Source: a virus. Taken from it: a DNA stretch of 64,000 nt. The translations under genes were made by a program, and so were the position numbers. Below the pieces are notes generated by a model. The model did no database searches. It was not told the origin of the DNA and was given only the letters and a program-made list of their open reading frames with translations. The stretch lies in IMG/VR virus record IMGVR_UViG_3300034073_000569, positions 32,001 through 96,000 of that record. One strand, given 5' to 3'. This document shows positions 1 through 64,000 of the stretch, piece by piece. Every line of letters begins with the position of its first letter. The stretch's first letter is position 1.

Positions 1-76
1 ATAGGATAATTACCTGCAGATATACCTGCAGGAAAATATGTATTGCCGTATGAGTCAGTACTAAACAAAGCTTATA

Positions 77-2641
77 TTATTTATTCTGTATTAATAAGTC
101 TAATTTATTCTTAAGATCTTCTATCTGAGCTTGTTGTTCCTTTATGGCTTCTACTAATACTGCTGATACACCATTGTAGTTCATTGCATATCCTTTTTCT
201 TCATCATATCTAATGAGTTCTGGAATTACAGGTAGCACTTCTTGAGCAATAAATCCTAATTCAAGTCCTTTGTTTTTAGTTCCATCCTCTCCTTTATCTA
301 TATATTCATATGAAACACCTCTTAACGCTTTTACTTTGTCTAATGAACTTGTTAATGGTTTAATGTCTTTTTTCATACGAGCATCAGAAGCATTATATAA
401 TCCAACAGTATATAAACCATAAATAAGATATAAGGTATATCCGGCTACAGGAGAGTCACTTCCAATTGCATAAGACGCTGTACTGTTACCGTAATAGAAT
501 GCCCATTTACCAATACTTTGTCCATAAAGACCAAAATTTCCACTTTGTGACATAAAAAAAGTACGATAACCAGAGTTATCATGTATTCCATATCCGCTCC
601 AATTGTTTTGCCCAGTTCCATAAGTATGCACATTACCATATGAACCATATGTATCAGCAGATGTTAAACCCCTTCCACCACTACCAAAATAAGCATGATT
701 TGTATTTAACGTACCTATTGAAATATCTCCATTACCATCTCTTAGCACAATTTGATTTCCTGCATTACCTGATGTAGCATTTATAGTTGCAGAGTTTGCT
801 TGTCCTGATATAGAAGCCGCTTGTCCTGATATATTAAAATGACCAGTACCGCTTGTAAATCTAGCTGACCATCCAATACCTTCTCTATGAAATCCAAACT
901 CTGTTTCATTCATCATTAGAGTCATGCCATTACCACCTCCAAAATGAATACCAGTCCATCCATTTTTTGAGCCTTCTACTCTCCAAACTCCATAAGATAA
1001 GTTCTGAGGATAAAAATGAGCATTATTTACAGAAGGACAGTATAGTCCATGTGTACCTGTTAACTGCAACCATGTAGCTACTTGATAATAAGAATTACCA
1101 TTTTTACCAGGAAAATTATCATAGTGATAACCATCTACAGTATCTGCGTTACTTGCTGAAGAAGCAGAACCTGCAGAGTTTGCGTAAGCTACTTGTACAC
1201 CAGATCCATGATTTGTTGTTAACTGCCAGTAAGACCCTGTCCAGTTATTCACAATATAATAATCATTAGGGTGTGAGGTAGCCCACAGTTTAAAAGCTCC
1301 ATCAGCTTTACCACTAATATTAGTCTGGTCTCCCGTATTTGTACCAGAAGATGATCCACTAAAGTTTGCAGCATTCCAATTACCACTATCATCACACCAA
1401 GCTCCCCATGAGCCTGCTTGTGTTAAGAAACCAATACGGTTAGAGTTACAATGAATTTCACGCTGTCCTTCATCACTATCAGACATATAAATGGAACTAG
1501 ATGAACCAGCTCCAGTTACTGTAAGGTATCCGCCAACATTTAAACTACCTGGTGTACTTGTGTTACCAGATCCATCTAATAATGTAAGAGTTCTTGTAAG
1601 AGAACTAAATACACCCGTATACTGTCTAACATATATAGGTTCTGTTCCGTCATCAGCTGTTGCAATTTCAGCAAAACCAGCATTAGATGCTCCTCCTACT
1701 CTAATTCTAAAAAAATCATTATCTCCTATAGTTGCATATACGAGATTTGCCTCTGAACCACCGGCAACTGTTTGACTAATTGCTGCAGCTGTACCAGATG
1801 ATGTTATATATCCACTAGGGTTAGTTGAATTATATGGTGTATATCCAAGAGCCGTTGTTACATTAGCTGATGTAATACCGGTAATATACCCAGATGGGTT
1901 AGTAGAGTTGTACGGAGTATAACCAAGTGCAGTAGTAACCATATTACTTGTAATACCAGTAATGTATCCACTAGGATTAGTAGCATTGTAAGGTGTAAAC
2001 CCTAAAGCTGTTGTTACTTGGCTAGATGTAATACCTGTTAGGTAAGTATTACCATCAACAGATCCGTCTGCTTTAAGGAACTGAGCTGCTGTACCGCCAC
2101 TCTTTATAAAAGAAGCTGCGGTTAGGTTATTAGTAAACTCAGCATTACCAGTAGTATAAATCTTAAATCTTCCTGCTGAGTTAGTAACGTCATATACTGT
2201 AAAGGTACCGTCCGTGTTACTGATAAAGTAATCAGGGTTGTTGTCTGTATCTGTAAAGTAAAGACGCGGATTAACACCAGATAAAGTCAGATCTCCTGTT
2301 AGGGTACCTCCTGTTAAAGCAAGCTTTCCTCCTATAGAAGTAGCAACTGTTGTAGCAAAGTTAGGATCATCTCCCAGGGCTGCTGCCAGTTCATTAAGGG
2401 TATCTAACGTACTCGGAGCTGCATCTACCAGAGCTGCTATAGCTGACGTTACAGAAGCAGAAGTAGCATAAGACAGGCCAGATACATATGTACGCACCCA
2501 TGCTGTAGTAGGTACTTTAGAATTATTATCTCCTGTTCCCGGAGCTATACTCAAAGTAAGACTTGCTGGTAGAACAACGTGTCCATCAGCATCATACTGA
2601 AATACATTAAGTATATGGGAGGTCTTCCTTTGTTTGTTCAT
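77..2641 (-). CDS. Tail fibre / receptor-binding protein with C-terminal intramolecular chaperone (peptidase S74-like)
   Basis: 854 aa, Gly/Ser/Thr-rich; APSTLDTLNELAAALGDDPNFATT fibre motif; C-terminal SDARMKKDI...GFIAQEV...VEAIKEQQAQIEDL chaperone signature. Confidence 0.85.
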   Translation of the reverse strand: MNKQRKTSHILNVFQYDADGHVVLPASLTLSIAPGTGDNNSKVPTTAWVRTYVSGLSYATSASVTSAIAALVDAAPSTLDTLNELAAALGDDPNFATTVATSIGGKLALTGGTLTGDLTLSGVNPRLYFTDTDNNPDYFISNTDGTFTVYDVTNSAGRFKIYTTGNAEFTNNLTAASFIKSGGTAAQFLKADGSVDGNTYLTGITSSQVTTALGFTPYNATNPSGYITGITSNMVTTALGYTPYNSTNPSGYITGITSANVTTALGYTPYNSTNPSGYITSSGTAAAISQTVAGGSEANLVYATIGDNDFFRIRVGGASNAGFAEIATADDGTEPIYVRQYTGVFSSLTRTLTLLDGSGNTSTPGSLNVGGYLTVTGAGSSSSIYMSDSDEGQREIHCNSNRIGFLTQAGSWGAWCDDSGNWNAANFSGSSSGTNTGDQTNISGKADGAFKLWATSHPNDYYIVNNWTGSYWQLTTNHGSGVQVAYANSAGSASSASNADTVDGYHYDNFPGKNGNSYYQVATWLQLTGTHGLYCPSVNNAHFYPQNLSYGVWRVEGSKNGWTGIHFGGGNGMTLMMNETEFGFHREGIGWSARFTSGTGHFNISGQAASISGQANSATINATSGNAGNQIVLRDGNGDISIGTLNTNHAYFGSGGRGLTSADTYGSYGNVHTYGTGQNNWSGYGIHDNSGYRTFFMSQSGNFGLYGQSIGKWAFYYGNSTASYAIGSDSPVAGYTLYLIYGLYTVGLYNASDARMKKDIKPLTSSLDKVKALRGVSYEYIDKGEDGTKNKGLELGFIAQEVLPVIPELIRYDEEKGYAMNYNGVSAVLVEAIKEQQAQIEDLKNKLDLLIQNK
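1803..2040 (-). repeat. Three tandem 26-aa (78-bp) coding repeats GITSxxVTTALG(F/Y)TPYNxTNPSGYIT
   Basis: Visible in the translation; DNA copies differ at synonymous sites. Confidence 0.9.
2330..2371. repeat. 42-bp exact direct repeat, copy 1 (copy 2 at 10671-10712)
   Basis: tcctatagaagtagcaactgttgtagcaaagttaggatcatc is identical in two fibre genes. Confidence 0.9.
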
Positions 2642-2669
2642 TATCTTTAATTATTATTATTCTATTTTT

Positions 2670-4661
2670 TTAATATGTAGCATATGTTGAATTTATAGAT
2701 ACACTACTATCAGGAACAACAATTGCACTACCATCAGCATTTAACATATGATTTACTCTATAACCAATCCACATTCCGTTTACTTCTGGATTACTTGTAT
2801 AACCTATTGCAATATATCTTCCACCAGCATAGTTTAAATCTACAATATTCATATCACAACCTCCACCTTTATACATACCTGTGATACCAGCAGATCCATT
2901 TGTTGATGAGTAATTTTTCATAATCCAAAAAGAAGACATGTTCCAACATGTATAAGAAGCTGCATTCATATGACCGCTAAGAGAAAATCCAGCTGCATCA
3001 TTTAGATTACAAACAAGCAAATAGTTTCTACTATAAGCAGTATTAAGGTTAGGAGAAAGATTACCTATATATGAGTTACCACTAAATACCCTTGTATTGT
3101 GTTTTATATATCCGTAGAATACAGATGACTGATCTCCTCTAAAATCAACAACATTTACAGGAGCTGCGTTTCCACTTCCACCACCATAAGCTCTAATTCT
3201 TAATGTATTAGTAACTGCGGCTCCAGCTGTTACAGTTGCATCTATACCAATCCATCTATTTATTGAACTAGTTCCACTCTGTAAATCTCCAAAATATCCA
3301 TACTTTATTAAGTTTTCAAAATTTCCATCAACACCAGATGTTGTACAGTATTTAGCTATTTCTCCTTGTACAGATAGCGTAGATGCTGGATTTGTAGTAC
3401 CAACACCAGCATTGCCATAATAAGCATTTAAGTAAGAGTTGCCATTACCAGCTAAGTGTACGTTTGTAGTTCCAGTTGCATATCTTAGTTGAATAAATGC
3501 TCCTACCCCAGAACCACCACCTATTAATACTATATCACCTCCACCTTGAGCACCAACACCTAAATAACTAGCTACCGATAAATTATAAGTAGGACTTGTA
3601 GTACCAATACCTACATTTCCCCCGCTAGCATTAATTATTAAATTGCCATTATTAGGAACTCTTATCATTCCAGCCGTAGCAGAACTTCCGTTTGCATAAT
3701 ATCCTAAAATAACCCCTCTTTTAGCTGAAGTACCTATTTGGTCTACGTGTTCAGAAACGGTAATTTCTCCACTTGTATAAGTTCCATCTCCAAGAACTGA
3801 AAGCCTAGCTCCCGGAGTAGTAGTTCCGATTCCAACGTTACCAGCATTAGTAATTACTAACCTGTCGGCAGTCCCTAAAAGTTCTGGTCCAATTTTAAAT
3901 GTATCTGAATCACTATTATCAATTCCTACATACCAGCTAGCACCAGGTACTCTATATTCAGTAACTGAATCCCCAGTTCCAACGTTTTCAAATTTTATAA
4001 TAGGAGTTGTAGTAGAAGTATTTGCGTAAACTTGAAATAGTCTATTTGTAGGAGTAGTTCCGATTGCTACTGCAGCGTTAAAAGTAGTATCTCCCGAAAA
4101 TATAGTAGCACCAGTAGAAGCTATTGTAAGTCTTGTACTTGTAATACCATTATCTCCATATTGTATTGTTAAATCTCCACCACTGTTTCTAAATCTATAA
4201 TCACCATATCCATCTGCACCCCAAGTTGTATTAGTACCACGCATTAATTCAATATCAGCTATTGGAGTGGTATTTGTAGATGCTTGTACTCTTAATAAAG
4301 CATTACCACTTTCTACAATAAATAAATCACCACTAAACGTAGCACTTGTACCACTTAAAGACCCAGTTAACGTACCTCCACTAAGAGCTAGTTTAGTTGC
4401 AATACTATTAGTTACAGTGGTTGAGAAGTTAGCATCATTACCTAATGCAGCAGCAAGCTCATTTAGAGTATCTAATGCCCCAGGAGCTGCGTTAACCAAG
4501 TTACTTATCTGTGTAGTAACATAGGACTGTGTAGCATAGGTTGCTCCACCACTAGTTAATAAACTACCAGTCACAGTAAGATTAGCTGGTAATACAATAT
4601 TACCACTAGCATCATAACTGATGAGATTTCTTAAAAAGCCTGTATCTTTCGTATTACCCAT
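2670..4661 (-). CDS. Tail fibre protein
   Basis: 663 aa; APGALDTLNELAAALGND motif, repeated GNVGIGTT motifs, distinct C-terminal tip. Confidence 0.8.
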   Translation of the reverse strand: MGNTKDTGFLRNLISYDASGNIVLPANLTVTGSLLTSGGATYATQSYVTTQISNLVNAAPGALDTLNELAAALGNDANFSTTVTNSIATKLALSGGTLTGSLSGTSATFSGDLFIVESGNALLRVQASTNTTPIADIELMRGTNTTWGADGYGDYRFRNSGGDLTIQYGDNGITSTRLTIASTGATIFSGDTTFNAAVAIGTTPTNRLFQVYANTSTTTPIIKFENVGTGDSVTEYRVPGASWYVGIDNSDSDTFKIGPELLGTADRLVITNAGNVGIGTTTPGARLSVLGDGTYTSGEITVSEHVDQIGTSAKRGVILGYYANGSSATAGMIRVPNNGNLIINASGGNVGIGTTSPTYNLSVASYLGVGAQGGGDIVLIGGGSGVGAFIQLRYATGTTNVHLAGNGNSYLNAYYGNAGVGTTNPASTLSVQGEIAKYCTTSGVDGNFENLIKYGYFGDLQSGTSSINRWIGIDATVTAGAAVTNTLRIRAYGGGSGNAAPVNVVDFRGDQSSVFYGYIKHNTRVFSGNSYIGNLSPNLNTAYSRNYLLVCNLNDAAGFSLSGHMNAASYTCWNMSSFWIMKNYSSTNGSAGITGMYKGGGCDMNIVDLNYAGGRYIAIGYTSNPEVNGMWIGYRVNHMLNADGSAIVVPDSSVSINSTYATY

Positions 4662-4696
4662 AATTAGTTATTTTCTACTATCCAAGTTCCGTTTAT

Positions 4697-5056
4697 TTAT
4701 TTATTACTATTAGGTTTTGGATATTTAGCTTTTATTTCTTGACACTTACTAATATAAGCATCTATTTGAGCTTGATTCCCTTTTACAACACCATCAATGT
4801 ATTCTGTAATAGGAGGATACTCAAATTTACGTCTTCTCTGATAATTAGTAGCGTTATACTCTGAAATCAACTCACTTCTTTTTTCTTCAATATCAGCTGG
4901 TAAATCTCCAAAAGGAGTACCATCTAAATTTAAAAGAACATTGTTAACTAAAGCTGCTTTAATTCCGTACTTCTCATTTAGTACAGTTAAGTCATCAATA
5001 TAATCTACATCTAATATTTGATTTTTCTCTATCATGTTGTATATTTTTAAATCCAA
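4697..5056 (-). CDS. Tail-fibre-associated small protein (putative assembly chaperone)
   Basis: 119 aa directly after a fibre gene; YQRRRxxEYP...IKAKYPKP motif typical of small fibre-adjacent phage proteins. Confidence 0.55.
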   Translation of the reverse strand: MDLKIYNMIEKNQILDVDYIDDLTVLNEKYGIKAALVNNVLLNLDGTPFGDLPADIEEKRSELISEYNATNYQRRRKFEYPPITEYIDGVVKGNQAQIDAYISKCQEIKAKYPKPNSNK

Positions 5057-7374
5057 TACCCTTGAATATATAATGCAAAATAGTGTGTGCCTCCTGAATA
5101 ACCAGATCCTAAATTACAATAAATAGTACCGTTAGCATTTACGTTTATAATACCATTGTGCCAACTACCATAATAATGTGGTCCACCTGATGAACCTGTT
5201 TCAATAGAAGCATCTCCATCATGTTCCATTACAAATGATCCATAGTCAGCTCTGGTAAACGTGTTACTATCATATGGATAGCCACCATTTGTACCTGCCC
5301 AAGGATAAGGAGTTTGATCATTACTAATACCAAACCAAGCCGTAGCATGATCACCTTGACCTTGAGCAGCACCATAGTTTCTAACATGATACCATCCTAC
5401 TACTGAAATGGCTTTTACTCCAGAAGGTAATCCAAGACCAGTTGTTGATATAGTAGTTTGAGTGTTACCGGTGATAGATGTATTCCATCCTATACAAGAT
5501 GTTAATTGAACAAAGGTTAATCCTTTATAGTTTTGACCATGTCTTACATCAAAACCAAAATACACAGTACCATCTTGCTTTATATTCATGGCGTTACCTC
5601 CCCATCCTGGTATTCCTCCACCTGTTAAACCTTTTCTAGCAAAGCCAAAGCCATTTGGGAAGTTACCATCTGTAGAAGTGATTCTACCAGTAAACCACAT
5701 ACCATCAGCTTGACTATCTGCTGCAATTGGATAATATATACCAGCATAACCATTGGCAGTTGAAGGATTTATATAAATACCTTCACTCCAAGAATTACCT
5801 CCTGATGTAAAAGATGCTACTGGAGTTGTACCACTACCTCCAACTACATCTAAACGGTGTGTAGGATCATTTGTACCAAATCCTACATTAGAAAGAAAAT
5901 AAGAAGATGTTCCAGCATAACCTGATAGTCTTGTAACAATATTATCAGCTCCAGTTCTTAATTCTAAATATCCATCTGCTCCAGATTGATACACTCTAAA
6001 TAATTTTGCAGAGCCTCCACTATATCTACCTACAAATAAATCATTACCATCAGCAGCTGCTTTAACTTCAGAATATGAGCTAAAAATACTACCATAAGTT
6101 GTCGCACTACCATTTTTAGTCATAGCAAATGAACTAGATGGTGATGATAGTCCTGATGAAATATAACCACTTAAAGGTGACCATTGTAATCCATTATGAC
6201 CATATGACTCACAATATACTGCTATAGATTGTTCACCGCCTACCCAAAACCCACTCACATAACCTTCAAGATAAGTATAATCACTATCTGTTGTAACTCT
6301 ATAACTACTAAAAGGTGTACTTAAATAGCTTTCAACTTTACTAACATGTATTGTGTTAACCCAATCTTTATATCCAAATATAACATCTTGAGCTGGACTT
6401 AAGTAATTACCTGTTGCTGCTATAGTAATTTTAAAAGCACCTCTTGGTCCATAACCACCAGCATTTTGATTACTTCTTGCTAATTTATACCAACCAGTAT
6501 AAGTAGTACTACCTTGAAAAGAAGGTCCGCCAGAGTTAATTTGAGCATAGTCGCCACCATTTCTTCCATCTAATAAATCAGCATCTAAACCACTTCCACT
6601 ACCATCATTATTATCTCTCCAAATAGTACCACCTGCATATGTTAAAGTATTAGTATCTATAACAAGATTATTTCCACCACTTCTGCCTATTGATATTGCA
6701 CCACCATATGAAACCATATATAATGGCCTACCTCCTGATTCTATTCTACAATTTGATCCATCCCAAAGACCAATTGTCATTCCATTACTACCACCATCGT
6801 TAATAGCTATTCTTGCTCCTGAATACGTTAATGTTAACTGACCAGTAAGAGTACCACCAGTTAATGGTAAAGCATAAGAACCAATATTAGCTTCAGTTAA
6901 TACAATCTTATACGCAGAACCATTATATAGAGCCAATGAACCGATTCCAATTGTAGCATCTGATGTTATAGCTGTAGCATAAATTCTTAACTGATTTGCT
7001 GGTTGATTATAGTATATTCTAGCTGAGCCAGAAGATGCTGCTCCATGATATAATGCTAAATCTACACTATCAGTATTTAATAAATTAAGTCTACCAGTAA
7101 GACTACCCCCAGATAAAGCTAACTTAGATGCTATACTATTTGTAACTGTAGTAGCAAATGAAGCATCATTATTAAGAGCAGTAGATAACTCAGCTAGAGT
7201 ATCCAGAGCAGTCGGTGCTGCATTGACTAGATTAGATATAGCAGTATTTACATATGTTTGAGTAGCTGCTTGTGCACCACCAGGCATAATAAGATTACCG
7301 GTCATGACAATATCACCACTTCCATTAACGGAAATGTAGTTTATTAACTCAGCTATCTGTGTATTTTTTCCCAT
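5047..7374 (-). CDS. Tail fibre protein
   Basis: 775 aa; APTALDTLAELSTALNND motif, GSGSGLDADLLDG motif, WYKLA domain. Confidence 0.8.
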   Translation of the reverse strand: MGKNTQIAELINYISVNGSGDIVMTGNLIMPGGAQAATQTYVNTAISNLVNAAPTALDTLAELSTALNNDASFATTVTNSIASKLALSGGSLTGRLNLLNTDSVDLALYHGAASSGSARIYYNQPANQLRIYATAITSDATIGIGSLALYNGSAYKIVLTEANIGSYALPLTGGTLTGQLTLTYSGARIAINDGGSNGMTIGLWDGSNCRIESGGRPLYMVSYGGAISIGRSGGNNLVIDTNTLTYAGGTIWRDNNDGSGSGLDADLLDGRNGGDYAQINSGGPSFQGSTTYTGWYKLARSNQNAGGYGPRGAFKITIAATGNYLSPAQDVIFGYKDWVNTIHVSKVESYLSTPFSSYRVTTDSDYTYLEGYVSGFWVGGEQSIAVYCESYGHNGLQWSPLSGYISSGLSSPSSSFAMTKNGSATTYGSIFSSYSEVKAAADGNDLFVGRYSGGSAKLFRVYQSGADGYLELRTGADNIVTRLSGYAGTSSYFLSNVGFGTNDPTHRLDVVGGSGTTPVASFTSGGNSWSEGIYINPSTANGYAGIYYPIAADSQADGMWFTGRITSTDGNFPNGFGFARKGLTGGGIPGWGGNAMNIKQDGTVYFGFDVRHGQNYKGLTFVQLTSCIGWNTSITGNTQTTISTTGLGLPSGVKAISVVGWYHVRNYGAAQGQGDHATAWFGISNDQTPYPWAGTNGGYPYDSNTFTRADYGSFVMEHDGDASIETGSSGGPHYYGSWHNGIINVNANGTIYCNLGSGYSGGTHYFALYIQGYWI

Positions 7375-7400
7375 TTGCTATATTAATCTTAATGTTTTAT

Positions 7401-7763
7401 TTACGGTACTACAATATCAAGACTACCATTCCAAGGATCTGGAGACTCTTGATTAGACCAAGCTCTAACTGCATTTATAAAGTTACTCATCTTTAATAAC
7501 TCTTGCTCATTTCCTTCTCTTAATACATTAGACTGTTTCCAAGACGGGTAGTACTTATAGATATGTTCTTGTGCAAAGTTATTAATTTCAGACTGTTCCC
7601 ATATAATATAAAGCTCTTCATCTGTTTTTGTATGAACTAATACCGGAGGATCTTGTGTAAAGTCATACACCTGTTTAAGTTTTAAGAAGTCTTCTTTACA
7701 AGAAATTCCCTTGTTTTCTTTTGGTCCATCCCAAACACAGTTTCCGTATTCTATAATTTTCAT
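7401..7763 (-). CDS. Hypothetical protein, possibly a fibre assembly factor
   Basis: 120 aa ORF inside the fibre cluster. Confidence 0.5.
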   Translation of the reverse strand: MKIIEYGNCVWDGPKENKGISCKEDFLKLKQVYDFTQDPPVLVHTKTDEELYIIWEQSEINNFAQEHIYKYYPSWKQSNVLREGNEQELLKMSNFINAVRAWSNQESPDPWNGSLDIVVP

Positions 7764-7774
7764 ATCTATATGTT

Positions 7775-8488
7775 TTAAACTCCTGATGTACCTAATTTAC
7801 CATGAAGAATATATACCATATCTACAATTCTTACTCTGCTACGTGCATCAGTATCACCTCCCCAATTTATTATACGTAATGTATCTGAACTACCAAAAAG
7901 TCCAGGTGAATAGTTTGCTAAACAATACCATCCACCATATGATCCACCACCATAATATTGCCCACTTATTTTTAAATTTGCAAAACTATTTAAACTATTA
8001 TTGCCATCTAATGTTCTTGGCTCAGTATAATTAGGAGTTGGAGCACCAGTTCTTATGTACGCATGATATGCACCAGCTTGATTATGTAACATAGCAATAT
8101 GAGCATATGAATAATCTTCACCAGGATGTGGACTATCACCAACACCTATTTGTGCCCATAGGGAAACTCTACCTATATCACTAATGGCCGTACCGTTACC
8201 TGTTCTTCTTCCATAATTTGAATCATGAACTTTATTATACCAACTATCATGATGTGGAAACATTGGTAAACTTATATCAACATAAGCATTTCCCCCTGAA
8301 GCTGCTCCAGGAGCATAATCATCTGATGAATCAAATAAAGCAGTATGAGCTGTTGAATCATTATACCTTGGATTTATAGTAATAGTACCAATATTAGTTG
8401 CACTATGTTGTACAATAGGTATTGGTATTTGCATAAAACCATGAGGTAAACCTGATGCAGTTAATACGGCTGATGTTCTTATTGGCAT
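7775..8488 (-). CDS. Hypothetical virion or receptor-binding protein
   Basis: 237 aa, Gly/aromatic-rich, coupled to the end of the 1204-aa fibre gene. Confidence 0.5.
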   Translation of the reverse strand: MPIRTSAVLTASGLPHGFMQIPIPIVQHSATNIGTITINPRYNDSTAHTALFDSSDDYAPGAASGGNAYVDISLPMFPHHDSWYNKVHDSNYGRRTGNGTAISDIGRVSLWAQIGVGDSPHPGEDYSYAHIAMLHNQAGAYHAYIRTGAPTPNYTEPRTLDGNNSLNSFANLKISGQYYGGGSYGGWYCLANYSPGLFGSSDTLRIINWGGDTDARSRVRIVDMVYILHGKLGTSGV

Positions 8489-8489
8489 G

Positions 8490-11400
8490 TTATATAATTT
8501 CTTCTAGTTTAATTTTAAATTTCTTTCCACTTCTGTTATTTAACATAAAGATTTCAGTCTCACCTTCTTGTAATGTCCAGTCCCCCCATGTACCATCAAC
8601 ATCGTTTTGCTTACCTTTATTAGACAAATGTAAGTCAGTTGTGTAAACATTGGCCCATCTAGCTGTAGTTGAGCCTAGATTCATTGATGCATCTACACCT
8701 GGTAAAAGATTACCACTAGCATCCCAATATCCTTTATATCCACTACTTCCTTCAAAATAATGTATTCCAGGAACTCTCCAATAAGTATCATTAACATAGT
8801 AAGCTAAATACTTGTAATCTGTATAATCGTGAAAATATAAGTATGAGGCTCCAGTGCCTCCAGTAGTTAATCTTATATTACCAATTACATCTAATTTATA
8901 TGATGGAACTCCTGTACCAATACCAACATTTCCATTTGTATTTATAAATAATTTATCAACATCATTAGTAAAAAAAGCAAGATTATGATTACTCCTAGTT
9001 CCAAAACTAGCCCCACCATCACCTAAATACGCTGCTAAATATGTGGCATTAGATGCTCCACCATTTATACCAAAAGCATAACCATTTGCAGCATTAATTA
9101 TTTGCAGTTTATATCCTGGTGTAGTAGTTCCAATGCCTACGTTGCCAGCTGCGGTTATCGTTAAAGCAGGAGATGCAGTAAATGAATTTCCAATAGTTAA
9201 TCCAGTATTAGAATAAAAAACGTGAGTCCCTACTGTTTGTTGATATATAGATGAAGTAGTTGCAGTTGCAATACTTGCTGTACCATTAAAATATGAACCG
9301 CTGCTAATTAAATTATTATTACCATTATTACTTGTGCTTGTTCCAGCAAATTGTAAACCCCCAATGTTAGCTACAGTACCATTTTTTGCAGCTACTAATA
9401 AGTTAGGTGAACTTGAAGAACTTGCACCACTTCCAACAATTACGCTACCGCTAAACGTAGCACTTGTACCATTCAAAGCTCCTGTAAGTGTGCCACCACT
9501 TAAAGGTAAATAAGTAGAAGCTGCACTAGATGTAGTTAAGTATGTACTATTATCATAACTTACTGTAGTACCACTTACTTTTACAAAGCCTGTACCATTA
9601 AGTTGTGCTTGTCCTGTAAATGCACCTACAGAGTATGCATATGCAACTACTTCAATAATATCATTAAGAGCAGCTCCACTAGATAACACTATACTTGTGC
9701 CATTGCTAGCTGTATATTCAGAAGAAGCTAACTTAGATCCATTGTAAAATATATCTACTAAACCAGGAGTGTAACTAACTGTAAATGAAGTCTGTCCAGC
9801 AGTAGCTGTAAAGTAACTTACTTGTCTTAGTGCACTACTAGCTGTAAATGCTGATGTATATTTAATTACATCTACAATGTTACCAGCACCAGTTCCTGTA
9901 GCTAATACTACTGTAGAACCGTCAGTTGCTGTAAAGTCAGCAGAAGTTAATCTAACACCGTTAATAAAGACATCTACTAAACCAACCACATACCCACCTG
10001 TTACAGTGAAAGTAGTTTGAGAAGCTGTAGCTGTATATGTTTGAATAGTTCTAGCAGAAGGATTAACACCAACTGTCCATGAACGATCTGTTGTTAAGTC
10101 GTATGCTGTTCCATTGATAGTCAATGTTCTAGCATTAGTTACAGGAGTATAACCAAGAGCAGTTGTAACATCACTTGATGTAAGAGTAATATCTCCTGTA
10201 CGTGTGTTAAATGATGTAAGACCTGCAGCTATTGACCATGTTCTATTTGCACTTAAATCATAAGTTGTACCGTTGATTGTTAATGTACGAGCATTAGTAA
10301 CTGGAGTGTAAGTTAATGCTGTAGTTACATCTGTATCAGATAATGTAATAGCACCTGTTCTAGTATTAAAACTAGTAACACCACCTTGATATTGAGGTAT
10401 GTTAAGTACACCTGTTACACTATCATATGTAGCTGCACCAGATGTACCAGTAGTTGTTAAACTAATTGATAGTCTAGCTCTAGCATCAGTATAATATAGG
10501 TTACCAGATTCAGTAACCTGTGCAGTGGTATAGTCTCCAGAAGCAGGAGTAATTGCCCCAGTTCTTGTATTGAAAGATGTTACACCTGCTGCAATATTCC
10601 ATGTTCTATCAGCTGATAAATCATAGGATGTACCATTGATAGTTATGGTCCTAGTTAAAGGAACTTTTGTTCCTATAGAAGTAGCAACTGTTGTAGCAAA
10701 GTTAGGATCATCACCTAATGCTGCTGCTAATTCATTTAATGTATCTAAAGTTGTAGGAGCACTATCTACTAAATTAGAAATAGCTGTGCTAACATAAGAC
10801 TGTGTAGCATAGTTATTAGTAGTTAGATAGGTGTTTACTCTAGCATCAGTATAGTAAAGATTAGTTCCCTCTACAATATTTGTAGTTGATGCAGCAATCT
10901 TAGTCCATAAACCAGTTGATGCTACATATTTAATCATATCACCATCTGATGCGTTAGCTACAGATAGATTATGAAGTTCGTCTAGTTCAAAACCATTTTG
11001 TACTTTAACAAAAATCTCACCGTTATTTGATTGTACACGTGTAACAACACCAATAAATACTAAATGAGCTGGTGCTGTAGGTTTATTAGCTAAACCAAAG
11101 ATTAAACCACCATTAGTACCTAACCAAACTGGATCACCTGCCGTAGCAGTAGATGTATCTAAGCCTGCAAGTAAACCTTCTGTTACAACAAACACTTCAT
11201 CATTTGTAACACCGTCAGTCTTAAGAAGACCTAGTGTTTTAGAAGATGTTGCTTCTGAACTATTAGAAGCTTTAGATACAATCATATTTGTACCTGAATC
11301 TCCTGTAGATCCAGATACATAAACGGCAGTACCTGCAGTCATTGTGGCACTAAGTTTTACATAATGCTGTACTTGACTTGTGTAGTTATCTATCCAAGTA

Positions 11401-12104
11401 GTATCATAACTAGTAGCACTTGCTTTTGCAAGAATCTGACCAGCTAAACCATTTGCAGGAACAAGACCTTGGTAGTTTGGAATATTTAAAACACCTGTAG
11501 AAGAGTTATAACTAGCTGCACCACTTACACCATTAGTTGTTAGACTAATAGCTAATCTAGCACGAGCATTTGTATAATATAAATTAATTGTTCCTTCTGG
11601 TACTTGATCAGTAGAAGATATAAATCCATTGTATATTGGGTTATATACAAAAACATCTAACAAGTCCCCACTTATGGATGCATCTGCTAACGTAAAAGTA
11701 TTACCATTAGTTGCATCAATAGCTGTTGGTGTAAGCAATACACCATTTAAGAATACATCAATAAGACCAGGTGTATAACCACCTGACACTGTAAATACTG
11801 TTTGACCCGCTGTAGCAGTAATCTGTTGTAAAGCTCTAATAGCTCCTACACCAGATGCAGCTACAGATACGATACCAGTTCCATCTATAGATAGGCCACT
11901 ACCTATCTTAATACCACCAAGAGTAGTACCAGATGCTATTGGTAAAGTGTATGGCGTAACAAATCCTCTAACCCAAGCGGTTGTAGCCAACTTGGTAGAG
12001 TTATCATTAGCATCAGGCGTCTGACCAGTAGCAGTATTGTTAAGTGTAACTACACCATCTACTGTCAGACCAGCTTTAGCTAGTATGTCAGATAGAAATT
12101 TCAT
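8490..12104 (-). CDS. Long tail fibre / fibre scaffold with three repeated beta-sandwich domains
   Basis: 1204 aa; three TATAxQTxFT...GLxD(V/I)FxNG domains, three EGxNLYYTxAR-like motifs, three xTSFNTRTG repeats, LDTLNELAAALG motif, C-terminal WTLQEG...FKIKL. Confidence 0.8.
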   Translation of the reverse strand: MKFLSDILAKAGLTVDGVVTLNNTATGQTPDANDNSTKLATTAWVRGFVTPYTLPIASGTTLGGIKIGSGLSIDGTGIVSVAASGVGAIRALQQITATAGQTVFTVSGGYTPGLIDVFLNGVLLTPTAIDATNGNTFTLADASISGDLLDVFVYNPIYNGFISSTDQVPEGTINLYYTNARARLAISLTTNGVSGAASYNSSTGVLNIPNYQGLVPANGLAGQILAKASATSYDTTWIDNYTSQVQHYVKLSATMTAGTAVYVSGSTGDSGTNMIVSKASNSSEATSSKTLGLLKTDGVTNDEVFVVTEGLLAGLDTSTATAGDPVWLGTNGGLIFGLANKPTAPAHLVFIGVVTRVQSNNGEIFVKVQNGFELDELHNLSVANASDGDMIKYVASTGLWTKIAASTTNIVEGTNLYYTDARVNTYLTTNNYATQSYVSTAISNLVDSAPTTLDTLNELAAALGDDPNFATTVATSIGTKVPLTRTITINGTSYDLSADRTWNIAAGVTSFNTRTGAITPASGDYTTAQVTESGNLYYTDARARLSISLTTTGTSGAATYDSVTGVLNIPQYQGGVTSFNTRTGAITLSDTDVTTALTYTPVTNARTLTINGTTYDLSANRTWSIAAGLTSFNTRTGDITLTSSDVTTALGYTPVTNARTLTINGTAYDLTTDRSWTVGVNPSARTIQTYTATASQTTFTVTGGYVVGLVDVFINGVRLTSADFTATDGSTVVLATGTGAGNIVDVIKYTSAFTASSALRQVSYFTATAGQTSFTVSYTPGLVDIFYNGSKLASSEYTASNGTSIVLSSGAALNDIIEVVAYAYSVGAFTGQAQLNGTGFVKVSGTTVSYDNSTYLTTSSAASTYLPLSGGTLTGALNGTSATFSGSVIVGSGASSSSSPNLLVAAKNGTVANIGGLQFAGTSTSNNGNNNLISSGSYFNGTASIATATTSSIYQQTVGTHVFYSNTGLTIGNSFTASPALTITAAGNVGIGTTTPGYKLQIINAANGYAFGINGGASNATYLAAYLGDGGASFGTRSNHNLAFFTNDVDKLFINTNGNVGIGTGVPSYKLDVIGNIRLTTGGTGASYLYFHDYTDYKYLAYYVNDTYWRVPGIHYFEGSSGYKGYWDASGNLLPGVDASMNLGSTTARWANVYTTDLHLSNKGKQNDVDGTWGDWTLQEGETEIFMLNNRSGKKFKIKLEEII
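10671..10712. repeat. 42-bp exact direct repeat, copy 2
   Basis: Identical to 2330-2371. Confidence 0.9.
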
Positions 12105-12113
12105 TCAGTGTTA

Positions 12114-13325
12114 TTATTTCTTGATGATTACACGATATGCATTAGCTGAAGGAGCTACTGCAAAACTTACAGTTACGGTATTAACATCTGTAATTACTAC
12201 ATCTGTAATAACCTCTTCTAGTGTAGTATTATCTTTTATCATCACAATAACATCAACAGTGTTTAAACCATGAGATAAAGCATATGAAGTACCTGCTCCA
12301 CCAATATTTGCGGCATAACCACCAGTTCTGTTATCTAATAAAGTTTTTAACTTTAAAGGAGTAACAATTCTAGCATCATCAGTACCTGTATCAGTCTCAG
12401 CTTGTGTTGCAATCTCAGCAATACCAGTACGAGTCTCAGTAGCTGTACGAGAAGATAATGCCGCAGGAGTTACTGCTTTATTAGAATCTGTACCAGTTTG
12501 TGTCTCTGCGTTTGTAGCAAGATATACTAAACCTAATACTGTTGTTGTAGCTTGATCTCTGTTAACTTCTAATCTAATCCAATCAACTTTAGAACTTGTA
12601 GAAGCTGCATTGTTTTTAGCAACAATTACATCACCAACATTAAATGGTTCACTATCTACAGTGCCAGCAACTGTTACATACCAGTAATCACCAGCTTTAG
12701 TACCAGCAACTGGAGCTGATCCTACAGGAAAAGATCCTGAAGAAGCATCCCATCCACCTTCTAAATTACCTAAGTTTCCTACATTAGTATCAATATAAGA
12801 TTTAATAGATTGTGATGTAGCAAGAGTTGTACTAGATGCACTAGCTAAATCAGTAACAATTGTTACTTCAGCTGGATTAGCTGTAGCACCAGATACGTTA
12901 CCAATAACAGTTAGATTAGCAACTTGTTGTAACTTATCAAAAGTTACAGCATTAGCATTAATCTTTACAGTAGTAACTGCAGAGTTAGCTAGCTTACCAG
13001 TAGTAATACCTAAATCTTTAACTCTTAAACTATCTGAGTCAATCTCAATAGTTGCGTTATCTACATTAATATCTAATGTAATTACATCTCCATTAGCAGA
13101 TGTAGATGCTGTAAGACCAGCACCACCAAGAACATCTTGGATATCTCCTGACATGTCCACCCATGCGGTACCATCCCAAAAAAACATTCTTAAAACTGAA
13201 GGCGTAGTGTCAAAATAGATTTGACCAACTACTGGACTAGACGGTGCACCAGCTTTATTGTGAACCGCTACATTTAAAATCTGGTTTTGATTGAGGTCCA
13301 GATTGGTTAAAAACTTTTTAGACAT
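12114..13325 (-). CDS. Tail fibre or hub protein
   Basis: 403 aa; ATxTxxG(L/I)xx(L/I)ATxAETxTGTD...VTP fibre repeats; C-terminal HGLNT...V domain shared with its two neighbours. Confidence 0.65.
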   Translation of the reverse strand: MSKKFLTNLDLNQNQILNVAVHNKAGAPSSPVVGQIYFDTTPSVLRMFFWDGTAWVDMSGDIQDVLGGAGLTASTSANGDVITLDINVDNATIEIDSDSLRVKDLGITTGKLANSAVTTVKINANAVTFDKLQQVANLTVIGNVSGATANPAEVTIVTDLASASSTTLATSQSIKSYIDTNVGNLGNLEGGWDASSGSFPVGSAPVAGTKAGDYWYVTVAGTVDSEPFNVGDVIVAKNNAASTSSKVDWIRLEVNRDQATTTVLGLVYLATNAETQTGTDSNKAVTPAALSSRTATETRTGIAEIATQAETDTGTDDARIVTPLKLKTLLDNRTGGYAANIGGAGTSYALSHGLNTVDVIVMIKDNTTLEEVITDVVITDVNTVTVSFAVAPSANAYRVIIKK

Positions 13326-13341
13326 AGTATTTGTATTATAA

Positions 13342-13869
13342 TTAGTTTAAAAATGCTTTCCCACTAAATGGTGCAGAAAATTTAACTGTTAATGAATTAG
13401 AATTAGTATGTTGTACTTCTCCAATAACTTCTTCATTACTTGAATCTACTACAGAAACAGATGGGTACTTGTTCAAGTTATGAGTTATAGACCATACACT
13501 TGATGATACTGTTTGATTATGAATATGCGAAAACTTATATGTCTCTTGTATAGAGAGTGTATCTCTATACGTAAGAATAATAGTTCTATTTTCATTATCA
13601 GCAGTTACAGTGATATCAACCACTGTTTTGTTAAAAGCTTCAGCTATTTGAGCAAGTTGACTATCTGATAAACTTACTTGATCCCACTGGTTACCGTCCC
13701 ATGAATACACCATTTTTAATGTAGTATCATAGACAATAATACCAGAGTCATTAGAATTATATCCAGACGCTAAAGCATTTCTTTCTGCAGTGGTTACAGG
13801 TTGTAACTTAGCATTAAGAATACTATTCTTATTAAAATCGTAGTCTACATATATTTTCTGTACTGCCAT
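13342..13869 (-). CDS. Tail hub / fibre-attachment protein (putative)
   Basis: 175 aa; N-terminus resembles the 403-aa protein (DxNxNxILN); C-terminal WSITHNLNKYPSV domain. Confidence 0.55.
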   Translation of the reverse strand: MAVQKIYVDYDFNKNSILNAKLQPVTTAERNALASGYNSNDSGIIVYDTTLKMVYSWDGNQWDQVSLSDSQLAQIAEAFNKTVVDITVTADNENRTIILTYRDTLSIQETYKFSHIHNQTVSSSVWSITHNLNKYPSVSVVDSSNEEVIGEVQHTNSNSLTVKFSAPFSGKAFLN

Positions 13870-14465
13870 TATGATAAGTATGCTCTGCCGGCTACGGGTT
13901 GATTAAAGTAAATCTTAAGTCTATTATTATCAATATAGTCTATCACTCCTTGTATATCTGCACCTGTTAAATCTTCTGTTCTAACATTAGGACTTAAGTT
14001 CATACCATGAACAACATCCCACATTGTAGAAGCTGTTTGTTGTGTAAATACAAAAGAACTATTTTGATTAATAGTAATGGCTGGGTTTAAATTAATTCTA
14101 GTAATACATCCACCAGAGTTAATCTCTATAATATTTTGACCAGACTGTTGTGTACCCATGTAGTCTAATCCTACAGATGGACCTTTACCATCTTCAGACA
14201 TAAAGAAACCTGTGCCTCCTTTAGAATATAACACATCATCGTACTTTATACCGAGCCAAGTTTTAAGTTGAACTTTAGTTTCAGATAAAGCTCCTTCATC
14301 TTCATTAGCTTCCCATTCAACTAACTCTTTTCTCATAGAAATGAGTTGGCTATCTTGTTCTGGCTTACAAGAGTCAACACCATAACGCATCTGTTTGTAT
14401 AAACGATGCATTACATCAGCAAACTGCTTATTGTATTTTTCTCTATTCTGTAGATAAGTTCTCAT
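13869..14465 (-). CDS. Tail hub protein (putative)
   Basis: 198 aa; C-terminal WDVVHGMNLSPNV...GRAYLS domain paralogous to the 175-aa protein. Confidence 0.55.
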   Translation of the reverse strand: MRTYLQNREKYNKQFADVMHRLYKQMRYGVDSCKPEQDSQLISMRKELVEWEANEDEGALSETKVQLKTWLGIKYDDVLYSKGGTGFFMSEDGKGPSVGLDYMGTQQSGQNIIEINSGGCITRINLNPAITINQNSSFVFTQQTASTMWDVVHGMNLSPNVRTEDLTGADIQGVIDYIDNNRLKIYFNQPVAGRAYLS

Positions 14466-14619
14466 TCTGTGTATTACTTGTTTGAGCTATTAAAGCTTCT
14501 AATTTAATTTGAGCTTCATAAGATGTGATACAATTAGCACAAACTCTTTTACCATCTGAAGCTATCCTATCTTGACATCCACATGTTATGGATGAATTGC
14601 AATTTGAACACTGTCTCAT
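14443..14619 (-). CDS. Small Cys-rich protein (58 aa, not in ORF track)
   Basis: MRQCSNCNSSITCGCQDRIASDGKRVCANC...; AC-rich leader AAACCAAACATAATG; fills the gap between two genes. Confidence 0.7.
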   Translation of the reverse strand: MRQCSNCNSSITCGCQDRIASDGKRVCANCITSYEAQIKLEALIAQTSNTQNENLSTE

Positions 14620-14641
14620 TATGTTTGGTTTTTAGTGAGCT

Positions 14642-15199
14642 TTAACAGTTTGTTCCACAAAGACCGTTAGTAATTTTATCTAATCTTTTTTTTGCGTATA
14701 ATAAAAGTTCCATACCAGCTTCAGGGCTATGACAATACTCCACCTTAGCTTTAGCTGCATCTATAAAACTTTTTATTAGTCTTAATTCTACAAGTTTTTC
14801 TTTTATGTCTGCATCTGGTTCACACGCACTCATCTCTAATTCACACAAAAGATTGTAATATCTGTTTACAGTTTGTGTAACACGAAGATGATTATACTCT
14901 ACCTGAACAATACTATTTGGAGACATAGAGTAGTTAATAACATAAATACCATCTGGAAGTGGTTGTGCTGCTTCACTACATCCTGTCTTTTGTAATCCTA
15001 AAGTACAGGCTGTTAGTGTTGTGTTAAACCCAGGTAACATTTCAATATTTACAGGAAGATTAAATCCTGGAGAAGTGATACTTAGAACACCGCAGTCTTG
15101 TCCAACTCCGTCAGCATAAATGCTGGTATCAAATATACGTAAAACCTTAATATTATTAGTATCAGGCAGCTCTAAACTTAGCTGATGTTTGCTTGCCAT
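14642..15199 (-). CDS. Putative structural (tail) protein
   Basis: 185 aa ORF, first gene after a late-promoter-like motif. Confidence 0.55.
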   Translation of the reverse strand: MASKHQLSLELPDTNNIKVLRIFDTSIYADGVGQDCGVLSITSPGFNLPVNIEMLPGFNTTLTACTLGLQKTGCSEAAQPLPDGIYVINYSMSPNSIVQVEYNHLRVTQTVNRYYNLLCELEMSACEPDADIKEKLVELRLIKSFIDAAKAKVEYCHSPEAGMELLLYAKKRLDKITNGLCGTNC

Positions 15200-15247
15200 T
15201 AGTGTAAACTTTAATAGTTTATATAAATTTAAAGACGAAGGTCCTCA

Positions 15248-15260
15248 ATAATAATATACC
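15248..15260 (-). promoter_or_regulatory. Putative phage late promoter core GTATATT-A/T-rich
   Basis: Same motif upstream of minus-strand operons at ~22173, ~33364 and ~60709. Confidence 0.55.
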
Positions 15261-15279
15261 AAATTTTTGGGAATTATCC

Positions 15280-15315
15280 AAAAACAAAAAGGGAGGGACA
15301 TTTGTCCTCTCCCTT
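15280..15315 (-). terminator. Intrinsic terminator
   Basis: AAGGGAGAGGACA-AA-TGTCCCTCCCTT followed by a T-tract on the minus strand, after the 451-aa gene. Confidence 0.8.
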
Positions 15316-15338
15316 AATGTTTAGATATTCTTAATATC

Positions 15339-16694
15339 TTATACAGTCTCTAAAGTTACTGCATTACCAGCCGCACTTGCACTAGATGCAATGAAGTTAG
15401 TAATTGAAGTAGTAGAAGTACCAGCAGGTACGTGAACTACGATCAAATACTGATCATTATCAAATGTGCTTGTTGGGTTGTTGAAACGAGGTACATTGTG
15501 TAAGATCAATACTTGATCATACAAACCAGCCTTGTTTACAGTTGCCAAAGCTGGATCAGCTTCGATCTCACGCATACGTAAGCTATCTACACGAGAGCTA
15601 TCAGGATATGCATTTTGTAAGTAACGACCATCTAAGATCAACTCACGTAATACAGTCTCACCTAAACCAGATGCTTGCTTAGGAGCTTGGATCTCTGCAG
15701 ATACAAATCCGTTTACAGCACAAGGATCACCAGACTCATCTACAAATGAAGTGTAGATAAATAATGGCTCTAATTCATAGAAATCAGTTGGAGTAAAAGT
15801 ACAAGCACCAAACTTAGTTTCAACGTAAGCAGCAGTGATCTCTAAGTGAGAATCTACAGCAGCTACATCATTAGCAGCAGTTACAGGAGAGTAAGTACCA
15901 GTTGCTACTTCAGAGTAGATCTTAGCATTACCATCTGTAGAAGCTACAGCATTTTTAGTAAGAACTACATTTGCATAGCCAGAACCAGCTGAATCAGCAG
16001 CACCAACAGAAACTACTTGAGAACCACCAGCTAAAGAAGCATGAACCACTTTTTCACCTGCTTGGAAAGCAGCTGCATCAGCGTTAGCTACAACGATAGT
16101 TGCAGAACCAGCTGTTGGGTTAATAGCTACTGAAGCAGTAGTTAAATTCCACACCTTAGCTTGAACAAAGTCTTTCAACAATGGAGCCTCGTTAATTTGA
16201 TCTTTCCACTTAAGTAAGATCACGTTTTGGTCTACTGTGTTAGTAGTACCTGCAACAGCATCACAACCACTGTGAGCGTCTAATGTCTTGTACAACTGGT
16301 GGTTTAAAAAACGCAACGCAGGTGAACCTTTAACATCTAAACGTAGACGGTAAGTAGTGTCACTGTTAATTGTAGCTGCAGAAGGATCTACAGATACGAT
16401 TTGATTTTGAGCAACATCAGATGTTACTTTGATCAAACGGCTGATGTACTTAGGGTTGATCACTTTAGACTTAACTGACTCTTTGTAACCACCGTGAACA
16501 GGGCCAATTTTGTCAGCAGCAAAGTAAGAACCTTGAGCCAAAATAAAAGGAGCAGCTTGAGCAGTAACAGCTTGGTACGTCTTAGCATCAAAGAAGCCAA
16601 TTTGACCAGCAGTTAAAGCATCAGTACCACCAGAGCTAGCTAAAGTTGTGCTAGCAGGCAAGAATGACTTGCGGAATGCATTAGGAAAATACAT
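15339..16694 (-). CDS. Abundant virion protein (candidate auxiliary capsid protein)
   Basis: 451 aa; leader nearly identical to the MCP leader; position downstream of MCP and ring genes as in crAss-like phages. Confidence 0.55.
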   Translation of the reverse strand: MYFPNAFRKSFLPASTTLASSGGTDALTAGQIGFFDAKTYQAVTAQAAPFILAQGSYFAADKIGPVHGGYKESVKSKVINPKYISRLIKVTSDVAQNQIVSVDPSAATINSDTTYRLRLDVKGSPALRFLNHQLYKTLDAHSGCDAVAGTTNTVDQNVILLKWKDQINEAPLLKDFVQAKVWNLTTASVAINPTAGSATIVVANADAAAFQAGEKVVHASLAGGSQVVSVGAADSAGSGYANVVLTKNAVASTDGNAKIYSEVATGTYSPVTAANDVAAVDSHLEITAAYVETKFGACTFTPTDFYELEPLFIYTSFVDESGDPCAVNGFVSAEIQAPKQASGLGETVLRELILDGRYLQNAYPDSSRVDSLRMREIEADPALATVNKAGLYDQVLILHNVPRFNNPTSTFDNDQYLIVVHVPAGTSTTSITNFIASSASAAGNAVTLETV

Positions 16695-16733
16695 AGGGCT
16701 TTAATTTAAGGGTTATAAATAAAAAAAATAAAT

Positions 16734-17147
16734 TTAACTTAAAAACATTAACTTATACTTAGTTGAAGATATTAAACTTTTTACCTCATCAAGTTGGTTT
16801 GTAACTTCTGAAAAAGGCATAAGCTTTTGTAACTCAGTAACTTCTGTATATAGTTCTTTTATATGCGAAAGAGCTTCTTGTACAGATCCACATTTGTATG
16901 GTGTCACTGTAGGATACTCTAACAACTTCTCACGAGCACCTTGATATTGTTCTGCAACAGAATCAAGTAGTCCTGGCATACCTTCATAAAACTCACCTAG
17001 AGCTTTATGTATTGATAATGAACCTGGTCCTGTAATCTTTAGATGTAACTGATGCATACTCACTGTAAAAGATTGTGCATGAGCGATCATAGCTGCTGTT
17101 TCAGTACATGGGCCCATTGGTCCTGGTCTTTGTAACTTCTGTATCAT
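16734..17147 (-). CDS. Ferritin/Dps-like four-helix protein
   Basis: 137 aa; HQLH...HKALGEFYE...VAEQYQG pattern. Confidence 0.65.
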   Translation of the reverse strand: MIQKLQRPGPMGPCTETAAMIAHAQSFTVSMHQLHLKITGPGSLSIHKALGEFYEGMPGLLDSVAEQYQGAREKLLEYPTVTPYKCGSVQEALSHIKELYTEVTELQKLMPFSEVTNQLDEVKSLISSTKYKLMFLS

Positions 17148-17851
17148 TAACTATTTCTTTGTGCGTTTTGTACTTCTCTCTGATACTGATTCATAGACTC
17201 TATATCACCAGCTAAGATTGCAGCAGCTTCATCAGCTATAATCTCACAGATATCATCTTTTAACTCACACTCTACAGCAGTAGTAAAGGTTTGTCCAGTT
17301 GCAATATTAGTACAACCTAAAATCTGAATATCTTTTGGTTTTCTATAATATACTAATTTAGAATCATGTACAGTAAATAAACCATTTGTATAGATTCTAA
17401 TCTTATCTCCAAGTATTGTACAAAAAGTCTCAGCCCATTCAAAGGAAGGTGACTTAAAACTATCTGCTAAAAGAATATCTACGTTTGCTTCTTCTGCTTG
17501 ATAGATAGTACTTAAAGCTCTTTTTGGACAACAATCATTCTTTACATTAGCACTAACTCTTACAAAGTGTAAGTAGTTAGCTGGAATAGCATCAGTTTCA
17601 AAGTACTTTGGCTTTTCTAAACCACGTAATTCTATTTCACTAAGTAGTATCTGAAGATCATCAACCACTGTAACACTCTGTTCAGAAGATTCTTTAAGGG
17701 CATTTAATCCGTGTAAACGTCTACGTACCCACTCAATTTGAGCCTTATTGAAAGCCTCTTGGATCATCCAACACTCAATGTTGTCATAATCAAAAGAGCC
17801 AAGCTTATTAAGCCTCTGCTTGATTTTTATCTGTAACAGGTTGTTGTTCAT
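17147..17851 (-). CDS. Tail ring / tubular (head-tail connector) protein
   Basis: 234 aa; FNKAQxEW and YYRKP motifs; position after MCP as for crAss-like ring proteins. Confidence 0.6.
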   Translation of the reverse strand: MNNNLLQIKIKQRLNKLGSFDYDNIECWMIQEAFNKAQIEWVRRRLHGLNALKESSEQSVTVVDDLQILLSEIELRGLEKPKYFETDAIPANYLHFVRVSANVKNDCCPKRALSTIYQAEEANVDILLADSFKSPSFEWAETFCTILGDKIRIYTNGLFTVHDSKLVYYRKPKDIQILGCTNIATGQTFTTAVECELKDDICEIIADEAAAILAGDIESMNQYQREVQNAQRNS

Positions 17852-17862
17852 ATTTTATAAAG

Positions 17863-17897
17863 ACCTGGGTGCTGTTCTCACGGGAAGCAACCCAGGT
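17863..17897. other. Intergenic stem-loop
   Basis: ACCTGGGTGCT...AGCAACCCAGGT. Confidence 0.6.
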
Positions 17898-17905
17898 ACT
17901 GTTTT

Positions 17906-18922
17906 TTACTGGTTCCAGTATTTCTCAACTTTCTTAGTTAAGTCTACCAAGATCTCTTCATTTAGAGGGTTCTTTAGGTATTCTGCACAATCGGAAGGAG
18001 TACGTCCTAACATTGTTGTAGTTTCCATGTGGTAGATAAATCCATCAGCTTTAGTTGCAATAAACTTGTAATATGTACAGTCTTTTACAATAGCTCTGAT
18101 TTTTAATGTTTCCATATCTAAAGTGGCAACATCTAAGAATCTTTCAGCTGTTTTACGCTTATCTTTTTCTACAAGATCACCGTTAATATATTTATCCATG
18201 TTGTCATAGACAATATCATTTGGTGTAGATTTCTTATACTGAGCACTGTTAGCATCTAACACTTTTGCTACATATAGAAGTTTATTCTGATTCTTGTTAA
18301 ATAACTTTTCAAGTTCAGCCAATGCCTTATTACGCATTTTCTTAACTTCAGTATTTACAGATGCAGTTTCTTCTAACTTATCTAAGTAAAATTTAGGAGG
18401 AACTGGCATTCTACGAGCTTCTTCTAAACTTTTAGCAACGATTGAGAAACCACCTGCTTCAATTGCATATAATCTAATTAAATCATATGGATCTTTATCA
18501 GGCTCTAAGTAACTTGGTTCGTTACCACATCTAATTTTGATCTTATCCCAGAAAGCTGAATTATCAGGTTTCAGTAATTTAATCTTATTCCAGAACTGCT
18601 CATCTGTAGGTTCTACTACGTTTGCTGCTAATTCTTTCTCTAACTGAGCTACAACTACACGAATCTGCTTAATCTTAGCTTCTTGTTCTTCTGCAGGTAG
18701 CCCTTTAACATCTGGAGAAAACTCATTTAATCCAGTAATGTATCTTACAATACCGTTAATCTCTAGACAAGCTAATTGTTCCTCGTGGAACGCTCCGTCA
18801 AAAAGACTTAACCCATACTTCTGTAATCCCATATTGTCTACATTAGCATCAAAGAATGGTCTAATGGCAATAGTAGATTTCTTGTTTTGTGGATACTTTT
18901 CCACGATTGTTACTCCGCTCAT
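17906..18922 (-). CDS. Conserved crAss-like protein encoded downstream of MCP
   Basis: 338 aa; synteny with the crAss-like capsid block. Confidence 0.6.
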   Translation of the reverse strand: MSGVTIVEKYPQNKKSTIAIRPFFDANVDNMGLQKYGLSLFDGAFHEEQLACLEINGIVRYITGLNEFSPDVKGLPAEEQEAKIKQIRVVVAQLEKELAANVVEPTDEQFWNKIKLLKPDNSAFWDKIKIRCGNEPSYLEPDKDPYDLIRLYAIEAGGFSIVAKSLEEARRMPVPPKFYLDKLEETASVNTEVKKMRNKALAELEKLFNKNQNKLLYVAKVLDANSAQYKKSTPNDIVYDNMDKYINGDLVEKDKRKTAERFLDVATLDMETLKIRAIVKDCTYYKFIATKADGFIYHMETTTMLGRTPSDCAEYLKNPLNEEILVDLTKKVEKYWNQ

Positions 18923-18949
18923 GTTTGGTTTGTTTGGTTTTTACTATAA

Positions 18950-19180
18950 CTGGTCACAATATATGACCTTTTATATTTAGAACCTATTAGAAGTTGCGAA
19001 CTTCCCATGTGATCAGTCATGGTACGCGTACAATAGGTGACCTGGGGATACTATCCACAGGGTGGTAAAATGACTCAGACTAGTGAGGGTGTTTTAGCCA
19101 GTTAGACTGGTGTCCGCTATCCTTTCTGAGTACTGTTACTTTTATATCTTTTGGCAGGGGATTTTAACCCCCTGCCTCAG
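18950..19180 (-). ncRNA. Structured RNA between MCP and the next gene
   Basis: Multi-way junction closed by ACCTATT/AATAGGT, plus hairpins CCTGGGGATA/TATCCACAGG, ACTCAGA/TCTGAGT and GGCAGGGG/CCCCTGCC. Confidence 0.55.
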
Positions 19181-19189
19181 ATACTATTT

Positions 19190-20809
19190 TTAGAATGATC
19201 CTCCAGTAACTGGGTTTCTCATAACAATCTTCAACACCTTAGTTGGGTCTTTTACCCAGATTGCTGGCATTGTTTGTGTCATGAATACACGGTAACCGTT
19301 GAACTGTCCAGAAGACTGGAAGCCTTGAGTACGACCCATGTAGTCCATTGTACCGTTTTGGTAGAACCACTTCAATTGATTATCCCAAGATAACTTCAAC
19401 AAGAAGATGTTGTCGTTAGTGTTCTCAGTAATATCAAAGATAATGAAATTGTAAGAAGATAATGGGAAACCATCAATGATTGGGTTCTCAATATCATTAG
19501 TGTGGATGTTATCAAACGCTGGGTTCAATACAAACTTAACGTTAGCCAAGAAAGGAATAACGTATTGAGTGTATGCAAAACCAAAGTTTAAGTCCATACC
19601 TTTACCAGTGATAGCTCCTACCTCTGATGCATTAATTACTAAGCCAGAGTTGATAGCTTCACGCTTGATAGCTTCGTTAACAAGCTTCATACCACCAAGG
19701 CCAGTTTGTACAACTAACTCACGCTTAGGATCTGGACCTTGGAATTCAACCTTACCATTAAAGAAGTTGAAGATCTCAGATTTAAACAAGTCTAAGTTGA
19801 ATGAACCTTTGTTGTAAATACGCTTGTAAGAGTTATCTAACTGCTTCCAAAGACCTACAGATAAACGAATATCATCTGGACCATCTTGCTTAACCTTACC
19901 ACCTTGACCCCACATTAAGTAAGTTTCAATGTCGTTAGCAATCTTAGTCAAATGAGCTGCTTCCATAGAAGTTAAGAATGTACGAGTAAGCTGTCCTGAT
20001 TCGTAAGCTTTCTTTACATAATCTTTACCCATTTTAGAAGCCATAGTTTCTAAAGAAGATACAGAAGGATCAACGTTCTTATCGAAGTTTCTCCACATTT
20101 CAATTACAGGAACTGTACCGTCTGCTTTCATTCCACCTTTCATCATTAAGTCAGCACGAGAGCTAACAGAATAGTGAACGTGAGCTTCAGCACCACCTAC
20201 ATAGTTGTAGAATTCACGGAAACCTGCATTGATGTTACCGATATCAGAGAAACGCTCACCGTATTCACCACGAGCAGATCCTTTACGGAACACCTTAGTA
20301 CCCACCTTTAAGTACTTGTTATCCAAATACTTAGCATTGTCGTTGTTTACCAACTGAACAGTATAGATGAAACCGTCACCTGCTGGGATAATATCGTCAG
20401 CTGTGATGTACATCTCAACACCGTTGTACTTGTCATAAGTGATGATATCACCATGACCAAAAGAACGCTTATTCAATTTAATCTTGAAAGACTGACCATC
20501 AATACCTTTAGTGGCATTTGCTGATTCAATATCTTCTGTAATGTATGGAAGATCCTGCGTTACTGGAATCTGCCACTTGTACTCACCACGTGCGTTATCT
20601 ACTGAGATAACGTTCTTACCGCCAAAGCTAGACATCTGGTACAAAGGCATTTCTACCTTTTGAGCCATAGCCCATAAATCTACAGGACCTAAGTCTGTAG
20701 GTTCTGCTGACTTTAGCAAGTTTGAAAGGTGGTAGCTGTCTACGTGCGAGCTAGTCTGATAGCTGGTATCTCGTAGAAATATACCATTGTTCAAAACTGG
20801 AGTTGCCAT
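19190..20809 (-). CDS. Major capsid protein (crAss-like, HK97 fold)
   Basis: 539 aa; position after portal and scaffold; strongly biased codons; EYKW and IETYLMWG motifs. Confidence 0.8.
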   Translation of the reverse strand: MATPVLNNGIFLRDTSYQTSSHVDSYHLSNLLKSAEPTDLGPVDLWAMAQKVEMPLYQMSSFGGKNVISVDNARGEYKWQIPVTQDLPYITEDIESANATKGIDGQSFKIKLNKRSFGHGDIITYDKYNGVEMYITADDIIPAGDGFIYTVQLVNNDNAKYLDNKYLKVGTKVFRKGSARGEYGERFSDIGNINAGFREFYNYVGGAEAHVHYSVSSRADLMMKGGMKADGTVPVIEMWRNFDKNVDPSVSSLETMASKMGKDYVKKAYESGQLTRTFLTSMEAAHLTKIANDIETYLMWGQGGKVKQDGPDDIRLSVGLWKQLDNSYKRIYNKGSFNLDLFKSEIFNFFNGKVEFQGPDPKRELVVQTGLGGMKLVNEAIKREAINSGLVINASEVGAITGKGMDLNFGFAYTQYVIPFLANVKFVLNPAFDNIHTNDIENPIIDGFPLSSYNFIIFDITENTNDNIFLLKLSWDNQLKWFYQNGTMDYMGRTQGFQSSGQFNGYRVFMTQTMPAIWVKDPTKVLKIVMRNPVTGGSF

Positions 20810-20851
20810 GAGGCTTTTAAATTTAAGGGTTAATAAATAATTTAAGTAAAA

Positions 20852-22138
20852 TTAGCGTTTAAATATGTTTGTAGGTCTAGCAATCTTTCTAGTCCTAGTT
20901 TCATCTTCATCCTGATAAGTAGAGACGTTTTTACGAGCTTGCTCTGTCTTTAACTGTCTCACTGTTTGTTCTACCGCTTGGTTCTTTCCTTGTTTTACCA
21001 AGTTCTGACGGTATTCTTCAGGATTAGATAATAACCATAATGCTTCAGCAATCAATGGGTAGTTAGGTTCTACAAACTGATACTTCTCTAAAAGATGACC
21101 CAACTGGTTAGTTGGTCGTCCACTAATAGAAGGATAGTTAGGTTGAACTAATCCACTATATAACTGAGCCTGAGTCTTTTTATCCAACTTAAGTCCGTTA
21201 ATCTCTGCTGGTCTCAAAGCTTCAAATACATTTTTCATGTATGCTTCAGCAGCTTGTTCTTGTTGCTGCTTTCTGCTTTCTTGCTCTGCAATCTGAGATT
21301 GTACAATCTCTTCTTGCATCTGATCCAACTTTGGTTTAAACTGCTTGGCTTTCTTTTCTAGTACACCTAGATCTTTCCAAGTAGTAAGTTCTTCTTCAAT
21401 CTCCTCTTCTGTACCAAAACCAGTAGCTTGTAAATAAGACTTTACAATACCTTCTTGGTCGTTCTCATTAGTAGGATCTAACTGACGAACCTGTTCAACC
21501 TGAGCTAGAGCTTGGAAAAGACCTTTTAAATCTTGTCCTCCATCTGCTACGTACTTAGCTGCATATTGCAACTCTTCTGGTAATGACTCAAAAAACTCTT
21601 GAGGAGTCTTTGCAGCAACTTCTTGTTTTAAGTTATCAATGTTGGCTTGCCATAGCTCCTCAACATCTTTCTCTCCAAGACCACCTAAGTAATCTTCTAA
21701 AGACTGCTTACTCTCATCATAATCATCAAAGGCAAACATTTCCTTTGACTCAATACGTTTTTTAAGAAACTCTACTAAGCCAGACTTTTCTGTCTTAGGT
21801 CTTCCACCTTTAGATTTAGCAGATTGATCATCATCATCATCTTGATCACCATCATCATCCACATTCACAAGGTTGTCAATAAAGTCTTTAGCTGCAGCTG
21901 GATCTTTATCCTTTTTATCATCTGCACCATCTGGATCTTTATCATCCGTGTCATTATCATCCTCATCTAAAAAGCTTGTGTCAAACTTTCCTTGACTAAA
22001 GATGTTGGGTTTTGGATCTTTTTTATCTTCAGTTGTAGGAGTTACAATGCTATCTGCACCGGGTGCTCCTAACCAACTATCAATATCAAGATCTACTTGC
22101 TGCACAGAAGTCTGTACATTGTTTTGATTATCAGTCAT
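20852..22138 (-). CDS. Putative scaffolding protein
   Basis: 428 aa; very acidic N-terminus and coiled coils, between portal and MCP. Confidence 0.6.
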   Translation of the reverse strand: MTDNQNNVQTSVQQVDLDIDSWLGAPGADSIVTPTTEDKKDPKPNIFSQGKFDTSFLDEDDNDTDDKDPDGADDKKDKDPAAAKDFIDNLVNVDDDGDQDDDDDQSAKSKGGRPKTEKSGLVEFLKKRIESKEMFAFDDYDESKQSLEDYLGGLGEKDVEELWQANIDNLKQEVAAKTPQEFFESLPEELQYAAKYVADGGQDLKGLFQALAQVEQVRQLDPTNENDQEGIVKSYLQATGFGTEEEIEEELTTWKDLGVLEKKAKQFKPKLDQMQEEIVQSQIAEQESRKQQQEQAAEAYMKNVFEALRPAEINGLKLDKKTQAQLYSGLVQPNYPSISGRPTNQLGHLLEKYQFVEPNYPLIAEALWLLSNPEEYRQNLVKQGKNQAVEQTVRQLKTEQARKNVSTYQDEDETRTRKIARPTNIFKR

Positions 22139-22166
22139 TTTGTTTGGTTTTTATGTGTATCTCTAC

Positions 22167-22180
22167 ATAATCAATATACA
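22167..22180 (-). promoter_or_regulatory. Putative late promoter (GTATATTGATTAT)
   Basis: Motif shared with three other operon starts. Confidence 0.5.
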
Positions 22181-22225
22181 ACTTAAATCTTAAAAATTTA
22201 CTTTTCCTGTAATTTTTTTATCTAA

Positions 22226-22247
22226 GGTGTGGATAATAGAGCTATAA
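22226..22247. promoter_or_regulatory. Recurrent 22-bp motif containing a DnaA box (copy 1)
   Basis: GGTGTGGATAATAGAGCTATAA; copies at 34263-34284 and 42191-42212. Confidence 0.6.
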
Positions 22248-22253
22248 TTATTC

Positions 22254-25001
22254 CTACTTTTTTGTAGAAGTTTTACCTCCGACATCATACTTGTTCTTAT
22301 TCTCTCTAGCAATCTGTAATTGTTTGTCTGCAATCTCTCTCTGAGTCTGAATTTTCTCACGCTCAATGTTTAACTTTTGAGCACCTTGTTCTTTTCTAGT
22401 CATCTCAGATTCACGTTTCAAGTTCATTTGATCTTGATAACGTTGTTCTTGACGAATACCTTCTAAAGCATCTTGATAGTCAGATTGTTGATTTTGGTTA
22501 ATATCTACACCAGCACCATATCCTGCAGCTCTAATTTCTGCTACAGTAAGCTGAGTTTGTCTATCAAGATCAGCCTGCTCAGCTCTAAATTGTAAGTCCA
22601 TCTGCTTCTGACGCTCTTGAGACTCAATCATTTGCTGCTGCATTTCTTGTTGCTGCTGTAACTCAGATTGTTTAGCTGCTTGAGTCTTTTGCTCAGCATC
22701 TTTAAGAACACCTGTAAGTTCAGCAATAGACTCAGATTTAATAACATTACCTAAATCATAGATAGAAGCACCAGTAGTATTGTTATTAAGAGCAAGTTGT
22801 TTAAGCTGCTCCATTACATTTCTAGCATTAGTCTTAGTAGTACAGAAGATATTTAAGTCTCTCATTAATAACTCAGTACCATTCATCTCAAAGTTAACCT
22901 TCTCATCTTTACCAGTAATGTACTGAAGACGTACGCTAGGTTTCTTAGAGTGATAATATTGAGCTAAGTCTGTACGCATTTGGTGAACTCTTGGCATTAA
23001 ATTATCAGAGTGTTGGATAAAATACTGCTCTGTTTGTGCATAAGAAGCGTTCATAGCTTGTTCTATACCAGTAGCAGTTTCTTGACCAATCATCTGACCC
23101 ATACGCTGAGGGTTCAAACCAATCACCTCAAAAGCTTGATTCTTAAAGTAACTAGCTAAGTTTACACGAGATAGTAAACGATTAGTTTGTTCTAAGTTTA
23201 ATACTTGGTAGTGTTGGAAGTTAAGAGCATTCTCAGTGTTAGTAATAGACGTATCTAAAGGTAACATCTGGAAGTTCTTCATGGCTACATAAGCCTTAGC
23301 CATATTATTCTTACCCCAATCTTCACCCATAGAGTGACGTGGTAAAGAGTTCTGGTCTAACATGATAACTGTTCCTAGCTCATCTACTAAGATGTCAGCA
23401 ATCTGGTTATTTACAATATTATAACCTATCTGATATGGCTTCATAAGATCTACCAATGAAATACTGCGGGTGTTTCTATCACCAAACACAGAACCTTCAA
23501 CTGGAAGTTTACATCCATAAAGTGTTGCATCTCCTTTAAACTGGAATGGAATACGTCCTGGTTTACCACCATTAAGACCTAAATAAATAGGATTGATACC
23601 TCCAGGGTTATTCATACCCCAGAACGCAGGACGGTTAGGTCCAATCTTAACGCCACCCCAAGTTTCGTTAATCCAAATCCAGTCAATATGTTCTCCAAAG
23701 ATTAAGTTATCTTTAGACTTTTGCTTGTATATAGAAGTATTATACAGAGGTTTATCTGTAACTTTATAGCTTTCACCAATGATATCTTGGATAATTTCTC
23801 CTTCTTCTGTAATCTTAGTCAAGTGACCAATCTTACGTTGAGACTTCCAATAGATTGTAGATACACGTAGTAAATGAGACTTGCCAAAATCCACTGTATC
23901 CTCAGAATCCGCTAAAATCCACTCTACAATATCTCCTGTACCAAACTGTGTGTCGTATAAAGAAGCATATTGTCTATAACCTAATGATGGCATTTCTGTA
24001 TTCCAATCATGAGATTTAGTAGGATCATAGTATGTACCGTCATTCTGGTATCCTTGTACAGCATACCCAGCTGAACGTACAGGATAGATGGCTTCTAAGG
24101 ACTCCAATTGATCTTGGGTCATCATCCATCCATACTTGTCAATAACGTCTGATACAGACATCATATCCATCTTTCCTACCCAGTTTCCTTGAGAGATGTA
24201 ACGTACATCTGGAGACTTGTGATAGAAAGTAAGTAATGGGTTCCAAAGCTCTACATCATAGTCGTCCTCATTCATCTTAAAATGCCAGAACTCCCTATCT
24301 GTAATAAGCATATCTCTAAATGCACGCTCTTCAAGCTCTTGCATTTTAAAGCGTTCTTCATCTACTGACATCTGGTGGGTAGCCCACTCTTCAATCATAG
24401 ATCTGTAATCTTTACGGAAAAATCCTTCAATCTCAGGAAGCTGTTGTAGATTTTCTGGGGCTAAAGCTTTCTGCATTTCTTCAGAATCTAGCTCAATACC
24501 CATATTCATCATCTCAATCATCATCTTTCTCTCAGCATCCTCTAGTAAAACTTTCTCTACCATGGAACGCTTTTCCTCCATCATTTCATTATATGAGATG
24601 TCGTCAATAGCCTTAAACATGATACGTGAGCTTCTCTTAGAGAACTCATTACATAACACGTTGATTACGTTAGGAATAATAGGATAGAACTTAAGCTCTA
24701 ATGCAGACTCATCCTCTTTTGTTAATGTGTCAATAAGATCAGCCATCTCATTGTCTTCTTCTACAATGTAGTCAGCCTTATCAATAATACCCTTAGCCAG
24801 CTTGTAGTTCTTCATAAGTCTACGAGCATTACGTCTAAGTTGTTTCATACCTTGGAATTCTAGCCAATCTAGGTTCCATGCTCTCCATTCCTCATCCTTC
24901 TCTTTTTCAGATATAAACTGGATAGGCTGGGTAAGTGTACCCATTTTGTTATAATCCGCCTTTTTTCCAGATTTAAGATCTAGAGCATTGTATATCTGCA
25001 T
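22254..25001 (-). CDS. Portal protein
   Basis: 915 aa downstream of the terminase; YPIIPNVINVL and SLVDLMKPYQ motifs; C-terminal Gln-rich coiled coil. Confidence 0.85.
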   Translation of the reverse strand: MQIYNALDLKSGKKADYNKMGTLTQPIQFISEKEKDEEWRAWNLDWLEFQGMKQLRRNARRLMKNYKLAKGIIDKADYIVEEDNEMADLIDTLTKEDESALELKFYPIIPNVINVLCNEFSKRSSRIMFKAIDDISYNEMMEEKRSMVEKVLLEDAERKMMIEMMNMGIELDSEEMQKALAPENLQQLPEIEGFFRKDYRSMIEEWATHQMSVDEERFKMQELEERAFRDMLITDREFWHFKMNEDDYDVELWNPLLTFYHKSPDVRYISQGNWVGKMDMMSVSDVIDKYGWMMTQDQLESLEAIYPVRSAGYAVQGYQNDGTYYDPTKSHDWNTEMPSLGYRQYASLYDTQFGTGDIVEWILADSEDTVDFGKSHLLRVSTIYWKSQRKIGHLTKITEEGEIIQDIIGESYKVTDKPLYNTSIYKQKSKDNLIFGEHIDWIWINETWGGVKIGPNRPAFWGMNNPGGINPIYLGLNGGKPGRIPFQFKGDATLYGCKLPVEGSVFGDRNTRSISLVDLMKPYQIGYNIVNNQIADILVDELGTVIMLDQNSLPRHSMGEDWGKNNMAKAYVAMKNFQMLPLDTSITNTENALNFQHYQVLNLEQTNRLLSRVNLASYFKNQAFEVIGLNPQRMGQMIGQETATGIEQAMNASYAQTEQYFIQHSDNLMPRVHQMRTDLAQYYHSKKPSVRLQYITGKDEKVNFEMNGTELLMRDLNIFCTTKTNARNVMEQLKQLALNNNTTGASIYDLGNVIKSESIAELTGVLKDAEQKTQAAKQSELQQQQEMQQQMIESQERQKQMDLQFRAEQADLDRQTQLTVAEIRAAGYGAGVDINQNQQSDYQDALEGIRQEQRYQDQMNLKRESEMTRKEQGAQKLNIEREKIQTQREIADKQLQIARENKNKYDVGGKTSTKK

Positions 25002-25006
25002 GATAT

Positions 25007-25309
25007 TTAATTATTTAAGTCTGCTGGTTCTTCAGCAATTGAATTAGTAAACGAAGAAGTTGTTGTTAAAATACTAGATGGATTACTTGTACCCATACTA
25101 ACATTACCAGAACTACTGATAAACATTGGCATAGTATAGTTTGGAGTAGTACTAGTATGCCAAGTACCTGTTGATGTAGAAGGAATATGCACAAGTTCTT
25201 TTTCCTCTTCCTTTAAAAGAAGTAAAGCCTCTTCGAGTGTAATATAGTTTTCTTTAACTAGTCTAGATAAGATCTTTACCTTTTCTGTGTGGAGCTCATT
25301 GTTTTCCAT
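25007..25309 (-). CDS. Hypothetical protein
   Basis: 100 aa between terminase and portal; ITLEEALLLL motif. Confidence 0.6.
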   Translation of the reverse strand: MENNELHTEKVKILSRLVKENYITLEEALLLLKEEEKELVHIPSTSTGTWHTSTTPNYTMPMFISSSGNVSMGTSNPSSILTTTSSFTNSIAEEPADLNN

Positions 25310-25310
25310 A

Positions 25311-27503
25311 TTATTTCATATTTTTAAAGGGATTACGAGGGGCTCTTGACATACCTCCACCACCTTTAGAACCACCAATATGTCTAAAGGGGCTCCAATT
25401 TAATTTACTAAATTTCTGGGAGTTATCCAAGTTTTCTTTTGTAACTTCTACACGTTTAGTTAGTCCTCTATTACTCTGTTGTACCTTAGCAAACGCTATA
25501 AGGGCACAAAATGCTACTAAACGGTCAACGTTTAAGCCATCTCTATAAGCTTGCATCTCACGTAAAAGCATGATGTCAGGGATACGTTCTACACCATAAA
25601 CAGTTTTTACGATGTCACCGTTTTCTTTAGTCTCATGATCCAGCTCTTCTTTTAGGAATTCAATACCATAAGATAGTACGTTTCCTTTAAAGAGTGTACC
25701 AACGTTTTTCCATCCATACTCTTGGAATACGTTACGGTTGGCACCAATATCTTTTAAGAACAAAATCATGTCTTTTGGTACTAAGTATCGTTGCTTTCTT
25801 TTAGAGATCATATACTGAATGAATAAAGCTACGTTATTTTCCACAACTGTCCAAGCATTATACCACTCTATAAGAAGCTCAAGTCTTTCATGAGTTTTAT
25901 TAAGATCGTCAAAACGTCCACACCATGATGCTACAATCATGTCACGTTCTATCTCATTTTTAACCATTCCGTTACCATCATCTTTGATCACCTCTACTGG
26001 ATTCTTATATACGTATATAGAACATAGTGATTCTGAAGTAGTTGTCTTTCCTTCTCCAACAGGGTCCACAGAAGCATAGTACATCCCAAAAGGAGGATCT
26101 TTATGTGGTCTCTCGTAAATACACAACACTCCTTCTTTATCTTCAGTCTTTTTAGATATAGGAAACTCCATGATAGGAATCTTTCTAGATGGTTTATCTA
26201 TAATCTTTCCTTCAGCGTTACGAGAAAGCTCTAAATATTCTACAGGATATTCTTTATCTTGAATACGTTGCATCTGTTTAGCTACCAAGTGTGGTGGGAA
26301 TACACTCACCTTACGTGTAGCAAAAGCTTCTTCAATACAACGTGGTTGCTGTGAGACTGTCAACTGATAAGCTGCCGGATCTAAATCCTTCTTCATCTTA
26401 TCAAATTCTTTCTCTAGAGCCTCTAAAGCTTCCTCAACCTTAGAATTACCCCACTGATCAATATACGGAGGCATAGACCACTGTTCTGGGATAAATAGAC
26501 CGGTAATTCCTATTGTCCCATCTTTGTCTACAAGATTAGACTCTACACCATAGAATCCATTTTCTTCTGGATGCATGATATATTCTTTCATAGGTTCACA
26601 TTGATCCAAGTCACCGACAGATCCTGCTGCTATAAACTGACCAGTAATCATATGACCAGACTTTAATGCTGGCTTCATGAAACCATATGTGTCATCCATT
26701 TTAGGAGCAATACCAGCCTCCTCGTGAAAGAAGTATGTTACGGGTCCACCGACACCATGGGTAGGATCTTTCTCAAAAGAGTATAGGTTGATCGTGGATT
26801 TCAAACCTTTATAAGTATCACGACCACCTATCCTCACTTTAATCTGTTGCTGCCACGCCCCGACTTTGTCAGGCTCAGCTGGACGATACCAGGCTGTATG
26901 TTCATTTAAGAAGTTCTTATATTCATTAAGAAACTTCCATGAGCCTTTCTCGTTTATATAATCCTTTAGAGAAGCACCAATCTTTAACACAGCTCCTTCT
27001 TCAAACCAATACTGGTTAATTAGTTTAGCCATGTGGAAATAAGAAGATGCTATCTGACGCTTTTTTAGAATGATGGCATGCTTCCAATGCATTTCAGCAA
27101 GATGTTCATATAATGCCATGTGATATTGGGCATCTCTCACCTTAGCAAAGTCAAACCTCTTTTCTTCTTTATCATAGATAGGTAAGAAGTTTAACCACAT
27201 GTAATAATCTCTACTAACATACCAAGCTTTTCCGGCATCTTTTATGATTATACCATTACGGCATTTTGCTTTCTGATCATTCCAGTAAGCAATAAAGTCT
27301 TTAGTCTTTACAGGTGCTGCACAATAGTATCCTTGTTTCTGAAACTTACGACCTTCTTCATTGAAGATCTTACTAGTTTCATTAAACTCATACTTACCGG
27401 GTTCTTTGAATATAGATAATAAGAAGTCTCTAAACTCTTCTCTTGTATAGAAGGTAGTTACATCCCATGCTCCATTTTCATATGTAGGTATTTCTTTAAA
27501 CAT
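25311..27503 (-). CDS. terL: Terminase large subunit
   Basis: 730 aa; LKKRQIASS Walker A-type motif, FFHEEAG Walker B, ASVDP nuclease motif. Confidence 0.9.
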   Translation of the reverse strand: MFKEIPTYENGAWDVTTFYTREEFRDFLLSIFKEPGKYEFNETSKIFNEEGRKFQKQGYYCAAPVKTKDFIAYWNDQKAKCRNGIIIKDAGKAWYVSRDYYMWLNFLPIYDKEEKRFDFAKVRDAQYHMALYEHLAEMHWKHAIILKKRQIASSYFHMAKLINQYWFEEGAVLKIGASLKDYINEKGSWKFLNEYKNFLNEHTAWYRPAEPDKVGAWQQQIKVRIGGRDTYKGLKSTINLYSFEKDPTHGVGGPVTYFFHEEAGIAPKMDDTYGFMKPALKSGHMITGQFIAAGSVGDLDQCEPMKEYIMHPEENGFYGVESNLVDKDGTIGITGLFIPEQWSMPPYIDQWGNSKVEEALEALEKEFDKMKKDLDPAAYQLTVSQQPRCIEEAFATRKVSVFPPHLVAKQMQRIQDKEYPVEYLELSRNAEGKIIDKPSRKIPIMEFPISKKTEDKEGVLCIYERPHKDPPFGMYYASVDPVGEGKTTTSESLCSIYVYKNPVEVIKDDGNGMVKNEIERDMIVASWCGRFDDLNKTHERLELLIEWYNAWTVVENNVALFIQYMISKRKQRYLVPKDMILFLKDIGANRNVFQEYGWKNVGTLFKGNVLSYGIEFLKEELDHETKENGDIVKTVYGVERIPDIMLLREMQAYRDGLNVDRLVAFCALIAFAKVQQSNRGLTKRVEVTKENLDNSQKFSKLNWSPFRHIGGSKGGGGMSRAPRNPFKNMK

Positions 27504-27783
27504 TATTATTAAACTCAGTGTCAGTTAACTTATGTACAGCATTAATGTCACCTTTTCCTCTATGCAATAAATATAAAAGAGTATTGATATCTTTACTACG
27601 TAGTATACCTTTTATTTCATAGTTACTCCAATAAGCTGTATATAAACTTCTTGGAATAGCATTCCATAATCCTGTATAAGGATTAAAATGAAATGTCCAA
27701 TCATGCATGAATTCATCTTTTACATCTGATACAGCTGCAAACTCTTTGATGTTCTCATAGTCTGTGTAAACTTCCTGTTTCAT
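27496..27783 (-). CDS. Hypothetical protein
   Basis: 95 aa, overlaps the terL start. Confidence 0.6.
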   Translation of the reverse strand: MKQEVYTDYENIKEFAAVSDVKDEFMHDWTFHFNPYTGLWNAIPRSLYTAYWSNYEIKGILRSKDINTLLYLLHRGKGDINAVHKLTDTEFNNNV

Positions 27784-27809
27784 ATTTTTAACATTTAATA
27801 TTTAATATT

Positions 27810-27903
27810 TTAGGAAAGCAGAAGATGGGTGCGTGGACATCTGCTTTTACGATTGGCTTTTCTAACCGGTTTGGCCCCTATGAGCAAATTCCAATCAACC
27901 TAA
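27810..27903 (-). ncRNA. Compact three-way-junction RNA of unknown family
   Basis: Stems TTAGG/CCTAA, GATTGG/CCAATC and AAAGCAGA/TCTGCTTT form a GC-richer island in an AT-rich spacer. Confidence 0.55.
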
Positions 27904-27907
27904 GTTT

Positions 27908-28315
27908 TTACTTATTGAATATTCTTTCTAAAAGACTTCTAGATTTTAAATACTCAATTTCTTCTTCTGCTTCAGATAAAGAACAAGATAATGACATCAT
28001 TTCTACTCTTAACATACGAACTGCTTCTTGTAGCTCATCTATAGCTTTTGAAGCTTTCATACCTTCAAAATTTACATGAAATAGTTCTGAACAATCTCTC
28101 TTTCTAGCATATGCATAGCCATATACAGAGTTTTTGCTCTTCATTTCTTTAAGTTTTTTTAACTCATCTTGTAACTCATGATACTCATCATAAGATACAG
28201 TTACGGTTGGTCTGTGTGTCATATCTTCTGTTTCTTGGTTTGTTTTATTTACTACATAGTCACTATAACTAGATGACATATGGTTAAGTAATAAAGGAAA
28301 TAACATTGGTCCCAT
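27908..28315 (-). CDS. Hypothetical coiled-coil protein (start 28315 or 28222)
   Basis: The track start at 28378 lies inside the tRNA-like gene; ATGs with A-rich leaders occur at 28315 and 28222. Confidence 0.6.
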   Translation of the reverse strand: MGPMLFPLLLNHMSSSYSDYVVNKTNQETEDMTHRPTVTVSYDEYHELQDELKKLKEMKSKNSVYGYAYARKRDCSELFHVNFEGMKASKAIDELQEAVRMLRVEMMSLSCSLSEAEEEIEYLKSRSLLERIFNK

Positions 28316-28329
28316 GTTTATAAAATTAG

Positions 28330-28498
28330 CTGTAGAGGGTGGACTCGAACCACCAAGGTGAGATTCAATTGATAACACAACGCTTGCAAGCTGGTGGTCT
28401 ACCCCATATTATCAATCTATTTCTGTATCACCGCCCACGAGACAGGTGGGTACGTTTGCCGTGGCCATACTGAGACAGCCATATTTCGTCACTCTACA
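28330..28498 (-). tRNA. Enlarged tRNA-like RNA (nominal anticodon GTC) with D-loop and variable-arm insertions
   Basis: Acceptor TGTAGAG/CTCTACA; T-arm GGTGG-TTCGAGT-CCACC; anticodon arm CCCAC-CTGTCTC-GTGGG; 169 nt. Confidence 0.75.
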
Positions 28499-28505
28499 AT
28501 TTTAC

Positions 28506-29156
28506 TTATTTATTATACTCGTAGTTTAATATCTGTCCTACTAAGTCACTACGGTGGTTCTCTTTTAGTTTAATCCATTTAATGCCATCAATCTTTTTAG
28601 ATAGTTCAATAGCATAAGTTAATCCAGTGGTAGCATCTTTTGTATCTTGCTGCTCATTATCACCGTTCACAATAATCTTACCAGTCTTACCAAGTCTAGT
28701 TAAAATAGCAAGCATCTCAGCTTTACTCAAGTTTTGTGCTTCTTCTACAACAAGAATATCGTCAATGGTTTTACCACGGATAAACTGTACGGGATAAGCT
28801 ACGATCTTCTCGTCTTTTACCATAGCTTGAATCTTAACTTTATCTGCACACTTAACCAAGTTTTCTTGGAATGCTTCTAAATAAGGGTTAAACTTGTCTT
28901 CTAAACTACCCGGTAAATACCCTAATGAATTACCCACTTCTATAGTAGCACGTGTGATATAAATATGATCACATTGTTTCTTGTTTAAGAAATCTAGTGC
29001 ACTTAATGCACATACTAGCGATTTACCAGATCCAGCTCTACCAGTTACTATGACAATCTGATTTTCTATAATCAAACGTCTAGCTTCTTTCTGCTCATCA
29101 TTAAGATTAACATGATACTTGATCTCTTGTTTACGTTCTCTGTTTGGTTCTTTCAT
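28506..29156 (-). CDS. phoH: PhoH-like ATPase
   Basis: GRAGSGKS, LGYLPG, FIRGKT, VEEAQN, LTRLG, GDNEQQD motifs. Confidence 0.92.
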   Translation of the reverse strand: MKEPNRERKQEIKYHVNLNDEQKEARRLIIENQIVIVTGRAGSGKSLVCALSALDFLNKKQCDHIYITRATIEVGNSLGYLPGSLEDKFNPYLEAFQENLVKCADKVKIQAMVKDEKIVAYPVQFIRGKTIDDILVVEEAQNLSKAEMLAILTRLGKTGKIIVNGDNEQQDTKDATTGLTYAIELSKKIDGIKWIKLKENHRSDLVGQILNYEYNK

Positions 29157-29163
29157 AGTTTTC

Positions 29164-29676
29164 TTATTGGTCATATGCAAGGTTTTGTCCGCCTCTAACT
29201 TGTGATTGTTGTTCTTCCATTAAATCTCTGTACACACCTTTAAAGCTTTGTCTAACAGAGTCAAATCTTTCTGCAATTCTAAGAATAGCTGTAGCAGATC
29301 CATCTCTACCAGAGGTTACCTTTTCTGTGGCCATAAAACCTGCCATATTATCTAGGGCAATCTTTATACCTTGGTATGCTCTATATGTAGGAGTCTCATA
29401 CATTTTCTTACACATTCTTAATGCATTCACTACAAGATCATCTTCTGTAGAAAAGTCTCCATCCACCTCACCAAGAATTATTTCTTCTTTGTCCGTTTCT
29501 GGTACATCAAAGAAAGGATTTAAATCTGGGTTAGGACAAGTCATGTAGAATAGATATGAATAAACCTTTGTAGATTCATCACCATATTCTTCCATAATGT
29601 CTTTTAAAAATTTCAATGTGTAACAGTGTTCACTAGGAACCACTTTACCATTAGCTATATCAAATAGTCTTACCAT
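29164..29676 (-). CDS. Conserved hypothetical protein (possible terminase small subunit)
   Basis: 170 aa helical protein upstream of phoH and terL; C-terminal VRGG. Confidence 0.45.
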   Translation of the reverse strand: MVRLFDIANGKVVPSEHCYTLKFLKDIMEEYGDESTKVYSYLFYMTCPNPDLNPFFDVPETDKEEIILGEVDGDFSTEDDLVVNALRMCKKMYETPTYRAYQGIKIALDNMAGFMATEKVTSGRDGSATAILRIAERFDSVRQSFKGVYRDLMEEQQSQVRGGQNLAYDQ

Positions 29677-29824
29677 TATTTTTCATTTTACGTCTGTTCT
29701 TTTTCTTCTTAATACTCCATTTATTAGTATTAAGATCTCTAACTAACTCATCCCACCTATTTCTTTGTTTTAAGCTGTATATTCTCAACATTTCTACAAG
29801 CTTATCACTTATTTGTTCTTTCAT
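29660..29824 (-). CDS. Small basic protein (54 aa, not in ORF track)
   Basis: MKEQISDKLVEMLRIYSLKQRNRWDELVRD...; ATGA overlap with the upstream stop. Confidence 0.55.
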   Translation of the reverse strand: MKEQISDKLVEMLRIYSLKQRNRWDELVRDLNTNKWSIKKKKNRRKMKNNGKTI

Positions 29825-30336
29825 GACCAATGTTTATTTTCTCTTTCAAAATAAAATGTGAGATCTTCTTCATCATCATTGTAATACTTTCCAACTACAT
29901 CACTCTTAAATCTACTACCTATATTCTCATACAAAGAACTAGTAATCACTTCTCCTGTCACTTTATTTCTAAATAACTTAGTAAGCCATGTATAAGTGCC
30001 TCCACGAATAACACCTGCTTCTACTAAAAGATAATACTTATATTCTGTATCAGAGAACTTAAACCATGAGTCTATGTCACTATCCGCTTTTCTAACATAC
30101 TTGTGTACTTCTTCATCTGGATAAGCTACATGTATAGGAAGAATATCACACATCTCCCCATCCTTACTTAGATTGTGAGCTATATGCATTGCCACTGTAG
30201 CAGAATAGTCAGGACTCACCATAACCACTAATGTATTAGCTGGAGAAATATCTGGATAGGTTTCTAATATCTTTTGAGAAAGATTATAAATCATATCTTT
30301 CTCTTGAATTCTAGAAATAAAAAGCGGTTCTCTCAT
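29821..30336 (-). CDS. Phosphoribosyltransferase-like protein
   Basis: YLLVEAGVIRGGT resembles the type I PRTase PRPP-binding loop. Confidence 0.55.
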   Translation of the reverse strand: MREPLFISRIQEKDMIYNLSQKILETYPDISPANTLVVMVSPDYSATVAMHIAHNLSKDGEMCDILPIHVAYPDEEVHKYVRKADSDIDSWFKFSDTEYKYYLLVEAGVIRGGTYTWLTKLFRNKVTGEVITSSLYENIGSRFKSDVVGKYYNDDEEDLTFYFERENKHWS

Positions 30337-31175
30337 TAGTGTTTAGCTTTAAGGTTATCTCGGTTGTCTTCTAACCAATGCAATATACTGATAACTTCTG
30401 ACTTTAAGTATGGAAGATCATATTGAATAATATCTTTTACTATAGGATCACCATTTGTATCAAGAGCAGTGATTGGATTACCGAACTTATCTTTACCCAC
30501 TTCTTCAAATAATATATGATGTATAGTCAGCACACCTGGCTTTAATTTTGGATTGTGCTTAAGAATGATATACATATATAAGCTAAGCTGTAAAGCATAG
30601 TGGTTTACATTGCAATCATCTAGATGAGCCACTGGTGAGTTCATCTTAGTAGTCACACCTTCCCAGTTAGTAAAGCCTTCTGTCTTGATTTCTTTGTTAG
30701 TCTTGTAATCTGTAATATGCACTTCTCCATTAATTACTTCTACTAAGTCAGACTGACCACATAGTCCTGCAGATTTTAAGTAAACCATGTGCTCAGGATA
30801 TACACCATCTGTGAGCTTCTGATTTGGAGAAAATTTAGTACCGTCAATCTCAATCGGTTTAAAAATAGGCACAGTGTTACCATGTCTTTCTATTGTCTCT
30901 AATGAACATATATCTGATTCTCTGCAGTTGTGGTACCACGTACCAAGTGTTGTAGCACGTAGAGCTTCATTAGCCCATGCTTGTTTGATTTCTTCTGGCG
31001 TCATGCCATACCATTTTGACTTCTTAGACTTAGATGTTTTTAAAGCAATCTTATCTGCGTCAAATGGTTGTTTGAAGTTACTTATAAAGGATGTAACTGA
31101 TATCCATTTAATATCCTCTTCAGGATTAATACTTTTGTAACTGTGGTCTTGTGGGGTGAATCTCAAAATGCTCAT
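30336..31175 (-). CDS. PD-(D/E)XK exonuclease
   Basis: GTWYH, GQSDLV, ITDYKT, YALQLSLY motifs. Confidence 0.8.
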   Translation of the reverse strand: MSILRFTPQDHSYKSINPEEDIKWISVTSFISNFKQPFDADKIALKTSKSKKSKWYGMTPEEIKQAWANEALRATTLGTWYHNCRESDICSLETIERHGNTVPIFKPIEIDGTKFSPNQKLTDGVYPEHMVYLKSAGLCGQSDLVEVINGEVHITDYKTNKEIKTEGFTNWEGVTTKMNSPVAHLDDCNVNHYALQLSLYMYIILKHNPKLKPGVLTIHHILFEEVGKDKFGNPITALDTNGDPIVKDIIQYDLPYLKSEVISILHWLEDNRDNLKAKH

Positions 31176-31186
31176 ATGTTTATTGT

Positions 31187-31516
31187 TTATATTCCTAACT
31201 TCTGATTAATCATGTCCTCCTCTTCCTGACTCACTTCAGCTTGCCAATGTCCCTTTGGACATTCTGAAGATAAAGATCTAGTCTTAAATCCTAAGCTACA
31301 TCCACAACCTCCTAACTCTTGATTACAACATGGTGTAGTACCAGCTACCATACATCCCTCATTATGCACTGTATAAAGTGCACAATCTTTACAAATCTGC
31401 ATTCTGTATAGTGCAATTTCTTCTACGTCATCTCTTTTAAAGATAGAATTAGTCACTCCCTCCAGGATCTGACCCTTTGCTTTCCATATCTTGATTATGT
31501 TCTCTTTTAGACTCAT
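31187..31516 (-). CDS. Cys-rich Zn-binding protein
   Basis: CKDC...CC...CGC...CPKGHW. Confidence 0.65.
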   Translation of the reverse strand: MSLKENIIKIWKAKGQILEGVTNSIFKRDDVEEIALYRMQICKDCALYTVHNEGCMVAGTTPCCNQELGGCGCSLGFKTRSLSSECPKGHWQAEVSQEEEDMINQKLGI

Positions 31517-31880
31517 CACTTTTATTTTTATGAAGCTTAATAAAATCTTTTCTTTGTTTCTCTTCATCCATTAAAACCTTGATGGCTTTTAAATCAAAGA
31601 GAGTTTCATCTGTTCTAAATCTAGTGACAATTTCTTGTAAGCCTCTTTGTCTAAAGTTCTCTTTAAAGTTTTCTAGCTTATCTATTTTGTCATCTAGTTT
31701 CCAATGTTTGATTGTAAAATCTCCTAAGTTAGTAACATGTATTCTACTATGTTTCAAACTTGACAAACTCTTTCTTATTTCTTGCCAATAAAAGGATGTC
31801 ACATCTGACACCATTTGTTGTGACAAGTTTAGCTCTTCTGCTACAATAGGGATTAGATCTTTAGACTTTCTAGGCTTCAA
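31449..31880 (-). CDS. IHF/HU-like DNA-binding protein
   Basis: KDLIPIVAEELNLS...IHVTNLGDFTIK HU-like pattern. Confidence 0.6.
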   Translation of the reverse strand: MKPRKSKDLIPIVAEELNLSQQMVSDVTSFYWQEIRKSLSSLKHSRIHVTNLGDFTIKHWKLDDKIDKLENFKENFRQRGLQEIVTRFRTDETLFDLKAIKVLMDEEKQRKDFIKLHKNKSDESKREHNQDMESKGSDPGGSD

Positions 31881-32232
31881 CGCTTAAAAATTTATAGTCT
31901 AACAAAATATTTCCATTAGCGTGTAACTTAAGATCAGGATTAATAAAGATCTTCTTCTTATTCTTTCCTTCCTTTTTAATAAGTCCTTTCTTCTCTGCCT
32001 TTGTCAAACAGTTACGTACAGACTGTGTGCTAGAGAATATCTTCTTGTCGTATGCTTTGTTACAGAAATGCGTAAGTTCTTGGTCTCCCTCAATTGCCAG
32101 GAATGTAAGACAGTTTAAATCTGCTTCACTCACTGGAATATCAAAGAGATAGCAATGTGTGAGTATCTGATATTTGACAATCTGCCAAGTGGTCATCCTC
32201 ACTCTTTTATCCACCTGATTAACTAGTGCCAT
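31870..32232 (-). CDS. Winged-helix protein
   Basis: SVRNCLTKAEKKGLI...IFINP. Confidence 0.6.
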   Translation of the reverse strand: MALVNQVDKRVRMTTWQIVKYQILTHCYLFDIPVSEADLNCLTFLAIEGDQELTHFCNKAYDKKIFSSTQSVRNCLTKAEKKGLIKKEGKNKKKIFINPDLKLHANGNILLDYKFLSVEA

Positions 32233-32663
32233 TATAATGTTATTTTAAAACTCATGTAATCTTCTTTTGTCTTGTTCCAATCCTTATGTAAAAGAACTGA
32301 CTCTGCTCCTAGGTTTTTGAATATGTGCCAGCTAGCTCCATCACGAGCTTCTCCTGTAATATATTCGTAACCCATTTCCTGTGCCCAATCCATAAGAGAA
32401 TGGATCATTTCATATCCTAATCCTTTTCCCCTATGGCTTGGTAGTACAGTGAAACTATCTATGTGTAGTACATTGGCACTTTGCCATGATACAATAATCT
32501 CTCCAAATAATACTGACTTCTCGTAGAACCACATGCCTTGACAGGTCTCATGTTCTACTAACATATATAACTTGTACTTATTATCCCATCTAAGCTCCTT
32601 TGGATGTTCACGTTCAAACTGATATGATAGTGAATAATCCTTTAGCTTATATACTACGTTCAT
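32232..32663 (-). CDS. GNAT acetyltransferase
   Basis: VLPSHRGKGLG acetyl-CoA-binding motif A. Confidence 0.85.
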   Translation of the reverse strand: MNVVYKLKDYSLSYQFEREHPKELRWDNKYKLYMLVEHETCQGMWFYEKSVLFGEIIVSWQSANVLHIDSFTVLPSHRGKGLGYEMIHSLMDWAQEMGYEYITGEARDGASWHIFKNLGAESVLLHKDWNKTKEDYMSFKITL

Positions 32664-32672
32664 ATAATAGGT

Positions 32673-33020
32673 TTATTTCTTTAAGGATCTTTGCTTCTCT
32701 ACAGCTGGAGAATTAGGGATGATCACTTCATCCCCCACTTTAATACCCTCTTCAGCAAGTTCTGGATTATTGTCCATATCTTCCTGTGTAATAGTGTGAG
32801 GAGTGCCTTCTGGCTTTCCGCCTTGCTGTGTCATTTGTGCAATGAAAGCTAAAGCCTTAAGTTCCTTTGCTCTAGAGGTAGCAAGTCCTGTGTTCAACTG
32901 TTGCAACTGTAACTGTACAGTTTTTACCTCAATCTGCTCTTGGATAAAAGCAATAATTTCTTCTTTTGACGGAACATTCTTTACATCCTGCTCCTCTTGT
33001 AATACGTTTTCTTCTGACAT
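32673..33020 (-). CDS. Hypothetical protein
   Basis: 115 aa; HTITQEDMDNNPEL...GIKVGD. Confidence 0.6.
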   Translation of the reverse strand: MSEENVLQEEQDVKNVPSKEEIIAFIQEQIEVKTVQLQLQQLNTGLATSRAKELKALAFIAQMTQQGGKPEGTPHTITQEDMDNNPELAEEGIKVGDEVIIPNSPAVEKQRSLKK

Positions 33021-33038
33021 GTTGGTTTATTTTATTGG

Positions 33039-33341
33039 TTAAAAATTTAAATCGTCACCACCAGCTTGCTCTTCTGTAGAAGACGGTGCTGCATGATGCT
33101 GAACAAATAAGTTCTGAAATTTGTGGTAAGGGGTATCTATAATGTATGTATCCCCGTGCTCCGTAAAAATGGTGGTGCAATTGTATGTGAGAGAATCCTC
33201 ATCTAGGGATGTAAGCTTACAGGCCACAACGACATCTAAATGAAAAGCAAACGCCATCCACTGTCCTTGGTCCTCTATGCCCATAAGTTCTGCCTTCTCT
33301 ATATCTAATGTGTGGCAGTGAATGTTACAGACGTGTATCAT
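33039..33341 (-). CDS. Hypothetical protein, first gene of the late strand
   Basis: 100 aa with an AC-rich leader. Confidence 0.6.
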   Translation of the reverse strand: MIHVCNIHCHTLDIEKAELMGIEDQGQWMAFAFHLDVVVACKLTSLDEDSLTYNCTTIFTEHGDTYIIDTPYHKFQNLFVQHHAAPSSTEEQAGGDDLNF

Positions 33342-33358
33342 TTTTTTGTTTGGTTTAT

Positions 33359-33372
33359 ATTATAATATACTT
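33359..33372 (-). promoter_or_regulatory. Putative late promoter (GTATATTATAAT)
   Basis: Identical core at 60704-60715. Confidence 0.55.
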
Positions 33373-33590
33373 AATAAGTTTAAACTTAACAAATTTAATA
33401 ATAGATTCCAAACTTACCATAATAATTTTTACACACTTATTAACAGCCCCCCACCTCTTAACCTATATATAGACCCCCCTCCTATTCATAAGGTTTGTGA
33501 TAGAGGTTGTGAGGACCCGCCCAACCAAGCTACCCCACCATAAGTTTGGCGGGGGAATACCCCCTCGTTTAACAAGTTAAACTTAAACTT

Positions 33591-33878
33591 ATGGCAGCAA
33601 CATCATTGCATCTGCTTGCAAAGCAAGCTCTCGGTCAACTAGACACGTTGACCTTCAACATTTCGTCTGTGGAAGCTAAAGCATCCAAGACTGGAAATGT
33701 AGGCTTCCGCGTGACCACCGACCAAGGTCGTGTAGTCACTTTCTGGTCATCTTCGATGGACCAGGTCGTGGAAGCCACAGATGACGCTGGAAACTTCCAG
33801 GTCATCCCCGGCACCCGCCTTGCGGATGACGGTGGCTTGATCCCAAAGGATGCAAGCCAAGGTGGATTCTGGTCATAA
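33591..33878 (+). CDS. Hypothetical protein, first early gene
   Basis: 95 aa; visibly higher GC than its neighbours; followed by a terminator. Confidence 0.7.
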   Translation: MAATSLHLLAKQALGQLDTLTFNISSVEAKASKTGNVGFRVTTDQGRVVTFWSSSMDQVVEATDDAGNFQVIPGTRLADDGGLIPKDASQGGFWS

Positions 33879-33890
33879 CCAGAACCACCA

Positions 33891-33913
33891 AAGGGGGATT
33901 ATATCCCCTTTTT
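33891..33913 (+). terminator. Intrinsic terminator
   Basis: GGGGAT-TAT-ATCCCC plus T-tract. Confidence 0.75.
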
Positions 33914-34032
33914 TCCGTAACCTCACGGAACCACTTAGTACTGTATGCTGATGTTAACCTGATGTAGGTTTTCCGTTGGGATAGAGTACTAAGTTTTACT
34001 ACATCTATCTATTCATCCTCAACTTATTTCTT

Positions 34033-34185
34033 ATGATCAGATCTAAGACACTCTTGTTTAATACCTGGAACTTGTTTACATACTGGTATTCATACATGAA
34101 ACTAAGCTTTGATACTCTCAAGCTTAGACTAGTTAGACTAGCACCTGGATATACATCCAAAGTTTTAGTAGTTATTACGTATTAA
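34033..34185 (+). CDS. Possible small protein (50 aa)
   Basis: MIRSKTLLFNTWNLFTYWYSY...; overlaps several hairpins. Confidence 0.3.
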   Translation: MIRSKTLLFNTWNLFTYWYSYMKLSFDTLKLRLVRLAPGYTSKVLVVITY

Positions 34186-34262
34186 CGTGTGACTCTGTGA
34201 GTGGTAGGAAAGCCCTCCACACTTCTTTCATCCTTTAAAATATGCTTCTTAACCCACATTTT

Positions 34263-34284
34263 GGTGCGGATAAGATAGCTATAA
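34263..34284. promoter_or_regulatory. Recurrent 22-bp motif (copy 2)
   Basis: GGTGCGGATAAGATAGCTATAA, 19/22 identical to copy 1. Confidence 0.55.
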
Positions 34285-34417
34285 GTCAAACAACACATGC
34301 TTTCCCTTATACCCTTGGGATGTAAGACTACAAGAGCCTTGGTCGGCACAGCTCCTAGACATGAGTGTAAACTGTCTTGTTTTATCTATCCATCATCCAT
34401 TAAATACATACAGTATT

Positions 34418-34696
34418 ATGAAGTTATTATCCTACATCTTCCTTATCATAGGATCTATCCTTATGATATACACTTTTTACATAATGTTCTATCCGGCTGG
34501 TCACACAGACAAGCAGTTCATTATGTCCCTGTTCTCTGGTATAGCTACCACTTTTCTTGGTTTCACACTTGAGACACATAGTACAAATGCTTACACACGC
34601 TTCCAGCGTGACGATAAACGTAAGAAATTACGTAGTTCCTACACTGTACTCATCCTGTCCAGTTTTCTGGTCTTAATCAGCCTTATTTGGCTTTAG
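34418..34696 (+). CDS. Membrane protein (3 TM)
   Basis: 92 aa with three hydrophobic segments. Confidence 0.6.
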   Translation: MKLLSYIFLIIGSILMIYTFYIMFYPAGHTDKQFIMSLFSGIATTFLGFTLETHSTNAYTRFQRDDKRKKLRSSYTVLILSSFLVLISLIWL

Positions 34697-34710
34697 TTAA
34701 AAAGTTTAAG

Positions 34711-34792
34711 TGAGCTCATATTTGACCCCATTAACATAGATACTATATAGTATACTAACTACTATGTTATGGAGGGGTCATATTTGACCTCA
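34711..34792. repeat. Paired palindromic sites / long inverted repeat
   Basis: TCATATTTGACC at 34716 and 34778; the arms also pair with each other; central ATACTATATAGTAT palindrome. Confidence 0.7.
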
Positions 34793-34886
34793 TTAAAAGT
34801 ATTATAGTTCCCCCAACGATAGGAGTTTATCTGTTCTACTTCACTGAACAGAGGCTTTATGGTGAAGCTTAAACCATTATTTATAT

Positions 34887-34992
34887 AGTCAGGTGGCGGA
34901 ATGGTATACGCAGGGCATTACAACCACCAAGAGATAATATCAAAGGTGTCCTATTCAAGAGTTGTTTACAGGTTCGAATCCTGTCCTGACTG
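34887..34992 (+). tRNA. tRNA-like gene with an expanded anticodon loop (identity undetermined)
   Basis: Acceptor AGTCAGG/CCTGACT; D-arm GCG-GAATGGTATA-CGC; T-arm ACAGG-TTCGAAT-CCTGT; ~27-nt loop in the anticodon arm. Confidence 0.75.
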
Positions 34993-35085
34993 CTACAAAC
35001 GAATGTATGGATGGTTAGCCCTGGAGATAACGTCAAAGGGGATTACCACCAATTTCTTATTTATTAACCCTTTACATACTAAATC

Positions 35086-35400
35086 ATGAAAGAAAAAGTA
35101 ACTACATTTTTCAAAAACAACTATCACTCAATAGTAATGGGTGTTATGATTGGAATCTATGCACTTGAAGTGTATAGCAAAAGAGATTCTAAAGAAGTAT
35201 TAGATCTCATCACTGATAGAGTCATCACAATCATCTGGATATTTAACTGGTGGGTTGTTATCCAGTTCAATAAGATCAATCAGAAGTATTCTGATGAAAT
35301 TACTGAGCTATGGCGTAATGAATGTCAAAGACTATATGCTGTTATAGAAGAATACCACCGCATAGTACGGAAGTCTAAGGACAATACAACTAATATTTAA
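35086..35400 (+). CDS. Membrane protein (2 TM)
   Basis: 104 aa. Confidence 0.6.
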   Translation: MKEKVTTFFKNNYHSIVMGVMIGIYALEVYSKRDSKEVLDLITDRVITIIWIFNWWVVIQFNKINQKYSDEITELWRNECQRLYAVIEEYHRIVRKSKDNTTNI

Positions 35401-35417
35401 TCATTAAATAAATACAA

Positions 35418-35912
35418 ATGAAAGTATTTACTCTAACTGCTCACGGGCAGAGTCACAAAGTGACCGTGCATCTGCACAACTATTACCAGAATAACCGCTT
35501 AGCTATACAGCTTAACTCATTTGAGGACAAAGCTCCATATGCTGTGGTTACGGTGAATAAACCTGATGTCTTATTAGCAGACAACGAAGTGCTAGTTAAA
35601 GACTATTCAGAGAACGAAGGCATGCTTGACTTCCTTGTAAAGAATAACATCGTGACACCAACACCTAATGGCGTACAGTCAGGTTTTGTGTGGCTACCAA
35701 TAGCTATAGTTAACGATGAATCTGTATGGGGTGAAGTTCCTAATCCTTATAGTTTAGCTGATGAGCCTGAGTATGATAATAACCTTGACCCAGCTCCAGA
35801 TGAAATCAATACCACTACAGGTAAATCCATGTGGATCATCAAAGACTATCGTATATGGGCTGACTCATATAAGCAAGCATTAGAACTCCTATCTTTAATA
35901 GAGCAAGCATGA
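35418..35912 (+). CDS. DUF4313-like protein
   Basis: YxxNNRLAIQL...PYAVVTVN...KDYSENEG pattern. Confidence 0.55.
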   Translation: MKVFTLTAHGQSHKVTVHLHNYYQNNRLAIQLNSFEDKAPYAVVTVNKPDVLLADNEVLVKDYSENEGMLDFLVKNNIVTPTPNGVQSGFVWLPIAIVNDESVWGEVPNPYSLADEPEYDNNLDPAPDEINTTTGKSMWIIKDYRIWADSYKQALELLSLIEQA

Positions 35913-36145
35913 TAAAGTTTGAAGAAACAAAGTCTAACTACAGATTACCTGCTGGTTTTCTGTTTGCTGCATGTATCATCATGATGGCATTAATTAGTCT
36001 GATTAGAAATAGTCAGCCTGTATTTGATTACCCCGAAGAGTTTAATGTACATACTATATCTAAGGATAGAGCAAACCCAACAGAAATGATGGTAGTTTAT
36101 GATACCCTTAACAACAAGTATATATTTGAATTCATGGATAAATAA
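35909..36145 (+). CDS. Small membrane-anchored protein
   Basis: 78 aa, one TM segment. Confidence 0.55.
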   Translation: MIKFEETKSNYRLPAGFLFAACIIMMALISLIRNSQPVFDYPEEFNVHTISKDRANPTEMMVVYDTLNNKYIFEFMDK

Positions 36146-36151
36146 TTTTAT

Positions 36152-36373
36152 ATGTTAAAGATTATATCTCAATTATTAGGAACTAAGGGACCAGAGGGTC
36201 CTTTAGTTTCCAACTACATTCCTTATACAAAATACCCAATAACACCAGAGTTTGAAGAATGGTGTAAAACATACAATGTGTCTTGCCTAGCTGATAAGCA
36301 ATCAACTAGAGTAGAGATAGTAATGGGTAATACTATAAAGATAGTAGATCTACAATCAATTTGTCATTCATAA
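36152..36373 (+). CDS. Hypothetical protein
   Basis: 73 aa. Confidence 0.5.
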   Translation: MLKIISQLLGTKGPEGPLVSNYIPYTKYPITPEFEEWCKTYNVSCLADKQSTRVEIVMGNTIKIVDLQSICHS

Positions 36374-36384
36374 ATCCAATCCAC

Positions 36385-36795
36385 ATGTCACAGAAAAAAA
36401 TGACACCCACAATTGCTAAAGCATTAGCAGAACAAGTTCGTGATGAACTTAGAAAAACAGCTACAAGTTATGCTGAAACTACAAAGCATAAAATTAAAAC
36501 TTCTAAAGAGTTTAAACAACTTGAGAAGCTGATGGTACAGAAAGCTGATATATCTAACAAGATGGATGAGATCAAACACAGTCTTGAAGAGAAGTTTTCT
36601 AGTAAGTTAGCAGATGTATCTATTTATACATACAGTGCACGTGATACTAGCATTACTATCAGAGAAACAGCTTCCGTTTCTGTAGAAGGAATCAAGAATA
36701 TGATTCTTTTAGAAGATTATCTATCTGATACTCCTGAAAATACAGAAGACTTAGTCAAGCGTATAGCTGATAAAATCATGAACAGTAAACATTAA
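36385..36795 (+). CDS. Hypothetical protein
   Basis: ATG at 36385 with an AC-rich leader; helical. Confidence 0.6.
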   Translation: MSQKKMTPTIAKALAEQVRDELRKTATSYAETTKHKIKTSKEFKQLEKLMVQKADISNKMDEIKHSLEEKFSSKLADVSIYTYSARDTSITIRETASVSVEGIKNMILLEDYLSDTPENTEDLVKRIADKIMNSKH

Positions 36796-36798
36796 TAA

Positions 36799-37389
36799 AT
36801 GGCATCTGCTACTAAAACAGACTATTCTTTGTCTGTAAACAAGCGTGCAGTACAGAATGCTATATTTAATTTATACAAAAGATATAAGTTTGACAAGGTG
36901 GTTGGTTTAGCTGGTCCTAACATAACGGACTATTTGGAATTAATGAAGCAAAACGGATTCAAGTCTGCAGAGATATATGAAAATGATATCTCTCAGCTTG
37001 CTATCCAGATGAACAGCTTTAGACCCGTAATAGAGTCTAAGATACAGTTCGGTGACATTATTCAAGCTAAGCCTAATCAACCATACACCTTGTATGACTT
37101 AGACTTTTGCTGTAGCATTAACACTGCTAATCAACACATTCAGAAGTTTTCTGATGATGTTGCAATAACTACTCTTTCAATTAGACCAGTGGGCTTTATG
37201 CACACTATTCTAAAGTATGCAGAACTTATAGATAGAAAGAGCAATCCAATTATTGAATTTCTAGGTAGTGTAAACAACAACCTAGGAAAATATAGAATGT
37301 ATTCTTTGACTGCAGGTAGTAAAAAATATATATGCTATCTGTACAAAGACTCTGTTCCAATGGTTACAATCCAATCAATTATTAATTAA
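36799..37389 (+). CDS. Possible degenerate SAM-dependent methyltransferase-fold protein
   Basis: VVGLAGP...IYEND...FGDI...LYDLDFC strand pattern. Confidence 0.4.
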   Translation: MASATKTDYSLSVNKRAVQNAIFNLYKRYKFDKVVGLAGPNITDYLELMKQNGFKSAEIYENDISQLAIQMNSFRPVIESKIQFGDIIQAKPNQPYTLYDLDFCCSINTANQHIQKFSDDVAITTLSIRPVGFMHTILKYAELIDRKSNPIIEFLGSVNNNLGKYRMYSLTAGSKKYICYLYKDSVPMVTIQSIIN

Positions 37390-37405
37390 AACAAAAATCC
37401 AGAAC

Positions 37406-37789
37406 ATGGAAAATTTAAACAACCCATCAATTAGTAAAAAACCATTTATGTTTACTAAAGAAGAAAAAGCAATCTTAAAACCTTATGTAATAGGTGAGAA
37501 AGAGATTAACAAACAAGTTTGTGATGAATTAAGTGTACAAATCGGTAGATCATTTAAGAACATCTATCAGTACATCTATCGTAACAAAAAAGCTGTTGGT
37601 AAATCTAAAAAAGTAAAAGCTAACTCTGTTAAAGTTAAAGCAGATAAAACAGTTACACGTGATAAATCTGTAAATAATAACACACCTATGTTTAAACAAG
37701 GAGAGTTTATTATTCCTGTAAGTTCATGGGAAGTACGTAATAATAATGGTACAACAAGCTTAGTTTTAAAGTTTGATAAATCAATTTAG
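37406..37789 (+). CDS. Hypothetical basic protein (possible HTH)
   Basis: 127 aa. Confidence 0.55.
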   Translation: MENLNNPSISKKPFMFTKEEKAILKPYVIGEKEINKQVCDELSVQIGRSFKNIYQYIYRNKKAVGKSKKVKANSVKVKADKTVTRDKSVNNNTPMFKQGEFIIPVSSWEVRNNNGTTSLVLKFDKSI

Positions 37790-37801
37790 TTTAACTACAA
37801 G

Positions 37802-37827
37802 AGGGAAGCTGTAATGGCTTCCCTTTT
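37802..37827 (+). terminator. Intrinsic terminator
   Basis: AGGGAAGC-TGTAATG-GCTTCCCT plus T-tract. Confidence 0.75.
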
Positions 37828-37842
37828 ATAATATCAGTAACC

Positions 37843-38412
37843 ATGATACTAAAAGACCGTGTGATTGATCACACAAAAAGCAATCTTCATGAAGCTATGA
37901 GTATTCCTAGCTATATGAGAACTAAATGCCGTGAGCGTATTTTCTTTGCATCTTTCTCTAATGCATTACAAAGAACTGAGTTGTTTGAAGATGAAGATGA
38001 TGCTCCATCAGAAATGACTACTGTTACAGGAGACTTACAGCGTTGTCTTCAATTGATTACAGATCCTTTAGAATATGAATACACTATTCTTACTTTCTTT
38101 GGTCATCAGAGAATGGCTATGGAAGTATATGGTAGGTATAAGTTTTTACAAGAGTCTGGTAATTCTAAAGAAGACAAGCTAAAGATGAGCATCTTAAACT
38201 TAGTTGAGCAATTAAAGAATAAAGATGAAGATGATGAGGAAGAAGATGATGTAGATAACTTAAATAGCTCCACACTTCTTAAAAGAATATCTATAGTAAA
38301 AGAGTCACACTATAACTTTGATACTTACTTAAAATTAGTAATCAAGAAACTAAGTAGCAGAGGTGATTCTGACTTTAATATAGATGATCTATTAAAGGAT
38401 GTTTTAAATTAA
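37843..38412 (+). CDS. Hypothetical protein
   Basis: 189 aa. Confidence 0.65.
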   Translation: MILKDRVIDHTKSNLHEAMSIPSYMRTKCRERIFFASFSNALQRTELFEDEDDAPSEMTTVTGDLQRCLQLITDPLEYEYTILTFFGHQRMAMEVYGRYKFLQESGNSKEDKLKMSILNLVEQLKNKDEDDEEEDDVDNLNSSTLLKRISIVKESHYNFDTYLKLVIKKLSSRGDSDFNIDDLLKDVLN

Positions 38413-38436
38413 GTTTTTAGGGGTTAGTGAGTAAGG

Positions 38437-38472
38437 TGTAGTAGGGGGTCTTTGACTCCCTCTACATTTTTT
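38437..38472 (+). terminator. Intrinsic terminator
   Basis: TGTAG-AGGGGGTC/GACTCCCT-CTACA plus T-tract. Confidence 0.7.
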
Positions 38473-38500
38473 GTTTAGTCTAATAAACGTTGTAGATTTG
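38470..38500 (+). promoter_or_regulatory. Bacteroidota-type housekeeping promoter
   Basis: TTTG (38470-73), 19-nt spacer, TAGATTTG (38493-500): matches the -33/-7 consensus. Confidence 0.75.
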
Positions 38501-38521
38501 TTATACACAACCACATAATAC

Positions 38522-38809
38522 ATGAAGAACACAAACCCACGTTTAAATAATGGCTTTGGTCAAGTCTCTAATGAAGTTATGAGAGATCCAGAGTTATCTT
38601 TAAAAGACAAGGGCTTGTATGCATATTTATGTACGTTTGCTGGTAGTCAGACTAATGAATTAATAGTCAGTGTCTACCGTATGGCAGATGAGTGTGGTAC
38701 AAGTCCTTCTACTATTAAAAGAAGTATAGAAGTATTACAAGCAAAAGGAATCATAGATAGAATCTTTATGGGTAAAGGTAACACCAGAAAGACTATCATT
38801 TTGAAATAA
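38522..38809 (+). CDS. Small winged-HTH protein (phage replication-initiator N-terminal-like)
   Basis: FGQVSNEVMRDPELSLKDKGLYAYL...TIKRSIEVLQAKGII. Confidence 0.75.
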   Translation: MKNTNPRLNNGFGQVSNEVMRDPELSLKDKGLYAYLCTFAGSQTNELIVSVYRMADECGTSPSTIKRSIEVLQAKGIIDRIFMGKGNTRKTIILK

Positions 38810-38818
38810 AAGCTTTAA

Positions 38819-39577
38819 GGCAAGTGGGACACGTGCACATATATTAGGTGTTATACACGCTAGTATATGAATAAGTCCTTGTCCCCACGCCATGTTATTG
38901 TGCAAGTCTGACCGACAGAGCTAGTAAAAGTTGTACAGGTAGCGAAAGGTTGAGCTGGTTTAACAACATGATGAATGGTCCTATGATATATAAACCTTGC
39001 AAAAGTTTATATGGAGGTAGTTTATCTAGTTATTCAAGTGCTCCCCAAGTGACGTACAACCGTCCGATGTGTCACTATCCTGTTAGTAGCCTTGCACATA
39101 TCTTATTAACTGATTACAAAAGACACCTAAATCCTCCGGGTTGTGTCAGTTGTAATAGTTAGTGTACAAAGGGTCTGATTTAGAGAGCTAAGTAGCGTAT
39201 TAACCATAATTACAAGGGCAGTATCCGCGAACCCCTTCAGTAATAGAGACGTCTATGAACCAGCAAGTAGCATGATCAGAACAATGTAGATCCATAAGAA
39301 CTATGGAACCTTTAGATAGACCCTTTTTTAAAAATATTACTAGGTTGAAGCCAGATATAGGTAATAAAACCGACCCGTGATGCGTCCTATGTAACATAGT
39401 TATATAGAGCCGATATAAAGCCGGACATCTAGGAGCAGTTAGCTTAATATATGTTATTGGAAGCTACTTATACGTCACGTGTAGCAAAAACAGGATAAAC
39501 AAACGGTAAATTTTTCCAAGCCTGAACTTTATTACTAACGAACTAAAGAGATAGGATGAGACACCTATCTCTTTTTT
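38819..39577 (+). ncRNA. Large multidomain structured RNA region
   Basis: No credible ORF; five consecutive domains closed by long-range stems (see findings). Confidence 0.6.
39546..39577 (+). terminator. Intrinsic terminator
   Basis: AAGAGATAGG...CCTATCTCTT plus T-tract. Confidence 0.8.
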
Positions 39578-39589
39578 AATTTAAAGTAT

Positions 39590-39865
39590 ATGGACAAACA
39601 TTTATTATTAATCTGTAGCTGCTATAGCTCAGAACATCAAATGATTATACATCTAGATGAAGGTGGTGATTTATATCCACCTGAAGCTTTTGTACATATT
39701 CATTTAGTAAGACGATCTTTTTGGTACCGTCTTAAGTATGGAATAAAATATATATTTGGATACAAGTCCAGATACGGTGCATGGGACGAATTTATCTTAG
39801 ATAAAACTCATGCAAAATCTCTTAGAGAAATAGCTAAACACTTAGATGATGAAACAGTATACTAA
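39590..39865 (+). CDS. Hypothetical protein
   Basis: 91 aa; CxC...H motif. Confidence 0.65.
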   Translation: MDKHLLLICSCYSSEHQMIIHLDEGGDLYPPEAFVHIHLVRRSFWYRLKYGIKYIFGYKSRYGAWDEFILDKTHAKSLREIAKHLDDETVY

Positions 39866-40403
39866 ACTACCTATTCCTACTGATTCAGCATGGGATAGAT
39901 TTAAATGGGGACGTTATGTCCACTGGCGTATTAGATATTTCTTTCAAGGTGTTAGAAATATAGTAAGATGGATTCCTACACTCTATCATGATAGAGACTG
40001 GGACGATTATTATATTACTAAAATGCTTCAAAAGAAAATAGAGTTTCAAAGAGCTCATTTAGTATACTGCAATAGACATCTTAATATTGAGAGAGACAAC
40101 TTCTGGATGACTGTAGTTCTCAACTTACTAGAGCGTAAGCATGAATGCTATTACGAGATAGAATATCATGACTATATAAAAATGGGTCCTAACATACCTA
40201 GAGAAATTAGATATGAAGGAGTTAATGAATATATAGCTAAATATCCAGGAGTTAAAAGACGTGCACTAGCTAAATATAAGAAGTATAAGTACATCCAAGA
40301 AAGTGATGCACTATCTATGTTTATGGCAAGTGAACGTCAACGTAAATGTGATGCTTTAATATTTGAAATACTTAAACAACATTCTGCTGAATGGTGGGAT
40401 TAA
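39846..40403 (+). CDS. Hypothetical protein
   Basis: 185 aa; DRDWD and WWD motifs. Confidence 0.65.
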   Translation: MMKQYTKLPIPTDSAWDRFKWGRYVHWRIRYFFQGVRNIVRWIPTLYHDRDWDDYYITKMLQKKIEFQRAHLVYCNRHLNIERDNFWMTVVLNLLERKHECYYEIEYHDYIKMGPNIPREIRYEGVNEYIAKYPGVKRRALAKYKKYKYIQESDALSMFMASERQRKCDALIFEILKQHSAEWWD

Positions 40404-40413
40404 ATAAATTAAT

Positions 40414-41463
40414 ATGAATAACGTTTGGACAAAATCAGCTAATAACTACGCTATAAAAGAAGTTAGTCAACAACTTCCTCTGTTACCAGTAGGAATATAC
40501 AAGTATCAATTAGATCAGTATGAACAACCGTTTCTTACTCAAATAGCTGATAAGTTTCATTTTCCATATAAGATATATGGTGTAGAACGCTCTTTTATAG
40601 ATAGAGTGAAGCGTTCATGGACAGAAACTACAGGTAACTTTGGTGTATTACTTAATGGTGTGAAAGGTACGGGTAAGACTGTTACAGCAGAAATGATCTG
40701 TAACGAAATGAACTTACCAGTTATCGTCATACCATTTCACCACAAGTCTATTGTGTCTTTCTTAAATGAAATACAACAAGATGTTATTGTGTTTATAGAT
40801 GAGTTTGAGAAAATCTATGACGGTTATAATAATTCATTACTTCCTATCATGGATGGTGCATTAAAAACCAAGCATAGATTGATGTTCTTACTTACTACTA
40901 ATGAATTACGTATAGAGCGTAACTTGTTACAGCGTCCTAGTCGTATCAGATACGTAAAGACGTTTGAAGACATGACTCTACCAGTAATTATGGAAGTAGT
41001 TAACGACACACTCTTACATCCTGAGCTACGTGAGTGTACAATCAAGATGATTTCAGAACTACCTATCATCACTATGGACTTAGTTAAGTCTATTGTACAA
41101 GAAGTAAACATTCATCATGAAGATCCTCAGTTGTTTAAGCCAATCTTTAATGTACATGCAGATAGAGATGAACTGTTCAATGTTTCTGCAATGATTGATG
41201 GTCAAAAACAAGAGGTGGCTACATTTGCTCACGTAAGTCCTAGATATATTGTTGCAAATGCTTCTGTAGGAGAAGAATTCTGTGTAAACTATAGTGAAAT
41301 AGGTGATATTGTATCTGTAATATCTGACAGTCAGATTGTTGTAAAACAAACATTCTACAATAAGTTAGAAGATGGTTCTGAAGAAGAAGTAACACAAGAT
41401 ATAATCTATTACTTAGAGAAAGCTACCAAAACACATAGATCATTTAACTCTTACGCATTTTAG
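40414..41463 (+). CDS. AAA+ ATPase
   Basis: GVKGTGKT, VFIDEFEK, LTTN, RPSR. Confidence 0.88.
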   Translation: MNNVWTKSANNYAIKEVSQQLPLLPVGIYKYQLDQYEQPFLTQIADKFHFPYKIYGVERSFIDRVKRSWTETTGNFGVLLNGVKGTGKTVTAEMICNEMNLPVIVIPFHHKSIVSFLNEIQQDVIVFIDEFEKIYDGYNNSLLPIMDGALKTKHRLMFLLTTNELRIERNLLQRPSRIRYVKTFEDMTLPVIMEVVNDTLLHPELRECTIKMISELPIITMDLVKSIVQEVNIHHEDPQLFKPIFNVHADRDELFNVSAMIDGQKQEVATFAHVSPRYIVANASVGEEFCVNYSEIGDIVSVISDSQIVVKQTFYNKLEDGSEEEVTQDIIYYLEKATKTHRSFNSYAF

Positions 41464-41465
41464 TT

Positions 41466-42005
41466 ATGACACAAGAACAATTTATTGAGATAAAAGGTGA
41501 GTATCTAGATAAAATCAAAAAGATGATTTTAGAGCTAGGTAATATAGAGCCTCATGTAACGATCATTGGTAATGATTTAGAAGAAGATAAGCCTGCTATT
41601 ATACATATTCCTCTTCCTGAAAAGATAGCTAATTCAGATAATGGCAAACAGTTGTTTGTAGATAAAATGATTCCTGAGATAGCTGTTAAAATAAAAGAAA
41701 GATTTGATGTACAAGCAGTTTGTTTTGCATCTGAAGCATGGATGCGTGAGTCACATAAGGATGACTTTAATCCAGATCAAGATGACTACAAAAAATTACC
41801 TATTAGTAAAGAGATTTTAATAGTTACTATAGACACAGAGACTGAAACAGAAAGTCATGTATATGAGATTATTAGAATGTCAGTTTCTCCTACAGGTGAT
41901 ATAGTAGAAGATATTGAACTTAGGGACATGCCTGAGCTTAGTCATCAGTATGCCACTAATGAAGGTAGGTTTAGTGGATTATACAAAAAGTTTACTACCG
42001 TATAA
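41466..42005 (+). CDS. Hypothetical protein
   Basis: 179 aa; SEAW motif. Confidence 0.65.
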   Translation: MTQEQFIEIKGEYLDKIKKMILELGNIEPHVTIIGNDLEEDKPAIIHIPLPEKIANSDNGKQLFVDKMIPEIAVKIKERFDVQAVCFASEAWMRESHKDDFNPDQDDYKKLPISKEILIVTIDTETETESHVYEIIRMSVSPTGDIVEDIELRDMPELSHQYATNEGRFSGLYKKFTTV

Positions 42006-42015
42006 ATTTATAATT

Positions 42016-42189
42016 ATGATTAAATGGTTTAAAAGTTTAGTTACAAACTACAAGAGAGTAAAAGAGTTAGAGACTGAAATAGTAGTTTTAAATGATAAAA
42101 TCATTGAAAAACAAGATATCATCAATAAAACCAATGCATATTGGAAGAAAAAGATGTATCATCAAAATAAAAAAGCTAAAGAGTCATAG
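42016..42189 (+). CDS. Small coiled-coil protein
   Basis: 57 aa from ATG 42016. Confidence 0.55.
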   Translation: MIKWFKSLVTNYKRVKELETEIVVLNDKIIEKQDIINKTNAYWKKKMYHQNKKAKES

Positions 42190-42190
42190 C

Positions 42191-42212
42191 TTATAGCTCT
42201 ATTATCCGTAGT
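42191..42212. promoter_or_regulatory. Recurrent motif (copy 3, inverted) upstream of a Bacteroidota-like promoter
   Basis: TTATAGCTCTATTATCC is the exact reverse complement of 22231-22247; TTTG-N19-TAGTTTTA at 42227-42257. Confidence 0.6.
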
Positions 42213-42278
42213 TTCTGCATATTATGTTTGCTAGTTATGCTATATTACTTAGTTTTATGGTAGACTAATCATACTAAA

Positions 42279-42542
42279 ATGCTCTATCAACTACCTAACG
42301 GAAGGGTAATAGAAATAAGTACCGAGCAGTATTTTGAAATGACTGACGAAGAGCTAGAATATTTAATAGCTTATAACTATGGTGATAATTTAGAAGATCC
42401 ATGGTTTGGTTCAGTAATTCATAAGAAAACTTCTTCAGCATATGAAGAAGAAACTCCTGAAGTACTACCTGATCTAACTAAGATATCTAACGAAGATAAG
42501 ATTAGTTATACAGACATTGACTATAAGCCTGACGAAGAATAA
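42279..42542 (+). CDS. Hypothetical acidic protein
   Basis: 87 aa. Confidence 0.65.
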   Translation: MLYQLPNGRVIEISTEQYFEMTDEELEYLIAYNYGDNLEDPWFGSVIHKKTSSAYEEETPEVLPDLTKISNEDKISYTDIDYKPDEE

Positions 42543-42569
42543 CTTTTATTATTTATTTACTTATGTACA

Positions 42570-42598
42570 CCCCTGGGACACAATCTCAGGGGTTTTTT
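42570..42598 (+). terminator. Intrinsic terminator
   Basis: CCCCTGGGA/TCTCAGGGG plus T-tract. Confidence 0.75.
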
Positions 42599-42621
42599 GT
42601 TTATTTTAAAATCAATTTTAC

Positions 42622-43125
42622 ATGAAACAAAGTAAAGTTAGAGTTACCGCTGATATTAACGGTAACGTAATTGGGGTATCCCAAAACAACCCAGAGTACG
42701 GTTATGTACGTGTGGAGCAGTCAGTAACACAAATTAGTGAGGCTGGTTGGTTAAAACCTGTTAAACGCTCAGCGTTAATTAAGGGTAAAGTAGAAGACTT
42801 AGCACAAGCTGGGTTTGTAGAAGGCCATGAGCTTTCAGGTAAGATTATTGTAAAAGAATCTCTTACACCATTTAATCCTGAGAATCCAGACAAAGACTTA
42901 AAGATTGCTGGACAAACAGGCGTAGTTTGTAGAATAGATGATCAACCAATCTATCGTCAAACATTCTATACTTCTAATCAAGATGCTTATGATGAGTTAA
43001 TTACTCATGATAATACAACTGAGATCCGTGAGGTACAAGTTGCACAGAAAGAGATTACTTCTCTAAAGAACAGTGCTTTAAACGACTTAAGTCGTAAGAT
43101 CTTAGCTGAAGAAGCTAATTTATAA
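42622..43125 (+). CDS. Conserved hypothetical protein
   Basis: 167 aa, beta-rich, biased codons. Confidence 0.65.
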   Translation: MKQSKVRVTADINGNVIGVSQNNPEYGYVRVEQSVTQISEAGWLKPVKRSALIKGKVEDLAQAGFVEGHELSGKIIVKESLTPFNPENPDKDLKIAGQTGVVCRIDDQPIYRQTFYTSNQDAYDELITHDNTTEIREVQVAQKEITSLKNSALNDLSRKILAEEANL

Positions 43126-43133
43126 CTATACTA

Positions 43134-43161
43134 AGAGGGCTCAGCAATGAGCTCTCTTTTT
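43134..43161 (+). terminator. Intrinsic terminator
   Basis: AGAGGGCTCA-GCAA-TGAGCTCTCT plus T-tract. Confidence 0.8.
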
Positions 43162-43195
43162 ATATACCATTCCATCACAATTATTATGTTTAGCC

Positions 43196-43717
43196 ATGAG
43201 CAACCCAAACAAAACAGTTTCAGCTAACTCCAAAGGCATAGTTGTGTCTTTTGGAGATGTTAACAAGCATAGATTCATCAAGTATGAACCTACTGCTGTT
43301 CAACAAATTCAACTTTATGGTACAGTTAAGTATCAAAAGATTGAACAACCGGGATTTAACCATGTACAAGAAAAGCTTTATTATGAAGCTTTACATGGTT
43401 TAAACTTCTATACTACAGAAGAGATTAAAGCTATGTCTGTAGAAAAGAAGAGAAGTATTGTTGTATTATATACAAGAGTGCAGAAATTACTTAACAGGTG
43501 GAAACAAGAAATTATATGCAAGCAGGTAGATAATCTACTTATAGCATTATTTCCTAACTCACCTATTGCAAAAACTATGATTGAAAGTGAGTATTATGAC
43601 AAAGATCTTGAATGTCCATTATCTCTTAGAGAACTTGGCATTACAAGTGATAAACTCATTGCAGAAAAACTAGTCCAAGGGAAACTATTACCGTATAACT
43701 TTTTTAAATTAACTTAA
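43196..43717 (+). CDS. Hypothetical protein
   Basis: 173 aa. Confidence 0.65.
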   Translation: MSNPNKTVSANSKGIVVSFGDVNKHRFIKYEPTAVQQIQLYGTVKYQKIEQPGFNHVQEKLYYEALHGLNFYTTEEIKAMSVEKKRSIVVLYTRVQKLLNRWKQEIICKQVDNLLIALFPNSPIAKTMIESEYYDKDLECPLSLRELGITSDKLIAEKLVQGKLLPYNFFKLT

Positions 43718-43724
43718 TTTTATC

Positions 43725-43964
43725 ATGCAGTATACATTTATAATCAATGGAACAGCACAGCTTGTGCTTATTCCAGAAAATGAATTAGACCGTTTACTAT
43801 TAGAACGTACACTTGAAGGAGGTGGGTCTATAGAGGTAGAAAAAATCTCACAACCTGTGAGTATTTTAGGCAAACCAGTGACGGATAGTGTTGTTTTAAA
43901 ACGTAAATTGCACTCTAGTCAAACATTTTTAAATACTAAAGATAGTGATACAAGCGAAACTTAA
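43725..43964 (+). CDS. Hypothetical protein
   Basis: 79 aa. Confidence 0.55.
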   Translation: MQYTFIINGTAQLVLIPENELDRLLLERTLEGGGSIEVEKISQPVSILGKPVTDSVVLKRKLHSSQTFLNTKDSDTSET

Positions 43965-44328
43965 ACAGTGTGCTGGTTGCAACCAAATGAAACACATATG
44001 GAAGTCTCACGGGAAAGATAAATACTGCAAGGAATGCTGGTATAGTATTGAGAAACCAAAGTCTATAGCTCCCATATCTAAAAAGATGCGGGAGACTGTA
44101 GACCAGTATACTAAAATACGTACAGCATACCTTGTAGTCAATCCTTCTTGTAAAGCAAACCTTGTAGGATGTACAAGTACAGCTACAGAAGTGCACCATA
44201 AAGCAGGTAGAGGTGAAAACCATCTACGCATAGCTACATGGTTACCTGTATGTAGAAACTGTCATACTTGGATAGAACTTCATCCTGTAGAAGCAAAAGA
44301 ACTTGGACTATCAGAAAACAGATTATAA
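43945..44328 (+). CDS. Zn-finger plus HNH endonuclease
   Basis: CAGC...CKEC; EVHHKAGR...VCRNCH. Confidence 0.75.
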   Translation: MIQAKLKQCAGCNQMKHIWKSHGKDKYCKECWYSIEKPKSIAPISKKMRETVDQYTKIRTAYLVVNPSCKANLVGCTSTATEVHHKAGRGENHLRIATWLPVCRNCHTWIELHPVEAKELGLSENRL

Positions 44329-44344
44329 CCAAAACAAATAACCT

Positions 44345-44713
44345 ATGGACTCACGAGATTATCTTTTCAATGAAATTGGTGGTAAAATTAGTATGAGACT
44401 TTTTAATCAATTATACGTGTTAACAAGAGAGTATCCTACTAAAGATGAAATTCATAAAATAACTGCAGAGGTATTATTAAAACGTAAAGGCATTGGTAAA
44501 GTAGGAGTTAATGAATTTTATAAGGTTGTTTTAAATAAAAAACCACCTTTTAAATTAATTTCAAACATTAATTTAATAGACGAGGATAAAGTATATAATA
44601 ATATAGAAACAGCAATCATACGTTGGAATATTGATGGTACTAAAACAGCAGGTGATTTAACAAGAGAGATTATAGCAATCTTTAAAGAGCAAGAAAATGG
44701 CAGAATTAAGTAA
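44345..44713 (+). CDS. Hypothetical protein
   Basis: 122 aa. Confidence 0.6.
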   Translation: MDSRDYLFNEIGGKISMRLFNQLYVLTREYPTKDEIHKITAEVLLKRKGIGKVGVNEFYKVVLNKKPPFKLISNINLIDEDKVYNNIETAIIRWNIDGTKTAGDLTREIIAIFKEQENGRIK

Positions 44714-44906
44714 ACAAGATGTAGTTAACGATCAATACTACATTTCTACTACAGCTTCTCTTAGTGGGGAAGGTAAGTATCTAAGTACCGTGTTTGGCTA
44801 CCACAATAAAAAAATTATGTGGTCCAAAGTGTATAAACAAGTGTATTATGCTACTGTAAAAGAAGCAGAAGAAGGTCATAAAGAGCTTAAAAAACAATAT
44901 TCATAA
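44697..44906 (+). CDS. Hypothetical protein
   Basis: 69 aa. Confidence 0.55.
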   Translation: MAELSKQDVVNDQYYISTTASLSGEGKYLSTVFGYHNKKIMWSKVYKQVYYATVKEAEEGHKELKKQYS

Positions 44907-45151
44907 TGGAAAAAGTAAACAGAAGAAGTCTATCAGGTATTTATATCTTTCACAAGTTTGATGAAGATGAGCGTAGAGAGCCAACAACCTTTGAAGATTG
45001 TCCTGAAGAAAAGCAGGATGAGTGGTTAAACAATTTAGATCCAGAAGCAGTAAAGACTTTAGCTAAGCAATTAGGTAGAGTTTTACGCATGATAGGAGAT
45101 CAATTTGGTATTATGCAGAAAGAAGCCCCTGAAGATGATGAAATAAATTAA
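44906..45151 (+). CDS. Hypothetical protein
   Basis: 81 aa. Confidence 0.6.
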   Translation: MEKVNRRSLSGIYIFHKFDEDERREPTTFEDCPEEKQDEWLNNLDPEAVKTLAKQLGRVLRMIGDQFGIMQKEAPEDDEIN

Positions 45152-45161
45152 ACTAAATAGT

Positions 45162-45443
45162 ATGGAAAACTGGCAAGAGACAAGAGATAAGTACAGAAAT
45201 GCTGTAGTTCATTTCTTAAACAGATATAATAAAGAAGTATCTGAACACATTATAGATGTTATGATATCTGTAATGATGACTAGAGATAAAGTTTTACAAG
45301 GTGGAAGCTTTGTACAAGCAGTAGTAGATAACAATCTAAGAGACGCTATTAGTAGAGCTGATAATGATTGTAGTAATAACTTAAAAATCATTACTATTTG
45401 TTGTCACAACTGCTATGTAGAAACTGAAATGATGTATGTCTAA
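45162..45443 (+). CDS. Hypothetical protein
   Basis: 93 aa; GSFVQAVVDNNLRDAISRAD motif. Confidence 0.6.
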   Translation: MENWQETRDKYRNAVVHFLNRYNKEVSEHIIDVMISVMMTRDKVLQGGSFVQAVVDNNLRDAISRADNDCSNNLKIITICCHNCYVETEMMYV

Positions 45444-46557
45444 AAGAGATGAAATCCAGCAAGAAGCTCTTGATATAGCTACGTCAAACAAACGTTGTGG
45501 CTTAGCTATATCTATGGGTGTTGGTAAAACCTTAATAGGTTTGCAATATATAGATTTCTTTCAGCAAGCTAATATGCAAAAGCTGAGAGTATTAGTTGTA
45601 GCACCTAAACTATCTATCTTTGATAGTTGGACTACAGATGCAGCTAAGTTTGGTATATCACTAGACAATGCTGAATTTACTACCTATCTTTCTTTAAACA
45701 AAAAGAATCCAAGTCATTATGATATTCTTGTCTTAGACGAATGTCATAGTCTTCTTACATCTCATCATATCTTCTTATCACAGTTCTCTGGTAGAATACT
45801 AGGTCTTACTGGTACTCCACCTAGACATCATCAATCTGAAAAAGGTAAGATGGTGCATCAATTCTGTCCTATGCTTTACAAGTATATCACAGATGAAGCT
45901 GTTAGTGATGATATTCTAAATGACTATAGAATTATAGTACACAAAATGCCTGTATCTAATATTAATAGTTTACCTGTTAATGTAAAAGGTATGCAGTTTT
46001 ATACTTCAGAGCGGAAAAGTTATGATTACTGGACTAAAAGAATTGTATCTGCACAGTCTAAGAAACAAGAACAGATTGCTTCTGTAATGAGAATGCGTGT
46101 GCTAATGGACTTTAGAACTAAAGAAACATATGTAAAGAAGTTACTTGGTGATATAGAAGACAAGTGTATTATATTCTGTAATACACAGGATCAAGCTGAT
46201 AGAATCTCTAAGCAGTCTTATCATTCTAACAATCCAGAATCTGAAGATAACTTACAAGCTTTTAAAGAAGGTAAGATATCTGAGCTATCATGCGTACTTC
46301 AGCTTAATGAAGGTATTAACATACCAGAACTTAGAGCTGGTATAATTATGCATGCATATGGTAATGAACGCAAGTCTAGTCAAAGATTGGGTCGTCTGTT
46401 AAGACTTAATCCTACAGAAACTGCTTATGTACACATACTATGTTACAAAGATACTGTAGATGAAAGATGGGTAGCAGAAGCTCTTAAGGACTTAGATCCT
46501 AGAAAAATTAAGTATTTCGATGTAAACATATCATCCTATGAATCATCAACCCTTTAA
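45436..46557 (+). CDS. Superfamily 2 DNA helicase (DExH)
   Basis: MGVGKT, LDECH, GLTGTP, LNEGINIP, QRLGRLLR. Confidence 0.9.
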   Translation: MSKRDEIQQEALDIATSNKRCGLAISMGVGKTLIGLQYIDFFQQANMQKLRVLVVAPKLSIFDSWTTDAAKFGISLDNAEFTTYLSLNKKNPSHYDILVLDECHSLLTSHHIFLSQFSGRILGLTGTPPRHHQSEKGKMVHQFCPMLYKYITDEAVSDDILNDYRIIVHKMPVSNINSLPVNVKGMQFYTSERKSYDYWTKRIVSAQSKKQEQIASVMRMRVLMDFRTKETYVKKLLGDIEDKCIIFCNTQDQADRISKQSYHSNNPESEDNLQAFKEGKISELSCVLQLNEGINIPELRAGIIMHAYGNERKSSQRLGRLLRLNPTETAYVHILCYKDTVDERWVAEALKDLDPRKIKYFDVNISSYESSTL

Positions 46558-46936
46558 CGGTAAGTTCATTAAAAGAAATGGCAGGCTAGAGTTTTCTAGT
46601 TTAGCCATTTCTAAACAACATGAACTATTTGTGTCAAACATACCTGATGGTACTATAGTAGAGTTCTTCTTTGAAGTACAACATGATGATGGTACTCTGC
46701 CTCAACTGGCTAAACTACATGCAATGATAAGAGAATTAGCATTACACGTAGGTGAACCATTTGATAACATGAAGCTGTTGGTAAAAGATAAAGCTGGACT
46801 ATGTCTTGCTAGAGAAGTTAGTGGTAAAGAATATTTCTTAGCCAAAAGCTTTGGTGAATGTTCTAGAGAAGAACTTTCACTTGCTATACAAGCAGCAATA
46901 GATATTGGTATCAGTGTTAACTGTCCAATTGGCTAA
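46538..46936 (+). CDS. NinB-like recombination protein
   Basis: TLPQLAKLHAMIRELA...KSF...SREELS pattern. Confidence 0.55.
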   Translation: MNHQPFNGKFIKRNGRLEFSSLAISKQHELFVSNIPDGTIVEFFFEVQHDDGTLPQLAKLHAMIRELALHVGEPFDNMKLLVKDKAGLCLAREVSGKEYFLAKSFGECSREELSLAIQAAIDIGISVNCPIG

Positions 46937-47195
46937 TATCAGCTTCATAAGTAAAGCCTTGTTCTTCAGCTTTACTCTCAATCTCATTCATTAGAAGCAT
47001 CATAGTAGATAGATGTTCCATCCAGTCTAATGTAAGCTCTTCCTTTGCTACAGCTAGTCTTTGAAATTCAGCAAGTTCTTCATCTGTACGTTCATTAACC
47101 ATATCAACTACAATAGCTTGTATTTTCTGTATAAAAGCTGAGCCAATAGTTACTTGGATGGCAGCATCCTTCTTGATCATTTTAATATTTGACAT
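46917..47195 (-). CDS. Hypothetical protein (isolated minus-strand gene)
   Basis: 92 aa from ATG 47195; fills the gap between the NinB-like and UNG genes. Confidence 0.6.
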   Translation of the reverse strand: MSNIKMIKKDAAIQVTIGSAFIQKIQAIVVDMVNERTDEELAEFQRLAVAKEELTLDWMEHLSTMMLLMNEIESKAEEQGFTYEADISQLDS

Positions 47196-47234
47196 ACTAT
47201 CAGGTATTTGTTTTACACAAAAGTATAAAAGTTT

Positions 47235-47951
47235 ATGACACAAACAGTAAATTTAGAAGAAATTAAATGTAAGCTTATAGAAAAGCTTACTCCTTCAGGA
47301 TGGTCCATGAAACTACGTGGTTTCATCCAATCTAGTGACTTTGACAAGATACTAGAAACACTCTATGTAGAAAGAGAAGCTGGTAAAAGATTTACTCCTC
47401 TCCTTAAACATGTTTTTAGAGCATTTGAAGAATGTCCAGAAAAAGACCTTAAGGTTGTAATCATTGGACAGGACCCTTATCCTCATATGAATGTAGCAGA
47501 TGGTATAGCTTTTAGCTGTGGTATCACACAAAAGCCACAACCTAGCTTAAAATTCATCTTTCAAGAAATAGAACGTACTGTATATCAGGAGTTTCCAACT
47601 CACCAAGATCCAGACTTAACTCGTTGGGCCAACCAAGGCGTGCTGTTAATTAATACAGCTCTAACTTGTGAAATGGATAAAGTGGGGAGTCACTACGATA
47701 TATGGCATGACTTTATTATGTATTTACTAGATATGTTAAACCTTACTAACTCAGGTATAATATTCATCTTATTGGGAGCCAAAGCTCAAGAACTAGAGTC
47801 TGTCCTTGGACAAAATCACTACATTCTTAAAGCATCTCATCCTGCTTCTGCTGTATATAACGGTGGTAAATGGGATTGTAATGATGTCTTTAACAAAGCT
47901 AATGAAATTATCCAGGGAAACAACGGACCAGAATTTAAAATCAATTGGTAA
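47235..47951 (+). CDS. ung: Uracil-DNA glycosylase (family 1)
   Basis: VVIIGQDPYP, GIAFS, QGVLLINTALT, SHPAS. Confidence 0.92.
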   Translation: MTQTVNLEEIKCKLIEKLTPSGWSMKLRGFIQSSDFDKILETLYVEREAGKRFTPLLKHVFRAFEECPEKDLKVVIIGQDPYPHMNVADGIAFSCGITQKPQPSLKFIFQEIERTVYQEFPTHQDPDLTRWANQGVLLINTALTCEMDKVGSHYDIWHDFIMYLLDMLNLTNSGIIFILLGAKAQELESVLGQNHYILKASHPASAVYNGGKWDCNDVFNKANEIIQGNNGPEFKINW

Positions 47952-47969
47952 ACTTTAAAAATTAACAAA

Positions 47970-48371
47970 ATGGCAGTTAACAAAGTGGAGATCTATGTAT
48001 CTCAAATTTTAGAAGACCTAGACAACGGTCTTACATGGTTAAAGCGTGATGATGTAGGCTATGGATCTATTCAAGATAAATACAACGCTAAAGATCAACA
48101 GATTGCTATGATCAGAAAGCATCCTAAGTTAAAAGATGCTGAGACAAACATTATTGTATTTACCGTAATAGACGACACAAATGGAAGTGAAGATAGAGCT
48201 GTACAGCCAACAACAAGTAGAACTTTGGGAAGCTTATCTGAAAGTGGAACGGAGCTTGAGAACCTTCAAACCGAAACTATCGGACAAGATACAGACGTTC
48301 CAGTTGAGACAGAAGACCTTGGACGCACACCTGAACTTGCAGACGCAACTGACGCCTTCGCAAACCTCTAA
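47970..48371 (+). CDS. Hypothetical protein
   Basis: 133 aa with an acidic low-complexity tail. Confidence 0.6.
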   Translation: MAVNKVEIYVSQILEDLDNGLTWLKRDDVGYGSIQDKYNAKDQQIAMIRKHPKLKDAETNIIVFTVIDDTNGSEDRAVQPTTSRTLGSLSESGTELENLQTETIGQDTDVPVETEDLGRTPELADATDAFANL

Positions 48372-48531
48372 TATTATGGCTTTTGCTATTATACAAACTG
48401 ATAGTTTGAATAGTACAATTACTTATTCTCAAACTTATTCAGCAACAACAACTCAAGTAGATGGTAACACTGTATGGGTGGATACCACAATTGACAAAAC
48501 AGTAGAACAAAAATTTAAAATTAACCGTAAC

Positions 48532-49692
48532 ATGTCTAAAGTAAAATCTATTACTAAAAGAACCACGCAAGAAGTGCGTCAGATTGAAACCTCTCTAATT
48601 AATAAAGAGGAAGTATTTAAAATGCTAGCTTTGGCTGAAGCAACAGGACTACCATGTCTTTTAATTGGCCAACCAGGTGTAGCAAAAACTAAAACAGTAG
48701 TTGATTATGCTAAAGCATGGTTAAACAGAGATGGTAAGATGACAGCAAAAGACTTTGCTGAGAAGATCTACATCTTAGAAACTGATGAGGGTACTAAAGC
48801 ATCAGAAATTAAAGGTATGCCTGACTTAGGTAAGTTATTTACAGACAATGAGTATACACTTAGCACTCCTATTGCAGAAGCTGAGATTGTTATCATTAAC
48901 GAGGTAGATAAAGCTAGCTCAGCTATCCGTAACGCCATGTTAGGTGTAATGAACGAGAAGTTCTTATTTAACGGTAAGCACAAGATCCCATGTAAATGGA
49001 AGTTATTTGTGGCTACATGTAATGAAATCCCTAAAGAAGAGAAAGGCTCTCCGTTCTGGGATCGTTTCATGTTGAAGCATACAGTTAACCGTGTATCTGC
49101 AGGTGAGATGGTTAAATACTACAACAAAGGTGGTCGTGACTACCGTGAGAAGTTTAGTATTGGCATCCCTAACAAAACAGAGATCAATGAAGTAGAAATT
49201 CCAGTAGGTAAGTTAGAAAAGTATATGGAAGTAGGCTATAACCATAGCTCTGACCGTACTTTGACTTTCGTTCCTACATTATCTAAGGCAGTATCCTATA
49301 TCTGGGATATCTCAGTAGACAAAGCTCTTGTAAAGACAGCTCAGATCATGATTGATCAAACTGCAGGTTCTGAATTACAGAACAAACTAATGTCACCAGA
49401 AGTTAAGGCAGTAATGAGTAAGGTAGAGATGTTACATAGCTACCAAACCAACGAGCAACTAGAGCTAGCTATTGCAGAGATTGAAGGTTTAATTAATACT
49501 TATGCAAGCAGAGGTATTATGGATTCAGGTCAAGTAGGTGAGATTGAGATTTCTATGCAATACATCTTACAGAATCATCCAGCACGTGTTGATGAAGTAG
49601 ATACTAATGAATTAGAAGCTATGATGTCAGAAGTAGAATCTGAATCATCTATGCCTATGGAAGCTGTAATGCAAGTTTCAAACCCTTTTTAG
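48532..49692 (+). CDS. MoxR/RavA-like AAA+ ATPase (alternative start 48376)
   Basis: GQPGVAKT, IINEVDKA, NAMLGVMNE, ATCN, WDRF; adjacent to a VWA gene. Confidence 0.8.
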   Translation: MSKVKSITKRTTQEVRQIETSLINKEEVFKMLALAEATGLPCLLIGQPGVAKTKTVVDYAKAWLNRDGKMTAKDFAEKIYILETDEGTKASEIKGMPDLGKLFTDNEYTLSTPIAEAEIVIINEVDKASSAIRNAMLGVMNEKFLFNGKHKIPCKWKLFVATCNEIPKEEKGSPFWDRFMLKHTVNRVSAGEMVKYYNKGGRDYREKFSIGIPNKTEINEVEIPVGKLEKYMEVGYNHSSDRTLTFVPTLSKAVSYIWDISVDKALVKTAQIMIDQTAGSELQNKLMSPEVKAVMSKVEMLHSYQTNEQLELAIAEIEGLINTYASRGIMDSGQVGEIEISMQYILQNHPARVDEVDTNELEAMMSEVESESSMPMEAVMQVSNPF

Positions 49693-49832
49693 CACAGGGT
49701 TATAGACATGTAACAGAAAATTATTACTGGAAATCTGGTATAATATATTTTCTAGATGGAACCGGTCAGATGAAAGAATTACTTTCATCTGCTGGTGAAC
49801 CATCTTAGTTTATAATCCATAAATCATGACAC

Positions 49833-51329
49833 ATGGCTAGTCCAAAACAATATAAGAATGTATATACCATTCTTGAGAAAGTAAAAAAAGGTGAGATTCA
49901 GTCTTACTATAATGATGATGACGATGGACTATTTGGTAAGATTAACTTCTATAAGAAGGCTGACCTTATCAAACCATACTTACATTACATAGACGAGCGT
50001 AGAGTAGATACTATTGTAGATACATATGTTAGTAATCCTGAACATATAACAGATGCATATCGTAAACTAGTAGGTAGTTCTAAGATAGATAATGATCAAA
50101 AGCCAGACTTTGAAAGTTTTGTAACTAAGGTTAAAGAAAACTACAAGAAGTTTCCTAAGCATATGTCTAAAGATATTCATAAGCTTTTCTATCATAAGAT
50201 GGAGAAACTAGAATTTGAAGACCGTGATGACTCAAACTACACTAAGTTTAAGTTACTTGAGAAAGCTAATAATCCTGTAGCTAAGATTATGGCAGAAGGT
50301 AGTAATCTTAAGTCTACCATCTTTGCTAGAAATATCATGGCTTACTTTGCTTTAAGATCTACTATGATGGAATACATTGATCCTCAAGCTAATGAAGATT
50401 TCATGAATGCTATGAATGGAGGAGGTGATTCTGATGCAGCAGATAAAGCTATGGATAAGATGTTTAATGATAGAGCATCTAAAAACATGTTTGACCAAGC
50501 TATTAAAGATGCCACTGATACATGTAAAGACATGGATCAAGCCATTGATAAAGACACTCAAGAAAAAATGTTTGAGAACGTCAATAAAGATGGTGGTAAG
50601 CAAGCTGGTAACCTTAGTCCTGATTATATCAGAAAGGTTGTACAAGAACTATCTAAACTTAATCTTTCTATGGGAAGCCTTAAAGATAAGATTAAGAAGC
50701 TTATGGATAAGTCTGTATCTTACTTTAGTGCTAAGAAAGAAACTATCTATGAAGACTTGTTTAACTCTGATAATCTTGCAGGCTTAAGTGACTACATAGA
50801 ACTACATCCTAAGTTACGTAAGATCTTTGTAGAAGACGTTCTTGTAAAAGATGAGAAGTCTATTGGTAAAATAGATATCTATATAGATATTTCAGGATCA
50901 ATGTCTGACGACTGTGGCGTAAAAGACGCCAACGGTGGTAGAATTAATAAGCTAGATTTCTGTAAAGCATTTACAGTAAAGCTTGGTGAGATGGGATTAC
51001 TTAACGATGTTTACTTGTTCAACAATCATGTAAGTAAATTTAAGAATGATCCTATTTCTTTAGCTATGCTAGATACATCAGGAGGTACTACAACAGATAA
51101 TGCTGTACGTAGTATAGATAGAGTTGGTGCTAATGCCTTAGTTATTACAGATGCTGAAGATCGTTGCAGTATTTACTCAGATAAAGCTTTCTTTATAGGA
51201 GTAAAAGGAGCAAACTTTAGACATTTTAATAATGAAGTGATTAGACAATACTCAGAGAATGGTCAAGTAGTAGTATTTGACGGTTCAAGAATATACAATG
51301 TAAGTGAAAAAGGTGATATGATAGTCTAA
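49833..51329 (+). CDS. VWA (MIDAS) domain protein, ViaA-like
   Basis: IDISGSM, GGT, VITD motifs. Confidence 0.8.
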   Translation: MASPKQYKNVYTILEKVKKGEIQSYYNDDDDGLFGKINFYKKADLIKPYLHYIDERRVDTIVDTYVSNPEHITDAYRKLVGSSKIDNDQKPDFESFVTKVKENYKKFPKHMSKDIHKLFYHKMEKLEFEDRDDSNYTKFKLLEKANNPVAKIMAEGSNLKSTIFARNIMAYFALRSTMMEYIDPQANEDFMNAMNGGGDSDAADKAMDKMFNDRASKNMFDQAIKDATDTCKDMDQAIDKDTQEKMFENVNKDGGKQAGNLSPDYIRKVVQELSKLNLSMGSLKDKIKKLMDKSVSYFSAKKETIYEDLFNSDNLAGLSDYIELHPKLRKIFVEDVLVKDEKSIGKIDIYIDISGSMSDDCGVKDANGGRINKLDFCKAFTVKLGEMGLLNDVYLFNNHVSKFKNDPISLAMLDTSGGTTTDNAVRSIDRVGANALVITDAEDRCSIYSDKAFFIGVKGANFRHFNNEVIRQYSENGQVVVFDGSRIYNVSEKGDMIV

Positions 51330-52678
51330 AGATTTATCTTAGAACCTACAACACCAAAGAATAACATAGGGACATCAGGATTAGAACTAATACTAGTCTT
51401 GATCCCTATGTTTAATTTAAATCTTTTTGTAAAAGAATAGTCTACACCCATACCGGTAAGGATACCTATATCTGTAGACTCAGTGAAAGTACCATCTTTA
51501 GTTAGATAAACTAAAGGACTACCAGAAAAATATATATCTGGTGATAAAGTAATTCTACGACTAAGTGTAAAAGGCTTAGTGTAGAAAAGTAATAAAGAAC
51601 TAGTAACACTCATTTGTTTTTGAGGATCACTAGAAGGAGTAGGTACATAATCTGCCCCAGCAAAAGAAACTGTCAGGTTAGCTCCTGATACACCCCACTT
51701 ACCCATAGGATAAATATATGCGTAAGTACCAAAACCAAACACTGTACCAAAAGCATAAGCTGCAGTAGCACCAAAGTTAGATATACCCTGAAGTTTACCT
51801 TCATTAAAGTGCATTAACGTATATCTACTACTAAGAGCAAACTGTTGAAAGTTGCTCCACAACATGCCGGTTACTCCCCAGGAAGATTGCCCAGTCATAG
51901 AAGACTGAGATATTCCACCGGTCATAATAATACTGAAACTATTATCTAGACTTTGCCCACCAGTAAAGTCAGAATTAAATAATATAGGATTTACTCTAGC
52001 AGGACCTTTAGCTCCTCCTTTAGATTTAGATTTAGCACTTGATTTAGATTCTGATTTAGATTCAGACTTTGACTCTGAACTAGACTCAGAAGAAGATTCA
52101 GAACTAGATGATTCTGAACTTGAAGAACTTTCCCCACTGCTAGAGCTGCTGCTACTAGATTCTGAGCTCGATCCTTGAGAATTGCTTGAACTACTAGCAG
52201 AGCTGCTAGCTGAGGAAGAAGCTGAACTTGCAGCAGAAGAACTTGCAGATGAAGCTGCACTACTAGAAGCTGAAGAAGCCGCTGAACTAGCGGCTGATGA
52301 TGCTGCACTAGCTGCAGCAGATGAAGCGGCAGTAGACGCAGCTGCAGAGGCAGCAGCACTTACAGCAGCAGAAACAGCACCGGCTGTAATTTGAGTGCTA
52401 GTAGCTGAAGCTTGAGCAACAGAACATGGAGATAGCTTTCTATAGTCTTCATATACTTGATTGAGCCAATTATTAAAAGCACCACTCCTAACATCAGCTG
52501 CAGTAAACACACGAGACTTGTTATAAAAAACAATAACAGTGCTACCGTTGATAGGAATAACAAACGTAGAAACCACTTTCGTACATGGATCAATAAACGT
52601 TTGTACAAGAGTTTGTGAATACCCATAAAATGGTAGTATTACTACTATTAATAAGGATAATATAAACTGTTTCATCAC
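51326..52678 (-). CDS. Secreted protein with Ala/Ser-rich linker and putative C-terminal outer-membrane beta-barrel
   Basis: Signal peptide; ~110-aa Ala/Ser/Glu linker; C-terminal amphipathic beta-strands. Confidence 0.6.
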   Translation of the reverse strand: MMKQFILSLLIVVILPFYGYSQTLVQTFIDPCTKVVSTFVIPINGSTVIVFYNKSRVFTAADVRSGAFNNWLNQVYEDYRKLSPCSVAQASATSTQITAGAVSAAVSAAASAAASTAASSAAASAASSAASSAASSASSSAASSASSSAASSASSSASSSASSSSNSQGSSSESSSSSSSSGESSSSSESSSSESSSESSSESKSESKSESKSSAKSKSKGGAKGPARVNPILFNSDFTGGQSLDNSFSIIMTGGISQSSMTGQSSWGVTGMLWSNFQQFALSSRYTLMHFNEGKLQGISNFGATAAYAFGTVFGFGTYAYIYPMGKWGVSGANLTVSFAGADYVPTPSSDPQKQMSVTSSLLLFYTKPFTLSRRITLSPDIYFSGSPLVYLTKDGTFTESTDIGILTGMGVDYSFTKRFKLNIGIKTSISSNPDVPMLFFGVVGSKINL

Positions 52679-53406
52679 TTGTCAAAGATTCCTTTTTTAA
52701 CCATACGGTCAAGGATTCTTGCACAAGCAATATCTAAAGCTTTTTTAGTAGCAATAGAAATAGAAGATTGATTAAACTTAACAGGATCTAAACTAGCATC
52801 TGATAACCCAGATGTTTCTTTAGTAGTTTTAGCTTCACCTAAACCAGAACCAGAAATAACGGTTCCTGTTTCAGCATTTGTGAATCTCACTTGAAGACCA
52901 ATACGAGTTACTAATAGTTGTTTAGTATCACCCTTAATATAAACAGATTCATCTTCTGAAATAGAGTAATCATAACATTCTATGGTAACAAAGTATTCAG
53001 CTAGGTTAATTTTACCCCTTCCATCTAATTTATTTTCTGATATACCTGCTTGAGAAGCTTGAAACTGTTTTACCATACGGTTTTTAATTTCAGTTTTATC
53101 TTCTGTAAACTTAAATCTGTTTAGATTTTCTAGGTATTCCATAGATATGTTAGCTACGCCTAGTCCTACACGCTTTTCTTTTAGCTCAGGAAACATCTCA
53201 TACATTTCTTCAGATATTCCAGCTTTTAGAATCTGAATAGGGATTTGTTTACCTTCATAGTCAAGAAACTGACTAATGTCAATAGACTTCTCAAAACTAG
53301 CTTTATAGTTTTCAGTAGTAGTTTTAGCTATCTGACAAAAACCAGCATGCCCCAATAAGAGCATGCTGGATAAAAACACAAACCAAACAAAATATTTCTT
53401 TTTCAT
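52675..53406 (-). CDS. CsgG/HfaB-like envelope protein
   Basis: Signal peptide; GLGVANI...LNRFKFTE...IGLQVRFTNAETGTVISGSG pattern. Confidence 0.6.
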   Translation of the reverse strand: MKKKYFVWFVFLSSMLLLGHAGFCQIAKTTTENYKASFEKSIDISQFLDYEGKQIPIQILKAGISEEMYEMFPELKEKRVGLGVANISMEYLENLNRFKFTEDKTEIKNRMVKQFQASQAGISENKLDGRGKINLAEYFVTIECYDYSISEDESVYIKGDTKQLLVTRIGLQVRFTNAETGTVISGSGLGEAKTTKETSGLSDASLDPVKFNQSSISIATKKALDIACARILDRMVKKGIFDK

Positions 53407-53624
53407 ACTTTTAGTTTATTGGAATATTTGGAAAGCACCCAGTACAATAGCCAAAATACCCCGGACAAGCAATAGAATATGATATCGGTAGCCCAAAAGC
53501 TCCCAGTAATGTTTAAGAGCGTCTTGAATAAAAGATCGTAGCCCAATGGAAGGAAGAACATTGCTAGCATTAAACTGATATCTTTTAGAGAGTTCACTCT
53601 CTTTAGTCTGTTTCTTTTGTTCAT
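53403..53624 (-). CDS. Small membrane protein (2 TM)
   Basis: 73 aa; overlaps the CsgG-like start codon. Confidence 0.55.
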   Translation of the reverse strand: MNKRNRLKRVNSLKDISLMLAMFFLPLGYDLLFKTLLNITGSFWATDIIFYCLSGVFWLLYWVLSKYSNKLKV

Positions 53625-53648
53625 CAGAATCCATGGGAGTTAATTAAG

Positions 53649-54281
53649 TTAAACAATATCTTTTATCTTTCCACACTTAAGACATTCTTCATCACCGTCT
53701 CCATCAGCGTCACCCCAAACGTGCTCACACTGACGGTGTGCAAAGTACTCATCAATTTTACCATCACCATCAAAGTCAAGACCGTCCATAACACCGTCTC
53801 CGTCTTCATCAATTTCTGTACCTTTTTTAACTGGTGCAGCTACCGGTTCTACCACTGCTTTAACTTCTTCTTTAACCTCTTCTTTAGAAGCTTGTGATTG
53901 TGCGTTAGCTCTATCAGCAGCAGCTAAGAATGCCGGATCTACTAAAGGTGTAGTGTCTTTAGGAGACTCTTTCATATCATTAGTATGTGATAATGAAACT
54001 CCGTCTTCCTCATCCATCTTCTGTACTAACATCTTGTCTTTGTCAGTATCAGAGAACCAGTAATCAATAATTTTACCATAAGAGCCAATAAACGCTCCTA
54101 GTAAAAGTAACAATAACTCTTTCCATTCACCCTGGATAGCAGTGCCGTATGTAATAGCAGTAAAGATACCTGCTATAATAAGCATAAATGAACCTAATAC
54201 TAACGCTGTAATAAACCAGCGTCTCATCATCATTGATCCTAGTAGTTCTTTAAAACCACCTGATTGTGTGTTGTTTTCCAT
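53649..54281 (-). CDS. Membrane protein with DxDxDG Ca-binding-like loops
   Basis: Two TM segments; DEDGDG, DFDGDG, DADGDG; C-terminal CEH...CLKC. Confidence 0.65.
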   Translation of the reverse strand: MENNTQSGGFKELLGSMMMRRWFITALVLGSFMLIIAGIFTAITYGTAIQGEWKELLLLLLGAFIGSYGKIIDYWFSDTDKDKMLVQKMDEEDGVSLSHTNDMKESPKDTTPLVDPAFLAAADRANAQSQASKEEVKEEVKAVVEPVAAPVKKGTEIDEDGDGVMDGLDFDGDGKIDEYFAHRQCEHVWGDADGDGDEECLKCGKIKDIV

Positions 54282-54299
54282 ATAACTATTTATAATTTA

Positions 54300-54620
54300 T
54301 TACCACTTTGGAGTTTCTTCTTTAAACTCATCACCTTCTTTTTTCTTAGGCTTAGGTTGATCAGCAGGTTTTGGAGCTACTTCTTTCTCTTTAATAATAA
54401 CTGTTTTACCACCACCTCCACCAGAAGCTTGTTGAGCTTGTTGGTTAGAGTTTGTAATATTAATAACTGGTGCTGCAGCAGGAGCTGGAGTAGCGTCTCC
54501 ACCGCCTAATAGTGATGTAGCCCATGTACCTGCAGCAACAACTGCTGTAGATAATACACCGATCACAGTCTTTTTAAGACTTGACCATGTTCCTTCTTGT
54601 TCTTGTGTTTCTTCTGACAT
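54300..54620 (-). CDS. Membrane-anchored low-complexity protein
   Basis: 106 aa; one TM segment and a Pro/Gln/Gly/Lys-rich tail. Confidence 0.6.
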   Translation of the reverse strand: MSEETQEQEGTWSSLKKTVIGVLSTAVVAAGTWATSLLGGGDATPAPAAAPVINITNSNQQAQQASGGGGGKTVIIKEKEVAPKPADQPKPKKKEGDEFKEETPKW

Positions 54621-54626
54621 AGTATT

Positions 54627-55004
54627 CTATTTTATAATAATTGGATGTTTAACTTCTTTACCTTTTACATCTATAAAGATAAGATCATAATCTTGTTTAG
54701 ACAAACCAGATAAATCATATACTTTTTTAGTTACTGACTCAGTAGCAGTAAAACCTTCTTTCTTTACAGGTTCATCTTTACCGAATGGTACTACTTGTAC
54801 AGAATATTTAGCTCCCACTGTAGTCTCAAATTCAGCAGTAACCGAGTTACCAGTTTGAGTAATTGACTTAATAGCAGTAGCTTCTGACTTTACACCTAGA
54901 TTAATAGGCTCTGGGTTTGGAATATCTACTTTAGTGCAGGCATACACAACAAGTGAACCTACAATAATAAGATATACAGCTAATAGTTTAGTTGTTTCTT
55001 TCAT
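54627..55004 (-). CDS. Lipoprotein with a T9SS C-terminal-domain-like fold
   Basis: Lipobox-like VYAC; ends YDLSGLSKQDYDL...HPIIIK. Confidence 0.55.
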   Translation of the reverse strand: MKETTKLLAVYLIIVGSLVVYACTKVDIPNPEPINLGVKSEATAIKSITQTGNSVTAEFETTVGAKYSVQVVPFGKDEPVKKEGFTATESVTKKVYDLSGLSKQDYDLIFIDVKGKEVKHPIIIK

Positions 55005-55005
55005 T

Positions 55006-57132
55006 TTAAAAGTTATTATAACCGGTTAACTTAATTTGTGTAGAGTTAAGATAGATTCCTAACTGATTTCCTTTCTGATCTGCAGCATCCATAAGTGGAG
55101 ATACTTTTACAGATGTAATAATATTTACACCTTCACCAATTGTGCTAAACTTAAGTTTAAAAGGTGTAGATGTTCCTTTGATAACTTCAGAGTTATTCTT
55201 ATCTAAACCTCCAAACTTTACACGTCCATCTTTAGAGTTAGCAAATACATACCAAGTGTTTGGTACAGTGCTTAATAGTTCTTCAAACTTAATCTTAGTT
55301 GGATCAAATGTAAATTCAAACTGAAGACCACTAACACTTGCACCTTTAGAATCAATATTTACTGGTATCTCAATTGTATTAGATGTAACTGTTAAGTTAT
55401 TTAGATTGACATCTATAGTACTGACATCAGTAGTTAAGTTCATAGATGTTCCAGTAGACTGAGATTGCATAGCCATAGATCTAAATGCAGAGTTAGTAGC
55501 TAAACTATTAACAGCATTAGACTGTACAATAGATGTTCCTGCAGTGCTTGTAACAACTTGAGAAGAATGTGATCTATTTACATCACCCCATAGTAAGTAC
55601 TTAAGATCTAAAATAGCATTAGTACCAGCTGTAGCAGTTTTAAAATATGTCTTAGGATATGTAATATTCTTCCAGTTAGCTGCAGTGATAGATCCCCAAG
55701 AACTATTTACAGATGTGTTAAACTCAAATTCAGCTTTTAAAGCATAATCTACATTCTGATTATTAATATTACGTATAGAAGATATATATGTTGATGTACC
55801 GTCTTTTGCTTTAATTAAAGTAGAAGGAACAGTATATTGAGCCCAGTTAGCGTCTTCAGAAACATATTCAACAGGTCCCGTATAAATATCAAAAAGCTGT
55901 ACACTTTTAATAGTACTTGCTACTGTACCACTAGGAAACTCTCTCATGTCTATACGAAGAGTACTAGAAGACGTTCCTGGAGTAACATATGCCCATTCAG
56001 TTTGACCAGCTAATGTAGTAGCGTCAGATGCTCTCCATGTAGGAAGAGACATATAACCTCCACTTCCTGATACATAAGTAGTAGGAAGCATGATTAATGT
56101 ATCTATACCTGCAACTTGTGCAAGCAATTGAGGAAGATCACCACCATCTATAGATTTATTTTTATTAATATCTGCAGCATATAATGACTGTCCAGTTTTA
56201 ATACTTTGTCCATTAGATCCATCTAATCCCATAGATGTAAACTCACCCTGAGCTGTAGTAAAATCTGAAATAGTAATAGCATTATTATAAATAGCATATA
56301 GCTGTTCCATATCATGCATTACTGAAACCTCATATACTTTATTATCTGCTAATGAAGCTTGATTAATGTCAACTTCTCCTGTAGATGTAACAGGGAATAA
56401 AACTCCTGTATTAGTAAGAGTATCTCTAAATGATACTTTAAGAGCAGATAGGTTGTATAAATTAGAATTTAAATCTACTTTAGCTGTTACATATTTACCA
56501 AAGTTCTGATTCATAGTTACAGTTGTAGATAATGGAGCTTCCATTATTGTAGGTTCTAAAATACCAGACCCATTCCAAGCAGCAACAAAGTTTAACTTAA
56601 TTGGATTAAATGTATAAGCTGTAGATGCAGCTTTTAATCTAAATGTATATCTAACAAAATCACCGTATCCTTGATATGGCATTCCATTTGGAGTAGACCA
56701 AGATACTGTAGTTCTTAAAATAGCATTTCCACCATTTGCATTATAAGCATATTGAGCATACTGGTAGTTAGTAGTACCATTTGTAGTAGTATTAGCACTA
56801 CTACCTGATGTCACACTAGTAAATGAATATCCCGGATAGTTATACCAAGATGTATTAACTGTTGATCCATAAGGTACCATTCCACCGTTACCACCAGTCC
56901 CTGTCATATAAACAGATACTAACTCAAAGTTAGTCTGGTCATATTGCATATCAATTAATGTTTGACGTGCTGTAGTATTATTATTACCATCAATATAGAC
57001 AGTGTACACAAAAGTACCACCTCTATTAAGAGTGGCACCACCAATTGCAGTAGAAGCTTTAAACTTCAGTTGAGCAAAAGACTGTAGAGAAAAAGCCAAT
57101 AAGATTGTAACAAGAAATAATACTTTCTTCAT
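55006..57132 (-). CDS. Secreted cohesin/dockerin-like multidomain protein
   Basis: Signal peptide; cohesin-like IEIPVNI...SGLQFEFTFDP; dockerin-like AADINKNKSIDGGD and WGDVNRS. Confidence 0.65.
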   Translation of the reverse strand: MKKVLFLVTILLAFSLQSFAQLKFKASTAIGGATLNRGGTFVYTVYIDGNNNTTARQTLIDMQYDQTNFELVSVYMTGTGGNGGMVPYGSTVNTSWYNYPGYSFTSVTSGSSANTTTNGTTNYQYAQYAYNANGGNAILRTTVSWSTPNGMPYQGYGDFVRYTFRLKAASTAYTFNPIKLNFVAAWNGSGILEPTIMEAPLSTTVTMNQNFGKYVTAKVDLNSNLYNLSALKVSFRDTLTNTGVLFPVTSTGEVDINQASLADNKVYEVSVMHDMEQLYAIYNNAITISDFTTAQGEFTSMGLDGSNGQSIKTGQSLYAADINKNKSIDGGDLPQLLAQVAGIDTLIMLPTTYVSGSGGYMSLPTWRASDATTLAGQTEWAYVTPGTSSSTLRIDMREFPSGTVASTIKSVQLFDIYTGPVEYVSEDANWAQYTVPSTLIKAKDGTSTYISSIRNINNQNVDYALKAEFEFNTSVNSSWGSITAANWKNITYPKTYFKTATAGTNAILDLKYLLWGDVNRSHSSQVVTSTAGTSIVQSNAVNSLATNSAFRSMAMQSQSTGTSMNLTTDVSTIDVNLNNLTVTSNTIEIPVNIDSKGASVSGLQFEFTFDPTKIKFEELLSTVPNTWYVFANSKDGRVKFGGLDKNNSEVIKGTSTPFKLKFSTIGEGVNIITSVKVSPLMDAADQKGNQLGIYLNSTQIKLTGYNNF

Positions 57133-57776
57133 TATAATAGTTTATTTACCAATGAGTTAGAAGCTTTCTTTAAAGCAGAACTTAAATTTTGTTGGTTAAA
57201 CTTACCCCCTTCATCTATAAGAATAGCTGACATAGATACTTCATCTGCAGATTCTTCTACAATGATTTTCTTATCCAGCTTACCGTCTTTGTACAAAAGA
57301 CCACGTAGACGGATGACTACAGATTCTTTGTTATTATGTAATACAGAAAAACTAGATTGTGTTTTTAATACATCTAGATATATGATTTCTACAGAAAGCT
57401 TTAAGTTAGCTGTCTTATCTAGTTCATATTCTTTTTCTTGAATAGCTTCTTCTAGAATATTCTTAACACCAAATTCTAAATTGCGGTTACCGGCAAGAGA
57501 TCCTACTACTACTTTATTAGTAACAGAAGATATATCTATTTTCTTAGGTTCTTCATACCAGATATTACCAGGATGATTTCTAAAGTTACCATCAAAAGTC
57601 CAAGTAAACCAGTTAGTAATAGCTCTTGTAGTTTCTTCTTTACCTGCAAAGTGTAAATAGATCATGTATCCTTGAAACAAGAATGCAAAAATGATCCATA
57701 CAAATGCTAATCGTATAAAGATTCTACCTATAAGATCAATTAGTTTTTGACTATAGGTAATTACATATGCTTTCAT
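57132..57776 (-). CDS. Membrane-anchored paralogue of the CsgG-like protein
   Basis: Shares GVxNI and KFNQxxxSxAxKKA motifs with 52675-53406. Confidence 0.55.
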   Translation of the reverse strand: MKAYVITYSQKLIDLIGRIFIRLAFVWIIFAFLFQGYMIYLHFAGKEETTRAITNWFTWTFDGNFRNHPGNIWYEEPKKIDISSVTNKVVVGSLAGNRNLEFGVKNILEEAIQEKEYELDKTANLKLSVEIIYLDVLKTQSSFSVLHNNKESVVIRLRGLLYKDGKLDKKIIVEESADEVSMSAILIDEGGKFNQQNLSSALKKASNSLVNKLL

Positions 57777-57782
57777 AGTATA

Positions 57783-57908
57783 TTATTTACCTTGACCTCT
57801 ATACTTCTTGACATGCTTGTCTTTAGGTCCATTGCTTTTACGTAAACGTCCTGTCTTTCTTTTACCAAAGGTGATCTTCTTAGATTCACCTCCTTTAGCT
57901 TTAGCCAT
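57783..57908 (-). CDS. Small basic protein (41 aa, not in ORF track)
   Basis: MAKAKGGESKK...KKYRGQGK. Confidence 0.65.
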   Translation of the reverse strand: MAKAKGGESKKITFGKRKTGRLRKSNGPKDKHVKKYRGQGK

Positions 57909-57920
57909 AGTGTGTTAGTT

Positions 57921-58520
57921 TTATGCAAGTAATGCGTGATATTCTTTAAAATGCTTAATACGATCTGGTAAACCAATTGTACCTCCGTTAACACGTTTAG
58001 TAATTTTAGTTACTACTTCAGCACTAGATCCAGTATCAGCAATTAAATTAAGACCATTCTTTTTCCAGAACCAAGCAGCAGAAGCTAACGCATGCTTAGA
58101 AGACACTAAGTCAGGATTAGCAAGGATATCATCTTCTACAGCTAGATCAAATGCAGCATAGTTACTTTTACCAGTTAACTGAATGTAACCACGACCACGG
58201 AATTTAAATCCTTCACCAGTAGCTTCAGCTCCGTTACCCATACGATTTCCGTATACACGGTTAGCAATCTTTTCTGGTTTACGAGCATATGCATCAGCTA
58301 ATGCTTGTGTAGGAAAGTATTTCTTAAAAATACCCATAAGTCCCTTAGCTGAATAGTTAAGGTTCTCTTGAGTTAATCTAAATCCGCCAGACTCATGACC
58401 ACACTGAGCTAAGAAGTGAGCTAATCGTAATGGTGTATTAACACCAAAGTTTTGCATTACGTTAGGGATTTGTGCAATTACAGTATCCGGAACGTGTCCT
58501 TTTAGTTTGTCTAAGTTCAT
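57921..58520 (-). CDS. Endolysin, glycoside hydrolase family 19
   Basis: AHFLAQCGHES, FRGRGYIQLTG, KRVNGG. Confidence 0.92.
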   Translation of the reverse strand: MNLDKLKGHVPDTVIAQIPNVMQNFGVNTPLRLAHFLAQCGHESGGFRLTQENLNYSAKGLMGIFKKYFPTQALADAYARKPEKIANRVYGNRMGNGAEATGEGFKFRGRGYIQLTGKSNYAAFDLAVEDDILANPDLVSSKHALASAAWFWKKNGLNLIADTGSSAEVVTKITKRVNGGTIGLPDRIKHFKEYHALLA

Positions 58521-58533
58521 ATATGTTAATGTT

Positions 58534-58662
58534 TTACTTCTTCTTCTTAGTAGCAGTTTTAGCTACTTTCTTAACTTCTTTTTTGATCTCTGCAGCAGCT
58601 ACAACTTTCTGCACTTTGTTACCAAATAAGAACTTCTTAACTAATTCAATAATTTTCTTCAT
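58534..58662 (-). CDS. Cationic amphipathic peptide (42 aa, not in ORF track)
   Basis: MKKIIELVKKFLFGNKVQKVVAAAEIKKEVKKVAKTATKKKK. Confidence 0.65.
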   Translation of the reverse strand: MKKIIELVKKFLFGNKVQKVVAAAEIKKEVKKVAKTATKKKK

Positions 58663-58663
58663 A

Positions 58664-59290
58664 CTATTTATTTTTTTTACCAATCTTCCAGTAAGTCTGG
58701 AAGCCATAAGAAATATTTCCGTTTATATCTGATCCAGCTTTAAGTCCGTAGATCTTATCACCTTTAGTCTTTAGGATAAGTCCTGCTTCAGCAGAATGTA
58801 ATCCTAATGTTTGTGTAGTATTTACACCACCACCAACATATAACTGAGTTTTAGATGGAGCCTGATTAGTAATTGTTACTGTCTTAGTAACAAATGGTAC
58901 CTTGTAGTTATACTTCCACGCTCTACCTATAAGTTTATTCTCTCGTACAGAATCTGTAACAGAGACATAACCAAGAGTATCTAGTTTCACACTGTCTACA
59001 TATATTGCTAAAGCAGTGTACATCTTAACTAAATTGTCAAACTGTATCTTTAGAGCAGCATAATTAGTATCAGCTAGATACTCAGTCTTACCTGCAATAA
59101 ATAAACTATCATGAATAATCTTAGCCGGCAAAGGCTTAGAGTAAATTAAACTATCGTGAACTGACCACGTAGTATCGTGTACTACTAGTGTATCAGAAGT
59201 AGAATGACTACCTCCACCTACACAACCCTTGTTCTGTAAAAGAACAAAGACTACTAATACACCTATAATAAAGAGATATACTTTATTCAT
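58664..59290 (-). CDS. Spanin-like membrane protein or lipoprotein
   Basis: N-terminal hydrophobic segment plus Cys; DT/DS repeats; C-terminal beta-strands ending YWKI; lies in the lysis cassette. Confidence 0.5.
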   Translation of the reverse strand: MNKVYLFIIGVLVVFVLLQNKGCVGGGSHSTSDTLVVHDTTWSVHDSLIYSKPLPAKIIHDSLFIAGKTEYLADTNYAALKIQFDNLVKMYTALAIYVDSVKLDTLGYVSVTDSVRENKLIGRAWKYNYKVPFVTKTVTITNQAPSKTQLYVGGGVNTTQTLGLHSAEAGLILKTKGDKIYGLKAGSDINGNISYGFQTYWKIGKKNK

Positions 59291-59525
59291 CGGTTTTCTT
59301 TTTAAATGAGAACTTATCCCCTGTATCCCCAAGCATAGCTGCAATGGTCATATACATAACACCTTCTACTAAAGCGTCTGAAGGTTTGATGTCACCATGA
59401 CTAAATGAGTTAGCCGTAAGAGTAATACATAAGAAAAGAGCACCCATGAAAGCTATCACAGGTTTGATAGAGATGGACTTACGTTCATCTTTAAATAAAT
59501 CAATGACCCATTCTTTAAATGTCAT
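59283..59525 (-). CDS. Holin (putative)
   Basis: 80 aa, two TM segments, charged C-terminus. Confidence 0.55.
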   Translation of the reverse strand: MTFKEWVIDLFKDERKSISIKPVIAFMGALFLCITLTANSFSHGDIKPSDALVEGVMYMTIAAMLGDTGDKFSFKKKTDE

Positions 59526-59528
59526 ATG

Positions 59529-59810
59529 TTAATATTTTACAGCTACTAATTTATTATCTGGTAAAACAGCTACAAGTTGTTGATAATCAACAGGTTCTCT
59601 TGTTGGAGCTATAGGGGCGTCAGCTGTTTTATACAACTGACGCTCTATGTTATCTATACGAGTTTTATCTATATTAGACTGAGCCATTAGTAACTTAACA
59701 TCAGCTTTTATCTCATTGACATCATTCCATATCAAAAGACTAACAAGTGATACTAAAGATGGAAATATCCACACCTTAAAAGCAGCTACAGAAGGATTTT
59801 CTCTAGTCAT
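59529..59810 (-). CDS. Holin/antiholin-like protein
   Basis: 93 aa; one TM segment plus coiled coil. Confidence 0.45.
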   Translation of the reverse strand: MTRENPSVAAFKVWIFPSLVSLVSLLIWNDVNEIKADVKLLMAQSNIDKTRIDNIERQLYKTADAPIAPTREPVDYQQLVAVLPDNKLVAVKY

Positions 59811-59830
59811 TTATGAAGGATGTTATAAGG

Positions 59831-60646
59831 TTAAACAAACACAGCGTTACAAGTATCATAAGCTACTGGTAAAACTCCAATATTCATATTTGATACACTG
59901 CCTGTAGCTGTAATGTACATAGCACGTGATCCTGACCAATCTGGTAAAGTTTCATAGTATTTGCCAATAGTAAGAGGTAATGGAGACGCAACACCTATAT
60001 TAGTTATAGTTGAAGGATTACCACAGTCACCACTAGCAAACTCATCACCTATATAGTAATAAGAATAACAAGGAACTACAGAAGTTGCTTGCATCATACC
60101 GTTAATACCGGTTGCTGTACCTGCAGCAGACATAACAAATAATCTGCTTTCCCAGTATCCTAAAGTCTCGTTATACATAACAACTACCACATCACTGCCT
60201 GGGTTAGGCATGCCGTTGTTATTTATTGGAGGTACAAAACCAAAACCTAGACCTTCAAAATCACCGGTAATAGATGTAGCTGTTCCTAACGTATTACCAC
60301 CAACTAATGTAACATTAATATTAAGATCTGTCATAGCACATGACGGTGTACCCATCATTCCGCCTGGACCAATCTTAGCGTTAAATGTAGGAGCTAGAGT
60401 TTGTTGTAAACTTACGATACCAGTTTCAGTGTTAGGACCATAATGTACAAACAAACTGTTAGCTAAAATTTCACCTTTTTCATCCAAACGAACATAATAC
60501 TTTAAACCACTTGGATGAGCTGGTAGTGTCATTTCTTTTGTAATTTCAATAATGTTACTTTGAGCAGGAACTTTATCTGCTGACATCATAACACCTGCTA
60601 TAGGAAAGCCTAAAGCATCTTTTTGGGCGTAAAATTTCTTAGCCAT
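59831..60646 (-). CDS. Hypothetical protein (possibly virion)
   Basis: 271 aa, first gene after a late-promoter-like motif. Confidence 0.55.
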   Translation of the reverse strand: MAKKFYAQKDALGFPIAGVMMSADKVPAQSNIIEITKEMTLPAHPSGLKYYVRLDEKGEILANSLFVHYGPNTETGIVSLQQTLAPTFNAKIGPGGMMGTPSCAMTDLNINVTLVGGNTLGTATSITGDFEGLGFGFVPPINNNGMPNPGSDVVVVMYNETLGYWESRLFVMSAAGTATGINGMMQATSVVPCYSYYYIGDEFASGDCGNPSTITNIGVASPLPLTIGKYYETLPDWSGSRAMYITATGSVSNMNIGVLPVAYDTCNAVFV

Positions 60647-60703
60647 GATATATAATATTTTTTAGAATAAACTTGTAAGGTGTAAGGTTTCCATAAACCC
60701 TAC

Positions 60704-60743
60704 ATTATAATATACTAAATATTCAGGAATTAACCTAGATTTG
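60704..60743. promoter_or_regulatory. Divergent promoters: late-type (minus) and Bacteroidota -7 element (plus)
   Basis: ATTATAATATAC at 60704-15; TAGATTTG at 60736-43. Confidence 0.55.
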
Positions 60744-60765
60744 TTAACTAAACCAATAAACCGAT

Positions 60766-61272
60766 ATGGAAACATCTAGCTATGAAGCCAGACTTGAAAC
60801 AAAGCTAATTACAGAGTTTAAAGACTTATTTTATGAGAAATTGGGCTATTACCCAATTGTTTTAGCTAAAAACAGAGTACAAGAAAATGGAACTATACCT
60901 GTAATGAGCCTGGAAGGGCTAAAGAAAATGTTTGATCCTTTCTTACCATTTAAGTTTGATGGAGCTATTCCATTAGAATCTAAGATAAGAGAAAGAGATA
61001 TAGTAGAGTTAAGAATAATCTACTGCTTTTTAGCTAGAGCAATGAAGTATAATCTAAAAGCTATTGGTAGAATATTAGGAAACAGAGATCATACTACTGT
61101 TATTTACAACGTAACTATGTTTAATAACCTAATAGAAACCAACGAAAACTTTCGTGAAAAGTATTTTACCATCCTAAATTACATAAAAACACAACATGAG
61201 CCACCAACTATGGACCACCCTGATCAAGTACAATACCAGCCCCAATCAGATTTACTTCCTGGATTGCTGTAG
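60766..61272 (+). CDS. DnaA domain-IV-like HTH protein
   Basis: RERDIVELR...LKAIGRILGNRDHTTVIY. Confidence 0.75.
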   Translation: METSSYEARLETKLITEFKDLFYEKLGYYPIVLAKNRVQENGTIPVMSLEGLKKMFDPFLPFKFDGAIPLESKIRERDIVELRIIYCFLARAMKYNLKAIGRILGNRDHTTVIYNVTMFNNLIETNENFREKYFTILNYIKTQHEPPTMDHPDQVQYQPQSDLLPGLL

Positions 61273-61822
61273 AAGTAGAATAAAGCCCACTGGAATTATT
61301 AATCCAGAAGCTGAAGCTAACATCTGTAGAGCTAAGGGATATATAAATGATCAAGGTCAGCTGACACAAAAAGCATTAATTATTCTAGATGAGTTTGAAA
61401 CCTTCCTCATCAAAGCTAAAAAGAAGGTAGCCACAGAAGTACTAGGAGATAAATTTCTAGAGAAAATATCTTACTATAGAGAACTTTTCCCAGCTAAGTC
61501 ATTACCATCAGGTTCTATGGCTAGACAATCAGTAGAAGAACTAAAGAAGAAATTTATTATATTCTTTAAGACTTATCCCCAGTTTAACTGGACATTAGTT
61601 CATCTAGCAACTGACTACTATATCTTTGAGAAAGAAAAGAAAGGGTATCAGTTCATGATGAACAGCAGTTATTTTATACAAAAGACAGACAATGTAAGTA
61701 AGACCACTAAGTCAGAGCTTGCAGACCACTGTCAGTTTTTATTAGATAACCCAGATATTTTAAAACCTGCGTTAGCAGATTATAAAAAGCAAAATGCAGA
61801 CTGGTTTGAAGATAAAGTCTAA
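61196..61822 (+). CDS. Hypothetical replication-associated protein
   Basis: 208 aa upstream of the helicase. Confidence 0.6.
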   Translation: MSHQLWTTLIKYNTSPNQIYFLDCCRSRIKPTGIINPEAEANICRAKGYINDQGQLTQKALIILDEFETFLIKAKKKVATEVLGDKFLEKISYYRELFPAKSLPSGSMARQSVEELKKKFIIFFKTYPQFNWTLVHLATDYYIFEKEKKGYQFMMNSSYFIQKTDNVSKTTKSELADHCQFLLDNPDILKPALADYKKQNADWFEDKV

Positions 61823-61829
61823 GAAAAAT

Positions 61830-61860
61830 TTTGTTTTTTACAGAACTTATCCTATATTTG
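61830..61860 (+). promoter_or_regulatory. Bacteroidota-type promoter
   Basis: TTTG, 19-nt spacer, TATATTTG. Confidence 0.75.
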
Positions 61861-61881
61861 AACTACATAAAACAATCCAAC

Positions 61882-62106
61882 ATGAGTAACAAACCCCACA
61901 ACCCAAAAGTTATTAAAGAGATATTTGATTCTCTTCCTACACTAGATCCTTCAAGACCTGATCTACGTATTATAAACTATGATTTACTAGAAACTATTGT
62001 AGCCAAAGCTGAGCATGTAGCTTCCTTACAAGGATCGTTGCAAGCGTATGGTGAAGCTAATACAATTGTAAAAGATGTTCTAAGTAAATCATTTCCTAGT
62101 TTATAA
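61882..62106 (+). CDS. Hypothetical protein
   Basis: 74 aa from ATG 61882. Confidence 0.55.
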   Translation: MSNKPHNPKVIKEIFDSLPTLDPSRPDLRIINYDLLETIVAKAEHVASLQGSLQAYGEANTIVKDVLSKSFPSL

Positions 62107-62118
62107 TATCAACTCCTT

Positions 62119-63174
62119 ATGGATCAGAATACAGAAAGACCCTTTGGTGCTATTACGCACGCTGAAGGATTACGCAAAGGTCTAAAATACATTAATGATA
62201 GACGTAAAGGACGTATCAAGTCCTTAAGAACACCTTGGGATGCTATTAACAATGCAACTATTGGTGGTATAGAGTGGGGAAGCCTAGTTACAATAGGTGC
62301 TCGTCCCGCTGCAGGTAAGACTATGTTCATTAGTCATATCCTTAGAGAGTCTAAAAGACTTAATCCTGACCAAGACTTTTCTATCTTGGAGTTTCAATTT
62401 GAGATGGGTGATGAATCTTATGCAGCTAGAGAATATGCTGCACAAGTTGCTATGGATTATAACGTAGTGTTATCTTCTAAAAGACAGCTTGATGATTTTG
62501 CCTATGAGCAAATGGAAAACTATCTAAAAGAAGCAGAAGAGTTAGAGAAACAAGGTATTCAAAGGATACGTATTAAGAAGCCTCTTACTTCTGCAGATAT
62601 GAAGAAAGCTATCCATCATTATTTTAATGAATTAGGTGGTAAACCTATGATTGTAACTATTGACCATAGCTGGCTTGTTAAAAAAGCTGCAGATGAGAGA
62701 GAGAAGTTACAGACTTTATACAATATAGCAGATATGCTTATAGATGTAAAGCGTGATCTACCTGTTATTGTAATTATTCTTACACAACTTAACCGTACTA
62801 TGGAAGATGTATCACGCAGAACTCCAGGTACTATTGCTAACTATCCTAGTTCATCAGATATATTTGGTGGTGACGCTCTTATGCAAGGCTCAGACTTAGT
62901 CTTTGCTATTAGTAGACCGTTTACTCTAAACATAGAAGATTATGGACCAGAACATTATAGAGCAGATAAAGAAAACGTATTCTTACATTTGTTAAAGCTA
63001 CGTAACGGTGCAACAGATGAGAATATTATATTCTTACAGACTGACTTTAAAAGACAACGTATGATTGAGTCAGGTCCTCCAGCAATCATACAACAACAGC
63101 CTCAGACATGGGCACCAAGAGGACCTAGAAATAACAGACAAGCACCTTCGGCTGATGTTGGCCAAGAATTATAA
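62119..63174 (+). CDS. DnaB-like replicative helicase (C-terminal domain)
   Basis: GARPAAGKT, FEM, IDH, LTQLNR, KLRNG. Confidence 0.85.
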   Translation: MDQNTERPFGAITHAEGLRKGLKYINDRRKGRIKSLRTPWDAINNATIGGIEWGSLVTIGARPAAGKTMFISHILRESKRLNPDQDFSILEFQFEMGDESYAAREYAAQVAMDYNVVLSSKRQLDDFAYEQMENYLKEAEELEKQGIQRIRIKKPLTSADMKKAIHHYFNELGGKPMIVTIDHSWLVKKAADEREKLQTLYNIADMLIDVKRDLPVIVIILTQLNRTMEDVSRRTPGTIANYPSSSDIFGGDALMQGSDLVFAISRPFTLNIEDYGPEHYRADKENVFLHLLKLRNGATDENIIFLQTDFKRQRMIESGPPAIIQQQPQTWAPRGPRNNRQAPSADVGQEL

Positions 63175-63189
63175 ACAAAAACACACAGT

Positions 63190-63768
63190 ATGTCAAGTAA
63201 CACACCACAAGTAACAGACGTCAAAGAGCTTAAGAAGCTTAAGCTTGAGACAATCAGAGATTTTCATCAGGATCTGATTGATGATTTAGGTATCTCACGC
63301 ACAGATTTCAACATGAAGATGCCGTTCTATGACAAGCATGGTAGAATGGTAGTAGGTATTTTCTCTTCAGAGTTTAGAAAAGAAAAAGGTTTCTTCTTTG
63401 AGTTAATTACTAGAGACTTAAGTCCTGCAGATGCAGAACGTAAAGTTTATAGAGTACCGTTTAGCTCAGCTTTTGAAGAAGAGTATGAGCTTAATGAGAA
63501 AGGATCATACTTAGTCCCTTTAGAAGAGCTAAGAATTGTTAATCCTACATCAGTAGCTATTAAGAAAAGTGCAAACTTTGGTATGGAAGAAGAACAACCA
63601 TTACCGTCTTCTTTACCTAAGCCTCCAATGCAAGCTTATAAAGCTCCTGCTACAATGGAAGATGCACCTTATAGTGAAATGACTATTAGAGATTACTATG
63701 CTATCCAAACAGGTAAGCCAGTAAGTTCTAAGACATGGCTAAATGAATTAATCAAATCTACAAAATAA
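63190..63768 (+). CDS. Hypothetical protein
   Basis: 192 aa; MTIRDYYA motif. Confidence 0.6.
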   Translation: MSSNTPQVTDVKELKKLKLETIRDFHQDLIDDLGISRTDFNMKMPFYDKHGRMVVGIFSSEFRKEKGFFFELITRDLSPADAERKVYRVPFSSAFEEEYELNEKGSYLVPLEELRIVNPTSVAIKKSANFGMEEEQPLPSSLPKPPMQAYKAPATMEDAPYSEMTIRDYYAIQTGKPVSSKTWLNELIKSTK

Positions 63769-63771
63769 CAC

Positions 63772-64000
63772 ATGGCACAAGGAGTATTAATTATTGCAGA
63801 GTCTGGTTCTGGTAAATCAACATCTATTGAAAGTCTAGATCCAGCAGAAACGTTTATCATTAACGTTGCTAACAAAGCTCTACCGTTTAAAGGTTGGAGA
63901 AAGAAGTATGTTCTATGGAGTAAAGATAACCCTACAGGTAATCTATATTCTGCTAGCTCATCACAACAAATAGAAGCATGCATTAAGTATGTTTCAGAGA
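63772..64000 (+). CDS. P-loop ATPase (AAA_24/Sak4-like), 5' partial
   Basis: MAQGVLIIAESGSGKSTS...NKALPFKG; runs off the window. Confidence 0.75.
   Translation, partial: MAQGVLIIAESGSGKSTSIESLDPAETFIINVANKALPFKGWRKKYVLWSKDNPTGNLYSASSSQQIEACIKYVSE

Follow-up and report, generated by a model that had tools for sequence, protein, structure and literature searches.

The 64-kb stretch of the virus record IMGVR_UViG_3300034073_000569 that was analyzed here (the window) comes from a lake phage and contains, on the minus strand (28498->28330), a complete tRNA cloverleaf of 169 nt, and the question is whether an RNA of this size, carrying two additional structured domains, is still a tRNA, a decayed tRNA, or an RNA with another function that is built on a tRNA frame. 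The parts named in the first-pass annotation of the sequence are all present, namely, intact acceptor, T and anticodon arms; a D-loop hairpin that repeats the anticodon-loop heptamer CTGTCTC; a pyrimidine at position 37; and a variable arm with a GGTGA/TCACC stem, a second stem (ATTGATAATAT/GTGTTATCAAT) and two small hairpins, which measures 79 nt, compared with the estimate of about 75 nt given there (Table 1). The tRNA architecture is complete, with a 7-bp acceptor stem, G18 and G19, a 5-bp anticodon stem with a 7-nt loop, a 5-bp T stem and a TTCRANY loop. The discriminator base is directly followed by CTA, so that CCA is not encoded; this observation of the first-pass annotation stands, and it is no anomaly, as few of the comparable genes encode CCA (3 of the 11 ordinary tRNA-Leu genes of Bacteroidota genomes, and 17 of the 110 bacterial members of the family described below; C74 is kept in all).

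Table 1. Coordinates of the RNA gene, its structural parts and the adjacent genes (positions in the window)
Feature	Positions	Strand	Remarks
Whole tRNA-shaped RNA gene	28330..28498	-	U1 = 28498, discriminator G73 = 28330; sequence, fold, model R1
Acceptor stem, 5' strand, TGTAGAG (U1, G2)	28492..28498	-	pairs with 28331-28337
Acceptor stem, 3' strand, CTCTACA	28331..28337	-	sequence; family covariation
D arm, 3-bp D stem ACG/CGT around the D loop	28452..28489	-	G18 G19 retained, 28460-28459
Extra D-loop hairpin, TGGCTGT-CTCAGT-ATGGCCA, 20 nt	28462..28481	-	7 pairs; G18 G19 come after it
Anticodon arm, CCCAC-CUGUCUC-GUGGG	28434..28450	-	G34 U35 C36 = 28443-28441; U37 = 28440
Variable region, 79 nt, branched	28355..28433	-	P1, A-rich internal loop, P2, two small hairpins
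P1, GGTGA/TCACC	28432-28428 / 28361-28357	-	in the variable region
A-rich internal loop	28427-28417 / 28367-28362	-	between P1 and P2, in the variable region
P2, 11 bp	28416-28406 / 28378-28368	-	in the variable region
Small GACCAC hairpin, GGGGUAGACCACC	28393..28405	-	inside the variable arm; conserved
Palindromic hairpin, GCUUGCAAGC	28382..28391	-	inside the variable arm; predicted by fold
T arm, GGUGG-UUCGAGU-CCACC	28338..28354	-	canonical T loop
Upstream gene, phoH	28506..29180	-	PHROG 170 at 9e-57; Pfam PhoH at 2e-48
Downstream 135-aa ORF	27908..28315	-	ATG 14 nt after G73; no family
Terminase unit	25311-27503		after the 135-aa ORF

The standard tools do not recognize this element. ARAGORN, one of the two programs proposed for scoring in the first-pass annotation, makes no tRNA call here, with or without introns, and finds no tmRNA (option -m) in the phage genome. 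Rfam, searched at gathering scores and at E<=10 over positions 27800-29000, yields no match for the element, for which RF00005 reaches 11.2 bits, on the T arm only, with a gathering score of 29 bits. The minimum-energy fold reproduces every named helix, and its energy is by itself not significant (z = -1.26; 19 of 200 shuffled sequences fold equally well). That the element is more than chance rests on a covariance-model match, on compensatory changes among close relatives and on covariation across the family. Model R1, which was built from other members of the family, matches exactly 28330-28498 on the minus strand; the match spans the full model (positions 1-100 of 100) and scores 67.3 bits (E = 6e-14). 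In the alignment of 25 close phage relatives (23 distinct rows), 8 of the 50 pairs show changes on both sides and 99.3% of the cells pair; shuffles give 4.1 +/- 0.8 such pairs, with 0 of 500 reaching 8, and all six slid controls give 0. The compensatory changes fall in five of the nine helices, i.e., the D stem (pair 10:25 changes from A-U to G-C in 7 of the 23 rows), the D hairpin (2 of 7 pairs: U-A to G-C in 8 rows, and C-G vs U-A in 11 and 12 rows), the anticodon stem, P1 and P2 (two compensated pairs in each of the latter two). Among the same relatives, the GACCAC hairpin is invariant except in one row and the palindromic hairpin GCUUGCAAGC is invariant in 23 of 23, so that covariation neither supports nor contradicts the latter. 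In the family-wide alignment, with 67 distinct rows from bacteria and phages, covariation is seen in 15 of the 20 core pairs, including five of the seven acceptor pairs and four of the five T-stem pairs, and 99.0% of the cells pair (0 of 500 shuffles are as high); U1-A72 and G2-C71 are invariant in all 67 rows. Given that both inserts show covariation, unconserved pseudogene decay, one of the two explanations by which the first-pass annotation expected that its proposal could fall, is excluded.

The RNA gene is real and expressed, and the RNA is present in RNA libraries. In all four RNA-library runs that were mapped (four studies), contigs of 93-206 nt cover positions 28333-28469 at a depth of 6-30. 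These contigs span the region without a gap and hold the variable arm contiguous, with no joint that skips an insert; thus, the second of these explanations, splicing of the inserts to give a normal tRNA-Asp, is excluded as well. The inserts are also too short for group I introns. Adapter-like letters abut the element at 28337/28339 and 28479 in the contigs, which carry no information on the true RNA ends. The phoH and downstream coding flanks are without cover in the four runs, the sole exception being a 70-nt piece in X1 that has 6 mismatches, and this missing cover is not counted as proof that the small RNA alone accumulates. The share of words in all six sequencing runs listed is small (0.04-0.07). 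One contig (X6) "goes back 108" between two partial copies, which we read as an assembly join between variants.

The covariance-model search for homologs that the first-pass annotation called for places the element in a family that is represented in Bacteroidota, especially Cytophagales, and in phages. Pattern matches are found in at least 120 bacterial loci, mostly from Bacteroidota, among them the culturable carriers Algoriphagus alkaliphilus DSM 22703, Dyadobacter psychrophilus DSM 22270 and Spirosoma luteum DSM 19990; model R1 makes 114 matches in 100 of the pattern loci listed, with scores of 55-89 bits for bacterial members, and also matches ordinary tRNA-Leu genes, at 52-57 bits. In the order Cytophagales (the order of Algoriphagus, G006), 93 of the 151 sampled genomes contain an R1 match; the genes stand alone there, and up to 6 copies lie in tandem. 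In a phylum-wide sample, long members are present in 8 of 151 genomes. Of the bacterial loci, 51 of 88 in one count and 22 of 37 in another have a divergent gene for an Lrp/AsnC-type regulator about 150 nt upstream; none of the 50 phage loci has it, nor does the present phage genome. This neighbor characterizes the bacterial locus and not the RNA. Because the family is chromosomal in Bacteroidota, at a conserved locus beside an Lrp/AsnC gene, it has a cellular role, which the phage borrowed. The element carries the family signature, that is, U1-A72, G2-C71, G73 (present in all members) and the loop C32-N-N-U35-C36-Y37-C38. In the 39 bacterial members that were found without bias (the larger set includes 110), C32, U35, C36, Y37 and C38 are invariant, and U33 is replaced in 10 and G34 in 7; position 37 is also a pyrimidine in 49 of the 50 phage versions. 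All five RNA-bearing genomes that were tested additionally encode an ordinary class I tRNA-Asp with the loop CTGTCAC. What the phage carries is a decorated copy of an RNA whose tRNA-shaped family is native to Bacteroidota, particularly Cytophagales.

The architecture of the variable arm is common to the element and the bacterial members: a helical arm with a length of 17 nt or more (about 90 nt at most), which includes an A-rich internal loop and, in the long members, the GACCAC hairpin. The hairpin word occurs in 35 of the 50 phage versions and in 56 of the 74 bacterial members of at least 130 nt but in none of the 36 shorter bacterial members. The idea that this word pairs with the T stem (5' strand) was abandoned for lack of covariation: in bacteria, the T stem reads GGAGG and the word is still GACCAC. 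The D-loop hairpin is a phage-specific addition: 25 of the 50 distinct phage versions have it, and among bacterial members a long D arm is found in just 1 of the 110 and 0 of the 39. The window contains the heptamer CTGTCTC 5 times, counting both strands; two of the copies are within the element, and the chance of the second is estimated at about 1%. The same heptamer is the anticodon loop in 42 of the 50 phage versions; L199 instead has the canonical CTGTCAC, and in five others the loop contains GUU (Asn).

The properties of the anticodon loop and T stem bear on the issue of whether the RNA can decode. Compared with the canonical class I tRNA-Asp(GUC) (RF00005), the element has the same 7/5 cloverleaf, T loop, G18 G19, G2-C71, G73 and, in the loop, C32 U33 G34 U35 C36 and C38, but differs in U37 (A37 in tRNA-Asp), U1-A72 (G1-C72), A10 (G10), the 79-nt variable region (5 nt), the 20-nt D-loop hairpin and a T stem of a weaker EF-Tu type. 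The true tRNA-Asp of the hosts has the class I state of the variable region, the 1-72 pair and position 10. Decoding tRNAs combine U33 with a purine at position 37, of which the element keeps only the former. In E. coli, the aspartate identity set consists of G73, G2-C71, G10, G34, U35, C36 and C38; the element carries six of the seven, G10 being replaced by A, as in 45 of the 67 family rows. Family-wide, U35, C36, C38, G73 and G2-C71 are invariant, but G34 is replaced in 7 of the 39 bacterial members. The T stems of the family are predicted to be of the weak EF-Tu-binding type. Under an additive model derived from E. coli and Thermus that uses a published T-stem table (PMC3239215, Table 2), the element (pairs 49-65/50-64/51-63 = GC/GC/UA) has a predicted value of +0.6 kcal/mol, i.e., mildly weak, and the predicted medians are +2.0 kcal/mol for the bacterial members (34 of the 39 unbiased ones scored) and +1.0 for the phage versions (48 of 50 scored), compared with -1.1 kcal/mol for the ordinary tRNA-Asp of the same bacteria. 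Together with the pyrimidine at position 37, the U33 and G34 replacements and the retention of ordinary tRNA-Asp, these T stems support the original interpretation of the element as a non-decoding tRNA mimic. A queuosine/TGT connection, with U33-G34-U35 as the recognized word, was also given up in view of the variation at positions 33 and 34 among the bacterial members.

In the phage genome, the phoH stop codon ends 7 nt before the 5' end of the RNA. Among 98 phage contexts, a PhoH gene is directly upstream in 49 (median distance 7 nt) and the terminase large subunit gene is downstream on the same strand in 83, and no conserved partner protein is found in these contexts beyond the synteny with the terminase unit. 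PHROG and Pfam searches with the neighboring 170-aa, 135-aa and 95-aa ORFs identify no family, and the 170-aa ORF is found in the Atlas in viral hypothetical clusters only. The terminase is 24-25% identical to those of Crassvirales; a blastn search of 28200-28650 against the GenBank phage collection gives no match. The nearest bacterial members by blastn, from Arcicella, Flectobacillus and Spirosoma, align over 27-47 nt only, which is too weak to name the host. A promoter scan is uninformative (4 sites vs 5.7 expected), with a sigma-70 model that leaves Bacteroidota promoters uncovered; one sigma-70-like site is located 14 nt upstream of the element on the minus strand. No ordinary tRNA gene was found elsewhere in the phage. 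The same phage carries a second tRNA-framed family that consists of acceptor, D and T parts only, with a free middle. The 50 distinct phage versions range from 86 to 170 nt, with a fixed core and peripheral domains that differ strongly among related phages (six or more arm sizes); ARAGORN labels the 95-nt relatives tRNA-Asp(gtc), and in some relatives the RNA gene lies 8 nt after a normal tRNA-Cys gene.

The reading that we tentatively favor, at somewhat short of an even chance, is that of a non-decoding tRNA-shaped RNA that matures like a tRNA, is recognized by aspartyl-tRNA synthetase (AspRS), perhaps is aspartylated, and acts off the ribosome via its giant arm. We infer the following course for its processing, its binding or charging by a synthetase, its exclusion from translation and its purpose. 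The RNA would be transcribed with phoH or just after it. As its acceptor, D and T parts add up to a full tRNA frame, host tRNA enzymes could excise it, plausibly RNase P at the 5' end, and RNase Z with CCA addition at the 3' end, so that a stable RNA of about 170 nt would accumulate. It would read no codons, with a rule-breaking loop, a T stem predicted to bind EF-Tu poorly, and a host that keeps its ordinary tRNA-Asp. Docking on AspRS is most likely because the conserved U1-A72, G2-C71, G73 and C32/U35/C36/Y37/C38 overlap the marks that AspRS reads, and charging with aspartate is probable. The giant variable arm, with its A-rich internal loop and GACCAC hairpin, may be the handle for a further partner off the ribosome. 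The conservation pattern points to a family that employs the enzymes of tRNA maturation, and probably those of charging, for a purpose other than decoding. The phage copy would supply or override the host function during infection; that this function matters during infection is suggested by the fact that phages repeatedly carry and embellish the RNA. Several observations speak against this reading: two of the aspartate identity marks are not retained (A at position 10, and the G34 replacements), the T stem of the element itself is just mildly weak, a long variable arm alone does not bar translation, and neither a partner protein nor, in the phage, the Lrp/AsnC gene was found.

A more specific scheme, which we consider very unlikely, is that of an off-ribosome aminoacyl carrier, in which AspRS would load aspartate via U35, C36, C38 and G73, GatCAB would convert it to asparagine on the RNA, and the giant arm would pass the residue or state to a partner under Lrp/AsnC control, with the phage copy, including its added D-loop hairpin, taking over the circuit. 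U1-A72 is the mark by which the GatCAB amidotransferase tells tRNA-Asn from tRNA-Asp. GatB is present in 137 of the 151 genomes of the order (it is missing from 14, most of them small, including 9 of about 1.5-1.7 Mb) and, being nearly universal, does not discriminate; the RNA-rich genomes G227 and G306 encode GatB together with AsnRS and GlnRS. Among the five RNA-bearing genomes tested, all encode AsnRS and an AsnB-type synthase, and two encode GlnRS; in the three without GlnRS, there is an ordinary task for GatCAB. The presence of AsnRS and AsnB-type synthase makes an RNA route unneeded for asparagine, which weakens the carrier scheme and leaves the RNA as the sole asparagine route unsupported. 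The Asn anticodon GUU of some phage versions fits an Asp-to-Asn carrier.

A working tRNA-Asp, with a loop and arms that resist a host nuclease or modifier so that the phage keeps translating GAC/GAU, would account for the full cloverleaf, the GUC anticodon and G73, as well as for the tRNA-Asp(gtc) label of the 95-nt relatives, the canonical loop of L199, the GUU loops of five versions and the proximity of some relatives to tRNA-Cys. Phage tRNAs with anticodon-loop mutations are described as evading host tRNases in two reports (PMC10264068, PMC13056530), and translation can tolerate long variable arms, given that engineered aptamer-tagged tRNAs are translationally active (PMC7590224). Still, this explanation appears unlikely considering that the pyrimidine at position 37 is a family-wide trait, that U33 and G34 are replaced in 10 and 7, respectively, of the 39 bacterial members, that the T stems are predicted to be of the weak EF-Tu type, and that the phage has no other ordinary tRNA. 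Furthermore, the RNA was not born as a phage escape variant because the family is chromosomal in bacteria with ordinary tRNA-Asp genes. The decoy for anticodon nucleases envisaged in the first-pass annotation, i.e., one or two UGUCUC anticodon-type loops on a stable tRNA frame that bind a host defense factor directed at this loop or at the tRNA body, is suggested by the phage specificity of the D-loop hairpin and its repetition of the heptamer (TGTCTC is kept in 24 of the 25 close relatives while the stem covaries), and by the variation of the peripheral domains around a fixed core; tRNA-targeting defenses and phage tRNA counter-measures are known from the same two reports (PMC10264068, PMC13056530). 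However, the hairpin loop differs in one close relative (L162), the UGUCUC word is partly paired in the predicted hairpin, and the scaffold, the loop and the giant arm belong to bacteria in the first place, at a locus of their own next to the Lrp/AsnC gene. As the primary role, a decoy is thus unsupported and, in our estimate, quite unlikely. We know of no defense nuclease that is specific for tRNA-Asp.

The position of the gene brings up yet another explanation, that the main role of the element is "tRNA punctuation", whereby cleavage by RNase P/Z separates the phoH message from that of the terminase module. The element lies on the coding strand between the phoH stop (7 nt away) and the next start codon (14 nt away), its site upstream of the terminase unit is conserved (83 of the 98 contexts), and in the second tRNA-framed family of the phage only the acceptor, D and T parts remain and the middle is free. 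Such a main role is nevertheless improbable to a high degree: the anticodon loop and the variable arm are dispensable for RNase P/Z, yet conserved and covarying; bacterial members stand alone, often in tandem arrays; and the RNA-library contigs hold the RNA itself, not merely flanks.

Several known classes of RNA resemble the element in part. The class II tRNA-Leu has the same 3-bp D stem, a D loop of the AAUUGGCARA type and a helical variable arm. For leucine identity, A73 matters, and such identity is unlikely for the element because of G73 in place of A73, U1-A72 and the Asp-type loop; the family arm, moreover, reaches about 90 nt. The non-proteinogenic tRNA-Gly of Staphylococcus aureus is charged, kept from EF-Tu and the ribosome, and serves peptidoglycan bridge synthesis (PMC7826273). 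That tRNA is normal-sized and has a known client, whereas the element differs in size, loop and client, and its charging is proposed. The allo-tRNAs (PMC5389517) have long variable arms and unexpected anticodons, come from metagenomes and phages, and are proposed suppressors and/or regulatory RNAs, but they show 8/4 or 9/3 acceptor/T arms and serine identity, in contrast to the 7/5 arms, Asp-type loop and far larger arm of the element. The element is 7/5, and hence not an allo-tRNA, because T8 and C65 cannot pair. In YrlA, a Ro-binding helix stands in place of the anticodon arm, which the element retains in full, and no Rfam family matched the element. YrlA and other bacterial Y RNAs are bacterial and phage non-coding RNAs that mimic tRNA (PMC4201824).

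A literature search over the main texts of articles found no paper that describes a family of giant-armed tRNA-Asp look-alikes, and the family is uncatalogued, with no matching model in Rfam. Transfer RNAs are among the best-catalogued genes, yet this family, which is present in about six of ten sampled Cytophagales genomes and in many of their phages, escapes ARAGORN and Rfam and so exposes a systematic blind spot of tRNA finders. With it, the few known "non-proteinogenic" tRNAs and tRNA mimics would gain a bacterial and phage case. The engineered aptamer-tagged tRNAs likewise carry a structured RNA module on a tRNA chassis but are man-made and translationally active (PMC7590224), whereas the element occurs in nature, is much larger and breaks the rules in its loop; the family provides natural evidence on the size of the structured module that a tRNA frame bears, which is useful for tRNA-scaffold engineering.

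Every feature that the first-pass annotation had listed for the element, a giant-armed tRNA-Asp look-alike, is found in the sequence (see the table). The minimum-energy fold reproduces the same helices, with an unexceptional energy (z = -1.26). ARAGORN, a check proposed in that annotation, calls no tRNA at the element with the intron mode either on or off; nothing in Rfam matches it at E<=10, and the Rfam tRNA model run on it aligns with the T arm only (11.2 bits). A "G-C-N" tail without CCA is normal in the Bacteroidota genomes that carry the family.

Parts of the giant-armed element (window positions)
Feature	Location	Strand	Basis
Whole element	28498->28330	minus	sequence
Acceptor TGTAGAG/CTCTACA	element	minus	sequence
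D stem, 3 bp	element	minus	sequence
20-nt D-loop hairpin, shortly before G18 G19	element	minus	sequence
Anticodon arm CCCAC-CUGUCUC-GUGGG, U37	element	minus	sequence
79-nt variable region: P1 (GGTGA/TCACC), A-rich internal loop, 11-bp P2, two small hairpins	element	minus	
Canonical T arm, G73, then CTA	element	minus	sequence

The element is a selected structure, neither a decayed gene nor an intron-bearing tRNA. When 25 close relatives are aligned (23 of the rows are distinct), pairing holds in 99.3% of cells, and both sides have changed in 8 of the 50 pairs (D stem, two pairs of the D hairpin, anticodon stem, and two pairs each of P1 and P2), compared with 4.1 +/- 0.8 in the shuffle control, where none of 500 shuffles reaches 8; all six slid controls contain no pair with a two-sided change. 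The two small variable-arm hairpins are invariant in these relatives and thus give no covariation signal for or against. The paired changes in both inserts rule out pseudogene decay, one of two scenarios named as refuting a tRNA mimic. The other, splicing of the inserts to give a normal tRNA-Asp, is ruled out by RNA-library contigs of 93-206 nt from four runs of four studies, which span 28333-28469 at depths of 6-30 with the variable arm unbroken. Adapter-like letters adjoin these contigs at 28337/28339 and 28479, and the contigs are uninformative on the true RNA ends or CCA.

Phage relatives were gathered via PhoH (80 loci), an exact 25-mer (26 loci) and a 15-nt pattern (at least 118 loci). 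The 210 phage loci include, among the matches listed, 50 distinct full-length versions of 86, 95-98, 110, 117-118, 145-146, 151-153, 156-160 and 169-170 nt; 25 of the distinct versions fall in the longest class. Across them the core is near-constant and the variable arm ranges in steps from 17 to 90 nt. A search of species-representative genomes with the anticodon-arm pattern identifies at least 120 loci, most of them in Bacteroidota (among the matches listed, Saprospiraceae, Cyclobacteriaceae, Cytophagales, Chitinophagales, Dyadobacter, Spirosoma, Algoriphagus and Arcicella). R1, a covariance model of the family built solely from phage versions, nine of short or medium length, yields 114 matches on the first 100 of these loci, of which 110 were retained (87-192 nt, ~44-82 bits), leaving out two truncated matches and two at ~26 bits. 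Used independently of the loop, R1 detects long members in 8 of 151 genomes sampled across the phylum, with solely ordinary tRNA-Leu matches in ten more. In the order to which Algoriphagus belongs (Cytophagales), 93 of 151 sampled genomes yield matches at E<=1e-9. The search for homologues that had been suggested thus uncovered a bacterial and phage family, of bacterial origin, to which the element belongs (67.3 bits and E 6e-14, with the match spanning precisely the range first assigned to it). Aligned together, 68 bacterial and phage matches (67 of them distinct) show pairing in 99.0% of cells and covariation at 15 of 20 core pairs, a level reached in none of 500 shuffles; U1-A72 and G2-C71 are unchanged throughout. 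Tandem arrays in Cytophagales contain up to six copies; two genomes (G227 and G306) each carry six tandem copies along with seven tandem ordinary tRNA-Asp genes, and both encode GatB together with AsnRS and GlnRS.

Among 39 bacterial matches from 29 loci found without use of the loop pattern, where tandem copies are not independent, the loop is CTGTCTC in 22, CGGTCTC and CCGTCTC in 5 each, CTATCTC in 3, CTATCCC in 2, and CTCTCTC and CTTTCTC in one each, so that C32, U35, C36, pyrimidine 37 and C38 are invariant (39/39), as are T1 and G73; U33 is lost in 10 and G34 in 7. The 50 phage versions listed have CTGTCTC (42), TTGTTTC (5; GUU, an asparagine-type anticodon, also with U37), CTGTCCC (one), an 8-nt loop (one) and the canonical CTGTCAC (one). 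Variable arms of the family share an A-rich internal loop. Among the matches listed, the hairpin word GGGKWGACCAC is carried by 56 of the 74 bacterial members that reach 130 nt, by 0 of 36 shorter ones and by 35 of the 50 phage versions. The D-loop hairpin is all but confined to phages: 25 of the 50 phage versions listed have it, always in the 169/170 class, and a long D arm is found in 1 of the 110 bacterial matches listed and in 0 of the 39.

The giant-armed RNA is probably not a decoder. Decoding tRNAs near-universally have purine 37 and U33, rules that the family breaks with its pyrimidine 37 and, in some members, with another base at 33. The bacterial carriers also have separate class I tRNA-Asp genes (loop CTGTCAC in 5/5 RNA-bearing genomes, reversed-pattern control 0; G1-C72, G10 and a 5-nt variable loop). 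Furthermore, T stems of the family are predicted to be weaker for EF-Tu than those of the hosts' tRNA-Asp, and since aspartate itself contributes weakly to EF-Tu binding, an aspartylated family member would be a poor EF-Tu ligand. Summation of the published additive values for pairs 49-65, 50-64 and 51-63 (PMC3239215, Table 2), where higher means weaker binding, predicts +2.1 kcal/mol for the commonest bacterial T stem (GC/GU/AU), a median of +2.0 for the loop-independent bacterial matches (34/39 scored) and of +1.0 for the phage versions listed (48/50 scored), +0.6 for the element and -1.1 for the true tRNA-Asp of the same bacteria. Charging of the RNA by AspRS is plausible on sequence grounds. 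The E. coli aspartate identity set includes G73, G2-C71, U35, C36, C38, G10 and G34; the family invariants G73, G2-C71, U35, C36 and C38 overlap this set, yet G10 is mostly missing and G34 is variable. U1-A72 is a GatCAB recognition mark on tRNA-Asn and tRNA-Gln, and GatB is encoded in 137 of the 151 sampled genomes of the Algoriphagus order, but a link of the RNA to GatCAB is only a bold possibility. GlnRS is present in 2/5 RNA-bearing complete genomes. A necessary role in an asparagine route was rejected: all five of these genomes encode both AsnRS and an AsnB-type synthase, so the RNA is dispensable for making asparagine.

The reading that we tentatively favor is that this would be a host-derived, tRNA-shaped, non-decoding RNA, processed in the manner of a tRNA, which may dock on the aspartate charging system and would use its giant arm to act away from the ribosome; the phage version, which has a D-loop hairpin and an arm variant of its own, might supply or override the function of the host RNA. 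The element resembles ordinary tRNA-Asp in its loop and acceptor marks but lacks defining features of that tRNA; a resistant, working tRNA-Asp is unlikely and does not explain the whole conservation pattern. This pattern is likewise only partly accounted for if the RNA is a decoy for a defence factor, which is quite unlikely, or a mere processing signal, which is very unlikely. The body resembles that of class II tRNA-Leu, again with defining features of this class missing. The staphylococcal non-proteinogenic tRNA-Gly (a likeness in concept), allo-tRNAs and YrlA are also among the nearest known systems, and the element lacks defining features of each. No Rfam model covers the giant-armed family, and no description of it was found in the literature searched.

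Among the matches listed, a 155-aa gene, identified by Pfam as an Lrp/AsnC regulator, lies on the opposite strand a median of 156 nt upstream of the RNA in 51 of 88 pattern-found bacterial loci, with SufB (26 loci) and SufC (16) beyond it; in the loop-independent set the regulator is present at 22 of 37 loci. It is found at 0 of the 50 phage loci listed and nowhere in this phage genome, so this phage has the RNA but lacks the presumed regulator.

The virus record (127.6 kb, rated 98% complete) encodes portal, large terminase and PhoH in the window, which covers its bases 32001-96000; all three are on the minus strand. The terminase shares 24-25% identity with its counterparts in Crassvirales phages that infect Bacteroides, Flavobacterium and Cellulophaga, which indicates a distant crAss-like phage. 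Seven nt separate the phoH stop codon from the start of the element, and 14 nt separate its end from the ATG of a 135-aa ORF. In 98 phage contexts, some contigs counted twice, the RNA is followed on its strand by the terminase large subunit in 83, with a small ORF between them in 77, and preceded by a 170-aa ORF in 79 and directly by PhoH in 49. In five loci (L089, L092, L096, L104 and L107), phoH is replaced by a 72-nt ordinary tRNA-Cys(GCA) with A37 and U73, 8 nt upstream of the RNA, which can thus belong to a small tRNA cluster. A sigma-70-like site (28512-28539, minus strand; AGGACA, 16 nt, TATAAT, 10/12) ends 14 nt before the RNA 5' end, within the phoH 3' end; such sites are not above chance in the region (4 found vs 5.7 expected). 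A gene for a 143-aa GNAT-family acetyltransferase (32232-32663, minus strand; Pfam Acetyltransf_1, 7.6e-11) lies ~4 kb upstream of the element and shares the operon direction; some GNAT toxins acetylate aminoacyl-tRNAs.

ARAGORN and the Rfam tRNA model identify no ordinary tRNA in this phage genome, and R1 at E<=1 gives no match at 18981-19038 (minus strand). The only other tRNA-like gene, 34887-34992 (plus strand; Rfam tRNA, 39.3 bits), is reported by ARAGORN -i as "tRNA-Cys(aca)" with a 22-nt intron. It is a member of a very large phage family: an exact 18-mer from its acceptor/D arm occurs at at least 119 IMG/VR loci, with up to 3 copies per contig. Among the matches listed, the acceptor, D arm and T arm of 119 distinct sequences form a tRNA-Leu-like frame around an entirely hypervariable middle, mostly without an anticodon loop, for a total of 73-172 nt; of 105 complete copies, 97 have discriminator A, and 59 of 105 are co-oriented with both flanking ORFs.

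In more distant PhoH relatives, a protein gene or a normal tRNA-Met occupies the place of the element. In loci L055-L065 (PhoH 77-78% identical), ~130 nt separate phoH from a normal tRNA-Met; this spacer is conserved and apparently structured, with common words including GATCGAAGACAGGAATTACAGA and GGTTAGCACAGTTAGTAGTTCTGGGGGTATTC, and may be another RNA element.

Follow-up and report, generated by a model that had tools for sequence, protein, structure and literature searches.

Conserved structured RNA modules behind a winged-helix gene in a putative distant crAss-like phage

A small winged-helix (wHTH) gene in the genome of an uncultured lake virus is followed by RNA modules that are conserved as plus-strand secondary structures and are shuffled among relatives. 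These RNAs are well supported as a new set of structured phage RNAs, and as an array rather than one giant RNA. The reading that we favor and consider probable is that the stretch encodes structured noncoding RNA (ncRNA) modules that fold independently and are arrayed in tandem, that it is part of an "RNA-gene island" in the early rightward region of a phage that is distantly crAss-like (Bacteroidota-type), and that the array includes what would be stable, trans-acting, protein-binding RNAs.

Results

Organization of the locus

The window is the whole 64,000-nucleotide stretch of DNA that was analyzed, bases 32001–96000 of a 127,624-base virus record, and positions are counted from its first base. 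Between 38400 and 39600, a terminator-like hairpin, a promoter-like motif, and a 95-aa ORF are followed by ~770–780 ORF-free bases and a second terminator-like hairpin. The next ORF starts at 39590. The features are as follows.

38443–38469, plus strand: terminator-like hairpin (38443–38461, 8-bp stem with five G-C pairs) and T run, closing the upstream transcription unit
38470–38500, plus strand: promoter-like TTTG-N19-TAGATTTG, with TTTG at 38470–38473 and TAGATTTG at 38493–38500
38522–38809, plus strand: 95-aa winged-helix gene (HTH_36; Pfam HTH_36 E 5.6e-9)
38819–38892, plus strand: module A, an optional long bulged hairpin of highly conserved sequence (10 sequences)
38899–39098, plus strand: module B, optional and multibranched, an evident paralogue of D with the bulged-G helix CUGAC (38908–38912)/GUAG (6 sequences)
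39104–39165, plus strand: module C, a hairpin directly 5' of D with the bulged-G helix (CUGAU/AUAG) and conserved internal loops; matched by covariance model (CM) R1
39167–39327, plus strand: module D, a 17-bp closing helix with the bulged-G motif and a variable multibranched interior, then a U run; supported by covariation
39336–39543, plus strand: module E, optional, with sub-domains Ea and Eb; supported by covariation (alignment A3) and CM R2
39545–39580, plus strand: intrinsic terminator-like hairpin (39545–39574, 11-bp stem) and T run, ending the unit

A preliminary description of this DNA had placed a promoter motif, the 95-aa wHTH gene, and ORF-free sequence with five stem-closed domains between two terminators, and this layout was borne out. 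The locus was also described as a self-contained unit, which holds for the window's genome and for only part of the family: a regular expression for TTTG-N19-TAnnTTTG found the promoter motif in only 12 of 23 relatives, and it was absent in the other 11. Relatives retain the hairpin at 38443–38461 ahead of their wHTH gene as well. In those E-bearing relatives that were inspected downstream, a hairpin and T run of different sequence come after E. A terminator scan of 37500–40500 gave four sites compared to 1.0 ± 0.9 in shuffled sequences. The promoter-like motif is of the type that we take to be the Bacteroidota −33/−7 consensus. The genome's terminase is closest to those of crAss-like phages of Bacteroides and Flavobacterium (~24–25% identity), which makes a Bacteroidota host likely, and judged from sequence the genome appears to be that of a distant crAss-like phage from a lake. 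The promoter type is in keeping with a Bacteroidota host.

The stretch is noncoding and matches no catalogued RNA

No conserved ORF is present in bases 38810–39589, whether they are read with table 11 or with any one stop codon reassigned. The longest table 11 frames overlapping the stretch are 70, 65, and 56 aa. Reading through TAG (as Q), TGA (as W), or TAA (as Q) gave no frame longer than 104 aa inside the RNA stretch, and most of a 141-aa TAA=Q frame at 38480–38905 runs antisense to the wHTH gene. Inside module B, the 70-aa frame is broken in four of six homologues, one of which is 97–100% identical to the window across the modules. No conserved protein-coding signal was found that would speak against the noncoding RNA proposed in the preliminary description.

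Rfam 15 was searched with the whole window at the gathering threshold, and the only match was a tRNA-like gene (34887–34992) that lies 4 kb upstream of the array; none was on the stretch. A cmscan of 38300–39700 at E ≤ 10 returned five rows, all far below their gathering scores and none of them sense-strand on modules A–E, and a cmscan of six relatives at E ≤ 1 returned nothing on the array RNA. These searches, which had been proposed at the outset, match the array to no Rfam family. ARAGORN detected no tRNA or tmRNA on the stretch, and distant-mode BLASTN of 38400–39600 against 50,697 phage records gave no match. A literature search conducted mostly at listing and abstract level found no description of the array RNA. 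The plus strand folds at −194.6 kcal/mol (z −2.55), with 0 of 20 shuffles as low, and the minus strand has a z of −1.39 with 2 of 20 shuffles as low. The covariation in relatives is much stronger evidence than folding energy.

Covariation supports the modules as plus-strand RNA structures

The wHTH protein led to 17 viral loci of relatives, and searches with three DNA patterns taken from modules C and D added further viral and metagenome loci. With the window included, these loci comprise 26 distinct C/D cores among 40 sequences. Gathering the regions downstream of wHTH homologues, a step suggested in the preliminary description, was productive down to wHTH genes that are 52–54% identical: CM R1, the model for C+D, finds the RNA behind these genes in loci L009–L014 (E 1e-22 to 7e-4), with D much reduced in L013. 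The CM R1 match in L056 scores 46.8 bits. CM R1 detected no C+D behind the 48%-identical gene of L015 or behind the fused wHTH forms of L016–L018. The window's genome has one copy of C+D and one of E. A general C/D pattern run over genome contigs gave two stretches, L059 and L060, both unconfirmed by CM R1, so that no prophage or host genome with the RNA was identified by this search, a pattern scan that cannot show absence.

C+D is ~225 nt long (~225–310 nt in the family). Its covariation was measured in an alignment (A4) of 27 sequences with 46 pairs and 1203 cells, using 500 column shuffles and five measures. Standard pairs occupy 94.5% of the 1203 cells compared to 33–42% when the partners are slid by 1–3 columns. 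Both sides are changed in 24 of the 46 pairs, and on each of the five measures the observed value exceeds all 500 column shuffles. A MAFFT alignment that was not fitted to the model gave the same picture. The stem-closed domain of module C (39107–39161; helices 1–2 of A4) has both sides changed in 12 of 18 pairs. The stem-closed domain of module D (39168–39326) has the closing-helix motif GUCUG-A-UCU.../...AGA-UAGAC, and this helix (helix 3 of A4) is 97.1% paired with both sides changed in 6 of 17 pairs. Because the sequences are related, the shuffle controls overstate significance; firmer evidence comes from the slid-partner controls and from the large number of different pair types.

Module E consists of two sub-domains. 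Ea is closed by CTAGGT (39340–39345)/ATCTAG (39427–39432), the stem on which domain E was first proposed. The second half of the module (39438–39539), with its pseudoknot, was missed in that proposal. Eb is closed by GUUAG (39438–39442)/CUAAC (39535–39539), and its pseudoknot pairs CAGG (39491–39494) with CCUG (39521–39524). The pseudoknot occurs by lineage as CAGG/CCTG, CAGA/TCTG, or GCAC/GTGC, and the closing stems GUUAG/CUAAC and UUGGAA/UUCCAA also covary. In A3 (12 distinct sequences), 95.3% of the cells are paired and both sides are changed in 12 of 39 pairs. Four of the measures are reached by 0–1 of 500 shuffles, and the fifth, further pair types, is reached by 473 of 500.

Modules A and B are represented by fewer sequences. 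Module A is nearly invariant among its 10 sequences, and consequently only 3 of 25 predicted pairs are informative, with both sides changed; all three are in the apical stem. In module B (six sequences of ~3 types), both sides are changed in 14 of 64 predicted pairs, GTTGTAC/GTACAAC included. This pairing had been put forward as a pseudoknot. The pairing itself covaries, but RNAalifold places it as a nested helix. B and D share GUCUGAY...GAGCUA(A)GUA and the direct repeat D1, so the two modules are evidently paralogues.

The paired columns of C+D contain 124 G.U compared to 23 A.C, and those of E contain 30 G.U compared to 1 A.C. This excess of G.U identifies the plus strand as the folding strand. 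The earlier proposal of a structured ncRNA is thus substantiated by covariation on the plus strand in both C+D and E.

A bulged-G helix is repeated in modules B, C, and D

A common helix, in which a single G is bulged out close to the base of the closing stem, recurs in modules B, C, and D. The helix is 5'-CUGAU/AUAG-3', or CUGAC/GUAG with a compensated change in the window's B, and the family form is 5'-CUGAY/RUAG-3'. It is invariant in all 27 C+D sequences. Because the motif never varies, the only covariation that bears on it is the change from U-A to C-G in B. The bulged-G helix is probably a protein-recognition site.

The placement of C+D and E next to genes and terminators raises the alternative that they are cis-acting mRNA elements, with C+D as a 3'-UTR stabilizer or terminator of the wHTH message and E as a leader or attenuator (aptamer plus terminator) that gates downstream read-through. 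C+D begins within ~10 nt of the wHTH stop codon in L005–L009, L012, and L056, and a U run follows the closing helix of D in 25 of 27 sequences (counted by eye). E is always immediately before a terminator hairpin, and the next ORF begins ~15–40 nt beyond. This alternative is unlikely. In the window, A and B put ~300 nt between the gene and C+D. The order E-terminator-ORF is seen, but E is dispensable in L003 and L004, which have the same downstream genes, and in L008 a different gene follows E. No conserved alternative (antiterminator) pairing was seen for E, the terminator sequences are unrelated between variants, and the structural complexity is far above the needs of a stabilizer.

The modules form a mosaic

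The alignment of relatives is a mosaic. C and D are present in all variants and are always adjacent, and modules A, B, and E are optional, each varying independently. A is found in 11 of 26 variants by BLASTN (a regular expression gave 10, missing L025), B in 6 variants, and E in 17 of 38 sources by CM R2. Some variants have additional elements, a module X and a 5' hairpin M0. Among the 26 variants for which ORFs were called, 10 have ORFs (143, 174, or 244 aa) inserted between D and E, and the loci with 143–244-aa ORFs between modules are L004–L007, L019, L025, L031, L036, and L044. The inserted ORFs match no Pfam family at E ≤ 0.001, and the labels "ParB-like" and "HNH-like," given by eye to the 244-aa and 174-aa ORFs, were dropped for this reason. 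A tRNA-like gene lies between the wHTH gene and C in L006 (Rfam, 38 bits) and in L007 and L029 (BLASTN, 98–100%). ARAGORN reported no tRNA in L006, L007, or L056. By eye, a tRNA-like sequence follows D in L056.

These data do not sustain the original reading of the stretch as one ~750-nt multidomain RNA, because the modules come and go independently and a tRNA (L006) or ORFs of 143–244 aa lie between them. The version that holds is the ncRNA array, which the preliminary description had offered as its alternative. The giant RNA can be stated in a more specific form, in which A–E are a single ~750-nt ornate molecule of the GOLLD/ROOL type that varies in its 5' part, is conserved in its 3' part, and perhaps assembles into a homo-oligomeric cage. 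The size, phage origin, pseudoknots, E-loop-like AGUA/GAA motifs (seen by eye), and tRNA inside the locus of relatives match the published account of GOLLD and ROOL (10.1101/2024.12.08.627333), and the window's stretch has just one promoter-like site before it and one compact terminator after it. We nevertheless regard this form as quite unlikely. Every module closes on itself, the inserted ORFs split D from E, and many C+D loci are without E and most are without A and B. A scan of every column of the C+D alignment against every other recovered the known helices plus one further candidate pair (149–235), and it detected no covarying long-range pairs between modules. The Rfam models of GOLLD and ROOL also give no match at a threshold as loose as E ≤ 10.

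The stretch is present in RNA libraries

RNA-library contigs of four runs from four studies cover 38852–39545, which provides the expression check that had been called for. The summed word depth over 38876–39545 was 16–67 (one bin 0) in run X15 compared to 0–8 in the flanks, 6–22 in X17 compared to 0–4, and 24–44 in X18 compared to 0–14; these are contig depths that cannot rank genes, the runs were chosen for holding the stretch, and DNA can occur in RNA libraries. The depth in X16 was 22–77 compared to 8–38 in the flanks and is above the flanks in two of five bins. Parts without RNA-contig cover do not count as silent. The RNA-library coverage gives moderate support to transcription of the stretch. 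The contigs of two studies end at 39326 and 39332, just past the closing helix of D and its U run, a weak hint of a 3' end. Adapter-like loose contig ends in X15 at 38523, 39083, and 39520, each in single contigs, might mark fragment ends.

The winged-helix gene

The 95-aa wHTH protein aligns with the N-terminal part of PHROG 428/270/186, which are replication-initiator and DnaD-like families (2e-11 to 3e-10). Its AlphaFold model has a pLDDT of 88.9, and the best fold matches of the model are the CodY C-terminal domain, MarR, TubR, and an initiator N-terminal domain. A profile search of PDB sequences gave only generic wHTH regulators (E 0.01–1), and tblastn against the 50,697 phage records gave only three weak Firmicute-phage matches. 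At the sequence level, the protein resembles the DNA-binding domain found at the N terminus of phage replication initiators and DnaD-like loaders, and its predicted fold is that of an ordinary DNA-binding winged helix. C+D is downstream of the wHTH gene at every locus with upstream sequence. The earlier idea that the RNA acts with the wHTH protein comes down to this position and is not advanced by the predicted fold.

The character of the protein suggests a DNA-level alternative, a replication origin or single-strand initiation signal that is served by an initiator-like wHTH and has its stems forming in single-stranded DNA. The initiator structures 4pql and 4pt7 are among the fold matches, and in L016–L018 the wHTH domain heads 312–343-aa proteins that are followed by ~430-aa ORFs. 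An iteron-type origin was sought, and there is no direct-repeat array beside an A+T-rich region; the repeats are two-copy repeats of 10–18 nt. The G+C content is raised rather than lowered, at 0.385–0.415 over 38800–39399 compared to 0.27–0.36 in most flanking windows. The RNA-library depth is above that of the neighboring genes in three of four runs, and the strong G.U over A.C asymmetry and the pseudoknots are properties of the paired columns described above. The origin reading is weak because iterons are absent, G+C is raised, and the pairing is strand specific and RNA-like, and we consider it very unlikely.

The array lies in a variable island of RNA genes

In more distant relatives, the island extends to tmRNA and tRNA genes. 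Full tmRNA genes detected with Rfam (64–84 bits, 426–684 nt) are located ~110–1530 nt downstream of C+D in five relatives, L009, L012, L036, L037, and L044. In L036, a tRNA is beside the tmRNA, and in L009 an ORF with a NADAR domain lies between C+D and the tmRNA. No tmRNA was found in the window's genome at the Rfam gathering threshold. The presence of tmRNA, tRNA, and NADAR genes in relatives and the lack of a tmRNA in the window's genome identify the locus as a variable island, headed by the wHTH gene, in which RNA genes are mixed with small mobile ORFs.

The company of tmRNA and tRNA genes in the relatives' island, together with a window genome without a tmRNA at gathering threshold and a module A that ends in ...CACGCCA, would allow the modules to be remnants or divergent derivatives of tmRNA or tRNA that standard models miss. 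We give this hardly any credence. There is no tRNA or tmRNA match at E ≤ 10, ARAGORN is silent, and a T-arm-like sequence was not seen in A–E. BLASTN of modules A–E against the tmRNAs of the five relatives gave only 10–20-nt matches (E 0.8–2.9), and L036 has both E and a tmRNA.

Discussion

On the array reading, the modules would be transcribed rightward together with the wHTH gene, in the window from the host-type promoter. The C+D RNA would end at the U run behind the closing helix of D, and the E RNA would end at the terminator at 39545–39574. The products would be stable trans-acting RNAs. Our best guess on the mechanism is a protein-binding scaffold or decoy. The bulged-G helix that is repeated at the base of B, C, and D would be the recognition site by which the RNAs bind and hold, or titrate, a protein, which may come from the phage or may be a host factor for RNA handling or translation. 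RNAs that capture proteins would fit this island because it elsewhere carries tmRNA, tRNA, and a NADAR gene. A bolder and speculative proposal, doubtful as a whole, is that C+D and its paralogue B are a new class of phage decoy or scaffold RNA whose bulged-G terminal helix captures a host RNA-surveillance or translation-rescue protein (Ro60/Rsr-like or a tmRNA-pathway factor) or the co-encoded wHTH. The wHTH-RNA pair would then be a new phage ribonucleoprotein device for takeover or counter-defence, located in an island with tmRNA, tRNA, and NADAR.

Few large, intricately folded RNAs of phages or bacteria lack an assigned role, and every one of them to date has led to new biology, as with the GOLLD and ROOL cages and OLE. 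The array adds a new RNA set in uncultured crAss-related lake phages. The set shows strong covariation and has pseudoknots and an invariant helix that recurs across modules, and there are signs that its RNA is highly abundant. The array stands in a fixed positional partnership with a small wHTH gene inside an island that also carries tmRNA. Defined constructs of ~225 nt suit structure determination and pull-downs, and the array is a handle on the use that crAss-type phages make of abundant early noncoding transcripts.

Several known systems resemble the array in part. Vertebrate Y RNAs have GGUCCGA beside a bulged nucleotide of the terminal helix, and bacterial RNAs have the Rsr-binding motif GNCGAAN0-1G near the 5' end, according to PMC4201824. 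Module D similarly has a helix of its 5' and 3' ends with one bulged nucleotide next to GGUC (GGUCUGAU/AUAGACC), and it shares with Y RNA and YrlA a U run after the terminal helix, a variable interior module, and phage-borne examples. However, the bulge in module D is one base pair further in, and by eye GNCGAAN0-1G is not in A–E; D has GGUCUGAU instead. There is no tRNA-like domain, and no match to the tRNA clan or any other Rfam family on the stretch. There is also no TROVE gene: a PF05731 search of the whole 127.6-kb phage record gave 0 matches, with control genomes positive.

The stretch has no match to the tmRNA model RF00023, and its lack of an ARAGORN match and of similarity to the relatives' tmRNAs separates the array from tmRNA. 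The T4 tRNA cluster with its species 1 and 2 RNAs is a phage tRNA and stable-RNA island. The locus resembles such islands in having small stable RNA genes head to tail in an early or middle unit, interspersed mobile ORFs, and relatives with tmRNA and tRNA. It differs in that the island in the window's genome holds only uncatalogued RNAs.

In the crAss-like Cellulophaga phage phi14:2, ORF-free early rightward stretches are transcribed above most protein-coding genes, as reported in 10.1101/2020.03.07.982082. These early lncRNAs (the g004–g006 intergenic regions) are likewise from a crAss-type phage with a Bacteroidota host and occupy similar ORF-free early rightward positions. They are not homologous to the array. 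With filters off, CM R1 gave a best score of 9.7 bits (E 0.15) on NC_021806 1–9000, CM R2 (E) gave no match at E ≤ 0.01 on phi14:2 bases 1–9000, and tblastn with the wHTH gave no match in phi14:2.

According to 10.1101/2024.12.08.627333, GOLLD and ROOL occur near tRNA islands, the GOLLD linker sometimes harbors tRNAs, and conservation is lower in the 5' region. The array is like them in being phage encoded and several hundred nucleotides long, with pseudoknots, many conserved stems, a variable 5' part, and a conserved core, and in lying beside or around tRNA genes. The phage location near tRNA genes is seen in L006 and L036, which have a tRNA, and in the five relatives with tmRNA. The array differs in matching neither Rfam model, in having separable domains with ORFs or tRNA between them rather than one contiguous molecule, and in its link to a wHTH gene. 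GOLLD and ROOL, although not homologous to the array, are the nearest described things, and the phi14:2 early transcripts are also close.

Control and distribution of the wHTH gene

The promoter-like motif TTTG-N19-TAnnTTTG, which the window has, does not occur upstream of the winged-helix (wHTH) gene in 11 relatives (loci L004, L005, L019, L025, L030, L031, L033, L034, L038, L043, and L048), all of which keep the upstream terminator. Because the motif is missing and the terminator is retained, the wHTH-RNA unit may be driven by different means in these phages. At the more distant loci L016-L018, the HTH_36 domain forms the N-terminus of 312-343-aa proteins (match at about 2100-3220) that are followed by ORFs of ~430 aa. 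This arrangement looks like an initiator-helicase pair, and the C/D RNA (adjacent core modules C and D) is absent from these three loci.

Insertions and neighboring genes

The gap between module D and optional module E is a hot spot for ORF insertion in relatives. None of the three inserted ORFs matched a Pfam family at E ≤ 0.001.

Inserted ORFs between modules D and E
L019 4904-5638, 244 aa
L004 3997-4428, 143 aa
L044 10514-11038, 174 aa

Rfam identified tmRNA genes downstream of the C/D RNA in five related phages. At 426-684 nt (64-84 bits) they are unusually long, and ARAGORN predicted a tag peptide for the one in L036. No tmRNA was detected in the window's own genome at the Rfam gathering threshold.

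tmRNA genes (Rfam) and other elements in relatives
L012 3704-4177, tmRNA
L009 4216-4729, tmRNA
L044 11184-11655, tmRNA
L036 12076-12501, tmRNA
L037 2252-2935, tmRNA
L009 3561-4049, +, NADAR-domain ORF (Pfam, 6e-50)
L036 6162-6225, +, Pistol self-cleaving ribozyme match (44.3 bits versus a gathering score of 34.5)

In L009 the NADAR ORF has the C/D RNA on one side and the tmRNA gene on the other, and the Pistol match is ~4 kb upstream of the L036 RNA island.

Elsewhere in the window's genome

The Rfam tRNA model (39.3 bits) matched a tRNA-like gene whose anticodon region carries a 43-nt insert; ARAGORN found no tRNAs over the whole window, this gene included.

window 34887-34992, +, tRNA-like gene

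The genome (G000; its end is locus L064) ends in two giant ORFs of 1805 and 3031 aa, with almost no match in the PHROG comparison.

L064 1110-6524 and 6530-15622 (G000 113110-127622), -, giant ORFs

Taken with the terminase affinity, these terminal ORFs fit a crAss-type genome plan.
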